64,000 nucleotides of DNA from Spartobacteria bacterium (lineage in GTDB: Bacteria; Verrucomicrobiota; Verrucomicrobiia; Chthoniobacterales; UBA6821), in contig CANIVT010000007.1 of NCBI GenBank assembly GCA_947471565.1, positions 6,909 to 70,908 of the forward strand, given 5' to 3'. The notes under the pieces are model-generated. The model had not been told where the DNA came from. It saw nothing but the letters and a program-made list of their open reading frames with translations, and did not search any database. A program made the translations under genes and the position numbers. Each line of letters opens with the position of its first letter. The first letter of the stretch is position 1. This document shows, piece after piece, positions 1 to 64,000 of the stretch.

Positions 1-11
1 CACGGCAGGGA

Positions 12-26
12 GGACACAGAGCGTCC
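12..26. promoter_or_regulatory. GGAC-N7-GTCC inverted repeat, candidate WYL operator (copy 1)
   Basis: GGAC-ACAGAGC-GTCC; a second copy lies at 65-79, just upstream of the WYL ATG. Confidence 0.45.
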
Positions 27-44
27 CACCCCTTTCGAACCTTC

Positions 45-79
45 TTGAGTACGCACCGGAAGCAGGACATAACGGGTCC
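45..79 (+). promoter_or_regulatory. sigma70-type leaderless promoter of the WYL gene, overlapped by a GGAC-N7-GTCC site (65-79)
   Basis: TTGAGT(45-50)-N17-CATAAC(68-73)-6 nt-ATG(80). Confidence 0.6.
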
Positions 80-1108
80 ATGCCTCGCGTTTCCTCCAAG
101 CGGTCCGTCCGCCCTTCCAAGTCCTCAAAAGGCGGCCACGGCCGCTCGGCACGACTCCCCATGTTCCGGATCATGCAGATCCACGAGCGCCTCAAGGAGG
201 GGGGATTCCCCAATTGTCAGGCCCTCTCCGACGATCTCGAGGTCTCCTACAAGACAGTCCAGCGCGACATCGACTTCATGCGCGACCAGCTCCAGCTGCC
301 GATCGAATACGACAGCGTCCGCCACGGGTTCCTCTACACACGCGAGGTGAAGAACCTCCCCGCCATGGCGCTTCAGGAGGGGGAAGTCATCGCCCTGCTG
401 GTCGCCCAGCGTGCCGCCGAGCAGTACCGCGGCACACCCTTTGAGAAATCGCTCCGCAACGCCTTCACCAGGCTCATCGAGAGTCTCCCCTCCAAGTCTG
501 AAATCTCCCTCAAGGACCTCAGCGAGGCCGTCTCCTTCCGCCCGCCAGGACCTCCCGCCGAGGATCTGGAGTGTTTCCAGACCCTCTCCAACGCCCTCCT
601 GAAGTCTCAGGAGATCGAGTTCCGCTACCGCAAGCCCGGTGACGGCACAGGAGCCATCCGCCGGGTTCAGCCCTACCACCTCGGCTGCATCGGCGGGATC
701 TGGTACCTCATCGGTCTCGATCTCGGACGCAATGCCCTGCGCACCTTCGCCCTCGCACGCATCGCAGCACCCGCCAACCTCAACCGCCGCTTCACCCGTC
801 CGAAGGACTTTTCACTCGACGACATGCTCAGCGACAGCTTCTCGGCCTTCGAGACAAGGAACGCCCAGCAGGTCCGCATCTTCCTGGACCCGCTCGCCGC
901 GTCACTGACCTCGGAGCGCAAATGGCACCCCTCCCAGAAGATCACCTTCCGGAAGGATGGCTCTGCTGAGTTGACCATGAAGGTCGGCCTCGCCCCCGAC
1001 CTGGAGGCTTGGATCATGGGATGGGGCCCCAGAGCCAAGGTGCTCGCGCCTGTCGCCCTACGCAACCGGATTGCAGCATCCCTTCAGAAGGCCGCGATGC
1101 AGTATTGA
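80..1108 (+). CDS. WYL-domain transcriptional regulator (wHTH-WYL-WCX, PafB/PafC-like)
   Basis: 342 aa; HTH LSDDLEVSYKTVQRDIDFMR; WYL core RRVQPYHL..WYLIG..RTFALARI; C-terminal WIMGWGPRAKVLAP. Confidence 0.93.
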   Translation: MPRVSSKRSVRPSKSSKGGHGRSARLPMFRIMQIHERLKEGGFPNCQALSDDLEVSYKTVQRDIDFMRDQLQLPIEYDSVRHGFLYTREVKNLPAMALQEGEVIALLVAQRAAEQYRGTPFEKSLRNAFTRLIESLPSKSEISLKDLSEAVSFRPPGPPAEDLECFQTLSNALLKSQEIEFRYRKPGDGTGAIRRVQPYHLGCIGGIWYLIGLDLGRNALRTFALARIAAPANLNRRFTRPKDFSLDDMLSDSFSAFETRNAQQVRIFLDPLAASLTSERKWHPSQKITFRKDGSAELTMKVGLAPDLEAWIMGWGPRAKVLAPVALRNRIAASLQKAAMQY

Positions 1109-1110
1109 GA
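953..1110 (+). repeat. 158-bp direct repeat, copy 1 (3' end of the WYL gene)
   Basis: matches 2199-2356 with 3 mismatches, all synonymous. Confidence 0.95.
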
Positions 1111-1117
1111 GGCGTCT

Positions 1118-1294
1118 TCAACGCCCAACAATTTTTGCAATCCTCGCTGAAATCTCGCTCCCCGGGATCCCCTCGACAGCATCCGATCGAATCTCGGCGA
1201 CACGCTCGGCAACCACGTCCTTCCAAGCGGATTCGATACCGAGCTCAATGAATTGCTGCAGGGAATGAGTCTGTCTGTCCATGAGTTCCTCCAT
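1118..1294 (-). pseudogene. remnant of an addiction-module antitoxin (TIGR02574-like), 58 aa, not in the ORF track
   Basis: hand translation ..IESAWKDVVAERVAEIRSDAVEGIPGSEISARIAKIVGR*; N-terminus degenerate; no toxin partner. Confidence 0.6.
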
Positions 1295-1327
1295 TTGCTG
1301 AACTTTAAGTCAAAGCTGGGAGCTTTC

Positions 1328-1954
1328 TCACCGTGAGGCGGCAATGATTTCCCTCCTCACATCGATGTCCCGTCCGAAAAGACGCTGCCACAGCAACCGG
1401 GTGTTCGTGATCGGATCACCGGGAGCCGACTCGTCATAAGCCGGCTTATAGAGATGCACTGCACGGATCAGCGAATCCACCAACTCGTCCTCGGTGGGAT
1501 GGCCAGTTCGTGAAATCACCTCCTCGAATGCCTCAAAGTCCTTCTCCTCACCACGGCTGATCTTGGAAACAAGGATATCGATCGGATGTGGGAAAAGTAC
1601 ATCCAGAGCCTCAAGACGCTCGACATGAGCGCGCATCCGCCAGTCGAGGGCTGTACGGAATGTCCCTAGCGGACAAACTTCCACATACGGCGAACTCAAG
1701 CCCTTGGTAAGACCAGCCTCCTTTAAAAATGCCTCGATGCTCTCATCGGACGCAATGTCCAAATCTCCGCTCATGATAGCGTTGGAAATACCCATCTGAA
1801 GTGGGGAAGAACCAAAGACGACAACCTGAAGATGTTTAAACCCAGGCTCCTTGGAGAGCACACCCGCAGCCTGCCTCAACAGTTGAGCACCCGGAGTGCT
1901 CCAGTCGAGTTCAGGAAACCACCTTGCCCTGTGCCACGGTTCGCTCACGCTCAT
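1328..1954 (-). CDS. DUF6036/AbiEii-like nucleotidyltransferase (putative TA toxin)
   Basis: FGSSPL..SGDLDI (GS..DxD) and HPIDILVSKISRGEEKD motifs; start MSVSEPW chosen. Confidence 0.7.
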   Translation of the reverse strand: MSVSEPWHRARWFPELDWSTPGAQLLRQAAGVLSKEPGFKHLQVVVFGSSPLQMGISNAIMSGDLDIASDESIEAFLKEAGLTKGLSSPYVEVCPLGTFRTALDWRMRAHVERLEALDVLFPHPIDILVSKISRGEEKDFEAFEEVISRTGHPTEDELVDSLIRAVHLYKPAYDESAPGDPITNTRLLWQRLFGRDIDVRREIIAASR

Positions 1955-2141
1955 AATCCAGCCCCTTGTAGGCACAAAGGCAGGCCAAAGCTTGATCCAG
2001 CAATCTCGGAGTCACCGAGGGATCCCTTTCCAGCTTTCCGACCAATGCCTCCCAGCGACTACCCAGACGCCTTCCTTTCGTCAGGACAACCGACTTCCTC
2101 CAGCTAGGGCTGGCTGAAATCTTGGACGGATTAATCTTCAT
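1911..2141 (-). CDS. small hypothetical protein, probable partner of the DUF6036 gene
   Basis: 76 aa; overlaps the downstream gene; TTGAAT exactly 35 nt upstream of the ATG. Confidence 0.55.
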   Translation of the reverse strand: MKINPSKISASPSWRKSVVLTKGRRLGSRWEALVGKLERDPSVTPRLLDQALACLCAYKGLDYERERTVAQGKVVS

Positions 2142-2198
2142 GCCTACCCAATCCTCCAAAACCATGCCACATTCAAGCTAATCCCGTCACATCAGGAC

Positions 2199-2356
2199 AA
2201 GGATGGCTCCGCTGAGTTGACCATGAAGGTCGGCCTCGCCCCCGACCTGGAGGCTTGGATCATGGGATGGGGCCCCAGAGCCAAGGTGCTCGCGCCTGTC
2301 GCCCTCCGCAACCGGATTGCAGCATCCCTTCAGAAGGCCGCGATGCAGTACTGAGA
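2199..2356 (+). repeat. 158-bp direct repeat, copy 2 (orphan WYL 3' end, KDGSAE...AAMQY*)
   Basis: 155/158 identical to 953-1110. Confidence 0.95.
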
Positions 2357-2368
2357 AAGTTCCTATCC

Positions 2369-2400
2369 CCCTCGACTCCCGTACAGCCGAATGTCTCGCG
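2369..2400 (+). repeat. 32-bp imperfect direct repeat, copy 1
   Basis: ccctcgactcccgtacagccgaatgtctcgcg; 29/32 identical to 3229-3260. Confidence 0.85.
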
Positions 2401-2465
2401 CGGAGGGGCAGAGATCGCTGAGGAATAAAAGACAGACCGGACCACATTGGCTTCGCCAACAAAGC

Positions 2466-2907
2466 TCAGGCAGGAGCTAAAGTAGCGCGGATTTTCAGAT
2501 CCGTTGCGACAATGAAGCCCTTGGTCCATGAGCGCGCCTCCTCCATGGCGAAGAGTGCAGATATCCTCTCCTCAAGGGCACGCCTTGAAGGGTCGCGCAT
2601 CCTGATCAGCAGGATCCCATGATGCGTTCCGGGAGCGAATTTACGGATATCGGAGAAATCCAGATCTTGGGTGATCAGGAAGCGTCCATCCATTTGGGCT
2701 CTTTCCCAGACGATCGCATCGGGTTTGCCATTGACCCCTTCATCCTCAACTGTGTCGGTTTCATGGCCAAGCCGCGACAGAATCCCCACCAGGGTGGCAG
2801 GCAAGTTTTGTATGCTGCTCTCCCCCGAGAGAAGCACCCTTCGGGTCTGGCTTCGCCAGCTACAACTCAGCCTACCTTGGCCTCGTTTCATCCAGCTTGA
2901 TCCTCAC
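2466..2907 (-). pseudogene. DUF5615 PIN-like toxin interrupted by a 79-bp insertion
   Basis: GTG at 2907 gives MRIKLDE, then the insert (2808-2886), then NLPATLVGILSRLGH..LITQDLDFSD; the original frame hits TAG inside the insert. Confidence 0.8.
2808..2886. mobile_element. 79-bp palindrome-rich insertion (REP/MITE-like), possible 3-bp TTT target duplication
   Basis: splits the conserved LDE/NL motif; hairpins CCC-TTC-GGG, CTGGC-TTC-GCCAG and TCTC-CCCC-GAGA. Confidence 0.6.
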
Positions 2908-3143
2908 GCCGCTACCGGGACGGGTGGCAAGGGAAGATCCTCCTCGGCTGAGGAAGCAGCATAGGCAATCACAGCCCGAATAGCCTCATAGGAAAGGGTC
3001 GGAAATGCCTTGAGGATCTCCTCGATGGAGTCTCCCTCTGCAAGCGATGCCAGAACGGTACGCAGAGTCACCCTGGTTCCCCGGATCACGGGTTGTCCCC
3101 CGCAGATCAACTTGTCGGAAACAATGTAATCCTTGAATGACAT
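2904..3143 (-). CDS. DUF433 family antitoxin
   Basis: ICGGQPVIRGTRVTLRTVLASLAEGDSIEEILKAFPTL; stop overlaps the toxin GTG. Confidence 0.92.
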   Translation of the reverse strand: MSFKDYIVSDKLICGGQPVIRGTRVTLRTVLASLAEGDSIEEILKAFPTLSYEAIRAVIAYAASSAEEDLPLPPVPVAA

Positions 3144-3228
3144 GGCTCACCAATACCCCCGGGACTACCGGCAGTCAACATGCACAAAACAAGGGAGATG
3201 CGCGCGAACTGCCCTCATTGACACTGGT

Positions 3229-3260
3229 CCCTCGACTCCCGTTCAGCCCAATGTCACGCG
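3229..3260 (+). repeat. 32-bp imperfect direct repeat, copy 2
   Basis: ccctcgactcccgttcagcccaatgtcacgcg. Confidence 0.85.
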
Positions 3261-3282
3261 TTGATCGAGGAGAGATTCAATC

Positions 3283-3336
3283 CATCTCCCATCTCCTAGC
3301 TCCCCCCTAACAGCCTTCAGTCTAAAAGCCTATTTT
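3283..3336 (+). repeat. heptamer-like intergenic repeat (CCTAACAGCCTTCAG family)
   Basis: reverse complement aaaataggcttttagactgaaggctgttagg matches 11930-12000 and 10441-10545. Confidence 0.75.
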
Positions 3337-3346
3337 GGTACCCATG

Positions 3347-3405
3347 GGACACTCAGCGACCTAGCCGGTCGGTATCATTGTGGGCAACGGGGACACCGAG
3401 TTTCC
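3347..3405. promoter_or_regulatory. two imperfect GGAC-N7-GTCC sites upstream of the vWA gene
   Basis: GGAC-ACTCAGC-GACC (3347-3361) and GGAC-ACCGAGT-TTCC (3391-3405). Confidence 0.35.
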
Positions 3406-3427
3406 GACACACCACCACCTCATCCCC

Positions 3428-4114
3428 ATGACCGAACACAATCCCGCCACAAACAAACTCACTGAAATCGCCTTCATCCTCGACCAGTCGGGTTCCATGG
3501 AATCCATCAAACAGGGTACCATTGAGGGTTTTAATGCGTTCCTCTCCCAGCAACAGGAGGAGAATGACAAGTATCCGGCCCTCTTTTCGCTTACCCTTTT
3601 CAATGCCGGCATCAACGAAGTCATCACTTCGGAACCGGTGGCGAAGGTCTCTACTCTGGACTCCCACAACTACAGACCTTCGGGTGGAACGGCCCTTCTC
3701 GATGCCATCGGACTCACCATCGACAGCCTCGGCAAGCGCCTGGCAGAGACACCTGAACCCGATCGCCCCGCGAAGGTCATTGTGGCCATCATGACCGATG
3801 GCGAGGAGAACTCCTCCAGACAGTTCACCTGGACTCAGGTCAGTGACAAGATCAAGCACCAGAGTGAGGTCTACAAGTGGGAGTTCCTCTTCATGGGAGC
3901 CAACCAGGATGCGATTGCGACGGCCTCGCGGATCAGCATTGATCGCGATAGTGGAGTGAACTACTTCCAACAGGACGGCAGCGCCAGGAAAGTACTCCGC
4001 GCCATGAGTGCCTCGGTCCAATACAGCAAGCGGGCACCCAGGCCACAATGGTCTAAACCATCGTTGCAGGAGATCATGGCCGAGGAAGAGGCCAAGGATC
4101 AGTCCAAGCAGTAA
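3428..4114 (+). CDS. vWA-domain (MIDAS) protein
   Basis: ILDQSGSM, GGTALLDAIG, IMTDGEENSS, FLFMGAN. Confidence 0.9.
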   Translation: MTEHNPATNKLTEIAFILDQSGSMESIKQGTIEGFNAFLSQQQEENDKYPALFSLTLFNAGINEVITSEPVAKVSTLDSHNYRPSGGTALLDAIGLTIDSLGKRLAETPEPDRPAKVIVAIMTDGEENSSRQFTWTQVSDKIKHQSEVYKWEFLFMGANQDAIATASRISIDRDSGVNYFQQDGSARKVLRAMSASVQYSKRAPRPQWSKPSLQEIMAEEEAKDQSKQ

Positions 4115-4129
4115 CCCCTGAAATCCATG

Positions 4130-4165
4130 CCGGGTGATTCCTTCGATGGGGTCACCCGGTTTTTT
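4130..4165 (+). terminator. intrinsic terminator
   Basis: CCGGGTGATTCC/GGGGTCACCCGG stem followed by a T run. Confidence 0.85.
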
Positions 4166-4288
4166 CTGCCCAACTTCAAAAAAAGCCCAAAAAAAACCCT
4201 TGAGGAGGCTCCGGATTGACCCTTGTCGGGAGAACGGCGTAGTAAGGCAGGACTTTTTCAACTCATTGGTATCGGATACCGTGATCTC

Positions 4289-4957
4289 ATGTGCGGCCGT
4301 TTTGTCCGGAAAGGTGAATCGAAGAAGGTTGCTGAGGCCTTAGGGGTCCAAGACGGCGAGGAGAACTGGACGGAAAGCTACAACGTGGCTCCCGGATCCA
4401 CTGTTCCGATCGTCAGGGATGACCCTACTGGCCGGCATATGGCCCCCGCCGTCTGGGGATTCACATCTTCGGGCAGGGGTCCTCTGTTCAATGCCAGAGC
4501 TGAGACCGTTGATAGCCTTCCCAGCTTCCGCGACCACCTACGAGTGAACCGATGCCTGGTCCCCGCCAGTGGCTTTTACGAGTGGAGACCCAGTGATCGT
4601 CAGCCCTTCTACTTCGAGAGGGTGGATGGGCTTCCTCTGGCCTTTGCCGGGATCTGGAAACGAGTCGGCGATCACCTCGAGGCCACGGTCATCACCACCA
4701 CTCCCAACCGCGACATGTCTGCCATCCACGACAGGATGCCGGTGATCCTCTCTTCGGACAGGTGGAGCAATTGGCTCAATCCGGATCCCCTGTCATCAGC
4801 TGAGTCACAGAGTCTCCTGTGCCCGTCACCGGATGGCACCCTGACTCGTTGGCCTGTGAGCAGAGCTGTGGGGAGCATCAGGAACGACACTCAGGGATTG
4901 ATTGAACGGGTGGAGCCACAACCGACGGCTCAGGAGTTGTTTCCCATGTCCTCCTAG
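4289..4957 (+). CDS. SOS response-associated peptidase (SRAP, YedK/HMCES family)
   Basis: N-terminal MCGRF, SYNVAPG, LFNARAET, CLVPASGFYEW, HDRMPVIL. Confidence 0.95.
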   Translation: MCGRFVRKGESKKVAEALGVQDGEENWTESYNVAPGSTVPIVRDDPTGRHMAPAVWGFTSSGRGPLFNARAETVDSLPSFRDHLRVNRCLVPASGFYEWRPSDRQPFYFERVDGLPLAFAGIWKRVGDHLEATVITTTPNRDMSAIHDRMPVILSSDRWSNWLNPDPLSSAESQSLLCPSPDGTLTRWPVSRAVGSIRNDTQGLIERVEPQPTAQELFPMSS

Positions 4958-5073
4958 TGGATCGGAGTTGTTTGGAAACTCTCTCCTCATTTGACTCCAT
5001 GAGCCACCTTCCAATCTCTTTCATAATTTACATTTCCTAGACATTTATAAATATTTGAATAGGTTTTGCAATC

Positions 5074-5664
5074 ATGCCCTTGGTCCTTTCCAAGCTACTC
5101 AAGAAATCGCCGATCCACCGAACGAGCGAACTGGAGTCCCTTGGGCTCTCGCGTCCCCGTCTCAAACTTCTGGTGAAGCAGGGACTCCTAGAGAAGGCGA
5201 GTCGGGGTCTCTACGTGCTCACGGATTCCGGTGCCAGCGAGCATCGGGCCCTTGCGGAGGTTTCCAAACGGATCCCCCACGGGATCATCTGCCTCCTCTC
5301 CGCCCTGCGCTTCCACGACCTTACCACCCAATCCCCCCACGAGGTCTGGGTGGCTCTGGAACGCTCTGCTTGGACTCCCAGGATGGATCATCTCGATCTG
5401 CGGATCGTCCGCTTTTCCGGAGCTTCACTCCACAAAGGCCATGACCGGCATCTCATCGAAGGAGTGCCGGTCCTTGTGACCAACCCCGCCAAGACCGTTG
5501 CCGACTGCTTCAAGTACCGCAACAAGATCGGGGTCGAGGTGGCACTGGAAGCCCTCCGGGAAGTCTGGAACAAACGCCTCTGCACCATGTCCGAGCTGAT
5601 GCACTATGCTCGGATCTGTCGGGTCTCCAACGTCATGAAGCCCTATCTGGAGAGCGTTGCATGA
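5074..5664 (+). CDS. abiEi: type IV TA AbiEi family antitoxin
   Basis: RGLY, GIICLLSALRFHDLTTQSPHEVW, PAKTVADCFKYRNKIG. Confidence 0.9.
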   Translation: MPLVLSKLLKKSPIHRTSELESLGLSRPRLKLLVKQGLLEKASRGLYVLTDSGASEHRALAEVSKRIPHGIICLLSALRFHDLTTQSPHEVWVALERSAWTPRMDHLDLRIVRFSGASLHKGHDRHLIEGVPVLVTNPAKTVADCFKYRNKIGVEVALEALREVWNKRLCTMSELMHYARICRVSNVMKPYLESVA

Positions 5665-6071
5665 GCGATCATTCCATCGCCAATCTTGCGGCCTCGGTAC
5701 GCCAACGACTCCTCAACCTCAGCCGCACCAAGAAAGAACCCTTTGACCGCATTCTCTCCCGCTATGCCGTTGAGCGGCTCCTCTACCGTCTCAGCCGTTC
5801 CAGCTATCGAGACCGGTTTTTTCTCAAGGGCGCGATGCTTTTCTCGCTTTGGTTTGAGGAGATGCACCGTCCTACCCGCGACGTTGACCTGCTCGGCCAC
5901 GGCGATGATGACGAACCCGCCCTTGAACGGATCTTTGGAGAACTTTGTGATCTGGATGTTGAGCCCGATGGATTGGTCTTTCACGATGACTCTGTCCAAG
6001 CGGAGCGCATCAGGGAAGCAGCCGCCTACACAGGCATCCGAGTCACCCTCCTTGCTCCATCCGGAATTTGA
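5661..6071 (+). pseudogene. abiEii: AbiEii nucleotidyltransferase toxin, C-terminally truncated
   Basis: ERLLYRLS, FFLKGAML, RPTRDVDLL; only 136 aa against about 300 expected; ends at a junction with an antisense HigA fragment. Confidence 0.85.
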
Positions 6072-6252
6072 TCGCCTCCACGGGATCAGGAATGTCCATG
6101 GGGAAGTTTTCCTCCTCATAGCGCTCCACGAGCAGCGCCCACAGCTCCAGCTCCTCCTCCTCTGGCGAACCGGGAGCGGCATCCACTAGCTTCTCGATAC
6201 GGGTGAGCGCACCGGCGAGTTCCTTCCTGTTCTTGATGATCTTGGGTTTCAT
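6043..6252 (-). pseudogene. HigA-like antitoxin, truncated before its HTH; no cognate toxin
   Basis: ELELWALLVERYEEENFPMDIPDPVEAIKFRMEQ then an immediate stop. Confidence 0.8.
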
Positions 6253-6260
6253 GGCTCTGA

Positions 6261-6755
6261 TCAGATTTCGCCAGCCTCCCTAAGAAATTCACGTTCAAGC
6301 AGAGGCGAGATGAAGAAGCCTGCTTTCGATCGCAAGGACATCACTTCCTCGCCTAAGTTGGCAATCACACCCTCTCTCCTTGCTTTTAAAAGAATGCCCA
6401 AAGTTCCCACAACGGGAACATTCAGATTTCTTGCGACTCTTCTTCCCTCGAGTTCATCTATGATTAGACGGCTTGGAGAACATTCGAGCGAGAGAGCAAT
6501 TGCCTCAGCCTCACCCACATCCAGAGTAAGCGATAAGGTGGCGGCCAAGCCTTTGTCTTTACACCGCACGATTCTAAGCCATCCATCCCGTGTTGCCTCA
6601 TCAATGGACTTTTTTGCGGCGGGGTCTTCGATCCGCTCAAGTTCCCCATGAACCCCCTCGGGGATCGACACATCCCCAAACTGTTGTTTTAGCAGATCCA
6701 GTCGCCCGATGATGGCGAGAGCCGATATCGGCGAGGTGTCACTGACCGCCGGCAT
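6261..6755 (-). CDS. DUF3368 PIN-like protein
   Basis: VSDTSPI..L, LDVGEAEAIAL, LIIDELEGRRVA, GTLGILLKA. Confidence 0.9.
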   Translation of the reverse strand: MPAVSDTSPISALAIIGRLDLLKQQFGDVSIPEGVHGELERIEDPAAKKSIDEATRDGWLRIVRCKDKGLAATLSLTLDVGEAEAIALSLECSPSRLIIDELEGRRVARNLNVPVVGTLGILLKARREGVIANLGEEVMSLRSKAGFFISPLLEREFLREAGEI

Positions 6756-6993
6756 AAGCGAGATCCTCATTCACCTCGGCAGAGCCGTAGTGACGGGGAA
6801 TCCCCCGCTCGGAGAGAGCCAAACCGAACCGATCCTGACTCATTCCGGCAAGTTCGGCGGCCTTGCCGAACGCAAGCAACTCCCTCTGATACAGCGTCGA
6901 GGCAAGCTCCAACATCACCCTGCCGCGAAGCTCGGGCTCCGGCAGCTTCAATGCCCTCTCAATCTCATCAGGCATCTCGATCATCACAGACAT
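6739..6993 (-). CDS. UPF0175 family protein (partner of DUF3368)
   Basis: LYQRELLAFGKAAELAGMSQDRF..LSERGIP; promoter TTGCGG-N17-TATGCT-6 nt-ATG. Confidence 0.88.
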   Translation of the reverse strand: MSVMIEMPDEIERALKLPEPELRGRVMLELASTLYQRELLAFGKAAELAGMSQDRFGLALSERGIPRHYGSAEVNEDLAYAGGQ

Positions 6994-7161
6994 AAGGTCA
7001 GCATACTGACGGCACCCTAATTCCGCAAGGGGGTTGATCTCAGGCGACCGTCACCTCAGTGGTTACTGCCCCTAGTGGTTACGCTGCATCCGAGTCGAGC
7101 TCGGACTACCTTCGGGAGGATGAAGCCTCGATCCGGAGTTGTTTTGAGAACCCGTCGGGGC

Positions 7162-8133
7162 CTACCGAAACAACTCCAGCTGGTTTCCTCCCCCCAGGGC
7201 GAGGGCATCGATTCCCAGGGCACGAAGGTCGCCGGCAAACTCCTCGGTGAAGCCGTGCACCGTGAAGACCTTCTTGGCACCTGTCTCCTCCACATGCTCG
7301 ATGAGTTCCCCGTGATCCGCATGATCTGACAGGGGGAAAGCCGCATCACACCGGTTGCGATAGATGGCGCTTGAGTCCATGGCCCAGCCACTGATCACGG
7401 CACTGCGGCTCTTCTCAACCTTCTGGCCAGAGAGCCGGGTGTTCGGCGGAATGATCAGCACCTTCCCTGTATGGTTCTTGCCGTCCCAGAGGGTGTACTT
7501 ACCGAGATCGACTCCGTGCTTCCCGTAGACAGCACTCATCACGCCCACGGAACGATGAACCGCCACCTCCATCGCTGATCCGGCGAGGATAGCGAGGAGT
7601 TCCTGGGATTTCCCCAGAGAATAGGCGAGCAGGATTGGTGTCACCCCCTCCGAGAGGGACTGCCTGCAAAAATTCAGGATCTCCTCCCTAACCCGCTCCA
7701 CGGGAGGAAAGGCGTAGCGAAGGTGGCCGAAGGTGCATTCCATCACGAGCGTCCCGGCCTTTGCCGAGGCTGCCTCCTCGCAGGTCAGGCTCTCCCGACG
7801 CTTGAAGTCCCCCGTGTAGAGCAGCCTCCCCTCCTCCGTTTCCACGAGCACCTGCGCCGAGCCGAGGATGTGACCCGCCGGAAGGAGGGTGATCCTCGCC
7901 CTATCCGTGCAGTAGGTTTCCCCGTAATCCAATTCGATCAGGGTGCATCCCGATGGAACAGGCTTCCTGGCCTTCATGAGATCAATCGTGGCAAAGCTCG
8001 CGATCGTGACCGTGTGCCACCCCGCATGATCACTGTGAGCATGGGAGACCACGGCAAGCGGCACCTTGCGCCTGGGATCCAGCCTCAGATCGCATCCGGG
8101 AAGGTGGATGCCGTTCCCCAGCCGTACGTCCAT
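7162..8133 (-). CDS. MBL-fold exonuclease (ligase-associated DNA damage response exonuclease-like)
   Basis: SHAHSDH, AGHILGSA, YTGDF, LVMECTFG, LSDHAD. Confidence 0.88.
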   Translation of the reverse strand: MDVRLGNGIHLPGCDLRLDPRRKVPLAVVSHAHSDHAGWHTVTIASFATIDLMKARKPVPSGCTLIELDYGETYCTDRARITLLPAGHILGSAQVLVETEEGRLLYTGDFKRRESLTCEEAASAKAGTLVMECTFGHLRYAFPPVERVREEILNFCRQSLSEGVTPILLAYSLGKSQELLAILAGSAMEVAVHRSVGVMSAVYGKHGVDLGKYTLWDGKNHTGKVLIIPPNTRLSGQKVEKSRSAVISGWAMDSSAIYRNRCDAAFPLSDHADHGELIEHVEETGAKKVFTVHGFTEEFAGDLRALGIDALALGGGNQLELFR

Positions 8134-8146
8134 GGCTAAAAAGCTA

Positions 8147-9064
8147 TTATCCACAGAAGACATTTCTTCTGTGCCATCCGAGATGTTCTTCGGACGGACG
8201 GAGCATCACCCCATCTAGAAAGTGTAATGGCGCACCGTTCCGAGACTTCAGCCAAGACGCCTCAGGACCCCACTCTGTGAAAACCGTAGGTGCGACACAG
8301 ACACGCTTACTCTCATCAACTGTCCATAGTCCTTCATCAAACATCCAATGCGCATCACGGGTTAGAGCAAGCCCGTTATCGGGATTGTCATTCCGGCTCT
8401 TTGAGAATGCGTGGACATGTGCAGCCTCCACAAGAGTCGCCCCTTTGGAGGTATGGCATCCATAACCAGTGAGAGCGCATGAAAATCTATATTGCGTGAC
8501 CACGACGATCCGGAACCGTGCATCTCTGCCTTTAGACTGATACTCTTGGGAATCTTCCCGCAATTTAAACGCAGCCTTCTGGGCCTCGGCCTTGCCAATG
8601 CCCATGGCTGCAAGTAATCCCTGCTGCTCATGATCAGGAAACCAGCTACGAATAAGTATAAACCTAGCAAGACGCCTAAACGAAGCATCTTGGAGGATCT
8701 CAAAGAAATCCCTGTTGAAACGAACTGATGTTGTAGTATCTGCGGAGTTACTCACTTTTCTATCCAGCCGGAGAGGATCCCAGAAGCCCTGACTTCCTAG
8801 ATGATGAAAAGGAAGATCTAAGCCAGGCCGTCCACCCCACCGCGATTGCACAAGGGACCAATACGAGTCAAACCTTAGACGAAGCTCAGGAGATTTTCCC
8901 AGATTTTGATTTGCTAACTCAGAACTATCTGCCAAATCCAGAATGCATAGCAAAAGGAGGGGTTTGTGAGGGGCAAATCGAGCATTCCCGTTGCCCCTGG
9001 AATTACTAACGTTAGGGCGAAGCTTTTGTAGACGCCCTAACCATAGCTGCTGATTTGCATTCAT
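8147..9064 (-). CDS. HNH endonuclease with an SBD-like N-terminus (putative type IV restriction enzyme)
   Basis: PHKPLLLL..LPFHHL N-domain; EAAHV..DNGLALTRDAHWMFDEG HNH; looks AT-richer than the flanks. Confidence 0.82.
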   Translation of the reverse strand: MNANQQLWLGRLQKLRPNVSNSRGNGNARFAPHKPLLLLCILDLADSSELANQNLGKSPELRLRFDSYWSLVQSRWGGRPGLDLPFHHLGSQGFWDPLRLDRKVSNSADTTTSVRFNRDFFEILQDASFRRLARFILIRSWFPDHEQQGLLAAMGIGKAEAQKAAFKLREDSQEYQSKGRDARFRIVVVTQYRFSCALTGYGCHTSKGATLVEAAHVHAFSKSRNDNPDNGLALTRDAHWMFDEGLWTVDESKRVCVAPTVFTEWGPEASWLKSRNGAPLHFLDGVMLRPSEEHLGWHRRNVFCG

Positions 9065-9129
9065 TAGTACATTCTTTGCAGTAATTTGGTTGTCCAAGAA
9101 CACTTATCTTGCATGTGTGTTTTTATTAC

Positions 9130-9216
9130 GAGACTCGGGAGATCGGATGGAGAGCAAGGCGTGAGAGCGAAGCTGTAGTGAACTACTGCGAGCGAACGAC
9201 AACACAGCTATCCGCC
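9130..9216 (+). repeat. ~87-bp structured dispersed repeat, copy 1
   Basis: 37/50 identity to 12105-12154; shared GGATGGAGAGC and GTAG-loop-CTAC stem. Confidence 0.8.
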
Positions 9217-9737
9217 GATATCCCGAGTCTAACTGATTTGGCCCATTGGAGGGAGCTTTTCACCACCTTCCCCTCTCTATTCACGGTCCCCCTGATCTCC
9301 TGAAGAAGCCCTCTGTATTCTCCAAGAATCCTCAGCGCATCCTCGCCCATCGCCCTTCCCTCAAAGAGCTCCCGGGGTCTTGACTGGAAATCCAATCCGG
9401 CCTGCACGTCCCGAGACATCAGGGGGACTCCCAGGTCAGCATTAGAGAGGAGTAATCTGCGATCCAGATCTACCTCCACAGAGCACCCCTCTATCAGGGA
9501 TAACTCCCCTCCCCCTAGGTCGAGATGGAGGATGGAAATCATCTTCCGCTCCAGATCCCAAAGATCACCGAGCTTCTCCTCAGAGACGCCGAGATTCCGT
9601 AGATCACGAATCTTCCTCAGGAAGGCCTCGTAGCACTCGGGGTACTGCTCAAGAACAGGGAGACCGAACCTTTTACGCATCCTGCTGATCCAGAGGACGG
9701 GGCGGCCGAGCTTTTCTGACAGTTCAGATAGGGTCAT
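9183..9737 (-). CDS. hypothetical protein (N-terminus possibly HTH-like)
   Basis: 184-aa ORF; its 5' end recurs as a diverged copy at 10390-10445. Confidence 0.7.
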   Translation of the reverse strand: MTLSELSEKLGRPVLWISRMRKRFGLPVLEQYPECYEAFLRKIRDLRNLGVSEEKLGDLWDLERKMISILHLDLGGGELSLIEGCSVEVDLDRRLLLSNADLGVPLMSRDVQAGLDFQSRPRELFEGRAMGEDALRILGEYRGLLQEIRGTVNREGKVVKSSLQWAKSVRLGISADSCVVVRSQ

Positions 9738-9747
9738 TGAGGGAGGC
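9692..9747 (-). repeat. 56-bp direct repeat, copy A (5' end of the 9183-9737 gene)
   Basis: 46/56 identical to 10390-10445. Confidence 0.88.
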
Positions 9748-9776
9748 GCTGGCAGCGCGGTTAAAAAGTGAAACGT

Positions 9777-9876
9777 TGGAAGGTTACAAGGTAAGAACCA
9801 GATCCGTGAGTTTGGAATCCTACAACCTCACCTGGGTCACCAAGTGTCCTAGGGAAGCGCTGGAAGGTTACAAGGT
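9777..9876 (+). repeat. two exact 16-mers TGGAAGGTTACAAGGT
   Basis: at 9777-9792 and 9861-9876. Confidence 0.8.
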
Positions 9877-9934
9877 GGGGCTGAAATACCCTGTTCACCT
9901 TGATTTCAGTGTCATCTAATCGTAATGTCGCACA

Positions 9935-10132
9935 ATGAGTATTCAGGAAATCGAAACCGCTGTGGCGAATCTCTCGCCTGAGGAGCTTTCCGTCTTCTCC
10001 GGATGGTTTGAGGAGTTCGTCGCGGACCAGTGGGACCGTCAGATCGAGCGTGATGCGGCGGCCGGGCGCCTGAATGAAGTACTGGAACAGGCCAAACAAC
10101 ATCGGGAAGCGGGTCGCTGTATCCAGCTTTGA
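9935..10132 (+). CDS. putative antitoxin
   Basis: MSIQEIETAVANLSPEEL..WDRQIERDAAAGRL; promoter TTGATT-N17-TAATGT-6 nt-ATG. Confidence 0.8.
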   Translation: MSIQEIETAVANLSPEELSVFSGWFEEFVADQWDRQIERDAAAGRLNEVLEQAKQHREAGRCIQL

Positions 10133-10389
10133 ACCACTACGCCGACCCGGATTTCTGGGAAGCCTATAACAGGCTTCCCGACGTTGTTCGCGAACTTGCT
10201 GATAAGAACTTTGCCCTACTGAAGTCCGATCCCTCGCATCCCTCCCTTCGACTGAAGAGGATCGGGCCGCTCCATTCGGTGCGGGTGGGACTTCACTACC
10301 GTGCACTGGCCTCGGATCACCCAGATGGTCTGCAATGGTTCTGGATCGGTCACCACGCCGACTACGACCGCCTAATCTCCGGGAAATAG
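10129..10389 (+). CDS. RelE/ParE/HigB-like toxin
   Basis: FWEAYNRLP..LLKSDPSHPSL..SVRVGLHYRALA..WFWIGHHADYDRL; TTG start overlaps the upstream stop. Confidence 0.82.
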   Translation: MNHYADPDFWEAYNRLPDVVRELADKNFALLKSDPSHPSLRLKRIGPLHSVRVGLHYRALASDHPDGLQWFWIGHHADYDRLISGK

Positions 10390-10445
10390 AGAGTACGGGG
10401 CGGCCTAGTCGTTCTGAGAGATCTGAAAGGATCATTGAGGGAGGC
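10390..10445 (-). repeat. 56-bp direct repeat, copy B (orphan gene start MILSDLSERLGRPVL)
   Basis: diverged copy of MTLSELSEKLGRPVL. Confidence 0.88.
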
Positions 10446-10545
10446 TGTTGGGGAAGGCTGTTGGGGAAGGCTGTTAGGCTGAAGGCTCTTTGGCTGAAGG
10501 CTGAAGGCTGAAGGCTGTTAGGAGAAACTGAAGGGGAGATGGCAA
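10441..10545 (+). repeat. tandem AGGCTGA/AGGCTGTT heptamer-type repeats
   Basis: gaggctgttggggaaggctgtt...ggctgaaggctgaaggctgaaggctgttagg. Confidence 0.9.
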
Positions 10546-10608
10546 CTAGGAGTTGAGGTCGAGCGTGCCGAAGTTGACGGGGGCTGGATGTAGTAGTAGG
10601 GGTGAAAG

Positions 10609-10824
10609 ATGACTGTCGCTGAGCTCCGCCTGCTGCCATCGGCTGAAAAGCTGAAGATCATTGAAGCCCTCTGGGGTGATCTGGCTGCGGATAGCGACTC
10701 CTTTGAAAGCCCCTCCTGGCATGGTGAGGAACTCCTCAAGACGGAGGTCGCACTGACGTCAGGCACAGTTGAGGTCTTGGATTGGCAGGCTGCCAAGAAG
10801 GAGCTTCGGGCCAGATTTGAATGA
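10609..10824 (+). CDS. addiction-module antitoxin (TIGR02574-like)
   Basis: LPSAEKLKIIEALWGDL..SPSWHGEEL..DWQAAKKELR. Confidence 0.88.
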   Translation: MTVAELRLLPSAEKLKIIEALWGDLAADSDSFESPSWHGEELLKTEVALTSGTVEVLDWQAAKKELRARFE

Positions 10825-11120
10825 GGATCAAGATTCTGAGGTCAGCCCTTGAGGATCTGGCCACAGCAAGGGAGTTCTACGACAGCCAATCCGATGGGAT
10901 TGGAGACTATTTTTTCGATTCTCTTTTCTCCGAGATTGATTCCCTGACTTTGTACGCAGGGATCCATCCGCTCAGATTCGGATACCACCGGATGGTGGTG
11001 CAGAGATTCCCCTACTGCATCTACTATCGCATCTCGGATGAGGTGGCGACGGTGTTCCGGGTGCTCGATGCCCGCAGGAATCCCTCCTGGATCAGAAGAA
11101 GTCTGAGTGAACAACGCTGA
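10821..11120 (+). CDS. RelE/ParE family toxin
   Basis: ALEDLATAREFY..FPYCIYYRI..VFRVLDARRNP. Confidence 0.9.
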   Translation: MRIKILRSALEDLATAREFYDSQSDGIGDYFFDSLFSEIDSLTLYAGIHPLRFGYHRMVVQRFPYCIYYRISDEVATVFRVLDARRNPSWIRRSLSEQR

Positions 11121-11140
11121 GCAGGTCGTCGACGCGCTCA

Positions 11141-11926
11141 TTACTCTCCCTTGGCGAGTCGCGCAGCGTTGTGCGCCGGAAGGCCGGCTTTCTTGAACCG
11201 GGCCCGGGCTTTGCCGATGTCGTAGCTCACACGGCGCATGAGCAGGAGCCGCTGCTCGTAATCGTAGAGTGCGTAGGAGGCGCGTGGGTCGCCATCGCGA
11301 GACTGTCCCACCGAGCCAACATTGACGGTGTAGCGTTTGGAGGGATCCAGGAGGATGGGCTTCTCTCCGGGGGTGAGGCATCGGACGCCGAAGGTCTCCG
11401 GGTTCTCCTCCCAGATGCCGGGAACATGAGTATGTCCGTTGAAGCTGATGAAAGTGCTCTGGGCGGCGAAGTGGGCCTCGGCCTCCGTGGTCTCATGGAT
11501 GTAGTGAAACTCCGGTGGCTCGTTCAGCGAAGCGTGGGACAGGGTGATGGGATCGAGATTCACGGTGATGGGGAGATCCCTGAGCCAGCCAAGCTCGGCT
11601 TTGCTGACCTGCTCCTTGGCGATCTGCAGCGGTTTGCGGACAGGCACATCCCAGTCCTCCTCGAGGATCTTGTCCGCCAGCAGCAGCATGGCCTCGTGGT
11701 TACCCAGAACGGTGACTGCACAGAGGTCCATTACTTTCCTCACGCATGCTCCGGGCTCCGGTCCGTATCCGACGATGTCGCCCAGACAGAGGATCCCCCT
11801 GACCGGAAAGTCACGGAGATCCGCCAGGACCGCCTCGAGGGCGTCGAGGTTGGCATGGATGTCACTGATGAGGGCGAAGAAGTTATGGGTTGGGGTGGTT
11901 GTTTTGGCTTTTTGGGGTATGGGCAT
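11141..11926 (-). CDS. calcineurin-like metallophosphoesterase
   Basis: ISDIHAN, LGDIVGYG, LGNHE, GHTH, NVGSVGQSRDGDPRA. Confidence 0.93.
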   Translation of the reverse strand: MPIPQKAKTTTPTHNFFALISDIHANLDALEAVLADLRDFPVRGILCLGDIVGYGPEPGACVRKVMDLCAVTVLGNHEAMLLLADKILEEDWDVPVRKPLQIAKEQVSKAELGWLRDLPITVNLDPITLSHASLNEPPEFHYIHETTEAEAHFAAQSTFISFNGHTHVPGIWEENPETFGVRCLTPGEKPILLDPSKRYTVNVGSVGQSRDGDPRASYALYDYEQRLLLMRRVSYDIGKARARFKKAGLPAHNAARLAKGE

Positions 11927-11929
11927 GGT

Positions 11930-12000
11930 GAAAATAGGCTCTTAGGCTGAAAGCTCTTAGACTGAAGACTGTTAGGAGGAGCTGAAGGGGAGCTGGGTAA
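11930..12000 (+). repeat. heptamer-like intergenic repeat
   Basis: aaaataggctcttaggctgaaagctcttagactgaagactgttagg. Confidence 0.8.
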
Positions 12001-12104
12001 TGGGGGCGCGTGAAAAACACACACCTCTACCCTTAGGGGAATGAGTCAGAAGTTCTCGCCCGGCTCTTGTGAGTGGAGGTTTTCATTATCGGGATCTGCA
12101 ATTT

Positions 12105-12192
12105 GAGGCTCGCAAGCTTGGATGGAGAGCTAGGCGGTCAAGTGAAGGCGTAGTAGTCCTACGCCGAACACAGACCAACGCGGCTATTCGCC
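12105..12192 (+). repeat. ~87-bp structured dispersed repeat, copy 2
   Basis: GGCGTAG-TAGTC-CTACGCC stem; similar to 9130-9216. Confidence 0.8.
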
Positions 12193-12215
12193 AAGATCGT
12201 GAGACTCACACCTCC

Positions 12216-12464
12216 TTAGTCCTCGTAGTGGACGGCCTCGCACAGGAGGCTATCCCTCAAGACCCGGGCAATGCCCGAGTCGCTGGTGTGGAGGCTGCGG
12301 CGCACCCGGCGCTTGGTGTGGTCGGGCAAGTGCTCGGTGTAGTGGACCCACCAAGTGCCATTATTATTCCAAAAATGGTGAAATGGGTTAGCTGTGGTCC
12401 TGATGGAGAGGACCGGCCTGTCGATGGTTGCTGTGCTCGGGTGGATTGTATTCGATGCGCTCAT
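12216..12464 (-). CDS. small hypothetical protein resembling an integrase arm-type DNA-binding domain
   Basis: 82 aa; HHFWNNNGTWWVHY..KRRVRRSLHTSDSGIARVLRD. Confidence 0.7.
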   Translation of the reverse strand: MSASNTIHPSTATIDRPVLSIRTTANPFHHFWNNNGTWWVHYTEHLPDHTKRRVRRSLHTSDSGIARVLRDSLLCEAVHYED

Positions 12465-12506
12465 GTCGGTGTTTCAGTTGGTTGAAACACCAGGAACCCG
12501 GGCAAC

Positions 12507-12548
12507 AAAAAAGCGCCTCCTTGATCGGATGATCAGGAAAGGCGCTTT
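12507..12548 (-). terminator. intrinsic terminator in the 5' leader of the 12216-12464 gene
   Basis: AAAGCGCCTTTCCTGATC/GATCAAGGAGGCGCTTT followed by a T run. Confidence 0.85.
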
Positions 12549-12684
12549 CGAGAAGCCTGGAGAGATTTTTGTTCGGAGGATTTCTCCCTCCGCACATCGA
12601 CCGGCTTTCACCGATCAGCCACCGTGGGATTTCTCCGTCCCCGGTTGGCATCCTTTGGTATCACCCAAAGGCATTCCTGATGCT
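12549..12684 (-). ncRNA. putative riboswitch/attenuator-like leader RNA (unassigned)
   Basis: four consecutive hairpins, three with GAAA loops, between a sigma70 promoter and a terminator. Confidence 0.55.
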
Positions 12685-12690
12685 GATACT

Positions 12691-12719
12691 TGTATAGCAG
12701 AGGGCGACCGGGCTTGCAA
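12691..12719 (-). promoter_or_regulatory. sigma70 promoter (extended -10)
   Basis: TTGCAA-N17-TATACA with TG upstream of the -10. Confidence 0.7.
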
Positions 12720-12751
12720 GTCGGCAAGCCATGCCCTGTGTGTCATAGAGG

Positions 12752-12916
12752 CTATGCCCCCACGATCGAGAAGAACCTTTTGAGGATGCCTCGGGCCATC
12801 CGTCGTGTGGCGCTCTCGGGGAGGGCCTCCTGCCGGATCCGTGTGGAGCGTTTCTCATCGGCCCATTGCCAAAGGTTTCCCTCGGGGAGGTGGATGCGTT
12901 TGGTGGCGGTTTTCAT
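12752..12916 (-). CDS. 54-aa basic small protein downstream of lexA (not in the ORF track)
   Basis: MKTATKRIHLPEGNLWQWADEKR...ILKRFFSIVGA; preceded by an A/C-rich leader (..ACACACC-ATG) like that of the 24523 gene. Confidence 0.5.
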   Translation of the reverse strand: MKTATKRIHLPEGNLWQWADEKRSTRIRQEALPESATRRMARGILKRFFSIVGA

Positions 12917-12944
12917 GGTGTGTCTTGGGTTGGAAAAATGAAGG

Positions 12945-13556
12945 TCACGGAGTGGCCGTGCGGATGAGTGCGCGGAAGACTCCCTGGATCACGAGTTCGT
13001 GCGCTGGGATCAGGTCTGGGTAATCGGGATTCTCGGCACGCAGGAAGGGCCGGCCGGCCTCGACGAGGTAGCGCTTGAGCGTGACGGCGCCGTCGATCAG
13101 CGCGGCGACGATGTCGCGGTGGCGTGGCTCCGCGATCTCGAGGATGACGGTGTCGCGGTTAAGGATGCCGGCCCCGATCATGGAGTCCCCCCTCACCTCG
13201 AGGGCGAAGGTCCGTGAGTTCCCGGGCAAGCGGACCATCGAGGGAACAACCTGGAGTGTTCTCTCGGAATCCTGCTCCTGTCCCTCGGGGATTCCGGCGG
13301 GGATCATGCCGTAGAGGGGGATCTCCAGAAATTCCGGTCTCGGCCTGAAATCGCGCAGCACGATGTTCCGGGAGCGGCCCGACTCGCGGCGGATGACCCC
13401 TTTTTTCTCCATCAGGTCGAGGTGGCTCGCGACGGTCGCCGGGGACCGGAATCCAAAGCGGGTCATGATCTCCCGGACCGAGGGAATGCTACCGCGATCC
13501 TCCGCGTGGGAGCGGATGAAAGAGAGGATTTCGTTCTGTCGGGCCGTGAGAGTCAT
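12945..13556 (-). CDS. lexA: LexA repressor
   Basis: LTARQNEIL, PSVREI, SPATVASHL, IPAG cleavage site, VRGDSM, TLKR. Confidence 0.96.
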   Translation of the reverse strand: MTLTARQNEILSFIRSHAEDRGSIPSVREIMTRFGFRSPATVASHLDLMEKKGVIRRESGRSRNIVLRDFRPRPEFLEIPLYGMIPAGIPEGQEQDSERTLQVVPSMVRLPGNSRTFALEVRGDSMIGAGILNRDTVILEIAEPRHRDIVAALIDGAVTLKRYLVEAGRPFLRAENPDYPDLIPAHELVIQGVFRALIRTATP

Positions 13557-13560
13557 ATGC

Positions 13561-13574
13561 CGTACATTTGTTCG
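13561..13574 (-). promoter_or_regulatory. candidate LexA box CGAAC-AAAT-GTACG
   Basis: near-palindrome 4 nt upstream of the lexA ATG. Confidence 0.55.
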
Positions 13575-13626
13575 GTATCTGAAAAACGAGTGCCCCGCAA
13601 GGGTTTTTTCAGCCATCCTCTCCCTC

Positions 13627-14700
13627 ATGAAACCGTACGAGTTCCTCAAGACACTCCTCAACACCCCCTCCCCCTCCGGCTTTGAGACCCGTGGTCAGAA
13701 GGTCTGGGTCGACTATGTCTCGCGCTTTGCCGATTCCGTGGAGACCGATTCGTACGGCAACGCCTTTGCGACGCTCCATCCAACCGAGGGAGAGGGCGAC
13801 CCGTGTGTGCTGATCAGCGGGCACGTGGACGAGCTCGGCTTCATGGTTTCCCACATCTCCGACGAGGGATATCTCTCGATCAAGGGAATCGGAGGCGTCG
13901 ACAACACCCTGGTGCGCGGTCAACGCGTCACCGTGCACGGTGAGAACGGTCCCGTTCCCGGGGTCACCGGTCTGCTGGCCATCCACCTGCAGGAGCCCGA
14001 CGACCGCAAGAAGGTGCCCGATCTCCACACGATGCACATCGACATCGGGGTCTCCTCGCGCAAGGAGGCCGAGAAGCTCGTGTCTGTCGGTGACGCCGTC
14101 ACCTACTCGGCGGAATTCCAGGAACTCGAGGGAGGTCGCTTCGCGGCCCGAGGATGCGACAACCGTATCGGCGCCTGGGCGGCGGCCGAGGGACTGCGTC
14201 TTGCCTCGCTCAAAAAAGGAAAACTCAAGGCACGTCTGGTCGCCGTCTCCACGATCCAGGAGGAGAACGGACTCTACGGGGCCTCGATGGCCGGATACCG
14301 GGTCCACCCCGACGTGGCGCTGGTGGTCGACGTCACTCACGCGACCGACATCCCCAACTGCTCCAAGATCAAGCACGGCGACGTGAAGATGGGCAAGGGC
14401 CCCGTCATCAGCATCGGGAGCGTGAACCATCCCGTCGTCAACGCGCGTCTGCGCAAGGTCGGCAAGAAGGCCGTCATCCCGCTCCAGGCGGAGGTCAATC
14501 CCCGCTGGTCGGGAACCGATGCAGACGCGATCTTCAAGACCAAGGGTGGCATCCCGACCACCTCGATCGGCGTGCCCAACCGCTACATGCACTCCCCCGT
14601 GGAGATGATCCAGTATTCCGATCTGGAGCAGACGGCGGAACTGCTCGCCGCCTTTGCCCTGGACTGCGGCAAGGGTGAGCGTTTCGGGGTCAGGGTCTGA
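13627..14700 (+). CDS. M42 family metallopeptidase
   Basis: PSPSGFE, GHVDELG, DNRIG, QEENGL, VVDVTH, RYMHSPVE. Confidence 0.95.
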   Translation: MKPYEFLKTLLNTPSPSGFETRGQKVWVDYVSRFADSVETDSYGNAFATLHPTEGEGDPCVLISGHVDELGFMVSHISDEGYLSIKGIGGVDNTLVRGQRVTVHGENGPVPGVTGLLAIHLQEPDDRKKVPDLHTMHIDIGVSSRKEAEKLVSVGDAVTYSAEFQELEGGRFAARGCDNRIGAWAAAEGLRLASLKKGKLKARLVAVSTIQEENGLYGASMAGYRVHPDVALVVDVTHATDIPNCSKIKHGDVKMGKGPVISIGSVNHPVVNARLRKVGKKAVIPLQAEVNPRWSGTDADAIFKTKGGIPTTSIGVPNRYMHSPVEMIQYSDLEQTAELLAAFALDCGKGERFGVRV

Positions 14701-14755
14701 TCGTTTCCCTCCCTTTTTGCTTTTCCTGCCCAGCCCGACACCCTAGGCAGGCGGG

Positions 14756-15976
14756 GTGACTTCCCCCTCACCCTCCCACTCGGGCTGGCGCGTCGCGCTG
14801 GCAGGACTCGGCATCAATCTCGCCCTGGGCGTCCTCTACACGTGGAGCCTCTTCAAGGGAGCCATCGAGAAGGACTTCGGATGGAAGGGTGACCAACTCA
14901 ACGATCCCTACGCGCTCTGCTGCCTGGTCTTTGCCTTTGCGATGATCCTGGCAGGACGACTGCAGGACATGATCGGCCCCAGGATCACCGCAACGATCGG
15001 AGGCGTGCTCGTAGCCGCCGGGATGCTGCTCATCTCCACGACCAACAACTACACCCTCTGGGTGGTGGGATTCGGCGTGCTGGTGGGCACCGGCATCGGA
15101 TTCGGCTACGCCTGCACCACGCCCGCGGCCCTGAAGTGGTTTCCCAAGGCCAAGACAGGGCTGATCGCCGGACTGGTCGTCGCGGGGTTCGGTCTCGCCC
15201 CGGTCTACCTGGCCCCGCTTTCCGAAACGCTGCTCAAAGAATTCGGACTGCTTAAGGCCATGCTCATCCTCGGGGTGCTCTTTGCGGTGATCGTGATCAG
15301 TCTCTCCCAACTGCTCAAAAATCCTCCCGAAGGCTACGTGGCGGAGGCCCCGACATCGGGAAGCATCATGGCGGCATCCCTGCCGGCCGCGATCGACCTC
15401 ACGCCCGCACAGATCCTCTCCAAGGGATCGTTCTGGCTGCTCTGGCTGCTCTACTTCATCGGGGCGGGCGCGGGACTCATGGTCATCGGCAGTATCAGCA
15501 GCATGGCCAAGAAATCGATGGGGACCTCGGCCTTCATCGCGGTGGCGGTCCTGGCGATCGGCAATGCCCTGGGACGCGTCGTGGCAGGATCCCTGTCGGA
15601 CCGGATCGGACGTAGGATGACCCTGCTCATCGTCTTTCTGGTCCAGGCGGTCCTGATGTTCGTGGCCATCCCTGTGACGGGCGGTGAATCCACACCGCTC
15701 CTCCTAGTCCTGGTCGCCGCTCTCATCGGGGCCAACTACGGAGCCAACCTCTCCCTCTTCCCCTCGATCACGAAGGACCTGTGGGGCATCCGGAATTTCG
15801 GAGTGAACTACGGGATCCTCTTCACGGCCTGGGGCGTGGGGGGATTCGTCCTTTCACGCGTCACCCAAATGCTCAAGGCCTCCAGCGGCTCCTACAACTC
15901 GAGCTTCACGGTGGCCGGCATCCTCCTGATCCTCGGGGCGCTGCTGACCCTCGGGATCAAGCGCGAGGCGAAATAA
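14756..15976 (+). CDS. OFA family MFS transporter (oxalate/formate antiporter-like)
   Basis: about 12 TM segments; AGRLQDMIGPR, KWFPKAKTGLIAG, GSLSDRIGR. Confidence 0.9.
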   Translation: MTSPSPSHSGWRVALAGLGINLALGVLYTWSLFKGAIEKDFGWKGDQLNDPYALCCLVFAFAMILAGRLQDMIGPRITATIGGVLVAAGMLLISTTNNYTLWVVGFGVLVGTGIGFGYACTTPAALKWFPKAKTGLIAGLVVAGFGLAPVYLAPLSETLLKEFGLLKAMLILGVLFAVIVISLSQLLKNPPEGYVAEAPTSGSIMAASLPAAIDLTPAQILSKGSFWLLWLLYFIGAGAGLMVIGSISSMAKKSMGTSAFIAVAVLAIGNALGRVVAGSLSDRIGRRMTLLIVFLVQAVLMFVAIPVTGGESTPLLLVLVAALIGANYGANLSLFPSITKDLWGIRNFGVNYGILFTAWGVGGFVLSRVTQMLKASSGSYNSSFTVAGILLILGALLTLGIKREAK

Positions 15977-15989
15977 CCACTCCTCCGGG

Positions 15990-17561
15990 TCAGTCCTTGC
16001 CCTCGGCCGGATTGTCAGACTTGCGGCGGCGGTAGGCCACGCGGGAGTGATGCATGCTGCCGAGCGAGGTGACCAGGCTTTCGGCGATCGTGTGGAGCTG
16101 GCAGAGGGTTACCGGAGCCTCGTCGTACTGACCGTCCTCGATGCGATACTGCAGGAGGTCGTGCACGAGGTCGTCGATGCGCTGGGGTGTGGGCCTCTCT
16201 AGGCTGCGTGAGGCGCTCTCGGCCGCGTCGGCGATGCCAAGGATCACGGCCTCGAGTGTCTGCGGCTTGGGGCCCGGATAGCGGAAGCTCTCCTCGTTGA
16301 CCTTGGGGATATCCTCAGGCCGTATCTGGAGAAGAGTCCCCCCGGCGCGAGCGTCCTCCTCCTGCTGGCAGGCACGGCGGTAGAAATATTCCACAAGGGT
16401 GGTGCCGTGGTGCTGCCGGATCAGGTCGATGACATGCCGGTTGATCCGGCTGCGGACCGCGAGATCCACTCCCTCCTTCACATGGGAGAGGATCACGAGG
16501 GCGCTCATGGTCGGGGTCAGCTCATCGTGAGGATTCTCATCAGGGGGGGCGTTCTCCGTGAAATACTCGGGCTTGGCGAGCTTGCCGATGTCGTGGAAGT
16601 AGGCACCGACACGGCAAAGTGTGGGATTGGCGCCGACCTTCTCGGCGCAGGCCTCGGCAAGGTTGGCGAGGGCGAGCGAGTGGTGATAGGTCCCGGGAGC
16701 CTCGAGGCTGAGGCGTCGGAGCAAGGGATGGTTGAGATCGGCCATCTCGAGCCACGAGATGTCGGTGGTGATCCGGAAGAGCTGCTCCAGGAGCGGCAGG
16801 GCACCACTGACGAGCACTCCGGTGAGCAGCCCGGTGCCGAGCGGGATTCCGCAACCAAGAAGGAGTCCACGCCAATCCTCGAGGGCGGTGACATCCCAAC
16901 TGACGGGACCGGTCTTCCCGACAAGGATCGCAAGCAGAAACACGGAGGTGCCGGAGTAGAATCCCGCACGCAAAAGCCTCGAGCGGCGACGCACACGCTG
17001 GGTGGCGAGCACGGCAGTCATTCCGCCGGTGAGAGCAAGAAGGAGGGGCGTGCCATCGGAGGGACCACGGAGGATGGTCCACCAGAGCGAGGCGGCGAGG
17101 GCTGACCAGAAACCGTTCTGGGATCCGAGCAACACGGAAATCGTCAGCGGGGCCAGGGCGTAGGGAACCGCGAGCGGCATCATCCCACGCCCGGAGGCGT
17201 CGGACTCGGTCACTCCCAGGAGGAGAGCACCGGCCCCGAGCTGGATGAAGATGACCGCAAGGAACAGGGCCAGCTTGGAATTCTCGGCAAGGGCACCTCC
17301 TCGGGCGATGAGCGGGTGCACCACGACCACCGCGAGGATTAGGAGGGCGTAGAGGAGATTTTTAAGGGGCTCCACGGGATTTCCCTCGAAGGAGAGCCAG
17401 GTGAGGAGACCCGCTGCGGCGAGGATGATCGCCGCACGGATCCAGGGACTCCCCTCCAACTCGAGGGCCAACTCCCGCTCACCGGCACTGCGGCGGGTCT
17501 TGCCGCAGCTGAGACCCTTGGCGGCGAGGCGTTGCTTTTTGAAGAAACCGAGAGGGGACAT
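15990..17561 (-). CDS. 7TM-HD (HDIG) phosphohydrolase, PgpH-like
   Basis: TM region, then APGTYHHS, YFHDIGK, HHGT, IADAAESASRSL. Confidence 0.92.
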   Translation of the reverse strand: MSPLGFFKKQRLAAKGLSCGKTRRSAGERELALELEGSPWIRAAIILAAAGLLTWLSFEGNPVEPLKNLLYALLILAVVVVHPLIARGGALAENSKLALFLAVIFIQLGAGALLLGVTESDASGRGMMPLAVPYALAPLTISVLLGSQNGFWSALAASLWWTILRGPSDGTPLLLALTGGMTAVLATQRVRRRSRLLRAGFYSGTSVFLLAILVGKTGPVSWDVTALEDWRGLLLGCGIPLGTGLLTGVLVSGALPLLEQLFRITTDISWLEMADLNHPLLRRLSLEAPGTYHHSLALANLAEACAEKVGANPTLCRVGAYFHDIGKLAKPEYFTENAPPDENPHDELTPTMSALVILSHVKEGVDLAVRSRINRHVIDLIRQHHGTTLVEYFYRRACQQEEDARAGGTLLQIRPEDIPKVNEESFRYPGPKPQTLEAVILGIADAAESASRSLERPTPQRIDDLVHDLLQYRIEDGQYDEAPVTLCQLHTIAESLVTSLGSMHHSRVAYRRRKSDNPAEGKD

Positions 17562-17567
17562 GGAGTG

Positions 17568-17612
17568 GAAAGGCTGAAGGAGTTTAGGCTGAAGTCTGTT
17601 AGGTCCTGAGGC
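17568..17612 (+). repeat. heptamer-like intergenic repeat
   Basis: aaaggctgaaggagtttaggctgaagtctgttagg. Confidence 0.75.
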
Positions 17613-17661
17613 TTAGATCCTTTGAAAAAGCATTTCTGAACCTCTTGAGAATAAACGTGGA

Positions 17662-18660
17662 TCAGAGGCGGGTTTCACCGGCGCCACGGTGTTCCTTGTA
17701 GGCGGCGACGATCGCCTGGATCAGCGGATGCCGGACAACATCCCGGTCGCCGAAGTAATGGAAGGCGATGCCGGGAGTCGCGAACAGGGCTGAGGAGGCC
17801 TCGATCAGACCGCTGAGTTTGTTTTTCGGGAGATCGATTTGGGTCCGGTCTCCGGTGATCACGCATTTAGAGCCCATCCCGATGCGGGTCAGGAACATGA
17901 ACATCTGCTCGGCCGTGGTGTTCTGAGCCTCGTCGAGGATGATGAAGGCCTTGTTGAGCGTCCGACCGCGCATGTAGGCCAAGGGTGCGATCTCGATGAC
18001 GCCTCGCTCGATGGCACGCTGGATTTCGTCGGGCTCGAGCATGTCGTGGAGCGCGTCGTAGAGGGGGCGCAGGTAGGGGAGGATCTTCTCCTCCAGCTCC
18101 CCGGGAAGAAAACCAAGAGCCTCTCCGGCCTCGACTGCGGGACGGGTCAGGATGATGCGGCTGACTTTCTCAAGCTTGAGCGCGGAGACGGCCTTGGCCA
18201 CGGCGAGGTAGGTCTTGCCGGTGCCGGCGGGTCCGATGCCGAAGGTGATGTCGTGGGCGTCGATCGCGCGCAGGTAGTCGCGCTGGGACGTGGTCTTGGG
18301 GACAACGGCGGGTTTGCGCGACGAGCACTGGACCTTCTCCCCGTAAAGTTCCTCCACAGGAGAGGCGGAGGATTCCTTGTGAGCCTCGGTCGGGTGTCCC
18401 AGGGCAAAGAGGAATCCGTCGCGACCTATCTCGGCGCCGGATGCGATGATGCGGCCGAGTTGGGTGAGGATACCGAGGGCGGCGGTGATCGAGGCGGGCT
18501 CGCCCTCGAGGCGCATCCAGCCGTCGCGGCTCGTGATCCGGATTCCAAGAGAGGTTTCCATCCGCCGCAGCAGGGTGTCATCACCGGCATGGATGGCCCT
18601 CAGCGATCGGGCGTCGGCAAACTCAAGCGTGGCGCTTCGTCCGTCCCGTGAGGGCGCCAT
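17662..18660 (-). CDS. phoH: PhoH family ATPase
   Basis: GPAGTGKT, RPAVEAGE, LAYMRGRTL, LDEAQN; alternative start at 18708. Confidence 0.95.
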   Translation of the reverse strand: MAPSRDGRSATLEFADARSLRAIHAGDDTLLRRMETSLGIRITSRDGWMRLEGEPASITAALGILTQLGRIIASGAEIGRDGFLFALGHPTEAHKESSASPVEELYGEKVQCSSRKPAVVPKTTSQRDYLRAIDAHDITFGIGPAGTGKTYLAVAKAVSALKLEKVSRIILTRPAVEAGEALGFLPGELEEKILPYLRPLYDALHDMLEPDEIQRAIERGVIEIAPLAYMRGRTLNKAFIILDEAQNTTAEQMFMFLTRIGMGSKCVITGDRTQIDLPKNKLSGLIEASSALFATPGIAFHYFGDRDVVRHPLIQAIVAAYKEHRGAGETRL

Positions 18661-18715
18661 CACGAACGGAAGAGGATCCGCTGCTTTCCTGTCGGTGGTC
18701 TTCAACAAGCAACGG

Positions 18716-19192
18716 CTACTTGTAGCCGTAAACCAACGCCCATGGGGTGCGCTCCTCGGGGGACTTGAGGATCTGGACGATGGCGAAATAGGTGCCGGTG
18801 GCCTTGGGGCTCACGCGGACTCCCGCGAAGCGGCCGCGCTGCCAGCTCTCGGCGTCGACGAGGTTGCCCTTGTCGTCGTAGATGTGCACGGAAAGCGAGG
18901 CCCCCTTGAGGTCCGAGCCCATGAGGAACCAGTAGTCGTTCCCCTTGAACAGCTGGGAGCTGACGGCCTTCTTCTGGTGCACGGCCAGATCGCCGCCCCA
19001 GGCATCCTTGCGGACGGAATAGCCCTGCTTGTAGTAGGGAAGGGCCGCCTCATAGGCAAAAGAAAGGGCGTCGTCGACGGTCGCGTGGAGGAGCGGGGAA
19101 AGGGCAACGACAGCTGCAAGGACCACAAAGGCCGTAAAGCCGGTAAGGCCGGTAAGGCCCCGGCGACAGGAATGGCTCGATGAGGCGATCAT
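18716..19192 (-). CDS. exported hypothetical protein
   Basis: hydrophobic signal-like N-terminus; operonic spacing with phoH. Confidence 0.75.
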   Translation of the reverse strand: MIASSSHSCRRGLTGLTGFTAFVVLAAVVALSPLLHATVDDALSFAYEAALPYYKQGYSVRKDAWGGDLAVHQKKAVSSQLFKGNDYWFLMGSDLKGASLSVHIYDDKGNLVDAESWQRGRFAGVRVSPKATGTYFAIVQILKSPEERTPWALVYGYK

Positions 19193-20043
19193 GTTCCGTC
19201 ACCCCCGCTGACGATGCGGCGGTCGACCGCCTTGGTGAGCTCATGGATCGTCGCGATCTTATCAGGGGTGATGTGGTCTCCACTATCGCTGACGATGGGT
19301 CCGATCTTGCGGAGCAGGTCGCGGATCTCGGTCACGAGCGGGTTGCGGCGGAGGCGGCTGGGCATCGACCCGATGCAGCGGTCAAAATAGTCGACGAGCT
19401 CTGGCTGGTGCAGCAGCTCCGCGCCGTCCTTGGAGAATCCCTTGCCAACGATGTCGGTGAGGACCTCGGTGCCGCGGAGCCAACCGCCCAAACTCACGAG
19501 CTGGGAAAGATCGTGGTCGTTCAGCTCGTCCATGGCGCCGCGCACGTCCTGGAGCGCCCCGTCGAATTCGGCCCGGACTCCGCGCCAGTCGCGCTGCTCG
19601 GCCTTGTCGGTGATGCTCTTGCTGCGGGCGATGACCGATTTGCGGACATTGATCGCCTCGGCAAGGGTGAGGACCTGACGCCCGAGTTCCTTCACGCGCT
19701 CGGCATCCTCGGCCTCGACGGCCACGAAGCCCTCGGCGATCACGTTGCCGAGAAGCAGGGCCGTGCGGACGCGATCTTCCGGGGTGCGGACCTTGCCCTC
19801 GCGAAGCTCGGTCTTCCAGTTGGGGTTCCCCAGCTTGTCGAGGACGGCGAAGATTTCACTGGGCACCGGGACGACCACTTCCTGAACGGCGGCCGCGGGA
19901 AAATCCGAGAGGGCTATTTTCTTCGGGGGGTTATCCGCACGAAGTGGCGCAAGGCCGGCCAGAAGGGCCAGAAGAACCGTAAAAAATCCCTTGGCTGGGA
20001 ATTGAAAATTCCCCTCGCAGGGAAGGGCCTTGCCGTGGAGCAT
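19189..20043 (-). CDS. exported hypothetical helical protein (start uncertain)
   Basis: signal-like FFTVLLALLAGLAPLRA; 4-nt overlap with the next gene. Confidence 0.72.
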   Translation of the reverse strand: MLHGKALPCEGNFQFPAKGFFTVLLALLAGLAPLRADNPPKKIALSDFPAAAVQEVVVPVPSEIFAVLDKLGNPNWKTELREGKVRTPEDRVRTALLLGNVIAEGFVAVEAEDAERVKELGRQVLTLAEAINVRKSVIARSKSITDKAEQRDWRGVRAEFDGALQDVRGAMDELNDHDLSQLVSLGGWLRGTEVLTDIVGKGFSKDGAELLHQPELVDYFDRCIGSMPSRLRRNPLVTEIRDLLRKIGPIVSDSGDHITPDKIATIHELTKAVDRRIVSGGDGT

Positions 20044-20084
20044 GGAGGTCACGTCGTTCACCGCTTTAGTCCCGTCAATCTGTA

Positions 20085-21092
20085 ATGGACCCACGAAGAT
20101 TACAACACATTCTTGATACGGCCTCCTCCAAGCGCCTCCTGGTGGTCGGCGACCTGATGCTGGACGAATTCGTCTGGGGCAATGTCGGCCGGATCTCTCC
20201 CGAGGCCCCGGTACCGGTCGTCGAGGTCCAGAGTGAATCGAGCTATCCCGGCGGTGCCGCCAACGTGGCGCGCAACCTGAGGGAGTTCACCCCGTCCGTC
20301 ACCATGCTCGGCATAATCGGGGAGGACGAGGCCGGGCGGAAACTCACCGGGCTCCTGGAAAGTGAAGGAATTTCCGTCGCGGGTCTCTTCACCGATTCCC
20401 GCCATCCCACCATCGTGAAGACCAGGATCATCGCCCAGCGCCAGCAGGTCGTGCGCGTCGACCGGGAACGGGGAGGCGCCGCCGGTTCCTCCCGGAAGGA
20501 CATCCTTGAAAAGGCAGCGCGTCTTGTTTCGGAATCCGATGCCGTGCTGATCGAGGATTACGGCAAGGGATTGCTGGACCAGCACTTCGTCGATGCGTTG
20601 CTCGAGACGGCCTCCAAGGCGGGGATTCTCGTCACCTGCGACCCCAACCCCAAGAATCCTCTGGAGTGGCCCGGGATCGCGACGATCAAACCGAACCGTA
20701 GCGAGGCCTTTGCCGCGGCAGGCGTTCCCCTCTCCGCTCCTGTCCATCCCGTGGAGAACGATACCGCCCTCATGAAAGTCGGCGAGATCCTACTCGACCG
20801 ATGGAAGGCCGGAGCCCTGCTCATCACCTTGAGCGAACAGGGCATGATGCTCTTCCGCAAGGGGGCCGCCCCCTATCACACGCCGACAAAGGCCCGCGAG
20901 ATCTACGACGTCTCCGGAGCCGGCGACACCTCCATCTCGCTCTACACGCTCGGCATCGCGGCGGGAGCCACCCCCGAGGAGGCGGCGGAACTGGCGAACC
21001 ACGCCGCCGGTGTGGTCGTCGGAAAACTCGGCACCGCGACCTGCACGAGGGAGGAACTCGAGCGCAGCTTTTCCGTTCACGCGCAGTCATGA
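20085..21092 (+). CDS. rfaE1: D-glycero-beta-D-manno-heptose-7-phosphate kinase (HldA/RfaE1)
   Basis: GDLMLDEF, RISPEAPVPV, GGAANVA, DVSGAGDT. Confidence 0.95.
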   Translation: MDPRRLQHILDTASSKRLLVVGDLMLDEFVWGNVGRISPEAPVPVVEVQSESSYPGGAANVARNLREFTPSVTMLGIIGEDEAGRKLTGLLESEGISVAGLFTDSRHPTIVKTRIIAQRQQVVRVDRERGGAAGSSRKDILEKAARLVSESDAVLIEDYGKGLLDQHFVDALLETASKAGILVTCDPNPKNPLEWPGIATIKPNRSEAFAAAGVPLSAPVHPVENDTALMKVGEILLDRWKAGALLITLSEQGMMLFRKGAAPYHTPTKAREIYDVSGAGDTSISLYTLGIAAGATPEEAAELANHAAGVVVGKLGTATCTREELERSFSVHAQS

Positions 21093-21634
21093 CAGACGGC
21101 AGAGCACGCCGTCCCGCCCTCTTCCTCGACCGGGACGGGACACTCATGGAGGAAGTCGATCATTGCCGTGACCCGAAGGACGTGCGCGCCATCGAGGGCG
21201 CCGTGACGGAACTGGCCAGGGCGCGAGCCCTCGGATGGGCCTCCATCATCGTGACCAACCAGAGCGGCATCGGCAGGGGCTACTTCACCGAGGAGCAGTT
21301 CGAGTCGGTGCAGCGGGAGTTGATCCGTCAACTCGACGGCCTCATCGACGCCTCCTACATGGCACCCGATCACCCCGACAATCCCTCCCCACGCAGGAAA
21401 CCGGCACCCGGCATGATCCTGGAAGCGGCCGCCGAGCATGGCCTCGACCTCTCCCGCTCCTGGATGATCGGAGACAAGGCCCTCGACATCGAGGCGGGCA
21501 AAAATGCCGGCGTGCGTACCATCCTCGTGGAGACCGGCTACGGCCGCAAAGTCATCGACTGCTCTCCGGACCACCGTGTGCCGACCGTCGTCGAGGCGAT
21601 CCGCCTCGTCCTGGACGACACACCCCGAGCCTAA
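21089..21634 (+). CDS. gmhB: D,D-heptose 1,7-bisphosphate phosphatase
   Basis: FLDRDGT, VTNQSGIGRG, RKPAPGM, MIGDK. Confidence 0.93.
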   Translation: MTDGRARRPALFLDRDGTLMEEVDHCRDPKDVRAIEGAVTELARARALGWASIIVTNQSGIGRGYFTEEQFESVQRELIRQLDGLIDASYMAPDHPDNPSPRRKPAPGMILEAAAEHGLDLSRSWMIGDKALDIEAGKNAGVRTILVETGYGRKVIDCSPDHRVPTVVEAIRLVLDDTPRA

Positions 21635-21639
21635 CTCCC

Positions 21640-22419
21640 ATGCCGAAAGCCGCTGCCTCCATTGCTCTGGTCATCCCCGCCCGCTGGGGATCGACCCGTT
21701 TCCCCGGAAAGATGCTTCATCCGATCGCCGGCAAGCCGCTCCTGCGCCATGTCTGGGACCGTTGCCTTCTTGCCAAAGGAATCACCCGCGTGCTCATCGC
21801 GACCGACGACCGCAGGATCGCGGAAGCAGCCGAGGGATTCGGGGCCGACGTGGTGATGACCTCTCCAAATCATCCGAGCGGCACCGACAGAATCGCCGAG
21901 GCCACCGCGAAACTCCGCGGCATCACCCACGTCATCAACGTCCAGGGGGACGAACCGCTCATCGATCCGAAGCTCATCGGATCGCTTGCCACCGCTCTGC
22001 GCCGTGATCCCTCGGTGGAGATGATCACTGCCGCGACCCCTTTTACCGACGCAAAGGAATCCGATGATCCCAACTGCGTGAAGGTCGTCGTCTCGGCCAA
22101 GGGTGACGCCCTTTACTTTTCGCGGAGCAGGATCCCGTTCCACCGCGATGCGGCTGATCGTAAAAGCGCCGTCACCCCTCTGCTCCATCTCGGCCTCTAC
22201 GGCTACCGACGCGACATTCTCAGGAAACTCGTCCGTCTCGCCCCCTCCCCCCTGGAGCAGTGCGAGAAACTGGAACAACTCCGCGCCCTCGAACACGGGA
22301 TCCCGATCCGCGTCGTGAAGACCCCTCACCGGGGAATCGGCGTCGACACCCCCGGGGATGTCGCCCGCGTGGAAAAACTCCTCAAACGCGCCGGTAATCG
22401 CGCCAATAATCGCGGCTAG
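21640..22419 (+). CDS. kdsB: CMP-KDO synthetase
   Basis: IPARWGSTRFPGK, SGTDRI, NVQGDEP, EKLEQLRALE, GVDT. Confidence 0.96.
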   Translation: MPKAAASIALVIPARWGSTRFPGKMLHPIAGKPLLRHVWDRCLLAKGITRVLIATDDRRIAEAAEGFGADVVMTSPNHPSGTDRIAEATAKLRGITHVINVQGDEPLIDPKLIGSLATALRRDPSVEMITAATPFTDAKESDDPNCVKVVVSAKGDALYFSRSRIPFHRDAADRKSAVTPLLHLGLYGYRRDILRKLVRLAPSPLEQCEKLEQLRALEHGIPIRVVKTPHRGIGVDTPGDVARVEKLLKRAGNRANNRG

Positions 22420-22453
22420 ACCTCTGGGTTGAACCCCTAGGCCGACCTATGAC

Positions 22454-23398
22454 TCACGGCCTCGAGAGGGCTTTCGGGTAGCGGGGGCGCAGCCTTGCCG
22501 AAACCAAGAAAAGGATACCGCTCACGATCATGAAGAGCGAAAGGAATTGTCCTCGCGTCATCCCAGCGGTGAGCGGCGCATCAGGCTCACGGAAGCACTC
22601 CCCGGCGATCCGCACCAAGGCGTAGGCTATCAGGAAGATTCCCGAGAGCACTCCGTCGGAGAGCCTGCACCTGGTCCTAAGAATCCAGAGTAACACAAAG
22701 AGAAACGCCCCCTCGAGGAGCGCCTCAACGATCTGGGAAGGGTAACGTGGGGTGAGATACGAGCCGAGTAATCCGTGGAGCGCGGGTGATGCAGCGACTC
22801 CTGAAATCAGCACATCGGGGGATGCAAAGGCGGAATCGATCGCGGAGGCCCTCGTGATCAACTCCTCCTGACGGCCGGGAGACCAGAAGAGGATTTCCTT
22901 GGGAAACTGCACCGCCCAGGGGACCGTTGCCGCGCGGCCGTAGAGTTCCCCGTTGATGAAGTTGGCGCAGCGTCCCAGAAATAGGCCGACCGGAGCCACG
23001 ACGACGAGATTGTCGCAGAGATTGCGCCAGGAGAGTCCATGCTTCCGGGCGTACCAAAAGGTGTAGAGAGCAAGCCCAAGGATGCCGCCATGACTGGCCA
23101 TCCCTCCCTCCCAGACCCGGATGATGAGAAGAGGATCGTGAAGAAATCCGACCGGATCGTAGAAGAGCATGTATCCGAGCCGCCCGCCAAGAAGCACTCC
23201 GAAGAGGGCTCCCATCGTGATGAAATCCGCCACCTGGTCGGGCCGCAGGTCCGAATATCCCCGCTGAGCCAGTCTCCGGTAGAGCAGGGTGCCGATCACG
23301 AATCCGGCCAGATAGGCCAACCCGTACCAGCGGAGGCCGAATCCACCGATTTTCAGGAGAAACGGGCTCAGGTCATGGACATAGTAGGCGAGAAGCAT
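22454..23398 (-). CDS. lgt: prolipoprotein diacylglyceryl transferase
   Basis: RWYG, GGRLGY, GGMASHGG, GRCANFINGELYGR, PSQIVEA. Confidence 0.96.
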   Translation of the reverse strand: MLLAYYVHDLSPFLLKIGGFGLRWYGLAYLAGFVIGTLLYRRLAQRGYSDLRPDQVADFITMGALFGVLLGGRLGYMLFYDPVGFLHDPLLIIRVWEGGMASHGGILGLALYTFWYARKHGLSWRNLCDNLVVVAPVGLFLGRCANFINGELYGRAATVPWAVQFPKEILFWSPGRQEELITRASAIDSAFASPDVLISGVAASPALHGLLGSYLTPRYPSQIVEALLEGAFLFVLLWILRTRCRLSDGVLSGIFLIAYALVRIAGECFREPDAPLTAGMTRGQFLSLFMIVSGILFLVSARLRPRYPKALSRP

Positions 23399-23480
23399 CG
23401 GCACGGATCGTCGCGGAGAAATTTACGCGGGGCAATTTCTTTGACAGTCCGAAGCTCTTGGAATGATCCTCTCACCAACG

Positions 23481-23708
23481 ATGAGACGTTTCCCCCACCT
23501 CCCTGCCGCCCTGTTTTGCTGCGTTGCGATGATCATCCTGAACGGATGCACCACGATCCAGAACCGGCGCGACCTCTACTTCCCCCAAACGGTTCAGGGT
23601 CCCTACACCCGGATGCTCCATCACCGTCTCTCAGCCCCTTCTCCGACACCCGCAAAGTTACCCAAAAGTTCGGGCAGCGGAAAAAATGTGATCAAGCCTC
23701 GGGGTTGA
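23481..23708 (+). CDS. small lipoprotein
   Basis: signal peptide with lipobox ILNGC; TTGACA at 23441. Confidence 0.65.
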   Translation: MRRFPHLPAALFCCVAMIILNGCTTIQNRRDLYFPQTVQGPYTRMLHHRLSAPSPTPAKLPKSSGSGKNVIKPRG

Positions 23709-23732
23709 TCTCACGGCTGAGTCGTTTTCAAA

Positions 23733-23776
23733 AAAGACCGCCCGAGGGATTCCGGGTTCTCCGGAACCCCTCGTGA
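23733..23776. terminator. terminator between convergent genes
   Basis: GAGGG..TTCCGG/CCGGAA..CCCTC stem; A run on the left flank. Confidence 0.65.
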
Positions 23777-23785
23777 ACGTTGCAA

Positions 23786-24523
23786 CTACTGAGCCGGAGC
23801 CATGGTCTCGTCCTTGGTGCTATTGGAGGAGGCAGCGGAGGAGGCCGACGGTGGTCCCGCCTGATGCAGCTTTTCCAGGATCGGGCCGAGCGTGGAATCG
23901 ACCTTGAGCAGCGCGGCATCGGCCGCCTGACGCAGCGTCTCATGAGCTGCATGACGTGCCTCGGGCGTCGTTGCTGATTTCAAGGCTTGGTGTGCCGCAA
24001 CAACCGAGGGGTCGCTCTTGATCTGCTCGTGAGCTGACTTGAGTTGGGTGCGTTCCGACTCGGTCAGGTTGGCCATACCCGGCGGCGGGGCATGACGCTG
24101 ACCGCCATATCCATCTCCTCCCTTGCCGGGACCTCCGCGCTGTCCCTTGCCTTGCCCACCCCATTTCGGGGGTTCGATTTTCGCCAGAATGGGCGCAACG
24201 GCAGGATCGATCGCGATCATGGCGTCGTGCATCTCCTTGCGGGCCTTTTCCATGCTCTGATGGGCGGTCTTCATCGCCTCTTCAAGTGCCGGATTCTGCT
24301 GGGTCGCCTTGTCATGAGCCGCCTTGAGTTGGGCGCGCTCCTGCTCTGTCAGGTTGGCCATCGGGCCTCGGGGCCCAGGTCCAGATGGCGATGGCGGAGG
24401 TGGTGGTGCCTCCTGATTGCTTGAGGCAGTATTTCCCTGAGGCATCTCCTGCGCCCGGAGCGCTAAGGGGAGAGAGAACGCCAGAACGGCTACGGAGAAG
24501 AGAGGGATGCGAATCGTTTTCAT
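23786..24523 (-). CDS. exported helical-repeat protein (Spy/CpxP-like, two repeats)
   Basis: signal peptide; ANLTEQERAQLKAAH and ANLTESERTQLKSAH. Confidence 0.75.
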   Translation of the reverse strand: MKTIRIPLFSVAVLAFSLPLALRAQEMPQGNTASSNQEAPPPPPSPSGPGPRGPMANLTEQERAQLKAAHDKATQQNPALEEAMKTAHQSMEKARKEMHDAMIAIDPAVAPILAKIEPPKWGGQGKGQRGGPGKGGDGYGGQRHAPPPGMANLTESERTQLKSAHEQIKSDPSVVAAHQALKSATTPEARHAAHETLRQAADAALLKVDSTLGPILEKLHQAGPPSASSAASSNSTKDETMAPAQ

Positions 24524-24547
24524 GGTGTGTGAATTTAGGTGGTGGCG

Positions 24548-24958
24548 TCAGGAGACAGCAGGATTGGCATGCTTTGCCTCCTTGATTTTTTCGAGCACGG
24601 GGGCGAGCGATGGATCGGCCTTCAGCAAGAGGTCATGACGGGTCTGTCGAAGCGACTGGTGCGCGGCCGTCTTGGCTTCCTTGGTCTGCGCTTCCTTCAC
24701 CGCCTCATGGGCCGCGACAAGCTGCGGGTCGTTCTTGACCTGTTTCATGGCCGCCTTGAGTTGGGCGCGTTCCTGATCATTCAGGACGAAGAGCATTTCC
24801 TTACCATGACCCTTCCCGTGTTTGGCTAAGGAAGCGGGCGATGCGGCCGAAGGCTGAGAACTCTGAGGAGTAGAATTTTGGGCCTTGAGAGGAATACCTC
24901 CAAACAAGGCAAGCGCCAGGAGTGAAACGATGGTGGGGGTGGTGATTTGTGTTTTCAT
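24548..24958 (-). CDS. exported helical protein, one-repeat paralog of the neighbour
   Basis: signal peptide; LNDQERAQLKAAM..LLKADPSLAPVLEKI. Confidence 0.75.
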   Translation of the reverse strand: MKTQITTPTIVSLLALALFGGIPLKAQNSTPQSSQPSAASPASLAKHGKGHGKEMLFVLNDQERAQLKAAMKQVKNDPQLVAAHEAVKEAQTKEAKTAAHQSLRQTRHDLLLKADPSLAPVLEKIKEAKHANPAVS

Positions 24959-25042
24959 CACCAGGAATAACACCTCAACACCGAAAAGGTTTCGGATTTT
25001 TTTCGATGATGATCACGATGACCATCCCAACAGGATCCAGGA

Positions 25043-26269
25043 CTACAGACTCTCGGGGTTGGAGAGCAACTCGGCCACACGCTGCAGAAGCCTTCCGGCA
25101 GCACCTCCATCGAGCACCCGGTGATCAAAGCTCAGCGTGAACTGGGCCTCCGTGACGGGGACAAAAGCTTTTTTCTCCGGATCCCACGAGGGGGTGATCC
25201 GACCGGCTCCCATGCCGAGTAGAAGCGTCTGCTCGGGAAGTGGAATCGGGGTGGCCATGGTGAGTCCGAAGACCCCGTAGTTGGTGATCGTGGCGATGGA
25301 TCCTCCGGTATCGGAACCAGGCAGACGGCGGGCGCGGGCGAGTTCCACAAGCCGGTTGTAGCGCTCCACCAGATCAACCAGCGGGAACTGCTCCGCATGA
25401 CGAATCACCGGGACCAACACCCCGTCCTCGGCCTCGACGGCAAAACCGATATCGACGGAGCGAGGATGGATGACCCGGTCTCCGATCAGACGTCCCGCAG
25501 TGGCGGGCATCTCGGACAGGGCAATGGCGAGGGCTCGCAGCGCATAGAGGGCGGGACCGGCCTTCACCGTCTGCTTCTTGCGGTGGGCAAGCAGGATGTC
25601 TAGGGTGACCGGAAGAACGACGGTAGCCAGAGGGCGAGTCCAACTACGACGCATGGCGTCGGCCACGGCAACACGCATCGAGGAGGCCGGGGAAATGGTA
25701 TTGCGCTCCAGATCCTGGAGGAAGCGTTCGAGATCGTCGATCGTGACGCGCCCACCCGCACCACTGCCTGCCACACCGGCGAGATCGGCGGCGTGGAGAC
25801 CGAGTTCGGCCATGCGGGCCTTCATGCGGGGAGAGAGGAAACTGGCTCCGCCCGCGTGGGCAGGAACGGGCAGACCACTCACGGTGGGAGCCACTTCTTT
25901 CTTTGCCGAAGTAGCCTCCTCCTTGCCGGAGGATTTTCCCTTCTTGGGCTTCTTCTCCGGAGGCGGGGGCGGCGCGTCATGGAGACCGAGTCGCTCGGCA
26001 TCCTCGTCGCTGACTTCCAGATAACCAAGCGTGGCACCGACAGCGTAACTCTCGCCGACGACGGCGGAGATTTCGCGGAGGATTCCGCCGCAGGGAACAG
26101 TGACTCCCATGACCGCCTTGTTGGTCTCGACCTCCAGCAGATCGGTGTCGGCCTCCACCCGGTCACCGACCGCGAAGGCCGCCCGGATGATGGTGGCTTC
26201 GGCGATCGACTCGCCGAGCTGGGGCATGATGATGGGAAGAAGGTTGGCCGATTCGGGTGACGGGAACAT
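25043..26269 (-). CDS. 2-oxoacid dehydrogenase E2 (dihydrolipoamide acyltransferase)
   Basis: lipoyl domain MPQLGES..VETNKA; catalytic FDHRVLDG. Confidence 0.93.
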   Translation of the reverse strand: MFPSPESANLLPIIMPQLGESIAEATIIRAAFAVGDRVEADTDLLEVETNKAVMGVTVPCGGILREISAVVGESYAVGATLGYLEVSDEDAERLGLHDAPPPPPEKKPKKGKSSGKEEATSAKKEVAPTVSGLPVPAHAGGASFLSPRMKARMAELGLHAADLAGVAGSGAGGRVTIDDLERFLQDLERNTISPASSMRVAVADAMRRSWTRPLATVVLPVTLDILLAHRKKQTVKAGPALYALRALAIALSEMPATAGRLIGDRVIHPRSVDIGFAVEAEDGVLVPVIRHAEQFPLVDLVERYNRLVELARARRLPGSDTGGSIATITNYGVFGLTMATPIPLPEQTLLLGMGAGRITPSWDPEKKAFVPVTEAQFTLSFDHRVLDGGAAGRLLQRVAELLSNPESL

Positions 26270-26286
26270 GGCGGTGGCTCGGTTGG

Positions 26287-27255
26287 TCAGAGTTCGAGAA
26301 GATGTCGCAGGGAGGAGGCGATCGTGCCGGCGGTGGGACGATGCGTTCCCCAGAGGGCGGGATGATAGGGGACGGGGGTCTCCTTGGCGTTGAGTCGCTG
26401 AGGCGGTGCATCAAGCAATCCGAATCCCTCGGACGCCACGCGTGCGACCACCTCGGCGGTCACGCCTCCCCAGGGCCATGCCTCGCCGACAGCCAGCAGT
26501 CGGCCGGTCCGGGCCACAGAGGCTAGGATTGTATCGGTGTCTAGCGGACGGACGGTGCGCAGATCGACCACCTCGATATCATAGCCGTCGGAGGAAAGTT
26601 CCTCGGCGGCAGCCAGCGACTCATGGAGCATGGCTCCGTGGGTCACGACGGTGACATCCCTGCCGGGACGCGCGATGCGCGCCTTGCCAAAAGGAAGGGC
26701 CTGATCGGGAAGTTGCTCCGCCTTGAGATGGTAGTAGAGGAACTTGTGCTCGCAGAAGATGACAGGATCATCGAGGGCCACCGCCTCAAGCAGCATCGAG
26801 TAGGCATCGTCGACCGTGGCGGGCGTCATCACCACAAGTCCGGGATAGTGGGCGTAGATCGCCTCCATGCTCTGGCTATGGAAGGGTCCGCTGCCCGGAG
26901 TTCCGCCGCTGGGAAGGCGCACCACGATGGGGCAGGCCGTGCCGGTACGGTAGTGAAGCGTCGCCGCCTGATTGACGATCTGGTTGAAGCCGCAGGTGGA
27001 GAAATCGGCGAATTGCATCTCCACGATCGGCCTCATTCCCTCGACGGCGGCTCCGATTGCCAACCCCACCATGGCATCCTCACTGATCGGGGAATCGAGG
27101 ACGCGTCCCGGGAATTCCTTGGCAAGACTCTTGGTCGCCTTGAAGGCACCGCCGAACGTGCCGATATCCTGACCGTAAAGGAAGACCCTGGGATCGTCGG
27201 CAAGCGCCTTGCGCTGGGCGAGACGGATCGCCTCCAGGTAGGTGATGCTGCTCAT
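26287..27255 (-). CDS. 2-oxoacid dehydrogenase E1 beta subunit
   Basis: DSPISEDAMVG, EMQFADF, FHSQS, FCEHK. Confidence 0.95.
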   Translation of the reverse strand: MSSITYLEAIRLAQRKALADDPRVFLYGQDIGTFGGAFKATKSLAKEFPGRVLDSPISEDAMVGLAIGAAVEGMRPIVEMQFADFSTCGFNQIVNQAATLHYRTGTACPIVVRLPSGGTPGSGPFHSQSMEAIYAHYPGLVVMTPATVDDAYSMLLEAVALDDPVIFCEHKFLYYHLKAEQLPDQALPFGKARIARPGRDVTVVTHGAMLHESLAAAEELSSDGYDIEVVDLRTVRPLDTDTILASVARTGRLLAVGEAWPWGGVTAEVVARVASEGFGLLDAPPQRLNAKETPVPYHPALWGTHRPTAGTIASSLRHLLEL

Positions 27256-28361
27256 TGCTCACCCTCCCTGCCGAGTGAGGCGAAGGCATTCCAATCCTCA
27301 TCCACGGGATCGGGAGCAGGTTCGCGAAGAACCTTTGAGGCGGTTTCCTCGACCTCGAGCGCCACGGCATCGCGCCAAGCCACGGCTTCTTCCTCGGTCA
27401 TCCATCCTTTTTCGATCAGAGACTCGCGGGCCAGCAGGAGACAATCCCGTCCGAGTTCGGATTTCTTAAGGCTCTCGGGGATGTAGGAGGCGTCGTCATG
27501 CTCCCCATGGCCGACAAGTCGGAGTAGATCCGCAACCACGAGCTGGGGCCCCTCCCCGGAGCGCGCCGCGGCCACGGCCTCGCCGATCACCCGGAGGCAG
27601 TCGATCAGGTCGTTGCCCACCGCGCGGCGTCCGACAATCCCGTATCCCGCGGCGCGTGCCGTGAGATCCGGGCAGGCGAACTGCCGGTCATTGGGGGTGG
27701 AGTAGGAAAACTGGTTGTTGGCGACCACGACGACCAACGGGAGTTTCTCCACGGCAGCCATGTTGAGGCCCTCGTGGAAACTCCCGGTCGAGGTTCCCCC
27801 CTCGCCGATGCAGGTGGCGCCAACCACACCGCTCTCACCGCGGAAACGCCTCGCCACAAGACCGCCGCAGACCGTGGAGACCATGGCCCCGAGATGGCTG
27901 ATCATCGCGTGATATCCCTCGGAGGGACGACCCCGGTGGATGTTCCCGTCGCGACCTCGCATCGACCCCAGAATGGAGCCGAGATAGGTGCGCAGCGTGT
28001 CGAGAATCGTGTCCCCAAACGCGAGGCGGCCAGCCTGATCACGGATCAGAGGCGCATAGATGTCACCCCGACGCAGGTGAAGGCCGAGCGCCACGCTGAG
28101 CGCCTCCTGACCACGACCGAGAAAGACGCCGCCGACGATTTTTCCGGAGCGGTAAAGCGCCGCGAGTTTCTCCTCCAGGAGGCGCGCCTCAAGCATCGTG
28201 CGGTATCCCTTGCGGGCAAGTTCGCGGGTCACGCCGGCGCCGGTGCCGGTGTCCCCGGTGCTTTTGGATGAGGACTTGCCGGGGGTCTTGGAGGCAGGGG
28301 AAATTCCTGTCTTGGGTGACTCCTTCGCCTTGCGCGGACTGGTGACACTACCCTTACTCAT
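27252..28361 (-). CDS. 2-oxoacid dehydrogenase E1 alpha subunit
   Basis: GRGQEA, ThDP motif GEGGTSTG..NNQ, RLVGHGEHD. Confidence 0.93.
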   Translation of the reverse strand: MSKGSVTSPRKAKESPKTGISPASKTPGKSSSKSTGDTGTGAGVTRELARKGYRTMLEARLLEEKLAALYRSGKIVGGVFLGRGQEALSVALGLHLRRGDIYAPLIRDQAGRLAFGDTILDTLRTYLGSILGSMRGRDGNIHRGRPSEGYHAMISHLGAMVSTVCGGLVARRFRGESGVVGATCIGEGGTSTGSFHEGLNMAAVEKLPLVVVVANNQFSYSTPNDRQFACPDLTARAAGYGIVGRRAVGNDLIDCLRVIGEAVAAARSGEGPQLVVADLLRLVGHGEHDDASYIPESLKKSELGRDCLLLARESLIEKGWMTEEEAVAWRDAVALEVEETASKVLREPAPDPVDEDWNAFASLGREGEQ

Positions 28362-28431
28362 GGCATGAGGATAGGAGAGGTGAAGCGTGCTTGCAAACCC
28401 CGTTCGGTGACCGGTCCTCGGAATCTTCTGC

Positions 28432-28854
28432 TCAGCGGATCGATTTCCAAAGAAGGATCAGGATGAAGGTCAGGACACCGCAAAGCAGCAAAAACTGAAC
28501 CCGCGCGGCACGCTGCTCGGGCAGGGTCATCCGGCGCCCGGCCACGCTGGCCTTGAGCGCCACATGACGCTTGTCGCGGCGTTTTCCGAACACATCGTCG
28601 GTGGCCGTGCTCAGTGCCCGCTCACGGATCATCTCGCGCTGCTTTTTCTCGCGTTCGGCGATCTTTCTGGGGAGTTCCGCCATCTCCTTTTTCTTGAGCT
28701 CCTCAAGCCTGCGGAGTTCGGCCTCCTTCCTGCGCAGTTCCTGAAGGTCCCTCTCGATCCGCAGACGATCCTCATTCAGGGAGGAGGAGACGCGCGTCTT
28801 GGGCGCGGAGGAGGGTTTCGAACCGCGCCGTCCGGAGGGGGAAGTGAACGCCAT
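28432..28854 (-). CDS. hypothetical coiled-coil protein with C-terminal TM segment
   Basis: E/K/R-rich helix; C-terminal FLLLCGVLTFILILLW. Confidence 0.75.
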   Translation of the reverse strand: MAFTSPSGRRGSKPSSAPKTRVSSSLNEDRLRIERDLQELRRKEAELRRLEELKKKEMAELPRKIAEREKKQREMIRERALSTATDDVFGKRRDKRHVALKASVAGRRMTLPEQRAARVQFLLLCGVLTFILILLWKSIR

Positions 28855-28867
28855 GACGGGACGAAGT

Positions 28868-29494
28868 TCAGCGCGCCGCGGTCATCAGGTGCCAGATCCA
28901 GGCGATGAGCGCGATCGTGCCGAGAATGAGAAGCGGAAGAGTGAACGCCACCCCGCTACGGAGCCAGTAAGCGAATCCCTGGTCGCCAAAATCGGGCGCA
29001 AAGGAGGAGGCGCTGTCGCCGGGGAATCCTCCCTCCGGGTCTGCCGTGGGAGCGATCTTCGCATGCGACCGGGCATAGGCACTGCGGGCCTCGTCGACCG
29101 TTCCGAGTGCACGCGTCAACTCGCGCGGCAGGTCGCGTCCGGGCCACGACTTGGGATCGATCTCCTCGAGATTGCGGAGATGCTCGGCAAAGGAATCCTG
29201 AATCCCGTTCAACTGCTCGAGACGGCGCTGCGACTCCTCGGTTTCGCGCTGCACTAGAATCAGGGCGCGGGAAAGTTTGTCGGCGATCTCATTGCGTCCG
29301 CGCTCCAGCTCTTCCTGGCGGCGGGTCAGATCCTCGAGCCGCTGCTTCTCCTTCTCGATCTGGTCCTGTTTCTGGCGCAGCTGCAGCAACTCGGCCTGGG
29401 CGCGCTTGACTTGGTCCTGAAGCTCCTCAGCAGAGGCGGCTTGCTCGAGATCGAGCAGTTCATCGTGGTCTTCTTGAAAGTCTGACATGAACAC
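28868..29494 (-). CDS. hypothetical coiled-coil protein with C-terminal TM segment
   Basis: heptad-rich; C-terminal hydrophobic segment. Confidence 0.78.
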   Translation of the reverse strand: MFMSDFQEDHDELLDLEQAASAEELQDQVKRAQAELLQLRQKQDQIEKEKQRLEDLTRRQEELERGRNEIADKLSRALILVQRETEESQRRLEQLNGIQDSFAEHLRNLEEIDPKSWPGRDLPRELTRALGTVDEARSAYARSHAKIAPTADPEGGFPGDSASSFAPDFGDQGFAYWLRSGVAFTLPLLILGTIALIAWIWHLMTAAR

Positions 29495-29610
29495 TACCCG
29501 TAGCGTAGTTAATGCCTTTTGACTTCAAAAATCTTCCATTAGCGGGATTTTTTTAGCCCATGGGGCTAACTAGGAGATGACTGGGGGTCCCGACCTGAAT
29601 TAGGCCCCTG

Positions 29611-30291
29611 TCAACGACTGCCAAAAATGGCTGAACCGACCCGGACCAGGGTGGCTCCCTCCTCGACTCCCACCGCGTAATCGCCGCTCATCCCCATGGA
29701 AAGGGTCGGGAAGGAAATTCCCGCCCGTTGGGCAAGGCGATCGCGCAATTCCCGGAGCGACCGGAAATGAGGCCTGGAGGCCTCTGCCTCAGGAGCCAGC
29801 GGAGCCATCGTCATGAAACCCTCGATCTGGAGTCGCGGCATGGCCAGCAACTCCTCCAGATGACGCTCCAACACCGCGGACTCAAACCCGTGCTTGCTCC
29901 CCTCCCCCGAAACATTCACCTCCAGAAGGATCCGGGGGAAGACCCCTTCCTCCGCGGCGATCCGGTCGATGTCGCGCGCCAGATCGAGTGAATCAACCCC
30001 GTGGATCAACTCGAAATGGGGCAGCGCCTTGCGGATCTTGTTGGACTGAAGGTGGCCGATCAAATGCCAGCGGAGCTTTCCGGGCAGCATCGGGATCTTC
30101 GCCAAAGCCTCCTGCACCCGGTTCTCCCCGAAGAGTTCCTGCCCGGCATCCACCGCTTCGCGGATGACCTCGGCAGGATGGGTCTTGGAAACGGCGACCA
30201 ACTCGATCTCAGAGACATTGCGGCCGGCCCGATCGGCAGCCGCGGCGATCTTTTCCCGCACCGATTCCAGGTTTTCCAGAAGTGAGGACAT
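29611..30291 (-). CDS. yggS: PLP homeostasis protein
   Basis: LVAVSKTH, FGENRVQE, WHLIGHLQSNK, LSMGMSGD, VRVGSAIFG. Confidence 0.96.
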   Translation of the reverse strand: MSSLLENLESVREKIAAAADRAGRNVSEIELVAVSKTHPAEVIREAVDAGQELFGENRVQEALAKIPMLPGKLRWHLIGHLQSNKIRKALPHFELIHGVDSLDLARDIDRIAAEEGVFPRILLEVNVSGEGSKHGFESAVLERHLEELLAMPRLQIEGFMTMAPLAPEAEASRPHFRSLRELRDRLAQRAGISFPTLSMGMSGDYAVGVEEGATLVRVGSAIFGSR

Positions 30292-30357
30292 GGCTGTGTG
30301 ACGGGGTGATGTTTTCGTGCTTGGGGTTTCGTGACGGGGCAAGACAGACTCTGCGTC

Positions 30358-31260
30358 ATGAACCTCGATGGCTTCAAGGTCTTCTGCGATCTCTGCGACA
30401 CGGGAAGTTTTTCCCGGGCAGCGGAAGCGAGCGGAATCACCCAGAGCGCGGTCAGTCAGCAGATCCGTGCTGTCGAGAGACGCTTCGGTGTCCCACTCCT
30501 GGACCGTAGTAGGAACGGATTCAGCCTCACCCCCGAGGGACGCGTCTACCTCGAGGTCTCGCGCGATATCCTGGCCCGGTGGGACAGCCTTGATTCCCGA
30601 TTCCGCATGGCCCGCGGAAAGCTCGGCGGGAAACTCCGTGTCGCCAGCGTCATCAGCATCGCGCTCCACGACCTCCCGCCGCTGCTTCGACAATTTCGCA
30701 AACAACACCCCGCCGTGGAGGTGACGGTCGACTACCGCAAGGCCGAGGAAATCTACGATGCCGTCGAGGACGGGCGCGCGGACCTGGGACTCGTCGCCTA
30801 TCCCAAGGCCAGGCCCGGCCTGCGGGCCATGACCTGCTGGCAGGAGCGGATGGTTCTCGTGATGCCTCCGGGTCATCCCCTCAAGGGGAAAAAACCCGTT
30901 GCTCTTTCCCAACTCGACGGGATGCGCTTTGTCGGGCTGAGCCCGGATATCCCGACACGCCAATATCTCGACAAAATCCTGCGCCAGGCCGGAGTAAAGG
31001 TCTCCCTCGTTGCGGAGGTGGAGAACATCGAGACCGTGAAGGCGGCCGTCGAGGCGGAGCAGGCCGTCTCGATCATTCCGGAAACGTCGGTCCGTCAGGA
31101 AACCCGCCAGGGAATCCTCGTGACACGACCGATCGATGCGGAACGACTCTGGCGCCCCATGGGTGCGGTGACGCGCCGCCCGATCCCGGCACAGGCTGCC
31201 CTGCTGGAGTTCCTTTCCCTGCTGACGCCACGCGCCAAGGCCCTCCTCTCCCGATCCTGA
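30358..31260 (+). CDS. LysR family transcriptional regulator
   Basis: GSFSRAA..ITQSAVSQQI; substrate-binding domain. Confidence 0.95.
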   Translation: MNLDGFKVFCDLCDTGSFSRAAEASGITQSAVSQQIRAVERRFGVPLLDRSRNGFSLTPEGRVYLEVSRDILARWDSLDSRFRMARGKLGGKLRVASVISIALHDLPPLLRQFRKQHPAVEVTVDYRKAEEIYDAVEDGRADLGLVAYPKARPGLRAMTCWQERMVLVMPPGHPLKGKKPVALSQLDGMRFVGLSPDIPTRQYLDKILRQAGVKVSLVAEVENIETVKAAVEAEQAVSIIPETSVRQETRQGILVTRPIDAERLWRPMGAVTRRPIPAQAALLEFLSLLTPRAKALLSRS

Positions 31261-31333
31261 AAAACGCCCCGGCGCTGTTTCAGGCGATCAGGGCGTGCAA
31301 CTTCCGCGTTTTGTGTCAGGTTCATGGTTCACC

Positions 31334-32146
31334 ATGACCAGCGTTTCCAGACTCCTCGCCCTGCCCGCGACGTTTCTCCTGACGATCGCCCCGCATCTCT
31401 CCTCGGCCGAAACGGCGCCTCCGGCGATGGCCATGCAGACCCCGGAACAACTGCCGGTGCAAACCGCCGAACGCACTTCGATCAACTCGCTGCATGTCGA
31501 CCAACCCGTGATCGCAATGACCTTCGACGACGGTCCGAGCGCGGTCCTCACGCCCCGTCTTCTCGACATCCTCAAGCAACGCAACATCAAGGTCACCTTC
31601 TTCGTCCTCGGGCAGCTTGCGCAGGAGCATCCCGAGATTCTCCAACGCGCCGTGGCCGAGGGTCATGAGATCGCCAACCACAGCTGGGACCACAAGGCCC
31701 TGAACAAGTTGGCAGAGGGTGGACTGCGTCATGAGTTGGCCGATACTTCCGCGGAAATCACCAAGGCCACCGGAAAGCCCGTCACGATGATGCGCCCGCC
31801 CTACGGGGCGACCAATCCACGACTGAATCGTGCCATCGAGAAGGAATACGGCATGAAGGTGATCCTCTGGTCGGTCGATCCCCTCGACTGGAAACGACCG
31901 GGGCCCCAGGTCGTCTCCCAGCGCATCCTCAAGGAAACCCAACCCGGCGCCATCATTCTCTCCCACGACATCCACCCTGGCACGATCGAGGCGATGCCAG
32001 CCACGTTCGATGCCCTTCTGGCGAAGGGATACAAATTCGTGACCGTTTCCGAACTTCTGGCCATGGAGAGCAAGCAGCCTGCACCCGCAGCCAAAGCGCC
32101 GGAGTCAAAGCCCGCCGCAGCACCGACTCCGCCGAAACACTCCTAG
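31334..32146 (+). CDS. polysaccharide deacetylase (CE4/NodB)
   Basis: TFDDGP, HEIANHSWDH, RPPYG, LWSVDPLDW, ILSHDIH. Confidence 0.95.
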   Translation: MTSVSRLLALPATFLLTIAPHLSSAETAPPAMAMQTPEQLPVQTAERTSINSLHVDQPVIAMTFDDGPSAVLTPRLLDILKQRNIKVTFFVLGQLAQEHPEILQRAVAEGHEIANHSWDHKALNKLAEGGLRHELADTSAEITKATGKPVTMMRPPYGATNPRLNRAIEKEYGMKVILWSVDPLDWKRPGPQVVSQRILKETQPGAIILSHDIHPGTIEAMPATFDALLAKGYKFVTVSELLAMESKQPAPAAKAPESKPAAAPTPPKHS

Positions 32147-32159
32147 GCAACTGATCGGG

Positions 32160-32552
32160 TCACGATTCCCCGACGGAGCATCGTCCCGTACTGCAGACTG
32201 CGGAGAGCTTAGCCCGGCGAGCAGCCACCCAGGCATAACCCCAGTCATTCAAGGCACGGAACCATCCCGAGCCGCAATAGAGGTTCCAGAGCAGTCCGCC
32301 ACCCAAGTCTCCACAGAGCGCCATCATTCGGAATACGGCGGCGGCCCCTTTGTGAATTACCCCATGATCATTCACCAGATGGATCGCCCCCATCGGCTTG
32401 TCAGGGGCCAGCGCGAACGGGATCCCAGCTCCCCCCTGCACCGGAAGAACTTCCACGGCTGACTGATTCTTCCATCGGGCCACACCTGCCGTGCAAAAAC
32501 GGCACTCCCCGTCGTAAAAAAGGATCGGCTTGGCAGGCGAAACGTTTGTCAT
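32160..32552 (-). CDS. DUF393/DCC thiol-disulfide oxidoreductase family protein
   Basis: FYDGECRFC. Confidence 0.85.
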   Translation of the reverse strand: MTNVSPAKPILFYDGECRFCTAGVARWKNQSAVEVLPVQGGAGIPFALAPDKPMGAIHLVNDHGVIHKGAAAVFRMMALCGDLGGGLLWNLYCGSGWFRALNDWGYAWVAARRAKLSAVCSTGRCSVGES

Positions 32553-32641
32553 TTCCCTCTAGGATAGCTTCTTTCCCAAAGACTTCCACGATGCACTCGA
32601 CCGTTGCCCGCCATCATTCGTGGGCATACCGTGCCTCGGTG

Positions 32642-33316
32642 ATGATTCGATCCGTTTTTCTCTCCGTGATGCTTCTCCTGTCAGGAGGCATGATCCTCCG
32701 TGCGCAGAACGCCGAGGAGATTCTTCAGGCCGCGCGACTCACGCCGACTCTCCGACCAGCCGTCTTGAACGCTCGGATCCGTTCGGAGGAGAAGAGCTCT
32801 CCGCTCAAACTCAGCCTGAAGGATCACGTGATCAGCTACGAGTTCTCCGACCCCGCGCAGCTCATTCTCCTGAAACTCAACTCTGAGAACACACGACTGA
32901 TGGAAAAGAAGGATGGAAAGACGCTGCCTGTCGCTCCGTCCCATCTCCATGACCAAGTCCGTGACACCGGCGTCTCCTATCAGGATCTCTCGCTCGGATT
33001 TCTCTACTGGCCCCGTCCTGTCCTCCAAGGAGAGGAAACCGTGAAGACCCGCTCCTGCTGGAAGATCGACCTGCAGGCTCCCTCCGATGAACCACTCTAC
33101 GGCGTGGCCCGCGTCTGGATCGACAAGGAGAGCGGCGCCATCCTCCGCATCGAGGGGTATGACAAAAAGGGAGTGCTCCTGCGCCGGTTCGAAATCGTCT
33201 CGGCCCAGAAACTCGACGGCCTTTGGATGCTGCGGCAGATGCGCATCGAGAGCTTCACTCCCGGAAACTCTTCCCCGATCTCAAGGGTCTACCTTGAGGT
33301 TTTAGGAAAAGAGTAA
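32642..33316 (+). CDS. outer-membrane lipoprotein-sorting (LolA-like) protein
   Basis: signal peptide; DTGVSYQDL, RVWIDKES, KLDGLW. Confidence 0.75.
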   Translation: MIRSVFLSVMLLLSGGMILRAQNAEEILQAARLTPTLRPAVLNARIRSEEKSSPLKLSLKDHVISYEFSDPAQLILLKLNSENTRLMEKKDGKTLPVAPSHLHDQVRDTGVSYQDLSLGFLYWPRPVLQGEETVKTRSCWKIDLQAPSDEPLYGVARVWIDKESGAILRIEGYDKKGVLLRRFEIVSAQKLDGLWMLRQMRIESFTPGNSSPISRVYLEVLGKE

Positions 33317-33370
33317 AATTTCCCGCGGAGACGCCGTGCCTCTGCGCCTCTGCGGGAAAACAATGGATCT

Positions 33371-34273
33371 CTAGACTTTTTCCGCCGCAGAACTTCCGAA
33401 GAGTCCCGAGGGACGCACCAGGAGAATCAGGATCAGAATGCCGAAAGCGATGGCATCACGGTAGGAGGAGAGATCCGATCCCCCCAGAAGGCATTCCGTG
33501 AGACCCAGCAGCAGGCCGCCCACGGCAGCACCGGGCATACTCCCGATCCCACCAAGGACTGCGGCCACAAAGGCCTTGATGCCCGGAAGCGTTCCCATCA
33601 AGGGCTCAATGGAGTGAATGTTCATTGCGTACAGGACGCCTGCTGCTCCGGCGAGCGCGGAGCCGACGGCAAAGGTCAGCGAAATCACGGCGTTGCTGTT
33701 GACCCCCATGAGTGCGGCGGCGTCGCGATTCTGAGAGAGAGCGCGAAGGGCCAGGCCGAAACGGGTCCGCTGGATGGTTTCCCTGAGGGCGACCAGAAGT
33801 AAAAGTGTCACCGCCATGACCAGCAAATGGTTGCCTGATATGGTCACGCTCGAGCCGAGCGAGACCCTGATCGGAGGCAGGAGATCGGGGAATGCCTTCT
33901 GGTTGACCCCAAAGAGGATCTGCCCCCCGTAGGAGAGCAGGAGCGAGACTCCGATCGAGGTGATGAGCACGGCCAGCTTTGGCTGGTTACGCAGCGGCCG
34001 GTAAGCCAGGCGCTCGATGACGACACCTAACACGGCACAGACGGCCATCGACCAGATCAGCACCGCGGCCGTTGTCGTCCAGGGATCGGGAAAGATTCCA
34101 TGGATCATAGGCACGGCGTAGAATCCGGCAAAGGCCCCGATCATCAGCACATCACCGTGGGCGAAGTTGATGAACTTCAGAACCCCGTAGACCATGCTAT
34201 AACCGAGCGCGATCAGGGCGTAGATCGCCCCGAGCGAAAGTCCGTTGATCACCTGCTGCAGGAACTCGTGCAT
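33371..34273 (-). CDS. livH: branched-chain amino acid ABC permease
   Basis: INGLSLGAIYALIALG, INFAHG, KAFVAAVLGGIGS. Confidence 0.94.
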   Translation of the reverse strand: MHEFLQQVINGLSLGAIYALIALGYSMVYGVLKFINFAHGDVLMIGAFAGFYAVPMIHGIFPDPWTTTAAVLIWSMAVCAVLGVVIERLAYRPLRNQPKLAVLITSIGVSLLLSYGGQILFGVNQKAFPDLLPPIRVSLGSSVTISGNHLLVMAVTLLLLVALRETIQRTRFGLALRALSQNRDAAALMGVNSNAVISLTFAVGSALAGAAGVLYAMNIHSIEPLMGTLPGIKAFVAAVLGGIGSMPGAAVGGLLLGLTECLLGGSDLSSYRDAIAFGILILILLVRPSGLFGSSAAEKV

Positions 34274-34286
34274 GGAGAGAAGGAAA

Positions 34287-34320
34287 GGGCGAAAGCTGAA
34301 AGCTGAAAAGCTGAAATCTC
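34287..34320 (+). repeat. short AAGCTGA heptamer repeat
   Basis: gcgaaagctgaaagctgaaaagctgaaa. Confidence 0.7.
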
Positions 34321-34389
34321 CTTCCGCAGAAGACTCCGGCAGTTGAACCCAGATTTCGCGATAGGACTTGTTTTTCAGGTTTTGACGCT

Positions 34390-34571
34390 TCACCCAGATG
34401 GTGAGTCCATGCGGAGTTAAAACGTGAAAGCGTTAGAGCCAAGCCGGTGGGTACCGGTGCGGCAGACTACGACGAAGTCGAAGCCCGGAGGGCGCCACGG
34501 CTTCCCTGGAGGGAAGTGGCGTCAAAGTTAAAATGGGGCTGAATCCAATCGGCGTGAAATTGGAATGCCCC
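34390..34571. ncRNA. unassigned multi-hairpin non-coding element
   Basis: five stems: 34390-34404, 34421-34434 (GAAA loop), 34444-34457, 34491-34523, 34535-34571. Confidence 0.4.
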
Positions 34572-34721
34572 TCTTGTGCCTTATGTGCATCTTGTGGCCA
34601 TCTGCATCCGCTGGCCTGTTCGATACCCATCTCCACGTTGTAACCTTGCATCGATTATAACCCTTTTAACCAATTTTTCCTGCTCGGATCCCAGTTCCTA
34701 ATGCAAATTTTGGGTTGAAGC

Positions 34722-34751
34722 AAAAAGCCCCGGGTTCGCACCCGGGGCTTT
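34722..34751 (-). terminator. pnp intrinsic terminator
   Basis: AAAGCCCCGGG/CCCGGGGCTTT stem with a U tract on the minus strand. Confidence 0.9.
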
Positions 34752-34773
34752 CCTTGATTGATGTGGCGAAAGA

Positions 34774-37215
34774 TTAAGCAGCGCCTTCGGAAGCGGCCCC
34801 ATCAGAAGCAGCCTTGTCGCGCTCCTTCATGGCGGCCTTGCGGCTGAGCTTCACCTTACCCTTGTCATCGATGCCGATGCACTTGACCGAGATGACATCG
34901 CCGACCCGGACGACATCCTCGACCCTGTTGACGCGGACATCGGCGAGTTCGGAAATGTGTACGAGACCATCCTTACCGGGCAGGATCTCGACAAAAGCGC
35001 CGAAGTCTTTAAGCGAAACAACGGTTCCTTCGTAGGTTTCGCCGACATTCACCTTCACATCAGGCGTAGGGGCAACCGTTCCACCGGAGGCAATGATGTC
35101 GCGGTCTTTCATCGCGGCCCTGCGGCTGAGCTTGACCTTGCCCTTGTCATCGACGCCGATGCACTTGACCCAGATGCGGTCACCGACCTTCACGACGTCC
35201 TCAACCTTGTTCACGCGGGTGTCCGCAAGCTCCGAGATGTGCACGAGGCCATCCTTGCCGGGCATCACCTCGACAAAGGCGCCGAAATCCTTGATGGAAA
35301 CGACGGTTCCCTCGTAGGCCTCGTCGACGACAATATCCTTGGTCATGCCCTGGACGATTTCCTTGGCACGTTGGAGGCTCTCGGCGTTGTTGGAGTAGAT
35401 GTGGACGAGGCCGTGGGCGCCCTCTTCCTCCACGTTGATCTCCGCACCGGTCTCCGCGACGATCCCCTTGATGGTCTTGCCACCGGGGCCGATGATGAGG
35501 CCGATCTTGTCCTTGGGGATGACGACGGTCTCGATGCGGGGAGCATACTTGCTCATCTCTCCGCGTGGTGCGGGGAGTGTCTGCGTCATGTGCGAGAGGA
35601 TGAGTCCGCGGTTCTTGCGGGCGTCGTCGATGGCGGCGGCCATGAGCTCGTGGCTGATGCCCTTGAGCTTGAGGTCGAGCTGGAAGCCGGTGACTCCCTG
35701 TTCGGTTCCGCAGAGCTTGAAGTCCATGTCGCCGAAGTGATCCTCGCTGCCGATGATGTCGGTCAGCAAGGTGTGGCGGGTGAGCTTACCCTGATCGTCA
35801 TTCTCGGTCACGAGGCCGACGGAGATACCGGCGACGGGGCGCTTGATGGGAACACCCGCATCCATGAGGGCGAGCACGCCTGCGCAGACGGAGGCCATCG
35901 AGGTGGAGCCGTTGGACTCCATCACCTCGCTGGTGACGCGGAGGGCGTAAGGGAAGTCTTTCTGGCTCGGGATGACCGGGAAGATGGAGCGCTCGGCGAG
36001 GGCTCCGTGACCGATCTCGCGGCGGTTCTGTCCTCCGAAACGGCCGGTCTCGCCGACACTGAAGGGAGGGAAGTTGTAGTGCAGCAGGAAGCTCTTGGTG
36101 GTCTCGCCGCCGCCGTACCCGTCGATCATCTGGGCCTCGTCGGTGGTGCCGAGCGTGGCCAAGGCCATCGCCTGGGTCTCGCCACGGGCAAACAGAGCCG
36201 ATCCGTGGGCGCGCGGGAGAACGGAGGTCTCGCTGGAAAGCTGACGGAGCTCGGCGAGGCCGCGTCCGTCGCAGCGCTTCTGCTTGTCGAGAATGCTGAC
36301 GCGGAAGGCCTTCTTCTGAAGGTAATCGAAAGCCTGGGAGATTTCGAACTTCGAAGCGGCGGGGAATTTCTCGAGGATCTTCGCGCTTACTTCCTCGCGC
36401 AAGGCTCCGACGGCCTTGCCACGGGCAACCTTGCTGGGGGTGTAGAGGGCCGCCTCGATGCGGTCGCCCGCAACCTGGTAGGCGATTTCAAGCATCGCCT
36501 CGTCGACGTTGAGGAGGGTGAACTCGCGCTTGGGCTTGCCGGCCTTGGCGATGAGCTCGTTCTGAGCGGCGATTAGCGGACGGGTCTGCTCGCGGGCAAA
36601 ATCAAGGGCCTTCTTGAAGTCCTCCTCGGGAAGCTCATTGGCGGCACCCTCGATCATGATCACCTGCTCGCCGTCTCCGACGTACACGAGATCGAGATCA
36701 CTCTCTTCGCGCTGGGCGTGGGTGGGGTTCACGACGAACTGGCCGTTGATGCGGCCGACACGGACTGCCGCGATCGGCTTTTCGAACGGAATGTCCGAGA
36801 CACAGAGGGCAGCGGAGGCGCCATTAATGGAGAGGATGTCGGGATCGATCTCTCCATCCGCGGAGAGCAGGATGCTGATGATCTGCGTGTCGTAGAAGTA
36901 GTTCTTGGGGAAGAGCGGTCGCAGGGGGCGATCGGTCATGCGTGCGGTAAGAATCTCCTTCTCGCTGGGACGGCCCTCGCGCTTGAAGTATCCTCCGGGG
37001 AACTTGCCGACAGCGGCGGCTTTCTCCTTGTAGTCAACGGTGAGGGGGAAGAAGTCCTGCCCCTCCTTGACGGTGGTGGCGGAGACGGCGGAAACGAGGA
37101 CGATGGTCTCGCCCGAGGTGACGACGACGGCGCCGTCGGCGAGTTTGGCGATCTTGCCGGTCTCGAAGGTGATGGGATTCTGGCCAACGTTGGCCGTGGT
37201 GATGGTATGGGACAT
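34774..37215 (-). CDS. pnp: polyribonucleotide nucleotidyltransferase with two S1 domains
   Basis: [34 protein letters not shown] domain, tandem S1. Confidence 0.98.
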
Positions 37216-37342
37216 GGGAATCAGTGGTGTTGGGGTGGGTGAGGCTCTCCAGATGCTCGCTCCTTGGAGATCAAGGGCGGGGTGGATGCGGAGGATGCTC
37301 CATGCGGGAGCACCGGCCTCGTGGTGGTTCTTGTGTGGGTCG

Positions 37343-37369
37343 ATCCTGCCTTCGACGGAAGGCAGGGAT
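37343..37369. other. strong hairpin in the rpsO-pnp spacer (processing site or terminator)
   Basis: ATCCTGCCTTC-GACG-GAAGGCAGGGAT. Confidence 0.5.
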
Positions 37370-37456
37370 TATGCGGTCGGGTCGTGGAATGTTCCAAAGC
37401 CCATACCCACCCTCATCGGGCAAGTCTCGTGGCTGCGGAAATTCCGAGGATCCGGA

Positions 37457-37711
37457 TTACTTGCGGAGATCGAGCTTCTCGATGAGCTTCTGATAGCGCT
37501 CGGAAGCAGTCTCCTTGAGATAATCAAGAAGACGGCGGCGCTGGGCGACCATCCTGAGAAGACCGCGACGCGAGGAATGATCCTTGGCGTTGGTCTTGAG
37601 ATGGTCGGTCAGGGAGCCGATCCTCTGGGTGAGGCTGGCGATCTGGACATCGGCGCTGCCGGTGTCGTTGTCATGCAGCCGGATTGCTGCGATTTCTGTG
37701 GTCTCTGTCAT
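37457..37711 (-). CDS. rpsO: 30S ribosomal protein S15
   Basis: [28 protein letters not shown]; upstream of pnp. Confidence 0.98.
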
Positions 37712-37788
37712 GTTTTTATTTAGCGAAAGGTGAGTGTAGGAGAAAATAGCTCCCCCGAACAAGGGTTTTATTGGAAAACCCGGCAGGA

Positions 37789-38682
37789 TCAGTTCCCTTT
37801 GGAGTCAACCAGCTTGGAAACGGCGATCTCGTTCAGGGTCACCGGATTGTCCTGCAGTAGCTTGGCCAAGTAGGCCTTGCCGAGCACCTGGGCCTTCTGG
37901 TTGCGCAATTCGTTGGTCAGCGAAGCCTTCACCTCGTCCAAGGAAGCCGTGTAGGGATCCTTGACCTCCGTGAGTCGCACGATATGCCATCCGTCATTCA
38001 GGCGGATCGGTTCGGTTGTGCCGTTCTTGGAGAGGGCGGCGACGGCCGAGCGGATCTCAGGCTGGATCTGTGATTCCGCAAGGAAGCCAAGATCCCCTCC
38101 CCGCTGGGCACTCGCGGCATCATCGCTCTGGGTCTTGGCCACCGAAGCAAAATCACCGGCCTTTGCCGCTTTCACGGCGACATCAAGCCGCGACTGGGCC
38201 TTTTCCTCAACGGCCTTATCAGCTCCCTTGGGGCAGGCGATGTAGATCTGGGAGAGATGATACTGTTTGGGAACCTGCAGGGCATTCGCCTTCTTCAACT
38301 GGTCATAGGCTTCCTGCAGTTCGGAGGCAGAGGGGAACTCCTGCGGTGGGGCTGCAACGGATTGCAAATAGGACTGGGTGATCGCTTGCTGGCGCATCTT
38401 CTCCAACGCCGCGACGACTTGGGCCTGCTGGTCCCATTTCCTGGAGAGCGCCTCTTTGTACACCAACTGCTGGATAATCAGTCCGCGAACATATTCGTTC
38501 AGGGCGGCGGGATTCTTGGAAAGGGCGAGCTGATCCCGCACCGAGAGTTTCTCGATAAACGGCTTGATGTCGTCGGAGCGCACCTCGCTCCCGCCGACCT
38601 TGGCAATGACGGTGGAATCAGCGGCCGTCACGGAGAGCGTGAGGGCGATGAAGGAAAGAAGGAGGGTTGCTTGGGTTTTCAT
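37789..38682 (-). CDS. PpiC/parvulin-type peptidyl-prolyl isomerase, exported
   Basis: signal peptide; [27 protein letters not shown]. Confidence 0.9.
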
Positions 38683-38730
38683 AAAGTGTTTTGCGGAGAT
38701 TTTTCGGGAATGTTGAGGGATAGGATCCTG

Positions 38731-39414
38731 TTAGTCGACTTTCTTTGCCTGAGCGCTTGAGCCCGCAGCAGGAGAGACCTCTTGCTTCTCCGGGCGGATG
38801 GTCTGGTCAGAGAGCTTGTTCTGATAATCCTGCACCAGGTTCTGGAATTTCACCTTGGTCACTCCGACGAAAGGCTCTCTGGCCGCAATGGCCGTTCCCA
38901 GACCGAACTGGGCGTAGCGGTCGAGCACCTCGTTGGCAAGGCGGTACATCTCGGCGTTGCGCACCTGCTGATCGGCAATGCGTCGCTCGAGCAGAATGCA
39001 CTTGGAGGCAAATTCGGCACGCTTTCCCTCGGTAGCCTTGGCGTAGTCGGCCAACTTGGCGTAGCCCTGCTTCCACTTGGAGAGCGACTCGGTGAGGTGA
39101 TTCCCGATCATCTCGCTGTTGGCCAACTTGGTGCGCAGATCATCGATCGTCTCGTTGGCTGTCTTCCGCTCGGCCGCAGACTTCTTGGTGAGTTCCTCAA
39201 GTTTACCCTGCAGCTCCTTGACCTTGTCCTCCGCCTCGGCCTGCACAGCCTGGGCGGTGGCAAGTTTTGCGTTTGCATCGCGGAGTTGGATCATGGAGTT
39301 CTTCACCGCCTCACGCATCTTCTGCATGGCGGGATCGGCCTTCTCGGCGGCCTTCAATGGAATGGAGGCAAGTAGAAGGGCCACCACGATCACGGGGTAT
39401 AATTTCATGCTCAT
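38731..39414 (-). CDS. exported coiled-coil protein (PA0697-like)
   Basis: signal peptide; long heptads; C-terminal REPFVG..NLVQDY. Confidence 0.72.
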   Translation of the reverse strand: MSMKLYPVIVVALLLASIPLKAAEKADPAMQKMREAVKNSMIQLRDANAKLATAQAVQAEAEDKVKELQGKLEELTKKSAAERKTANETIDDLRTKLANSEMIGNHLTESLSKWKQGYAKLADYAKATEGKRAEFASKCILLERRIADQQVRNAEMYRLANEVLDRYAQFGLGTAIAAREPFVGVTKVKFQNLVQDYQNKLSDQTIRPEKQEVSPAAGSSAQAKKVD

Positions 39415-39426
39415 GTTCGGGAATTG

Positions 39427-41844
39427 TTAGAATCTGGCATTGACGTCCAGTTGCAGAATATCGGACTTGTACGTGGGGCCGGCGATGCCGGTGGCACTAA
39501 GCCACCGTGCCCCGATAAAGACGTTTTTGCTCAAGGCAAGATTGCCTCCCACGGAGAATCCCTTGAGGTTGGTTCCACCTCCGCCAAAGTCCGAATCGCA
39601 GAAGCCGTCGATCACTGCATCGGACTCGACATAGCGGTAAGCGACGCCGAAATCCCAATCCCAGCGTTTCTGAAGGGCTCCGTGTCCAATCTTGGCCTGA
39701 ACAATCCAAGCTGTGTTTCCACCGTTGTAGGAAGTGTAGTTTCCATTTGCCAAGTTGTTCACCGGACCACGCGGAAGGGCCTGATTGTAGTTGTTGTCGG
39801 GGCCGGGTAGCGGGCCGTTATTAAGGATATTCTGAGAATTCCAAGCAACGTTACGATCCCATTCACCCGATAGAGAAACTAGGAAAGGTTCCCAGTGCTT
39901 GTATTCAAGACGGGCATTCGCAGAGAGGATATTGTACGGCGTCGCCAGTCCAAAGTATTGCCACTGGTTGATGTAGTAGGGGTCTACTCCCTGCGTAGGA
40001 TCATTGATGTAGTTGGCTTGGGGATTTCCCGTGGGGATTCCGTTGGCATCGTAAGCGTCGACTTTCTGGATATTTCTGAGCGCGACATATGTGTTGCCGC
40101 GCTGAGCAAAGGTAGGCCTCGTGTCGTCGGTATTCAACTGAGCCTCTTGATTAGGCGTAACCCCAGGGGCCGATACTTTACCCTGCACATTCTGAAAGTA
40201 ATAATAACCCGCAGCGCTCTTGAAGTTGAGGTCCCTTGTGATTTTCCAGTCGATACCCACTTGTCCGGCATAGAGGTACTTGTCGTTACTGGAAATCTTG
40301 GGTTGTTGGGTTGCAGGGAAATTCAAATCGGTATTGTAGACAGGAAAGATTCCACCACTGATGAAAGGAGTGAATCCTTTGAGGATTTTATATCGGGCTT
40401 GGGCTGCAACGCCGTCAAAGCCGATGTCATTCGCCCACATGATGGTGGTCGGTGTGAAGAAGGGATTGTCAAACCGGCCCAGGGAAATCGCCGCCATCCG
40501 GTCAGGGTCATCTCCGATCTCATACTTGAGGAAAGCACGGTCCAGCCAGATCGCGTAGGAACTGAAGTTGCCACCCTGGGCCATTCCTTGGTTGCCAACA
40601 AATCCGAAGGTCTGATTTTCAGAAACAGGGCTTCCGTTCTGACCCGTTCCGATCCGGAATCCGGAGGTGAAGTTTTCACCCAGATTCATATCCGCGCCGA
40701 ACCTGAACCTGACACGCGCCAGATCGCGTTGCTGGGTCGTGTTGTAGGTGGGCGGTCCCACGGGATTCTGGGCCTGATAATAACCAAAGTAATTATAATA
40801 TTGTGTCGCACCAGGAATCGCCATCAGGTTGACCGGCCACCCCGTGTTGATGGCGTTGTAGTTCATGGTCTCAAAGAGATCCGTGCTATTGCCGGAAGGA
40901 TACTCGTTGGCTTGGAAGCGTGTTCTCAAATCCATGAAAGGCCGGAACTTACTCAGCCACTCGGGAATATTGGGTTGGTTCCACCCCTCGGCTTGGGCAG
41001 CAGCCATGACATCTCGCTTGATCTCATCCTTCATCTCCGCCTTCACGATCTCTGGAACGTAGGAAACGCTGACCTGATCATCCGATTGAGGCGGAGCCGC
41101 GGCCTCGACCGCCATCTGCTGGGCGGCGGCAGCCTGAGTCGCGGCTTGTTGGGCTGTCTGCGCCTGTTGGGCGGCATTCTTTGCATCGTCCTGGGCCTGA
41201 CGGATCAGGTCACCTGCATCCTCTTTGGTCAGGATACCGCGCTGGACGAGTCGGTTGATCAAATTGAGCGTCACGTTCTCGGAAGGAGGAGCTGGCGCCG
41301 TGGCCGCCATCTTATCAGGCGGTTGATCCATATTGGGGGGCTGATCCACAGGAAGCGGCTTGATCGTGGGAGCAACCGTGGAAAGAGAAGAAGTGGTGTT
41401 AGTAGCCTCCAGAGGAGACGGCGTGGCAGAAGACTTTACTGCATCGGGTTTTGGCTCGGAGGTATCAACGGATAACGCTGTGTTCGTAGAAGGAGCAGCA
41501 GGAGTCGCGTTCGTGGAATCACTCGGCGATGCTGGAGCTGGCACTTGTTGCGAATCGGTTGAGGGCACCGGAAGGGTCGCTGAACCCGCTGTAAGTGCCG
41601 CATTCGATGCTCCAGGATCCGAGGAGGAAGTCGTAGGCGTGAGACTGATTGGGGGAGCACTGGAAACTGAGGCGGCGGCATCCGCCATGGCGGCAGTGTC
41701 CGAGGCCAACGAGGAGGCCGTCGATTGCTGCGAAGACTGCGTGCCAAACAGCGAGTCAGCCGCCTTGGTGAGGCCAACCGCCATCACCATCAGGAAAAGC
41801 CAAAGGAAACCCTTTGCCAGCTTTGAGATCGGATAAGATTTCAT
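39427..41844 (-). CDS. putative porin (outer-membrane beta-barrel, PA0696-like)
   Basis: NLINRLVQRGIL, IWLDRAF, DSDFGGGGTN, C-terminal LDVNARF beta-signal. Confidence 0.85.
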   Translation of the reverse strand: MKSYPISKLAKGFLWLFLMVMAVGLTKAADSLFGTQSSQQSTASSLASDTAAMADAAASVSSAPPISLTPTTSSSDPGASNAALTAGSATLPVPSTDSQQVPAPASPSDSTNATPAAPSTNTALSVDTSEPKPDAVKSSATPSPLEATNTTSSLSTVAPTIKPLPVDQPPNMDQPPDKMAATAPAPPSENVTLNLINRLVQRGILTKEDAGDLIRQAQDDAKNAAQQAQTAQQAATQAAAAQQMAVEAAAPPQSDDQVSVSYVPEIVKAEMKDEIKRDVMAAAQAEGWNQPNIPEWLSKFRPFMDLRTRFQANEYPSGNSTDLFETMNYNAINTGWPVNLMAIPGATQYYNYFGYYQAQNPVGPPTYNTTQQRDLARVRFRFGADMNLGENFTSGFRIGTGQNGSPVSENQTFGFVGNQGMAQGGNFSSYAIWLDRAFLKYEIGDDPDRMAAISLGRFDNPFFTPTTIMWANDIGFDGVAAQARYKILKGFTPFISGGIFPVYNTDLNFPATQQPKISSNDKYLYAGQVGIDWKITRDLNFKSAAGYYYFQNVQGKVSAPGVTPNQEAQLNTDDTRPTFAQRGNTYVALRNIQKVDAYDANGIPTGNPQANYINDPTQGVDPYYINQWQYFGLATPYNILSANARLEYKHWEPFLVSLSGEWDRNVAWNSQNILNNGPLPGPDNNYNQALPRGPVNNLANGNYTSYNGGNTAWIVQAKIGHGALQKRWDWDFGVAYRYVESDAVIDGFCDSDFGGGGTNLKGFSVGGNLALSKNVFIGARWLSATGIAGPTYKSDILQLDVNARF

Positions 41845-41881
41845 GCGTTGTTGAGAATTTATAGAAAGTGCTTGATGACCT

Positions 41882-42562
41882 TTAGTTAGGGCGCTTGGCG
41901 CTGAAGTGCATGACGATCGGCATTGGCATTCCCGCGGGCGGGGGCTCAGGCATCGAAAGTTCGGCGAAGGCCTCGCTGCGGATCGCGTTATCCACATCGG
42001 GATTGCCCGTCGACTTGGCTAGGCTGACCTTGGAGACGTGGCCGGTCTCATCCAGCCAGACCCTCACCTGCACATCCATGACGGCGCTGCGGGTCTTTTT
42101 ATTGCCCAGTAGGCAATTGACCATGCGGTTCTTCACCTGTCCGGCGTAGTAGCCGAACTTGGAACCGCGTCCCCCGCCCATGCCCCCGCCCCCGAATCCG
42201 CCACCCCCTCCGTTGCCGGCGGCAAGACCCGAGGCGTCGTTACCCTGGATACTGGTGGCAAGCGGTGCAGGCTCGGGAGCCTTGTCGGGCGGCTTTTCGT
42301 CCGTCGGAGCCTCTTCTTTCTGGAATTTGGGTGCATCCGGAGGCGGGGGTTCCTGCTTGGGGGGCGGCGGCGGAGGCGGCGGAGGCGGCGGAGGGGGAAG
42401 CGAGATCATCTTGATCTCACTCTTCGAAGCGGGTGCCCCGCCGTCATCGTCACCGTGGTGGAAGATGAAAAACGCCACGACACCACCCAACACCACAACG
42501 CCGCCGATGATCAGCGGCAGTGGCAGCTTTTTCTTCTCAGGTGATGTCTGCGTGACGGGCAT
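41882..42562 (-). CDS. TonB-like energy transducer (TM, Pro-rich linker, TonB_C)
   Basis: N-terminal TM, poly-Pro, C-terminal VRVWLDETG..STGNPDVD. Confidence 0.85.
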   Translation of the reverse strand: MPVTQTSPEKKKLPLPLIIGGVVVLGGVVAFFIFHHGDDDGGAPASKSEIKMISLPPPPPPPPPPPPPKQEPPPPDAPKFQKEEAPTDEKPPDKAPEPAPLATSIQGNDASGLAAGNGGGGGFGGGGMGGGRGSKFGYYAGQVKNRMVNCLLGNKKTRSAVMDVQVRVWLDETGHVSKVSLAKSTGNPDVDNAIRSEAFAELSMPEPPPAGMPMPIVMHFSAKRPN

Positions 42563-42589
42563 TGTCGGATTTGTTTTTTCGATGGCCGT

Positions 42590-42991
42590 TTACTGGCGCT
42601 TCTGCGTGGCAAGACCGACCTTCTCCATCCCGATCCGGCCGATCACATCCAGGACATCCATGACCCCCTGATACTGTGTGGCGCTGTCTCCTCGGACCAC
42701 GACCGGCGTGTCGGCATTGGCCGACTTGGCCTCGGTCAGTTTCTGCTCCAACTCGGGCAGGGTGACCGGGAGAGTATTCAGGAAGACAGCCCCCTCGCTA
42801 TTCACGGTGACGGCCTGCGTCTTGGGACCACCCATGCTGGGCGCGGAGCTTCCCTTCGGAAGATTGACCTTCACCCCCTGAATGCCGGCCGTCGTCATGA
42901 TGATGAAGATCAGCAAGAGCACGAGATACAGGTCAACCATCGGCGTGACATTGATGTCGGCGATGGCTTCTCCTCCGGAATCGGCTTGCAT
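42590..42991 (-). CDS. exbD: ExbD/TolR biopolymer transport protein
   Basis: INVTPMVD..LVLLLIFI, VRGDSATQY. Confidence 0.93.
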   Translation of the reverse strand: MQADSGGEAIADINVTPMVDLYLVLLLIFIIMTTAGIQGVKVNLPKGSSAPSMGGPKTQAVTVNSEGAVFLNTLPVTLPELEQKLTEAKSANADTPVVVRGDSATQYQGVMDVLDVIGRIGMEKVGLATQKRQ

Positions 42992-43026
42992 GGTCGTGGG
43001 TGGTTAGGTTGCAGGGATTTTGTAAC

Positions 43027-44856
43027 TCAATGCGCCGAGCCTTCCGATTTCTCAGGATAGCATTCGGCCATCTTGGTCAGAAACTCCTCAAGGAAGAGGT
43101 GGAGGTCCGTCGTGATGTCCTTAACCTGGACGCTCAGATAGTTGTAGCCGAAGAGCGCAGGGATCGCGACGACCAGACCGCAGACAGTCGCCAGAAGCGC
43201 GGCCGCGATACCTGGAGCGATGGCGTTGATGTCCACCTCTCCGAGCATGGCAATCTCGCCGAAAGTAATCATGACGCCGATGATGGTTCCCAGCAGGCCG
43301 ACATAGGGACCGCCGGCGATACAGATCGTGAGAAGGACCATCATGCTCTGGAGCCTTGCGTTCTCACGTGTGATCTGGGCACTCATGCTGGCCTCGATGG
43401 CCTTGACGGAACGGTGGGCAAGCCCCTTGCCTTCAGCAACCCTAAGGCGGATTTCCTGACAGCCAAGATGATAGACCCTGTAGATAGGGGTGGAGTGGAT
43501 GAACTTGATATGAGCCGCCTCGGCTTTTCCACCCAGGGTGGCCACGTGCTCGTCATCCTCGGTGTCGAGCGAAAGGAGCTCCCCCCGCAGGTGATGCCAC
43601 TGGTTCATGAACTCCTTGGACCCCTTGGCCATCGAGGAGATGTACTGGTTCTTGGCCACCATCACGATCCAGCTGATGGCCGACATGATGCCGAGGATCC
43701 CGATCACCACCCATGCGTCGAAGGTGACCGATTTGATCAGATAGCCAAAGAGTCCGAGGCTATCGAGGAAACTTACCTTGGCGGCCTCCGGCTTTCCTGG
43801 GACGAGAAGCTTCGCGTTCTGTTGGCCCTGACCGAGGGCGGCTAGCTTGATGAAACCCGCGGAGCGGGCGGACTTGGAAATTTCCATCTCGTCGACTTCC
43901 CCCTTGAAGGAGGCTTTCCCCTCCTCCCCTCCGATGAAGGCTGCACTATTCAGAGCCGGAATGGCAACCGGCAGATTGGCGACCGCATTGCCGTCGACAT
44001 AAAGCGTCGTGCGGGTGCCGTCCGAAACCAAGGCAAGATGCTTCCAGGAACCGGCCGCCAGCGGGGCTGCCGGGGTCGAGCGCTGGTTGCCGGCGGCATT
44101 CGTGATCTCGAAGAAGGGAGCGCCGCTATCGAGGCCGATTTTAAGCCCATTGGCCCCGTCCTTGCGGCTGTAGATGATCGCATTGGGATCGAGTGAGGTC
44201 GGCTTCACAAAGCTCATCCAGGTGTAGGGAGCCGACTCAAGAACGGCCGAGTTGGGGTTTGCCGGGATGCTGATCGGCTTCTTTCCATCGAGTTTGATGC
44301 CGCCCCCGATCATCGATCCCTCGACAGGGATGCCGGGCGTCTCGGCGCGGACACCGTTTCCGGAGGAATCGCCCGGAGGAGTGCCGTGCTCGTTGAAATG
44401 ATAGACCGAGACTGTGTCGGCATCATAGGCCGTCTTGGGGAGGTCGGTCTTCTCTCCCTTGGCTGGTTTTTTCTTCTCGTTACGGCCGTAGTAAAGGTAG
44501 ATGTCGCGGGACTGGCCGGGCTTGATGTCGGGGATCTTGACCCAGACGAAGCCCTCGTTCATGACCGGATCAAATTTCTCAATCTGGGAGGCAAGAAGCG
44601 TCTTGTCATCGGAGTCGACGAACCGGAGATCCGTACCGTCCTCCTTGCACTGGGAGAAATCGAGGACCCCGTCGTGAAGACGGACCAAGACGGTGGCCGT
44701 TCCGGCAGCATCAGGGAGAGGGACCCCGTTGTCGGTCGTATCAACAGTGAATTTCTCGCGGGCCGCCCAGGCCTCGTTCCACCAGGTGCGCGCGTGGAGC
44801 GAACCAGATGCCACAAGCATCAGGGAGAGCAGAGAGAGCAGGGATCGTAATTTCAT
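43027..44856 (-). CDS. DUF2341 + LamG-like + MotA/TolQ/ExbB fusion
   Basis: DGTDLRF..WVKIP; WKHLALV (LamG); GPYVGLLGTIIGVM..APGIAAALLATVCGLVVAIPA. Confidence 0.9.
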   Translation of the reverse strand: MKLRSLLSLLSLMLVASGSLHARTWWNEAWAAREKFTVDTTDNGVPLPDAAGTATVLVRLHDGVLDFSQCKEDGTDLRFVDSDDKTLLASQIEKFDPVMNEGFVWVKIPDIKPGQSRDIYLYYGRNEKKKPAKGEKTDLPKTAYDADTVSVYHFNEHGTPPGDSSGNGVRAETPGIPVEGSMIGGGIKLDGKKPISIPANPNSAVLESAPYTWMSFVKPTSLDPNAIIYSRKDGANGLKIGLDSGAPFFEITNAAGNQRSTPAAPLAAGSWKHLALVSDGTRTTLYVDGNAVANLPVAIPALNSAAFIGGEEGKASFKGEVDEMEISKSARSAGFIKLAALGQGQQNAKLLVPGKPEAAKVSFLDSLGLFGYLIKSVTFDAWVVIGILGIMSAISWIVMVAKNQYISSMAKGSKEFMNQWHHLRGELLSLDTEDDEHVATLGGKAEAAHIKFIHSTPIYRVYHLGCQEIRLRVAEGKGLAHRSVKAIEASMSAQITRENARLQSMMVLLTICIAGGPYVGLLGTIIGVMITFGEIAMLGEVDINAIAPGIAAALLATVCGLVVAIPALFGYNYLSVQVKDITTDLHLFLEEFLTKMAECYPEKSEGSAH

Positions 44857-44874
44857 GAGGAGATGAGCGGTTTG

Positions 44875-46659
44875 TTAAAATTCACCGAAGAGGCGGAAAG
44901 TGATGAGAAGCGAGTTGGCCATATTAAAGTAGCTTGACCTCGGATATCCCCAGGCACCTGCATTGGGATCCGGTGAGTTGACAGGATTCAGACTGATCAT
45001 CGGAATGCCAGCATCGATGGAGGCGTTGAGATAGTCTGTGATGCGGAGTCGCGTGCCCCCGCCATAGCTCGCCATAGTATATTGTGTGTCCGAAGTGAGG
45101 AGATTGCCGTCGTTGGAACTCGTGGTTCCCGGAGTGCCGTCCAGCAAGGTGCCGAAATCCAGGAATGCGTAGAACCTCCATCCCGTGATCCCACAGTGCC
45201 CCTTGAGAATCTCCGGTGAACGCAGTTCGATGCTTCCGAACGCGGCGCTGTCACCCAGTGCAGTCGCCTCAGTGTAGCCTCGGCAGCTGTCCAGACCTCC
45301 CGCCACGAACTGCTCCGTGAAGATGAGAGGGGTCGGCGACCACTGTCCCTGGAACTTACCGAAGATCTGGAACCCGCCGGGCAAATCGTGCGTATGCGAC
45401 AAATCACCCCGGACGGCAAAGAAACCTCCCCCAACAGTCTCATCGTCGAACTGGCCCTCGTTGGCATTGTAAGAACCGAGCCCATACACCGGGATGGTCT
45501 GTCCACGGATACCGAAGGAGAATCCTCCGTCAAAAATGGTGACCGAATTTGAAGGCGCCCAGACCGCGGTGTAGTTAAAACGCACCGGGGAATAATTGTA
45601 GTCGTTGAGGGGCACATTTGCTCCCGTCGTGACGTCGTTATTCACATTGAGAACCTGCTTGAAGTCCATCCCGGCGGAAATCGAGTGATTGAAATCCTTT
45701 TCCGATGGCAGGCTGAAAAGAAACCGGAAGCCTGCAGTGCTGCCATTGCCGGCAACAGACCCACCGCCGAGCGTTGAAAGACTGTTCTGTTTCCCGTAGG
45801 AAACATTCAGCTTCAGCCAGTCCACAGAAGGAATCCTGGCGGTATAGAAAGTATTCCAGTTCTGCACCGAGGAGGGATCCTGGGGGGACATCTGATAAGA
45901 TCCCCCGATCGAGTGACCTGCCTGCCATAGATTGTCGTAACTCCCCGCAAAGTTGAGTCGCAACGGGGGAGAACCATTGTTCCAGCGGTTGTTCAACTCA
46001 GTGCTGCCGTGCAATGGCAGGGTATCCTTGACCTTAAGATTCACGTCGACCGTTCCGGGTTCAAAACCAGGCGTCAGGGTCGGAATCACCTGTCGGTCAC
46101 TCCATTGATTGAGCGCCAGGATTTCCTTGGAGACCTTGTTAAAATCAGGAACTGACCCTGGCTGCAGTGAGGGCACCTGCTTCTTGATGGAGTTGATCGT
46201 GAAGTAACGGGAACCCTCCACGTTGAGGCGCCCTACTTTGGCCTCTTCGACCTGAAGGAAGACGATGCCCCTTTTGCCCGTCTGCTGGGGAATCTGAACA
46301 TTCACAGTCTGGAAACCCTTTTCCTGAAAGGCCTTTTCCAGTGCAGCACGGGCATGCTCGACATCATCGGGAGTCCTTTCAGGACCCATAAAGGGATAGA
46401 CAGCCTTCTCGACCTCGGTGCGGCTCAGTTGGTGATTGCCCAGCACGCGGAACTCCCGGATGTAGAGCATCTGGTTGCGGTCGACCGCATTGGTCGGCAT
46501 CCCGGTCGGGGAATCCGCCACCTTGGGAACAGCAGGAGGCTCATCGCCTAGGGTCTCCCACGTGGCGGCAAGCCCGCTGGACAGAATCAAGCATGCTGCA
46601 AGACCAACCCCTGCAAAGGAGATGGCTCGGCGCTGAACTCTGTATTTGAGGTGAGGCAT
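44875..46659 (-). CDS. ShlB/FhaC/HecB (TpsB) Omp85-family transporter
   Basis: POTRA_2 (FRVLGNHQL..FQEKGF..IPQQ), barrel GLDSCRGY, C-terminal LFGEF. Confidence 0.92.
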   Translation of the reverse strand: MPHLKYRVQRRAISFAGVGLAACLILSSGLAATWETLGDEPPAVPKVADSPTGMPTNAVDRNQMLYIREFRVLGNHQLSRTEVEKAVYPFMGPERTPDDVEHARAALEKAFQEKGFQTVNVQIPQQTGKRGIVFLQVEEAKVGRLNVEGSRYFTINSIKKQVPSLQPGSVPDFNKVSKEILALNQWSDRQVIPTLTPGFEPGTVDVNLKVKDTLPLHGSTELNNRWNNGSPPLRLNFAGSYDNLWQAGHSIGGSYQMSPQDPSSVQNWNTFYTARIPSVDWLKLNVSYGKQNSLSTLGGGSVAGNGSTAGFRFLFSLPSEKDFNHSISAGMDFKQVLNVNNDVTTGANVPLNDYNYSPVRFNYTAVWAPSNSVTIFDGGFSFGIRGQTIPVYGLGSYNANEGQFDDETVGGGFFAVRGDLSHTHDLPGGFQIFGKFQGQWSPTPLIFTEQFVAGGLDSCRGYTEATALGDSAAFGSIELRSPEILKGHCGITGWRFYAFLDFGTLLDGTPGTTSSNDGNLLTSDTQYTMASYGGGTRLRITDYLNASIDAGIPMISLNPVNSPDPNAGAWGYPRSSYFNMANSLLITFRLFGEF

Positions 46660-46739
46660 GGAATCTATCCGCTAGACGCTTAGCACGAACGAAGCGAGTT
46701 GATTATTTAAGCGTTTTCTCCTTCAGGAAGGGAACTTAA

Positions 46740-46761
46740 AATTGTGACAAAATCGTAACGC
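46740..46761 (-). promoter_or_regulatory. candidate Pho box upstream of the tpsB operon
   Basis: GCGTTAC-GATT-TTGTCAC-AATT, 11-bp period. Confidence 0.4.
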
Positions 46762-46797
46762 CCAAGCTCGTTTTTATGTGCAAGAAGTAGAGATCCT

Positions 46798-47031
46798 CTA
46801 TGAACTCTCACGATCCTTGCTCTCAAGACGAATTCTTGTACTCGTCTCAATCTGGACCACCAGGCCCTCATGCACGGTGATTCCGATGGTTCCGAATCGA
46901 AGCCTCTGCACGTGTTCCTCGACAATACCGATCCAACCAGGGGAGGAAAGCTTCACTTCGGCCGCTAGGGATGGTTGGCCGGAGAGCGTCTGTTGAGAGT
47001 GGGCAATTGCAGTCATGAATGGATCAAGCAT
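46798..47031 (-). CDS. DUF2292/YezD family small protein
   Basis: LRFGTIGITVHEGLVVQIETSTRIRL. Confidence 0.75.
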   Translation of the reverse strand: MLDPFMTAIAHSQQTLSGQPSLAAEVKLSSPGWIGIVEEHVQRLRFGTIGITVHEGLVVQIETSTRIRLESKDRESS

Positions 47032-47370
47032 CTTAAAGACGTCCTTTATGGTCGTGTATTAAAAGTTCAGCAAGATTTTTTCTGTATCCCCAAGTGATTT
47101 TTTTGATCGGTCCGTGATGCAGCAAAGAAAATTTCTCCAAAAACGCTTGACCGGAATTATTATGTCGACCATTGTGATCGCATATTGATGCGCGGCCACC
47201 CTATACTCCGGGAGCATTCATCAAGCACTATCGACCATCTTCGGATCAGCAACCTCATTCCAAGGAGCTCATCCAAAATCCAACCAAGACGACAACCAAC
47301 AACCCAACTCCTTGATCCAACCCGAAGGAAAAAAGACCCAACATATCAAACACTTGACCAACCAAAACCA

Positions 47371-48135
47371 ATGAAAACAATTTACACCAGATTACTGACT
47401 GCCCTTGCGGCCATAGCGGGAACGGCTTTGTCCCTCATGCCTGCAAGCGCAGCTCAGACTTACACGACTGGCGACGTCTTCGTCGGCTTCCGTTCCACGA
47501 CCAGTCCCAACAACGGCCTGATCATCGATATCGGAGATATCAGCCAGTTCACAAACGCGTCGAGCTTCTCCAATTTCAGTTTTGGAGGCGCCAGCACGAC
47601 GGGGGCCGACTTGGCATATCAGTTCGGCTCGGGGTGGTACACCGACCCGACGGTCACCTGGGGTGTCTTCTCCGCTGTTACGGGACAATATGCCTTGGCA
47701 TCAAAAGTGCAGCCGGTGAATGGAACCCTGTCCACGACCCCAACAGCCCTGAACAACACCAAGACAGGAGCCCTTATTACGGGCATCAATACGGTGCAGA
47801 GCGGTTTCGTCACATCGACCGCGGCCACCTACACTGCGAACTCAGCCTATCAGACCGGAACGGCCAACGGCACTTATTACGCCGCTGTGAATGCAAACCC
47901 TGACTTCACTTCTGCGGCGTGGGCGGCCGGATCGAGCATTGAAGGAGCCGTTGGAAAGCTGCTGGATCTCTACTATTTCACGCCAAATGCCGTTCAGTTG
48001 CTCAACCCCTCGGGACTTGCCCTCTCGATCAACAGCACCGGAACCATCACTGTCATTCCGGAGCCCTCTACCTACGCATTGATTGGCTTGGGATCCCTCC
48101 TGCTGATCACTGCTTACCGTCGGAAATCGGCATAA
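47371..48135 (+). CDS. PEP-CTERM exosortase-target protein
   Basis: signal peptide; C-terminal IPEPSTYALIGLGSLLLITAYRRKSA. Confidence 0.95.
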   Translation: MKTIYTRLLTALAAIAGTALSLMPASAAQTYTTGDVFVGFRSTTSPNNGLIIDIGDISQFTNASSFSNFSFGGASTTGADLAYQFGSGWYTDPTVTWGVFSAVTGQYALASKVQPVNGTLSTTPTALNNTKTGALITGINTVQSGFVTSTAATYTANSAYQTGTANGTYYAAVNANPDFTSAAWAAGSSIEGAVGKLLDLYYFTPNAVQLLNPSGLALSINSTGTITVIPEPSTYALIGLGSLLLITAYRRKSA

Positions 48136-48187
48136 AAACACCAACGCACCAACTGCAACTTTTCAAAACCAACAACGCTCAATACCC

Positions 48188-49525
48188 GTGAAAATCACAA
48201 AACTTCTCTTTAAGACGATCGCCATCGTTCTACTCGCTTTGGCAGGCGCTACCAATGCATCAGCCCAGCTCAATATCTATATTGTCGGTTCCAATGGAGA
48301 TCGCACACCAACCCAGAAGGCCATTCAGACCTTGCTTGAAGCAAGCGGAGGGTGGTCCTTCCAAGGAAACAGGGGAACTGCAACCAACTCATCTCCAAAC
48401 AATGCATTGAATTCGAATTTCGGTGCTTGGAACGGAAGATACAAGGGAACCAACGTCATCATCCGCACCTCCTTCATCGGGGCAGTCGGAGCAGTGCGTT
48501 CGCTGGCAGGGCTCCAACCGGAGCGTTATGTGGTGGCCAATGGCAGCGGTACGAATGCAACCTTTGATATCTACCTCAACACCAATGCAGTGCTGAATGG
48601 TAATAGCACCAACGGTTACACAACTAACCTTCCCAACATAGCCCTCTCCACCGTGTTCCAGGGAACGACACCCTACACCGGCGCAGGTTATGACACCTTG
48701 ACAGAGTCCTCGGTGGGCGTTTCTCCCATCGTTTTTGTTGCAAGCCCAGGATCAGGACTGACCAATATCACGACCCAGTTGGCCCAAAATCTCTACCAGA
48801 ACGGGTTTCTCACAGCAGCCCAATTTTCGGGAAATGCCGCCGACACCAACAAGATCATTTTCGCTTTGGGCCGCAACTACGACGCGGGACAGCGGTTTGC
48901 GGTTCTTGCCGAGACCGGCACCGGGACAGCGAGCAGTGTCAATCATTGGCAACCGTCCATCACGGGCACGACTACCAATGCCGCAAACATCGTGATCGGA
49001 GGCAGAGTAACCAACCAGATCCTCTGGCCCCGCGAGACGATCAGCGGAAACGACAGCGTCTCGGCTGGGAATAGCGGTTACTCCACCGGGGCATTGCTTG
49101 CCTCCGCCCTGACCGTGACAAACATCGCAACCAACGCGATCAAGGATACGTTCGGCTACGCAATTCCCGGGGCAACTGCCGCATATTATATCGGTTACAT
49201 CACCACGGGGGATTACAACACAACCATTGCCACGAACGGGCCCGGCGGAACTCCACTGGCCACCCTGCTGAGCTACAATGGCGTTCCATACTCCTCCAAC
49301 AACGTGATCAACGGCGCCTACACGTCATGGGTCTATAACCGGGTCCTGGAGCGTTCCGATGCGAGGCTGCCCGGAGGCACACTGGCCAACCCGACGATCG
49401 CATCCTTCAAGGATGATCTTGTGAACACCATCACCACGACGACCGGAGGCGTCAACGGAGGTATCCTCATCGGAGATCTCAAGGTGGGACGCACTGCTGA
49501 CGGAGGGGTGGTCACCCCCAACTGA
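48188..49525 (+). CDS. exported N/T/G-rich protein, possible PstS/DING-like PBP2 fold
   Basis: signal peptide; SPIVFV, GRNYDAGQR, LSYNGV, INGAYTSW follow the PstS-family motif order. Confidence 0.55.
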   Translation: MKITKLLFKTIAIVLLALAGATNASAQLNIYIVGSNGDRTPTQKAIQTLLEASGGWSFQGNRGTATNSSPNNALNSNFGAWNGRYKGTNVIIRTSFIGAVGAVRSLAGLQPERYVVANGSGTNATFDIYLNTNAVLNGNSTNGYTTNLPNIALSTVFQGTTPYTGAGYDTLTESSVGVSPIVFVASPGSGLTNITTQLAQNLYQNGFLTAAQFSGNAADTNKIIFALGRNYDAGQRFAVLAETGTGTASSVNHWQPSITGTTTNAANIVIGGRVTNQILWPRETISGNDSVSAGNSGYSTGALLASALTVTNIATNAIKDTFGYAIPGATAAYYIGYITTGDYNTTIATNGPGGTPLATLLSYNGVPYSSNNVINGAYTSWVYNRVLERSDARLPGGTLANPTIASFKDDLVNTITTTTGGVNGGILIGDLKVGRTADGGVVTPN

Positions 49526-49569
49526 CCGAAAAGACCGGGAAATTCCTGTTCCCGGCACACAGACTCAGG

Positions 49570-49601
49570 GAAGCCCGGGATAACCCCGGGCTTCTTCCTT
49601 T
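49570..49601 (+). terminator. terminator hairpin (a second stem at 49535-49555)
   Basis: GAAGCCCGGG/CCCGGGCTTC followed by TTCCTTT. Confidence 0.7.
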
Positions 49602-49625
49602 GGATGGGATCTTCCGAAAAAACGC

Positions 49626-50312
49626 ATGAGCAAAATTTCTGAAAAAACCATCGCGTTGGCAGCCTCCTTCCTTCTGCTTCTCATGGGAATGGCATGGTAT
49701 GTCATCCTTGCGGGTGATCCCTCCCCACCTGCAACTGATGACGAATCGGCAGTTGTAGCGCATTCCTCTTCAAGCACCGTCAGGTCTCAGGGACTGTTTG
49801 TTCATCATGATAAGCCGTCCATCACACCGCATCCGATGACTCCTTCGGAGATTGCTCACGCAACCTCCGAGGCTACCCCATCCTCAGGCCCAATCATGCC
49901 GGCCTCGTCGCAGGAATACCTCAACCCAGGGGTGAGCCGGTCAATTCCGAGCCCTAATGCTGAAGCGCCCGCCGCATCCGAATCATCCTCGCGACTAATT
50001 CGCGAAAATCCCACCGCGCCGGGAAATTGCCTTTTGGTGAAGGGTCACTCGGTGAGAATTGATTACCAACAAAAGACTCCCTTGTCCCAAGACCTTGCCA
50101 TCTCGGTGTCTTCCGAAATCCCGACACAGAAATCCTTGGTGCCGGGGTCCGAATCCATCCAAGCATTTTCAACACCCGGCAGTGCAAGCACCTCCGCTCC
50201 AAGGGTACGGGCCACACCGGATCCGGCGGAACTTTTCAAAGCAAAATGGGGATGGCGGGTATTTGAAGAGGCACAGCGTGCGGCCAATGGCACAACCTCC
50301 GGATCCCCCTAG
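49626..50312 (+). CDS. membrane-anchored low-complexity hypothetical protein
   Basis: N-terminal TM, S/P-rich body, C-terminal ELFKAKWGWRVF. Confidence 0.6.
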   Translation: MSKISEKTIALAASFLLLLMGMAWYVILAGDPSPPATDDESAVVAHSSSSTVRSQGLFVHHDKPSITPHPMTPSEIAHATSEATPSSGPIMPASSQEYLNPGVSRSIPSPNAEAPAASESSSRLIRENPTAPGNCLLVKGHSVRIDYQQKTPLSQDLAISVSSEIPTQKSLVPGSESIQAFSTPGSASTSAPRVRATPDPAELFKAKWGWRVFEEAQRAANGTTSGSP

Positions 50313-50652
50313 CGAATCGGACTGGAATGTTTGAGCGGGCAGATTTGATTGATCATAGATGCTACGTTCGTTCTCTGGGTTAACGAACCAAGGGGCCACC
50401 TCGGCGCCGTTTTCCGTCGACTTCTTCGGTTCCTTCCTTAAGGGATCGGTAAACGCATTCTCTGTAACTACGTGTTTCAGTCTTCCCGATATTTGGAGCG
50501 GGTTTCGGCAGATCCTCAGCACCGATTCCCGTCTCCCGAGAATGGGATAGGGACGGTGGTGTACCCATCAGGCATTGATGCAGATTCCTTGAGTGGATTG
50601 TATTCTCGGACTCCAACCTCTACCCGCTCAATGCCACTACGAGCCTCTTTTT

Positions 50653-53600
50653 CTAGAGGGAAGCCTGAACCGGAGGCTGGCTGGCATTAGCTGACTTCCT
50701 TTCCTCTTCCTCCTCATCTCCTCCATAACCAAGGATGTCGATCGAGAAGACGGAGGGAGGGGGATCGGCCTGGGCAGGAGATGTGTTCCGGGCAGTGTTT
50801 GCCGACGCGCTGTTGGCGGCCGCGGTGGCTGCCGTCGCACCCGCGGGCGGTGCGGCGGGTGGTGGCGCGGTGATCGGCCCTGCAGAAGGAGCCACAGGAG
50901 GCGCTCCGACCGTCACCCCTCCGACAAGGATGTTATCGGCATTGCGGATTTCGCGTGCAGAGAGGTTCAGATTGCCGGTCGACCTGATTCCTGCGTCGCC
51001 CGCATCGATGAAACCGCTCGGGGCGATGAGATCCACGTTGCCGGGGGGAATCCCTGCAACGGCCGCCAGCACGCCGATGCCGCCACCGGTGGCCAGACCC
51101 GCAAGATCGGTCCTCACGGCCGCGCTCTGGGGATCGAGCAGGACACGGGTCGGCGGTGCGGACTTGATCGTCTTGGACGACGAGCCGGCGGCGATGTCCC
51201 CCTTGTCGGACCAGATCATGATGTCCCCCCCCCGGAGCGTGAAGATACGGCCGATTCCCAGCGTCACGCTGTCACGGCTGAACATGTTCACGCTTCCTCC
51301 TCCTTCACTCACGATTCCCGGAGGAGCAAGGCTGCTTCCCACTGAATATTCAGCGAGCGCAACGCCCCCTCGGGGCGCCAAGACACTGATATCCCCGCCG
51401 CTCTTGGTCCGGATGTTCCTTGAGTTGAGAATGACACCCCCTCCCGATGCGACTCCGGGGAACAGGGATTCGATGGCAACTCTCCCCTGCCTGTATGTCC
51501 CGAAGTCCTTGGAGCGGGGATCACCGTGGTTTCTCCCAGAATCGCGCAGGATGACATAGAAAAGGGAGAGGGCGATCCTTGACTTCGCGTCCTCTTCGAT
51601 CGGCGAGGTGATGATCCCCGCGATCGATCCCGCCCTGTCGAGTTCCTCGGACAATGATTTGTCTCCCTGCGCCGACACAACCCTCATGAGTTCCGCGAAG
51701 TAAGCCTGCGCCGAATCCATCCCCGCCGCCCTGCGAAGCAGCCCCTCCGTATCCGATGCCCCGAGCCCAAGCTGCCGCGCCGACGCGAGTCCGGCCCCCA
51801 CGATGAGCGAGGCCCCTTCGAAGGGAAGTGACGGATTGCGCGCGTTGCCGATGCTGGTGATCCCGGCGCCGCTTCCGTCGGGTCGGGCGTCACCCGTCCC
51901 GAGATCAAGGTTTTCCCCCGCAAAAACCTGGAGGGTGCCCGGACCGCTGATCTGAACGTCGCCGGAGAGCGGTTCGGGCAGGAAGGCCACGTTGGCGCCA
52001 AGATCCTTTCTGGCCTCGTTGCGGGATGCCGTGTTGGCATCAAAAAGCGTCATCCCCCCCCCTGAGATCACCGAGCTGACATCAGATGATGACACATGTT
52101 GCAGGGCTAATGACACGTCCCTGATATTGCCGGTGGCCACAATACGGGCCAACTTGGGGGAGAACAGCCGGATTCCTGAAATGTCTCCACCGGGGGAATA
52201 AACCCTCACGGGATCGGAATCGCCCAGATGCAGCAGGGACTGGTCGTGCCTTAGGACTTTTCCCTGCAACGAGGCGTCATCGCCTTCCGTCGAGAGTGTC
52301 TCGTTCAGAGAGGTCGAGAAATTCTCGAGGTAGAACGGCAGTGTGGAGTAACTCGAATTCGCATTCAGATACGTGGTATCCAGTGCAGGCCAGAAATTAA
52401 GTTGAGACTGAGAGAGGGGGGAGAGAGGCGATGGGATTGTCCTCGGGTCGGCATCGGAGACATTCAGTGTCGAATAGGACCACCTGACCCCCTTTTGCTG
52501 TCGGTTCAAACCATTGATTCCATCCATCGCATAGATGGAAAGGTTTCCCCGTGCGGAGGGAGCGAGGGTTGCATCACCTTGGATCAGGACACTGCCGGCC
52601 AGGGCGGTGAGCGACACGTTGCCGGGCATCAACCGCGCCCCGGCTCCAAGGATCGGGTCAGCGGGTTGCAACTCGGCAAGCCTGAGCCATGGCTGATAAT
52701 ATCCGGCACTCTGCGGTGGGGCCTGATTCCCCATCACTGAGGACTGCAGCCATTTCTGAAATGCAGGAAGCCCCAGGATCTGGTTCCTGAGCGTTACGGA
52801 ACCTCCGAGGGAGATCGCGGAAAAAGCGCTCTCCGACCCGTACGTTGAGAAGTAGTTCTTGTACTGGACGCCGTTAATGAATCCTTGGGGGAGAAGAAAA
52901 ACATTTCCAACGGGTCCCAAAAGCATGTCGCCGCCCGCCTTCACCGAAATCGCCCCCCTTCCCAAGAGGAAAGAGGTGGGAAGCCATGTTTCCTCGGAGG
53001 GATTGGCGTATTCGGAGCGGCGGCTTACAAGGGAATAGAGATAGGCCCCGGCCACGTCGCGTGTTTTGTTGCTGACAATCGCTCCGCCGGCGCGGATCGA
53101 GGCGTTCCCCCGTTCCACGTAATAGATGCCCGCATCGATGTTGCCCCCGGCCTGGACCGTGACATCCCCTCCGCCCGTCTCGATCAGACTGCCCTGCTGG
53201 GGGACGAGTTGGATTCCCGCGGGATCACGAGCCGTGAGCCGCCCCTGCGTGGGGACAACCGCATCCACATTGCTGATATCCCCACCCGCCCGCATGGAGA
53301 CGTTGCCGCCACCGAGCGCGCCGACATTCTGGAAAAAATTGCTGAAATCGATCCACCAGCTCGTGGAGGTGATCTCTCCGTTGGGAAGGGTGAGCCACCC
53401 GCCCGTCGCATCGGTCTGACCACGGCGCATCAGCCAGTTTCCGGGAAGTTGCCTGGAGGAATCGGCGATGTACGACAAACCGTCGCTGGAAAGTTGCAGG
53501 TGACGGATGTTTCCGGCCGCACGGAGCTGTACGTCTCCTCCCCGAACGGAATATTGAGCGGGATAAAGGGCGGGTTGCTGTAGGGTTCCGAAATTCACAC

Positions 53601-56600
53601 GCTGCGAGTTTCTGAAAATGACCGGCATCGTGTGGGGATCAAAGGCTCCCCCGAGGGTCGGGTCCGCCACCTGCGCCCCCGCGGTGTAAATCGTCGCGAA
53701 CTGGTTGAGCAGACGGATGTCCTTCCCGGCGGCGATCGAGATATCGCCTGTTCCGGTCCGGATCACCTGATAGTTGCCGCTGATGATAGTGGCGGTCGAG
53801 GCATTCTGGCCCACGCTTGAAGCAAGCGCGCTGGAGGTTTTCGTAGGTTTGCCGAGGTTGATGGAACCCTCGGATGAGACCGCGAGTGGATCGGCGGATG
53901 AAAAATCCTTGCCGGCGGCGATGGAGTAGCTCCAGGAACTCTGGCCGAATGTCTTGGATGGATCGCCTAGATCGCTCGATACCACAGGAAGCAGGGGGGC
54001 GAAGTAGAGACCGTAGTTATTGCCACCGGCATTCGCGGCCCTGTTCACACTGTCTCCGAAGCCGTCGGAAAGACTGCCGTTGAACGTGAGGTCTCCGAGA
54101 GCCCTCAGTGATAGGAATCCCGAACTCCGCCCGATCGTCCTGCCGGTGACATTCCCGGATGCATCCAGGATGCTGACCTGCCTTCCGTACCGTGCGAGGG
54201 AGAGATCCCAGTCGTTGTTCAGGACCAGCGAGCCCCTTGAATTCACGATTTCCTCCCCCGGATTGATTTCCAGTATGCCGGCCAAGGCGGCTTTCGACGA
54301 GGGATCGGCGGGGAGAATCCGTGATCGAACGGCGTCCGCATAGGCCATGAAGGAGGTGGCGTTGTCGAGAGCCTTCTGCTTGAAGCTGGTGTCTGGCGTC
54401 GCGGTCCAGTATGTACCATTAGGCGGGGTGAAGTTTCTTCCCGTTCTCTTGGCGGTGTAGAGTTGGCCATTGTAGAGGACTTTGGTGCCGGTCGTGTAGC
54501 TTGTGGTGCTGTCCCAAACTGCCGCCTGGGTATCGATCGAGGCGGTGCCGGTCGTTGCCGCGTCCTGGCGGAAGACCCCCTCGACCACGATAGCCGAAGC
54601 CCCCTCAATCGTTGTTGCGATTGGGTTCACCTGAACATCTTTGTTATCAGCAGTCTGAGGCGCTCTGAGGTGCAGACGGCCTGAGGACTGACCCAGACCT
54701 GAAACCTCATCCACGGAGAGGTCGATCACCCCTCCCCCGAGATCAATGACCCATGCATCAGAGGCAAAGGATCCGGAAACACCCATTGCGGCAACTCCCG
54801 CTGAACCGAGCGATGGGTTGTTTCCCGCTTCCAGTGTGACATATCCCCCCTTCCCGGCTGAGTCGAATTCATCCCCGCTGGCATCCAATGTCGCACCTGA
54901 CTTGAACAAGACGCTCTTCCCAGCATAGAGGCTGATATTTCCACCCGTCACTCCAGAGGCATCGATGGAACCTGTTACGGTGATGCTGCCCGAATCTGCA
55001 GAGAGCGAATAGGAATGGGCCTTGGCACCGGCGAGCGTGACATCCCCGTTGCGGATGCGAATGCCCTGCGACTCCGTGAAGCCCGACTGTGTCAGGAGGG
55101 ATTCGAGTTCGCTGAGATCACCTGTCCCGTATGTTCCAAGATCCAGAACCAGATTCCCGCTCAGACCAGAGCTTCCCGAGTGCGCAGAAATAACTCCCAA
55201 ACCGATATCTAGCGTGCCGTTGACGGCATTTACTGCAAGTGTTCCGGCCGATCCGCCATTCGCAAGGGCATCCAATCGTAGAATGGCACCATCCCCTAGG
55301 CGGACATCTCGTCCGGAGGAAAGGGTTATATTCCCGGCATCAACGTATTTGGCTAGGTCATCGAAGCGCTGGACCGTTCCGCCGACATCGACACGCGAGG
55401 AAATCACCAGATCACGGTCACTTCCCGTGGACTCGGCAACAAAGGATCCCCCGGGCAAAAGAACCGGTGCATTCAACGCGACTGCGTTGCCTCGGAGTGT
55501 CAACGAGGCCCCGAGGCCCGGATCCAATATTGTGGGCATTGTGCCTAAAAGACTCGTCGTCAGATTCCCTTGGGCGGAAAACACTGACGAGGATGCACCT
55601 TCTCCGGTGAGAGACGGAGCGTTCAGGAAAAGACTTCCGGCAACACTGAGGGCGCCCGTGCCCCTGCCCACAATACCGGCAAAGGCGTTGAGCGTGACGT
55701 TCTGGAAACCCGATAGCTTGATCTCGCCACGACCCCGGATCAACGTTCCCGTGTTGATGATCAGGCTTCCCCCGTTTGCGGCTAACGAACCCGAGGCTGT
55801 GTAGGGATTGTCCATAAGAACGCTTCCCGAGTCGATCGTGACCGATGACACATCATCACCCCGCAGCATGCTCGTATGAAGAGCAAGCGAACGTAGTGAC
55901 GACGAACCGATCGTGCCCGAACCCTTAAAGAATATTCCATCGCGCCCGTTCAGGGAAATCGATGCCACACGGGTGAGAGTCCGTAGAAAATCGCCGCCGA
56001 TCTGCATGGTATCAGCGGCCTTAGATGCATCGCCGAAGGAGAGGACAATTTTTCCGGCGTTGAGATTCAATCCCTGTGCATCAAACCTCACACTCTCAGC
56101 AACGTCACCTCCTCCGGAGGAATCAAGGGTCACGGAACCCCCGGAAACCGAGACTTGCTCGCCGAGGTCGTAGCCGCGCACAGGCGCCGTGCCAGTCCCC
56201 GAGCGGGTCACGATGGCCAGTGGATCGGAACTCACGCGAATCAGCGCGCCGTTTCCCGAAACCTCGAGATCCTCGGCTTTCATGGTGCCGCGGGATTCAA
56301 TCGCAGAACCATCCTCAAGGACGACCCCTCCACCCGAAGCAAGGATCAGATCGGATGCCGCCAGAGGTGACACCGAGTTCTCCACGGTGACCAAGGAGGT
56401 CATGGGAGCGACACTAAAACCAGAGCCGGTGACTTGGCGCACTCCCCCGATAAGCAGACTGCCCGCATTCCAGGAACTCAGGACCGAATGATCAAGCAGG
56501 ATCGCGGCGGGATCCGGTGTTCGTCCGATCCTGAAATTCGCGGTGCTGGCGAGATCGATCATCGCACCCCTTCCGCCGTTTGAACCGGCGCCCTCCACCT

Positions 56601-59600
56601 TGCCGCGCAGGTTCATGGAGTCCGTAGCCCGGATGATCAATCGGGCGGCATCCTCAACCGGTGCCGTGTCGGAGGTTCGCGGAAGAAAGGTCGAAGCTAA
56701 GGAAATCTGATACTCGGCACGGCGGGAAACAAGGGATGGAGACGCCACTTCATAGAGAGAGGAAAGCTGTTCTCCTTTGCCGTCCAGCGAACTGGATCTG
56801 CTCCCGGCGACCATCGCCGAACCATCGGGTCGCTGAAGACTGTCGGGGGCAAGATCCTGCATGAGACCCATGGGAGTGATCAGGTAGGCACCGGGCATGA
56901 TGGCGTAACGTGACGGGAGCAGGGTATAGATCCCGGCAGCGAGACCACCGCCGGCAGCGAGCGTAATCCGATCTCCAACGCCAAGCGATCTGGAGACATA
57001 TCCCGGATCACCCGCCGTCTTGTTGACATCACCGAAGGGGGCAAATGGCTGCGCCAAGGGGTTAAAGCCGGGAATGACCGCGTAACTCTCCCGAACCCGG
57101 CTCCAGTAAGAACCCACAGCAGGTGTTTCCCCACTGTTGTCCTGCCTCGCCGAGTAAATATCCCCGTCGAAAACCACACGGTCTCCCTTAAAGTAGGCCG
57201 TGGAACTGCTCCAATCACCTCTGGACTGTCCGGCAGGGTCGATTGTGCCGCGAAGACCACCAATCCAATCGTATGCCATCAGGTCCCCTCCACCGGAAAG
57301 AAGGACCCTTGATGTTGTCCCCGTGATGACCTGCCCGGCAGAAAGCGTGACTCCCCTGGCAGGGAGCCCTGAAACGCTGATGTCATTGCCAGCAGGATCG
57401 ATCCACTGGGAACCGTTGAGGATCACTCCGTAGGGCATCGTGACTCCCCTGCCTGTCACGACATCGATTCCCGAGACCGATGTCGTTCCGCCGTCCTCAA
57501 GACGCACTACGGATGACACCGGGACGGTGGTCTCCACAGGAATTGGATCGGTGTCATAAAGGCGTACAATACCTGCACCCGTTAGCGGATCCTCGGGCGA
57601 TGATCCCGAACCATCCCATCCCAGCTTGATCATACCGAAGGGGGCGACCATCGTTCCACCCTGACTGATCGAGTGGGCGTAAACCGAGATGTTCCCTCCC
57701 GCCGTAAGAGGCAAGGATCCGGGAACACCGGCCTGCTCCACGAGGACCGATCCTTTGGTCTCCCCGCGGTCATAGGAAACCAGGTTGAAGGAGGCTTTGG
57801 TCATGGGATAAATCATACCGGCAATAAGCTTGAGCTGACCGGCCATGGAAAAGGTCCCGTTACCGCGAATTTCACCCGGACCCGCATCAACGGTCACGCT
57901 ACCCATTCCCTTGACCAGCGTGTTGCCAAGATCCGCAACACGAGCCCGGATCACGAGGGATCCGGTACCGCCTGAGGGGGAGTCATATCCCCCCAGGGCA
58001 AGTCTGGACCGGCCGTCCCCGGGGGCAAGCGGAGCCTCAAAGAAATTTCCCACGGAGACATAGGGAGACAAAAGTTGCACCGCGGCATCCCCCGAGATCA
58101 CTCCTCCCGAGGCAACCGAGATGCTCTTGTCAGCGGCAAGCGAAACTGGTCCTAGAAAACCGAGATTTCCTGAAAGAACAAGGCGGTCAAATTGCCCCCG
58201 GTCAACGATGTCAGCCGACAGGTACCCTCGGCTGATCCGTCCTGTCAAATCACTGGCCATGACTCCAGCAAGCCCCTCTTGGTTTTGCGAGATGAAAAGA
58301 CTTGTCCCAAAGATCACGGAAGGGGGAGAGGCAAAATCCAACGGGTAGAACGTACCGGAGGATACCGTTAGCTGGCCACCGGAGGCGGATGACCCTCCGG
58401 CTAGGGCAAGAAGATCACCCTTGGCAACAAGGTACTGATTCCCCAAAAGTGTGATCGCTCCTCCATCTGAGGCGATGTTTCTGGTTTGGTAGGGGAACGC
58501 CCCCCCGGATCGAACGGACACGCTTCCGGAGGAACCCGACACATCGACGACCGATCCTTGAGAAAGGCGGATGTTACCTGTCATGGAAACTTCGCCGCCG
58601 CGAAGCACCGAGGCCACCGAGGCCACCGCGCGCCCGATCATCCCGGGATCGCCGATCGAAAAAGTGGCTCCGGCGGCGGAGACCCTTGCGGTCGCGCCCA
58701 GTTCTAGGGTCGGCTTGGCAAACGGCGCACCGCGCACCGGATCATAGTTGTCGGGATAGGAACTCGCTGCAGATAGGGTGATGCTGCCGCCTGGCACATC
58801 GAGCATTCCATCAACACTCGTGATCTTTCCTGTGACGGCAAGTCTTGAGGTCTTTACCAAAGGGGTGACGGAACCCATTTCTGTGAGCGAAAGTTGAGGA
58901 TCAAGCCTGATTGATGCTCCGCTTTGGATGAGGGTCCTACCCCTCACCGAAATCAATCCACCGCTTGAAATACCCAGCGCACCTAATGATACGCTGACTG
59001 CCGGTCGCATTCCTTCAGGCAGCAGAACCATTGAGTAGTCTCCGTTCGGTTTCAGGATGCGGTTAATCACGGCCGGGTGAATCATAGTTCCTGCCGTGAC
59101 AAGCATGCCCGGCATCTCATCGTCCGACGATCCTTCCGCAACTGCGACACCGATGCCCGAGAGGCTGAATTCCGCAAAACCTCCGTTGTTAAAAAATTCG
59201 GGACGGAGGCCAAGAATACCCGCTACATAACCTTCATTTCCGATACGTATGGATGGAGCAGTCAGTGACAAGGAGCCGGCATTCGCGTTCAGGCCAGCAT
59301 ATCCCTGCAGCGTGGAGTTGAGATTGAGTACCCCTCCACCGAGGGTTCCGTATTGTGCATCGACTCCTCCCGATATCTTTATCTTACCGGCATCCCCGTA
59401 AACGACTTGTCCTGCTGTCGTGAGCAGATAGGCGCCGGAAACATCGACAAGACTTCCCTCATCCAGCGATACACGGAAGCCCTCCACGGACACTCTACCT
59501 CCATCCGATGCAACAGGAGAGGAATAGGGGTCGCCCCAGTTGCTGGACGGTATTCCTGCCGTGGACAAGACAGCGGAAGGTCCGATTAGAACCCCTCCTC

Positions 59601-62600
59601 TCGATGCGTTGCCCAGCGATGGGAAGGAACCCGCATCCTCGTACGAACGGATCTCGTCGTAGCCAAAACTATTCGCCGACAGCGATATCGTACCGCCTGG
59701 CACCGACACCCTTCCAAAGATGTCAATGTTGCCGGCAGAGAGTTCAAAGCGACCTCCCGGTGCCATGGAGAGATCCGTCCCCACAGGCAGCAGGATCGAG
59801 CCGTCATGGTTGTCGATGTTGAGCGAACCGATCCCTCCTTTCGAAAAATACGAGGTGGAAAGAATGATCCTGCCGTTGTCGGAAGCGGCCCCGGGATCCT
59901 TGGAAAAGACCAACTGCTGTGGCTGCGGCGACTCGAAACCACCGTCAGGCCTTAGGCTGAAAACACGTAGCGTCAGGCTCGATTGTCCCGGCAAAGCACT
60001 GGTTTCGGGTGTGGAGCGTGTCTGCCTTGCCCCCGAAACAACGAGGCCCGTCATCGTTCCAGCAAGCTCCATGGAGGGGGACCTGAGCAATACCGATCCC
60101 CCGGCGCCCCCGCTGATATAGGGGGACTCGCGTACAGGCTTGGGATTTTGCACGAATCCGGCATAAAAGCGGTCGGGCGTCGCCTTGGAGATATCCACGA
60201 CCGTTCCCTGGCTTGTGAGTAGTTTTGTTGTGGTGAATTCCCCGCCCGAGTACTGGATCCATCCGCCCGAGACGTTCAGCAGGGAATCCCGGGCCAGACT
60301 GAGCCTGTCGCCGGATCCCAAGGAGATATTCCCACCCTCAACGGTCAACTCGCCGACCGTCCTCTGGATCAGCGATGCGTAACCCGTGGCATCGCCCAAG
60401 GGTGTGCCGATCCAATACTGCCCGTCATACACGCCGCTGATCCGCGCATCGACCGTGATGTTCTTTGCCCGGACAATGCTCTCGCGCTGAAGGGGCGAGT
60501 TGGCCAACTCCGGTCCGCGCAACTGGAGTGTGATGAAGTTTTTTGAACTTTCAACGCGCACCGAGGTCGAGCCTGAGACATCAATCACGCTACCCTCGCC
60601 CAGGGTGATGCTTCCCCCGTTACCTCCTCCGTAAGAACCAGATAAAAATTGGCTTTTGTCAACGGAAGACGAATCACGGTACCAGTTGCCGCTCAGGATG
60701 CTGACCCCCGCCTGAATCGTTGCCGCGGCGGACCCGCGGGCAACCGATGTCATGTCGAGAAAAGCGGTGCCAGAACCGACCTTCGCTCCCGGCGCGACCA
60801 ACACGGAACCTGCGTCGAGGCTCACCCGGTTTCCCAGAATGCTGATCAGCGAGGGCAGTGCCAGCGAAGTTCCGGGTGCTGTTTCCAGGCTGTCCCATTC
60901 CGGCAACAGCCTGATGACTCCGGTTCCCATCATCCTAAACGATCCGGAAGTGCCGTCCGAAACGGAGTGGTCGTAGTAATAGGGGCTCCCCAAGGAATTT
61001 GCCGAAACCGCCGCGTTATAGGATGAGACGATATCCACCCTCCCGTTGAGGGAGACCGAGGTCGTTCCGTCGATCACACCGGAATGAGTAATGGATGACC
61101 CGGCAAGAGCGGTGTGTCCCCTGGGAATCTCGATCAATCCGGCATTGAAGACGGTGCCGGCATTGTTTCCTCGGGGCGCATTGAAATCGATCAGTCCGTC
61201 AGCGCCCAGTTTCGGACCATTGTCGATGCTTCCCCCGGAAGAATCGGAGATCCTCCCGATGTAGACATCCAGACCGCGCAGACTCGGATCATCGGATGGG
61301 TGCGCGGCCAATCCCACCTGGAGTCCTGCTGCGAGGATCGTCTGCCCGTCGGGCGTCGCAATCGTTCCTGAATTGGCAACGCTGGCCCCTACGAGCGCCA
61401 CACGACCTCCGATCTTTGAAGACGAGGATGGGGAGTAAATCAATGCCCCCCGCTCCGCAATTACTGCTCCGACATTGGCAGCTGCAATCGATCCGGAGAT
61501 ATCGGATCCAGAAGACATATCTGCAGAGAGCGGCTTCGAGAGGTTGATCATTACGGAGCCGTCATTGTTTGCGGATACGGAAACCACTTTGGTTCCGGTT
61601 TCGATTCCGGATCCCGTGACGGAATCCCCAGGCCTGTAAGAACTGGCCGGAGCAACCGTGATCGATCTGTCCCCTGTTACCGCGCGGGAAGCGAGCGTCG
61701 TCGAAAGGGGATCGAATGAGTCGGAACCCGCCCGCGAGGCACCCGATGGCAAGGCACTGAAAAGGAACTGGTATCCCGGATTGTTCAATAATCCGACCCC
61801 CTCGATCCCCTTCATGGGATCACCTGCGAAGTAGGGGTTGATGGGGAGGGTGGAGGCAACCAAAGAGTGGACATTCACCTCGGAGCCGTTGTGGAACATG
61901 ATCCCGTCCTGGTTGAGAATATAGACCTGCCCCCTCATGTTCTCGGTTCCCGGAGTTCTGCCCCCTGAGGTTATCCTTCCGTAGATGCTCGAGGGGGAAG
62001 CCGTGCCCGTGATCTTGTTGAAGGCAATCCACTTGCCGGCATCCGCACCGCCCCTGCTCTGGTCGAAATTCACCGTGGTTCTCGGACCCACATTGAAATT
62101 CTTCCAGTAGAGATAGGCATTCTGCTCCGTCTGGGTGATCTCGACGTTGTGGTCTCCCGAGGACTGAAGACCGGTCTTGTCCGCATTGATGGATGCGCCC
62201 TTCCATGAGGTGGTCAGGGGCTTTCCGGCACCATCAAAACCATCGTGCGGGTGAAGCCAGTTGACCGCGAGGCCATTGGGGATTGGTTGCCCATTTGGGA
62301 GTAGAGGGGTACCTGAGCGCGCCGCTGCCTTGGCTGCGGCGGCGGCGTTCTGCTGCATGGCCCTCATGGCACCGACAGCCGTATCCGACCGCTCGATCGA
62401 CTTGCGGGCGAGGGCCGCTGTCATCGCGGCAGAGGCCGCACCGGCATTCTGAAGATTGGAGGCCGCGCCGCGACCGGCAGTTCCTGTGGCCGATCCACCT
62501 GTCGTTCCCAGCGTGATGGCCAGGAGAGGCTTTCCTGCCCAGGGCAATAGCACAAGCACCCAAAAAGCAAAGACGATCGATGTGGTCGTCTTTGCTTTTT

Positions 62601-62622
62601 GAGTTATCCTTTTTGGGTGCAT
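50653..62622 (-). CDS. giant filamentous hemagglutinin-like TpsA (TPS domain + DUF3739 C-terminus), ~3,990 aa
   Basis: signal peptide; AYLYWKNFNVG..VYILNQDGIMF; beta-helix repeats; GGDIMIWSDKGDIAAG..GNVDLIAPSGFIDAGDAGIR; alternative start at 62637. Confidence 0.93.
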   Translation of the reverse strand: MHPKRITQKAKTTTSIVFAFWVLVLLPWAGKPLLAITLGTTGGSATGTAGRGAASNLQNAGAASAAMTAALARKSIERSDTAVGAMRAMQQNAAAAAKAAARSGTPLLPNGQPIPNGLAVNWLHPHDGFDGAGKPLTTSWKGASINADKTGLQSSGDHNVEITQTEQNAYLYWKNFNVGPRTTVNFDQSRGGADAGKWIAFNKITGTASPSSIYGRITSGGRTPGTENMRGQVYILNQDGIMFHNGSEVNVHSLVASTLPINPYFAGDPMKGIEGVGLLNNPGYQFLFSALPSGASRAGSDSFDPLSTTLASRAVTGDRSITVAPASSYRPGDSVTGSGIETGTKVVSVSANNDGSVMINLSKPLSADMSSGSDISGSIAAANVGAVIAERGALIYSPSSSSKIGGRVALVGASVANSGTIATPDGQTILAAGLQVGLAAHPSDDPSLRGLDVYIGRISDSSGGSIDNGPKLGADGLIDFNAPRGNNAGTVFNAGLIEIPRGHTALAGSSITHSGVIDGTTSVSLNGRVDIVSSYNAAVSANSLGSPYYYDHSVSDGTSGSFRMMGTGVIRLLPEWDSLETAPGTSLALPSLISILGNRVSLDAGSVLVAPGAKVGSGTAFLDMTSVARGSAAATIQAGVSILSGNWYRDSSSVDKSQFLSGSYGGGNGGSITLGEGSVIDVSGSTSVRVESSKNFITLQLRGPELANSPLQRESIVRAKNITVDARISGVYDGQYWIGTPLGDATGYASLIQRTVGELTVEGGNISLGSGDRLSLARDSLLNVSGGWIQYSGGEFTTTKLLTSQGTVVDISKATPDRFYAGFVQNPKPVRESPYISGGAGGSVLLRSPSMELAGTMTGLVVSGARQTRSTPETSALPGQSSLTLRVFSLRPDGGFESPQPQQLVFSKDPGAASDNGRIILSTSYFSKGGIGSLNIDNHDGSILLPVGTDLSMAPGGRFELSAGNIDIFGRVSVPGGTISLSANSFGYDEIRSYEDAGSFPSLGNASRGGVLIGPSAVLSTAGIPSSNWGDPYSSPVASDGGRVSVEGFRVSLDEGSLVDVSGAYLLTTAGQVVYGDAGKIKISGGVDAQYGTLGGGVLNLNSTLQGYAGLNANAGSLSLTAPSIRIGNEGYVAGILGLRPEFFNNGGFAEFSLSGIGVAVAEGSSDDEMPGMLVTAGTMIHPAVINRILKPNGDYSMVLLPEGMRPAVSVSLGALGISSGGLISVRGRTLIQSGASIRLDPQLSLTEMGSVTPLVKTSRLAVTGKITSVDGMLDVPGGSITLSAASSYPDNYDPVRGAPFAKPTLELGATARVSAAGATFSIGDPGMIGRAVASVASVLRGGEVSMTGNIRLSQGSVVDVSGSSGSVSVRSGGAFPYQTRNIASDGGAITLLGNQYLVAKGDLLALAGGSSASGGQLTVSSGTFYPLDFASPPSVIFGTSLFISQNQEGLAGVMASDLTGRISRGYLSADIVDRGQFDRLVLSGNLGFLGPVSLAADKSISVASGGVISGDAAVQLLSPYVSVGNFFEAPLAPGDGRSRLALGGYDSPSGGTGSLVIRARVADLGNTLVKGMGSVTVDAGPGEIRGNGTFSMAGQLKLIAGMIYPMTKASFNLVSYDRGETKGSVLVEQAGVPGSLPLTAGGNISVYAHSISQGGTMVAPFGMIKLGWDGSGSSPEDPLTGAGIVRLYDTDPIPVETTVPVSSVVRLEDGGTTSVSGIDVVTGRGVTMPYGVILNGSQWIDPAGNDISVSGLPARGVTLSAGQVITGTTSRVLLSGGGDLMAYDWIGGLRGTIDPAGQSRGDWSSSTAYFKGDRVVFDGDIYSARQDNSGETPAVGSYWSRVRESYAVIPGFNPLAQPFAPFGDVNKTAGDPGYVSRSLGVGDRITLAAGGGLAAGIYTLLPSRYAIMPGAYLITPMGLMQDLAPDSLQRPDGSAMVAGSRSSSLDGKGEQLSSLYEVASPSLVSRRAEYQISLASTFLPRTSDTAPVEDAARLIIRATDSMNLRGKVEGAGSNGGRGAMIDLASTANFRIGRTPDPAAILLDHSVLSSWNAGSLLIGGVRQVTGSGFSVAPMTSLVTVENSVSPLAASDLILASGGGVVLEDGSAIESRGTMKAEDLEVSGNGALIRVSSDPLAIVTRSGTGTAPVRGYDLGEQVSVSGGSVTLDSSGGGDVAESVRFDAQGLNLNAGKIVLSFGDASKAADTMQIGGDFLRTLTRVASISLNGRDGIFFKGSGTIGSSSLRSLALHTSMLRGDDVSSVTIDSGSVLMDNPYTASGSLAANGGSLIINTGTLIRGRGEIKLSGFQNVTLNAFAGIVGRGTGALSVAGSLFLNAPSLTGEGASSSVFSAQGNLTTSLLGTMPTILDPGLGASLTLRGNAVALNAPVLLPGGSFVAESTGSDRDLVISSRVDVGGTVQRFDDLAKYVDAGNITLSSGRDVRLGDGAILRLDALANGGSAGTLAVNAVNGTLDIGLGVISAHSGSSGLSGNLVLDLGTYGTGDLSELESLLTQSGFTESQGIRIRNGDVTLAGAKAHSYSLSADSGSITVTGSIDASGVTGGNISLYAGKSVLFKSGATLDASGDEFDSAGKGGYVTLEAGNNPSLGSAGVAAMGVSGSFASDAWVIDLGGGVIDLSVDEVSGLGQSSGRLHLRAPQTADNKDVQVNPIATTIEGASAIVVEGVFRQDAATTGTASIDTQAAVWDSTTSYTTGTKVLYNGQLYTAKRTGRNFTPPNGTYWTATPDTSFKQKALDNATSFMAYADAVRSRILPADPSSKAALAGILEINPGEEIVNSRGSLVLNNDWDLSLARYGRQVSILDASGNVTGRTIGRSSGFLSLRALGDLTFNGSLSDGFGDSVNRAANAGGNNYGLYFAPLLPVVSSDLGDPSKTFGQSSWSYSIAAGKDFSSADPLAVSSEGSINLGKPTKTSSALASSVGQNASTATIISGNYQVIRTGTGDISIAAGKDIRLLNQFATIYTAGAQVADPTLGGAFDPHTMPVIFRNSQRVNFGTLQQPALYPAQYSVRGGDVQLRAAGNIRHLQLSSDGLSYIADSSRQLPGNWLMRRGQTDATGGWLTLPNGEITSTSWWIDFSNFFQNVGALGGGNVSMRAGGDISNVDAVVPTQGRLTARDPAGIQLVPQQGSLIETGGGDVTVQAGGNIDAGIYYVERGNASIRAGGAIVSNKTRDVAGAYLYSLVSRRSEYANPSEETWLPTSFLLGRGAISVKAGGDMLLGPVGNVFLLPQGFINGVQYKNYFSTYGSESAFSAISLGGSVTLRNQILGLPAFQKWLQSSVMGNQAPPQSAGYYQPWLRLAELQPADPILGAGARLMPGNVSLTALAGSVLIQGDATLAPSARGNLSIYAMDGINGLNRQQKGVRWSYSTLNVSDADPRTIPSPLSPLSQSQLNFWPALDTTYLNANSSYSTLPFYLENFSTSLNETLSTEGDDASLQGKVLRHDQSLLHLGDSDPVRVYSPGGDISGIRLFSPKLARIVATGNIRDVSLALQHVSSSDVSSVISGGGMTLFDANTASRNEARKDLGANVAFLPEPLSGDVQISGPGTLQVFAGENLDLGTGDARPDGSGAGITSIGNARNPSLPFEGASLIVGAGLASARQLGLGASDTEGLLRRAAGMDSAQAYFAELMRVVSAQGDKSLSEELDRAGSIAGIITSPIEEDAKSRIALSLFYVILRDSGRNHGDPRSKDFGTYRQGRVAIESLFPGVASGGGVILNSRNIRTKSGGDISVLAPRGGVALAEYSVGSSLAPPGIVSEGGGSVNMFSRDSVTLGIGRIFTLRGGDIMIWSDKGDIAAGSSSKTIKSAPPTRVLLDPQSAAVRTDLAGLATGGGIGVLAAVAGIPPGNVDLIAPSGFIDAGDAGIRSTGNLNLSAREIRNADNILVGGVTVGAPPVAPSAGPITAPPPAAPPAGATAATAAANSASANTARNTSPAQADPPPSVFSIDILGYGGDEEEEERKSANASQPPVQASL

Positions 62623-62740
62623 ATTGGCCACTAACAATTATGCGAGAACCCATGATAAATCAACTATATAATCAGTCGTTTATTCAGGGGTTCATTCTCA
62701 CCACAAAATCATAAACTCAGGCATGATCACGGGAGTCTCC

Positions 62741-64000
62741 TCAGCGCACTTTGAGAGCATTCACGCTGGTCAGGATGCCCGAGATCATCGAGTAGGCCAC
62801 GATGCCGACGAAGAGCGCCACGATCAGGATCACCGCGGGTTGGATCAGGGATGTCATGACCTGGATCCGGGTTGAGAGTTCCCGGTCATAGCGCTTTGCG
62901 GCGCGCTGCAGGGAACCGGACAGATCCCCGGTCTGCTCCCCCACTCCCAGGATATCGAGAAGGACGGGAGGGAAGAATCCCGTTCTTCTCATCGCCCCTG
63001 AAAGAGAGGCTCCCTCACTGATCAGGAGAGTGATTTTTTCCAGCAATCCCCCGAGGTAGACATTGGTCGTCGATCCACGGAGTAATCCCATGGAAGCCAT
63101 CATGGAAACGCCGTTGGAGACAAGCGTGGAGAGATTCTGCGTCGTCTCGGCCAGGAAGCGCGCGCGGAGCACGGGGCCGACCACGGGCAGGTCGAGTTGA
63201 GCCTGATCCCACCAGGCTCTTCCTCCCGGCGTCTGCAACCCCGCCTTCACCCCGGCTGCGACCAGCAGGGCTCCGAGGAGCAGGGCCCACCAGTAATGGC
63301 CGCAGAAGAGGCTCACATCGATCAGGATCCGCGTCATGAGCGGCAGCTTCTGGCCTGACTTCCCAAGCAGCACCGAGAGCTGGGGAACTAGGAATGTCAG
63401 AAAGATGAACATCAGCAGGATCGCCGAGGAGAAGACAATCGAGGGATAGACCAGGGCTGAGGAGACCTTCTTGGCCAGTTCCCCGACCATCTCGAGGTGC
63501 TCGCACTGACGCTTGAGGATTTTCGGCAAGACACCGGCCGCCTCCCCAGCAGCGACCAGATTGCAGTAGAGCGGATCAAAGGTCCCCCCGCAGCCCCTGA
63601 GGGCGGCCGAGAAGGAGACACCCTCGCGCACCTGCGAGCGGAGACGGGCCGAGACCGGACCGATCGGGGACTTCTCCTGTCGCTCGGCAAGCACCCGCAG
63701 GGCCGCCTCCAGCTGGAGGCCCGCCTCCAGAAGCTCCGAAAGCTCCTCGGTGAAGAAAAGAAGCTGCTGCCTGCTGAACCGGGGAAGAGGGCCAGCGGCG
63801 TTGCTCTCCTGATGGGTGGTGGTTTTCTCCCCTTGACGCGCCCTGGCGACCTTGGTTTCAGATCCCGAAATGATCAGCGAGACCGGCTGCAACCCTTGCT
63901 CCCGAAGCTTGCGGTAAGCGTCGGCCTCGGAGAGCGCCTCGATCGTCCCGCGCTGGGTTTTCCCCGCATGATCGTTGGCTTGGTAGGAATAAGAGGTCAT
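62741..64000 (-). CDS. gspF: type II secretion system F (GspF/PilC) protein
   Basis: QLSELL-like EELSELLEAG, GEAAGVL, ALVYP, GEQTGDL; ATG at the window edge. Confidence 0.93.
   Translation of the reverse strand: MTSYSYQANDHAGKTQRGTIEALSEADAYRKLREQGLQPVSLIISGSETKVARARQGEKTTTHQESNAAGPLPRFSRQQLLFFTEELSELLEAGLQLEAALRVLAERQEKSPIGPVSARLRSQVREGVSFSAALRGCGGTFDPLYCNLVAAGEAAGVLPKILKRQCEHLEMVGELAKKVSSALVYPSIVFSSAILLMFIFLTFLVPQLSVLLGKSGQKLPLMTRILIDVSLFCGHYWWALLLGALLVAAGVKAGLQTPGGRAWWDQAQLDLPVVGPVLRARFLAETTQNLSTLVSNGVSMMASMGLLRGSTTNVYLGGLLEKITLLISEGASLSGAMRRTGFFPPVLLDILGVGEQTGDLSGSLQRAAKRYDRELSTRIQVMTSLIQPAVILIVALFVGIVAYSMISGILTSVNALKVR

Follow-up and report, generated by a model that had tools for sequence, protein, structure and literature searches.

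A giant TpsA exoprotein of a freshwater Verrucomicrobium, encoded in a window of 64,000 nucleotides (the whole stretch of DNA that was analysed), carries two true modules of the CBM5/12 family, as confirmed by HMM search, predicted fold and Foldseek comparison. Alignment of more than 100 homologues showed that each module is a clean insertion of ~44 aa at a fixed site of a conserved, beta-rich TpsA scaffold. Judging from the sequence, we consider the chances about even that they are accessory ligand-recognition modules on a secreted fibre, with a ligand that is probably a glycan and with classical crystalline-chitin binding being unlikely. The features are listed in Table 1.

Table 1 Features of the TpsA locus in the window (modules 1 and 2, CBM5/12-like)
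Feature	Residues	Position in the window	Strand	Evidence or sequence
TpsB transporter (ShlB/FhaC type, POTRA_2), presumed partner		44875..46659	-	PF03865 60.6 bits; PF08479 43 bits
TpsA exoprotein gene		50653..62637	-	Pfam TPS, DUF3739, CBM_5_12 x2; TIGR01901
C-terminal DUF3739 domain	3803-3913	50899..51231	-	PF12545 105 bits
Module 2	2708-2744	54406..54516	-	PF02839 29.6 bits alone; WDSTTSYTTGTKVLYNGQLYTAKRTGRNFTPPNGTYW
Module 1	1809-1845	57103..57213	-	PF02839 28.7 bits alone; WSSSTAYFKGDRVVFDGDIYSARQDNSGETPAVGSYW
Further lineage-variable insert	~315-382	61492..61695	-	43-aa core common to P0019 and P0033
TPS secretion domain	156-273	61819..62172	-	PF05860 56 bits; TIGR01901 50.9 bits

The open reading frame comprises 3,994 aa when counted from TTG; the ATG at 62622 is the likely start, giving a product of 3,989 aa, recorded as P0122. 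A hydrophobic segment is visible at the N-terminus of the translation, and no Pfam family was matched by the lineage-variable insert. By its sequence, the product is a TpsA of the verrucomicrobial DUF3739 family, whose full-length homologues, of ~3,700-4,000 aa, number more than 400; species genomes contain at least 508 loci of the family, the best 80 of them all from Verrucomicrobiota. The sequence was assembled more than once: the identical TpsA is present on four contigs, and a 100%-identical fragment with both modules lies on a separate 7.4-kb contig. The window also encodes T2SSF, MotA_ExbB, TonB_2 and Porin_5, with the remainder of the T2SS directly beyond it; the locus further holds PstS-like/PEP-CTERM genes and, 13 kb away, a paralogous TpsA with LysM (24.7 bits) and no CBM modules. 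In its gene order, the locus matches the hxc/pdtA-pdtB/exbB2-tonB4 region of P. aeruginosa, which reads hxc-lapA-pdtA-phdA-pdtB-exbB2-exbD2-tonB4-PA0696 (PMC7035377).

The initial annotation had proposed that two inserts of this protein fit the CBM5/12 pattern, and this was confirmed: the corresponding regular expression matches those two places alone in the 3,994 residues; the intervals given, 57094-57216 and 54400-54519, are right to within a few bases and agree with the insertion units delimited against module-free homologues; and each module alone exceeds the gathering score of Pfam CBM_5_12 (PF02839, 26.2 bits), with E-values of 1.3e-6 for module 1 and 7.2e-7 for module 2, as does the whole TpsA (37.1 bits). 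Scanning the complete genome (2.28 Mb) in six frames returned these two modules and no CBM_5_12 match outside them. Fold-defining residues are retained in module 1 (W1809, Y1815, G1818, V1821, G1825, Y1828, A1830, P1839 and W1845), with equivalents in module 2. The core aromatics, which in CjCBM5 are Tyr265 and Trp299 (PMC8449059), are present as Y1815/W1845 in module 1 and Y2714/W2744 in module 2; among the TpsA modules of the family, the core Tyr and the C-terminal Trp each occur in 54/54, and core residues are conserved at 90% or more. The other aromatics of module 1 are Y1823 and Y1844. Mean identity is 0.47 for the module and 0.47 for the host protein, so that both are equally conserved.

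Structure prediction points in the same direction. Both modules are predicted to form the compact antiparallel beta 'ski-boot' fold of CBM5/12, of ~40-45 residues, with three strands in the AF2 models of each; pLDDT is ~90 for module 1 and also ~90 for the region of module 2 within a context model of mean pLDDT 84. The best Foldseek matches in the PDB are the CBM5/12 domains of ChiC, ChiB, MmChi60 and Vibrio chitin deacetylases, at an RMSD of 1.2-1.3 Å, and the same range was obtained for the model of module 1 against the CBM5/12 of ChiC, COD and ChiB. Comparison with 2d49 gave TM values of 0.68 and 0.74, the latter for module 2, whose model superimposes on this structure at 1.3 Å with 41% identity over 44 aligned columns and whose sequence matches the same ChiC ChBD with an E-value of 3.9e-4. 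Further matches were 1wvv (1.3 Å, 41 columns) and 1ed7, a CBM12 (TM 0.73).

Since the N- and C-termini of CBM5 are adjacent (PMC8449059), a module of this fold can occupy a loop and leave the scaffold unbroken. In comparison with module-free homologues, the insertion unit at site 1 covers aa 1808-1850 (57088-57216) and that at site 2 covers aa ~2705-2750 (54388-54525); at site 1, the two flanks lie either 5-6 aa or 47-62 aa apart, and for site 2 the distance is either 0-10 aa or 49/90 aa. One homologue that is locally 70% identical, P0007, has neither module. The 281-aa context model of site 2 is beta-rich (pTM 0.79) and places module 2 at the junction of a block of beta-strands and a three-helix element that follows it, and the flanks match a tailspike beta-helix weakly (Foldseek probability 0.57). 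Of the earlier description of the modules as inserted in the TpsA beta-helix, the discrete insertions in a beta-rich scaffold were borne out; site 2, however, does not lie within a regular beta-helix coil in this model.

The modules are unevenly distributed in the family. The site-1 module is present in 47/119 homologues and in about 7/64 loci of species genomes (~11% of the species genomes with the family), with no fewer than eight gains or losses; at site 2 a module is rare (5/118), and the two occur together in two proteins only. At site 1 the insert is therefore not lineage-specific: the module recurs there as a polymorphic component of the DUF3739 TpsA family of Verrucomicrobiota, and only the two-site combination is rare. 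Because the majority of the family does without the modules, they are dispensable for the core function. Other modules use the same scaffold: LysM occurs at no fewer than three other sites in the relatives P0034, P0042 and P0115, and PDZ modules are found in P0060 and P0098.

A key question is whether membership in CBM5/12 implies the binding of a carbohydrate. A consecutive aromatic pair (Y-W or W-W) is almost fully conserved in CBM5 and is important for chitin binding (PMC8449059). In the HMMER alignment to ChiC, its place is taken by Q1832-D1833 in module 1 and R2731-T2732 in module 2, and neither of the two columns holds an aromatic residue in any TpsA module of the family (0/54 and 0/54), so family membership alone cannot imply carbohydrate binding. 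Directly before the pair position, the TpsA modules have a conserved Arg, and a Tyr or Phe is conserved before the last Trp. The missing pair, together with this Arg, places the modules in a large pair-less CBM5/12-like subclass. Matches to the CBM_5_12 profile were found in 7,943 representative proteins, among which tandem arrays and phage tail fibres are numerous; pair-less modules form long tandem arrays of up to 44 copies in proteins without an enzyme domain, and phage tail-fibre, baseplate and collagen-repeat proteins contain them in abundance. They also occur in multi-repeat surface proteins. As far as the literature was searched, no established ligand was found for this subclass. The best PDB match to the sequence of module 1 is residues 28-77 of phage Milano gp124 (E-value 0.013), a region that belongs to the N-terminal tail-binding part of the tail spike, i.e., its structural, protein-docking part.

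The reading that we prefer is that of a giant TPS exoprotein into whose fixed scaffold sites two self-contained CBM5/12-fold modules of ~44 residues are spliced, and whose modules would recognise a ligand, probably a glycan, with avidity probably aiding the binding. Glycan binding by the TpsA modules is plausible: relatives and the paralogue in the locus carry LysM, and the genome encodes a secreted enzyme with two CBM2 domains and GH18 (2xCBM2-GH18). A GH18-like/CE4/GT2 fusion with a match to Chitin_synth_2 likewise points to a GlcNAc-polymer context in this genome. The leading candidate for the ligand would be a GlcNAc-containing polymer, which may be chitin from the environment, peptidoglycan of foreign origin or a GlcNAc polysaccharide made by the cell itself, and the sequence gives no expectation of classical high-affinity binding to crystalline chitin.

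The kinship with gp124 and the occurrence of pair-less modules in enzyme-free arrays and in phage structural proteins would also suit modules that bind no sugar and that stabilise the fibre, mediate contacts between TpsA molecules or with a partner, or serve as spacers. We consider this unlikely, given that the conserved surface-type Arg and the conserved Tyr/Phe preceding the last Trp look like an interaction face that has been maintained (with which protein ligands are still compatible), that the same scaffold in relatives hosts LysM, a glycan binder, and that the phage tail-fibre modules may themselves recognise a host polysaccharide.

An adhesin that anchors the cell to the crystalline chitin of particles from zooplankton, fungi or diatoms, alongside the secreted CBM2-GH18 enzyme, appears improbable. 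Of the initial suggestion that the protein tethers the cell to chitin or another polysaccharide, the CBM5/12 membership and fold remain in favour, as do the presence of the GH18 enzyme and that of LysM, another binder of GlcNAc polymers, in relatives, while the chitin part is weakened by the non-aromatic residues at the pair position in both modules and throughout the family (54/54) and by the gp124 match. One lead is Phe2736 of module 2, which presumably occupies the position of the key Trp of the CBM12 of ChiA1 (G-W-E-P versus N-F-T-P); this Phe is not kept in the orthologous site-2 modules, being Asn in P0003 and P0004. Moreover, the GH18 enzyme uses CBM2, and the genome has no further CBM5/12.

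Distinctly less probable still is a tether of the CdrA type, in which the modules would bind a GlcNAc-based exopolysaccharide made by the cell's own GT2-CE4 protein and would attach it to the cell or act as cross-links in the matrix. The genome does encode a membrane fusion of GH18-like, CE4 deacetylase and GT2 domains, which matches Chitin_synth_2 and contains a QRFRW motif, and the two paralogous TpsA of one locus carry LysM and CBM5/12 between them; the GT2 fusion is however not linked to the TpsA locus. Finally, that the inserts are a chance motif or an annotation artefact and no real domains, as their shortness (37 aa) and scores just 2-3 bits over the Pfam cut-off could suggest, is refuted by several results: one protein has two independent matches and the rest of the genome none, the models are confident and fit CBM5/12 structures to 1.3 Å, the core residues are conserved over 54 homologous modules, the insertion boundaries are clean, and independent assemblies agree in the sequence.

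The usual picture of a TpsA is that of a monotonous beta-helical fibre, whose functional regions have been mapped singly in pathogens. It is possible, if doubtful, that the scaffold of the verrucomicrobial DUF3739 TpsA serves as a modular platform for display, on which pair-less CBM5/12, LysM, PDZ and other small recognition modules are repeatedly gained, lost or exchanged at fixed loops; paralogous fibres of one locus would then carry different modules, two CBM5/12 here and LysM in the neighbour. Such a platform would diversify the targets to which the cell sticks, as phage tail fibres or the receptor-binding domains of CdiA do, and the pair-less CBM5/12 could recognise something other than chitin, possibly an anionic or bacterial surface glycan via the conserved Arg. 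In the environmental TpsA of more than 500 species genomes, recognisable binding modules are present or absent like cassettes at fixed sites, which offers a direct handle on the targets of these ~400-kDa proteins. A Pfam CBM_5_12 match should not be taken as chitin binding; the pair-less subclass is very large, and the ligand of these two modules would inform the whole of it. The presence of CBM5/12 modules in TpsA is no new mechanism; full-text literature searches found no description of it, and automated CBM_5_12 annotations of some such TpsA proteins are already in public databases.

Among the closest known systems is PdtA/PdtB of P. aeruginosa (PA0690/PA0692), a TPS system of phosphate starvation, likewise with a TpsA of ~4,000 aa beside T2SS, TpsB, ExbB/TonB and a putative porin; that locus has lapA, and the present one has two TpsA paralogues and the PstS-like/PEP-CTERM genes instead. 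The literature search turned up no mention of CBM modules in PdtA. A review of TPS systems places the cdrAB operon among those of P. aeruginosa (PMC5422565). Characterised TpsA adhesins such as CdrA are likewise large, secreted and beta-rich, with a passenger part that binds polysaccharide, although their binding regions are neither CBM5/12 nor LysM and are not cassettes present or absent among orthologues. CdrA is reported to bind the Psl polysaccharide (Borlee et al. 2010).

The CBM5 of Streptomyces griseus ChiC (2D49/1WVU) and the modules of Serratia ChiB, Moritella Chi60 and Vibrio chitin deacetylases share the same PF02839 and the same fold of ~40 residues. Relative to ChiC, the TpsA modules retain the core Tyr, the C-terminal Trp, the Gly/Val framework and the Pro, whereas the exposed W-W pair of ChiC, in the stretch AKWW, is replaced in ARQD of module 1 and in AKRT of module 2; the TpsA modules have no disulfide. 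In addition, the chitinase modules are terminal appendages of a glycoside hydrolase, and those of TpsA are internal inserts in a fibre of 3,994 aa. The fold is also common to phage Milano gp124 (Agrobacterium, 8FQC), the 7-7-1 tail fibres (9RKV) and cyanophage A-1(L) (8KEC); module 1 has its nearest relatives of solved structure, by sequence, among such phage proteins. Like the TpsA modules, those of phage fibres and of multi-repeat proteins consisting of CBM_5_12 only are without the aromatic pair and have Arg or polar residues there; in contrast to their tandem arrays or N-terminal docking position, the TpsA modules stand as single copies in the scaffold loops of a bacterial TpsA.

The two CBM5/12-like peptides that the initial annotation had reported within the giant TpsA exoprotein were both present exactly, and each of them, when scanned alone, exceeded the Pfam gathering score of 26.2 bits for CBM_5_12 (28.7 bits for module 1 and 29.6 bits for module 2). 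On the whole protein, the same family matched two stretches with 37.1 bits, while NCBIfam yielded nothing beyond the haemagglutinin N-terminal domain TIGR01901. The recorded product (P0122, 3,989 aa) begins at an ATG five codons downstream of the TTG that opens the reading frame. A six-frame search of the whole 2.28-Mb assembly revealed no CBM_5_12 match elsewhere in the genome. A further variable insert (…TGTKVVSVSANNDGSVMINLSKPLSAD…) follows the TPS domain; it matched no Pfam family, is common to only a few homologues (P0019 and P0033) and is missing from the paralogous TpsA of the same genome.

Features of the TpsA locus and related genes (C7, C15 and C38 are contigs of the same genome; other nucleotide positions are those of the window)
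Feature	Nucleotide position	Strand	Residues of TpsA	Basis or remark
TpsA open reading frame	50653-62637	-		3,994 codons from TTG
TPS secretion domain			156-273	Pfam, 56 bits
Variable insert	61492-61695	-	~315-382	
Module 1	57103-57213	-	1809-1845	exact peptide and Pfam
Module 2	54406-54516	-	2708-2744	exact peptide and Pfam
DUF3739, C-terminal			3803-3913	Pfam, 105 bits
ExbB/MotA-family protein with N-terminal DUF2341 and LamG-like domain (Laminin_G_3)	43027-44856	-		adjoins TpsB
Paralogous DUF3739 TpsA	C7:82613-94717	-		4,035-aa open frame, ~13 kb past the right end of the window
Second PstS-like gene and small exported protein genes	C7:98996-101253			adjoin the paralogue
Secreted 2xCBM_2 + GH18 protein	C38:2106-4382	-		CBM_2 112 bits, GH18 44 bits
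GH18-like/CE4/GT2 membrane fusion	C15:32305-35700	-		1,132 aa; Pfam

With an alignment of 54 homologous TpsA modules (A1) as input, AlphaFold2 modelled module 1 as three short strands, with a pLDDT of ~90 across the module. Nearly all of the model's Foldseek matches in the PDB were CBM5/12 domains, including those of S. griseus ChiC (RMSD 1.3 Å over 41 columns; TM 0.68 for the isolated ChBD, 2d49), Vibrio chitin deacetylases (1.2 Å), Serratia ChiB and Moritella Chi60, and further matches were to CBM5/12-like domains of phage tail fibres, baseplates and a cyanobacterial contractile injection system. Module 2 was modelled in its context (281 aa, alignment A2, mean pLDDT 84, pTM 0.79), where the three-strand module appeared again at ~90 pLDDT and matched both 2d49 (1.3 Å, 41% identity, TM 0.74) and the B. 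circulans ChiA1 CBM12 (TM 0.73). Searches of the PDB by sequence gave only weak E-values, as is usual for domains of 40 aa, and it took a fold search to settle the fold; the best sequence relative of module 1 was phage Milano gp124 (residues 28-77). Taken together, the profile scores and models place the modules in CBM5/12 by both ancestry and fold. In the context model, beta strands precede module 2, and three helices followed by strands come after it. The flanks matched a tailspike beta-helix only weakly. The earlier description of inserts in a TpsA beta-helix is borne out as regards a beta-rich scaffold at site 2, the position of module 2, but not as regards a regular beta-helix coil.

In sequence, the modules depart from classical chitin-binding CBM5 domains, in which a consecutive aromatic pair (Y-W or W-W), shown to be important by earlier work, is almost fully conserved and in which a Tyr and the C-terminal Trp are part of the hydrophobic core (PMC8449059). 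The core residues vary little or not at all across the 54 TpsA modules, but the two pair columns hold no aromatic residue in any module (0/54), and the position before them is Arg in 42. HMMER set 'YTAKWW' of ChiC against 'YSARQD' of module 1 and 'YTAKRT' of module 2, so that the pair is replaced by Q1832-D1833 and R2731-T2732, respectively. Judged by their sequences, the modules fail the one feature tying CBM5 to chitin.

A search with residues 1700-2800 retrieved 438 homologues, nearly all of 3,700-4,000 aa, and every one bearing an informative organism name belongs to Verrucomicrobiota. The distance between conserved flanks, measured in 120 of them, is bimodal at site 1, the position of module 1 (5-6 or 47-62 residues); at site 2, it is 0-10 residues in most proteins, 49 in the window TpsA, P0003 and P0004, and 90 in P0006, which holds two tandem modules there. 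The insertion boundaries are exact in the alignments, and the homologue P0007, locally 70% identical, is without either module. On a phylogeny of the stretch lying between the modules, the site-1 module (47/119 proteins) requires 8-11 changes and the site-2 module (5/118 proteins) requires four; within this set, both sites are occupied only in the window TpsA and P0006. The idea of a lineage-specific insert was therefore rejected for site 1, given its 47 carriers, whereas it largely holds for site 2, as it does for the presence of modules at both sites together. Identity between carriers is 0.47 for the module and 0.47 for the whole protein, from which it follows that module and host have long evolved together; recent horizontal acquisition is unsupported, as module identity tracks host identity. 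Repeated precise loss or recombination, rather than recent import, is the best explanation for the patchy pattern at the two sites.

The DUF3739 TpsA family is sporadic in species-representative genomes: of the 301 Verrucomicrobiota genomes sampled, 9 had DUF3739, and a search of 14 control genomes returned nothing. In the species-representative collection, a 300-aa piece of TpsA retrieved no relative, and the DUF3739 alignment (A3) retrieved at least 508 loci, the best 80 of which are all from Verrucomicrobiota (Prosthecobacter, Luteolibacter, Brevifollis, Chthoniobacter and 'Spartobacteria' among them). Among the matches listed, the site-1 module was present in about 7 of the 64 loci covering that site, and the site-2 module in only 1 of ~65; the cultured strains among the best 80 loci (Prosthecobacter fluviatilis, Brevifollis gellanilyticus and IMCC26134) all lack a module. 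Surveying the 301 genomes with the module profile revealed mostly unrelated small CBM5/12 proteins and just one other TpsA (G243).

CBM5/12 is not the only family hosted by this scaffold. The full-length alignment of TpsA homologues contains many sporadic inserts of 40-50 residues, and Pfam recognised LysM modules, which occupy at least three different sites, in P0034, P0042 and P0115, as well as PDZ modules in P0060 and P0098. The paralogue (42% identical to the window TpsA; 65% in the TPS region) has no CBM5/12 module at either site; a LysM module (24.7 bits against a cut-off of 20.9) is inserted there at the equivalent of aa 2334 of the window TpsA. P0006 adjoins a second TpsA, with no CBM_5_12 match on record there. 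The sporadic inserts of the family also include 216-aa repeat blocks after the position matching aa 2801 (P0043 and P0071), an additional CBM5/12-like module near aa 1572-1640, a third site (P0096 and P0109), and, at site 2 of P0033, P0042 and P0115, a double insert in which a ~60-aa module without a family is followed by a degenerate CBM5/12-like one. Automated Pfam annotation already shows CBM_5_12 in several homologues; no account of TpsA proteins with CBM5/12 or LysM modules turned up in our literature search.

What, then, might the modules bind? With about even confidence, we favour an accessory role in ligand recognition: the modules would be displayed on loops of a TpsA fibre of modular build, and their ligand is probably a glycan. 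A glycan is still favoured because LysM modules occur in the same scaffold, because the TpsA modules keep an aromatic residue directly before the final Trp, and because the genome encodes the 2xCBM_2 + GH18 protein and the GH18-like/CE4/GT2 fusion. A structural or protein-docking role is rather unlikely. The module profile matches 7,943 representative proteins, headed by CBM_5_12-only proteins with up to 44 tandem modules lacking the aromatic pair, and a library of viral structures has many instances of the fold among tail-fibre, baseplate and collagen-repeat proteins; no established ligand was found for this very large pair-less class. The library matches P0131, P0138, P0163 and P0269 consist almost wholly of such repeats, with as many as 44 in 4,341 aa, and one of them has a weak match to Mtd_N (phage tropism determinant).

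The tethering of the cell to chitin, as the initial annotation had envisaged, is unlikely in its classical form: the inserts are of real CBM5/12 fold, but with the pair missing throughout, such binding is not expected. The C38 protein, which has Pro/Thr linkers alongside its CBM_2 and GH18 domains, is a putative chitinase using CBM2, not CBM5/12. Still less probable is a tether for a self-made GlcNAc polysaccharide, for which the C15 fusion is a candidate synthase-deacetylase (CE4 polysaccharide deacetylase, 123 bits; GT2 Chitin_synth_2 match, 49 bits; QRFRW motif; GH18-like domain below cut-off). An explanation by chance or by misassembly can be practically dismissed given the Pfam scores, genome-wide uniqueness, fold matches and repeated assembly, the TpsA having been found on four contigs, with a 100%-identical fragment holding both modules on a separate contig.

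Other genes of the window encode TpsB (ShlB and POTRA_2), T2SS protein F, TonB, Porin_5 and a PEP-CTERM protein; the genes scanned showed no TonB-dependent receptor. The remaining T2SS genes and the paralogous TpsA lie just outside the window, and the two TpsA genes flank the T2SS cluster. In P. aeruginosa, the locus order is hxc-lapA-pdtA-phdA-pdtB-exbB2-exbD2-tonB4-porin (PA0696) (PMC7035377). Compared over window positions 38000-64000 and C7:69652-81534, our locus mirrors it in gene order (T2SS, giant TpsA, TpsB, ExbB, TonB, Porin_5), with PstS-like and PEP-CTERM genes in the place of lapA.
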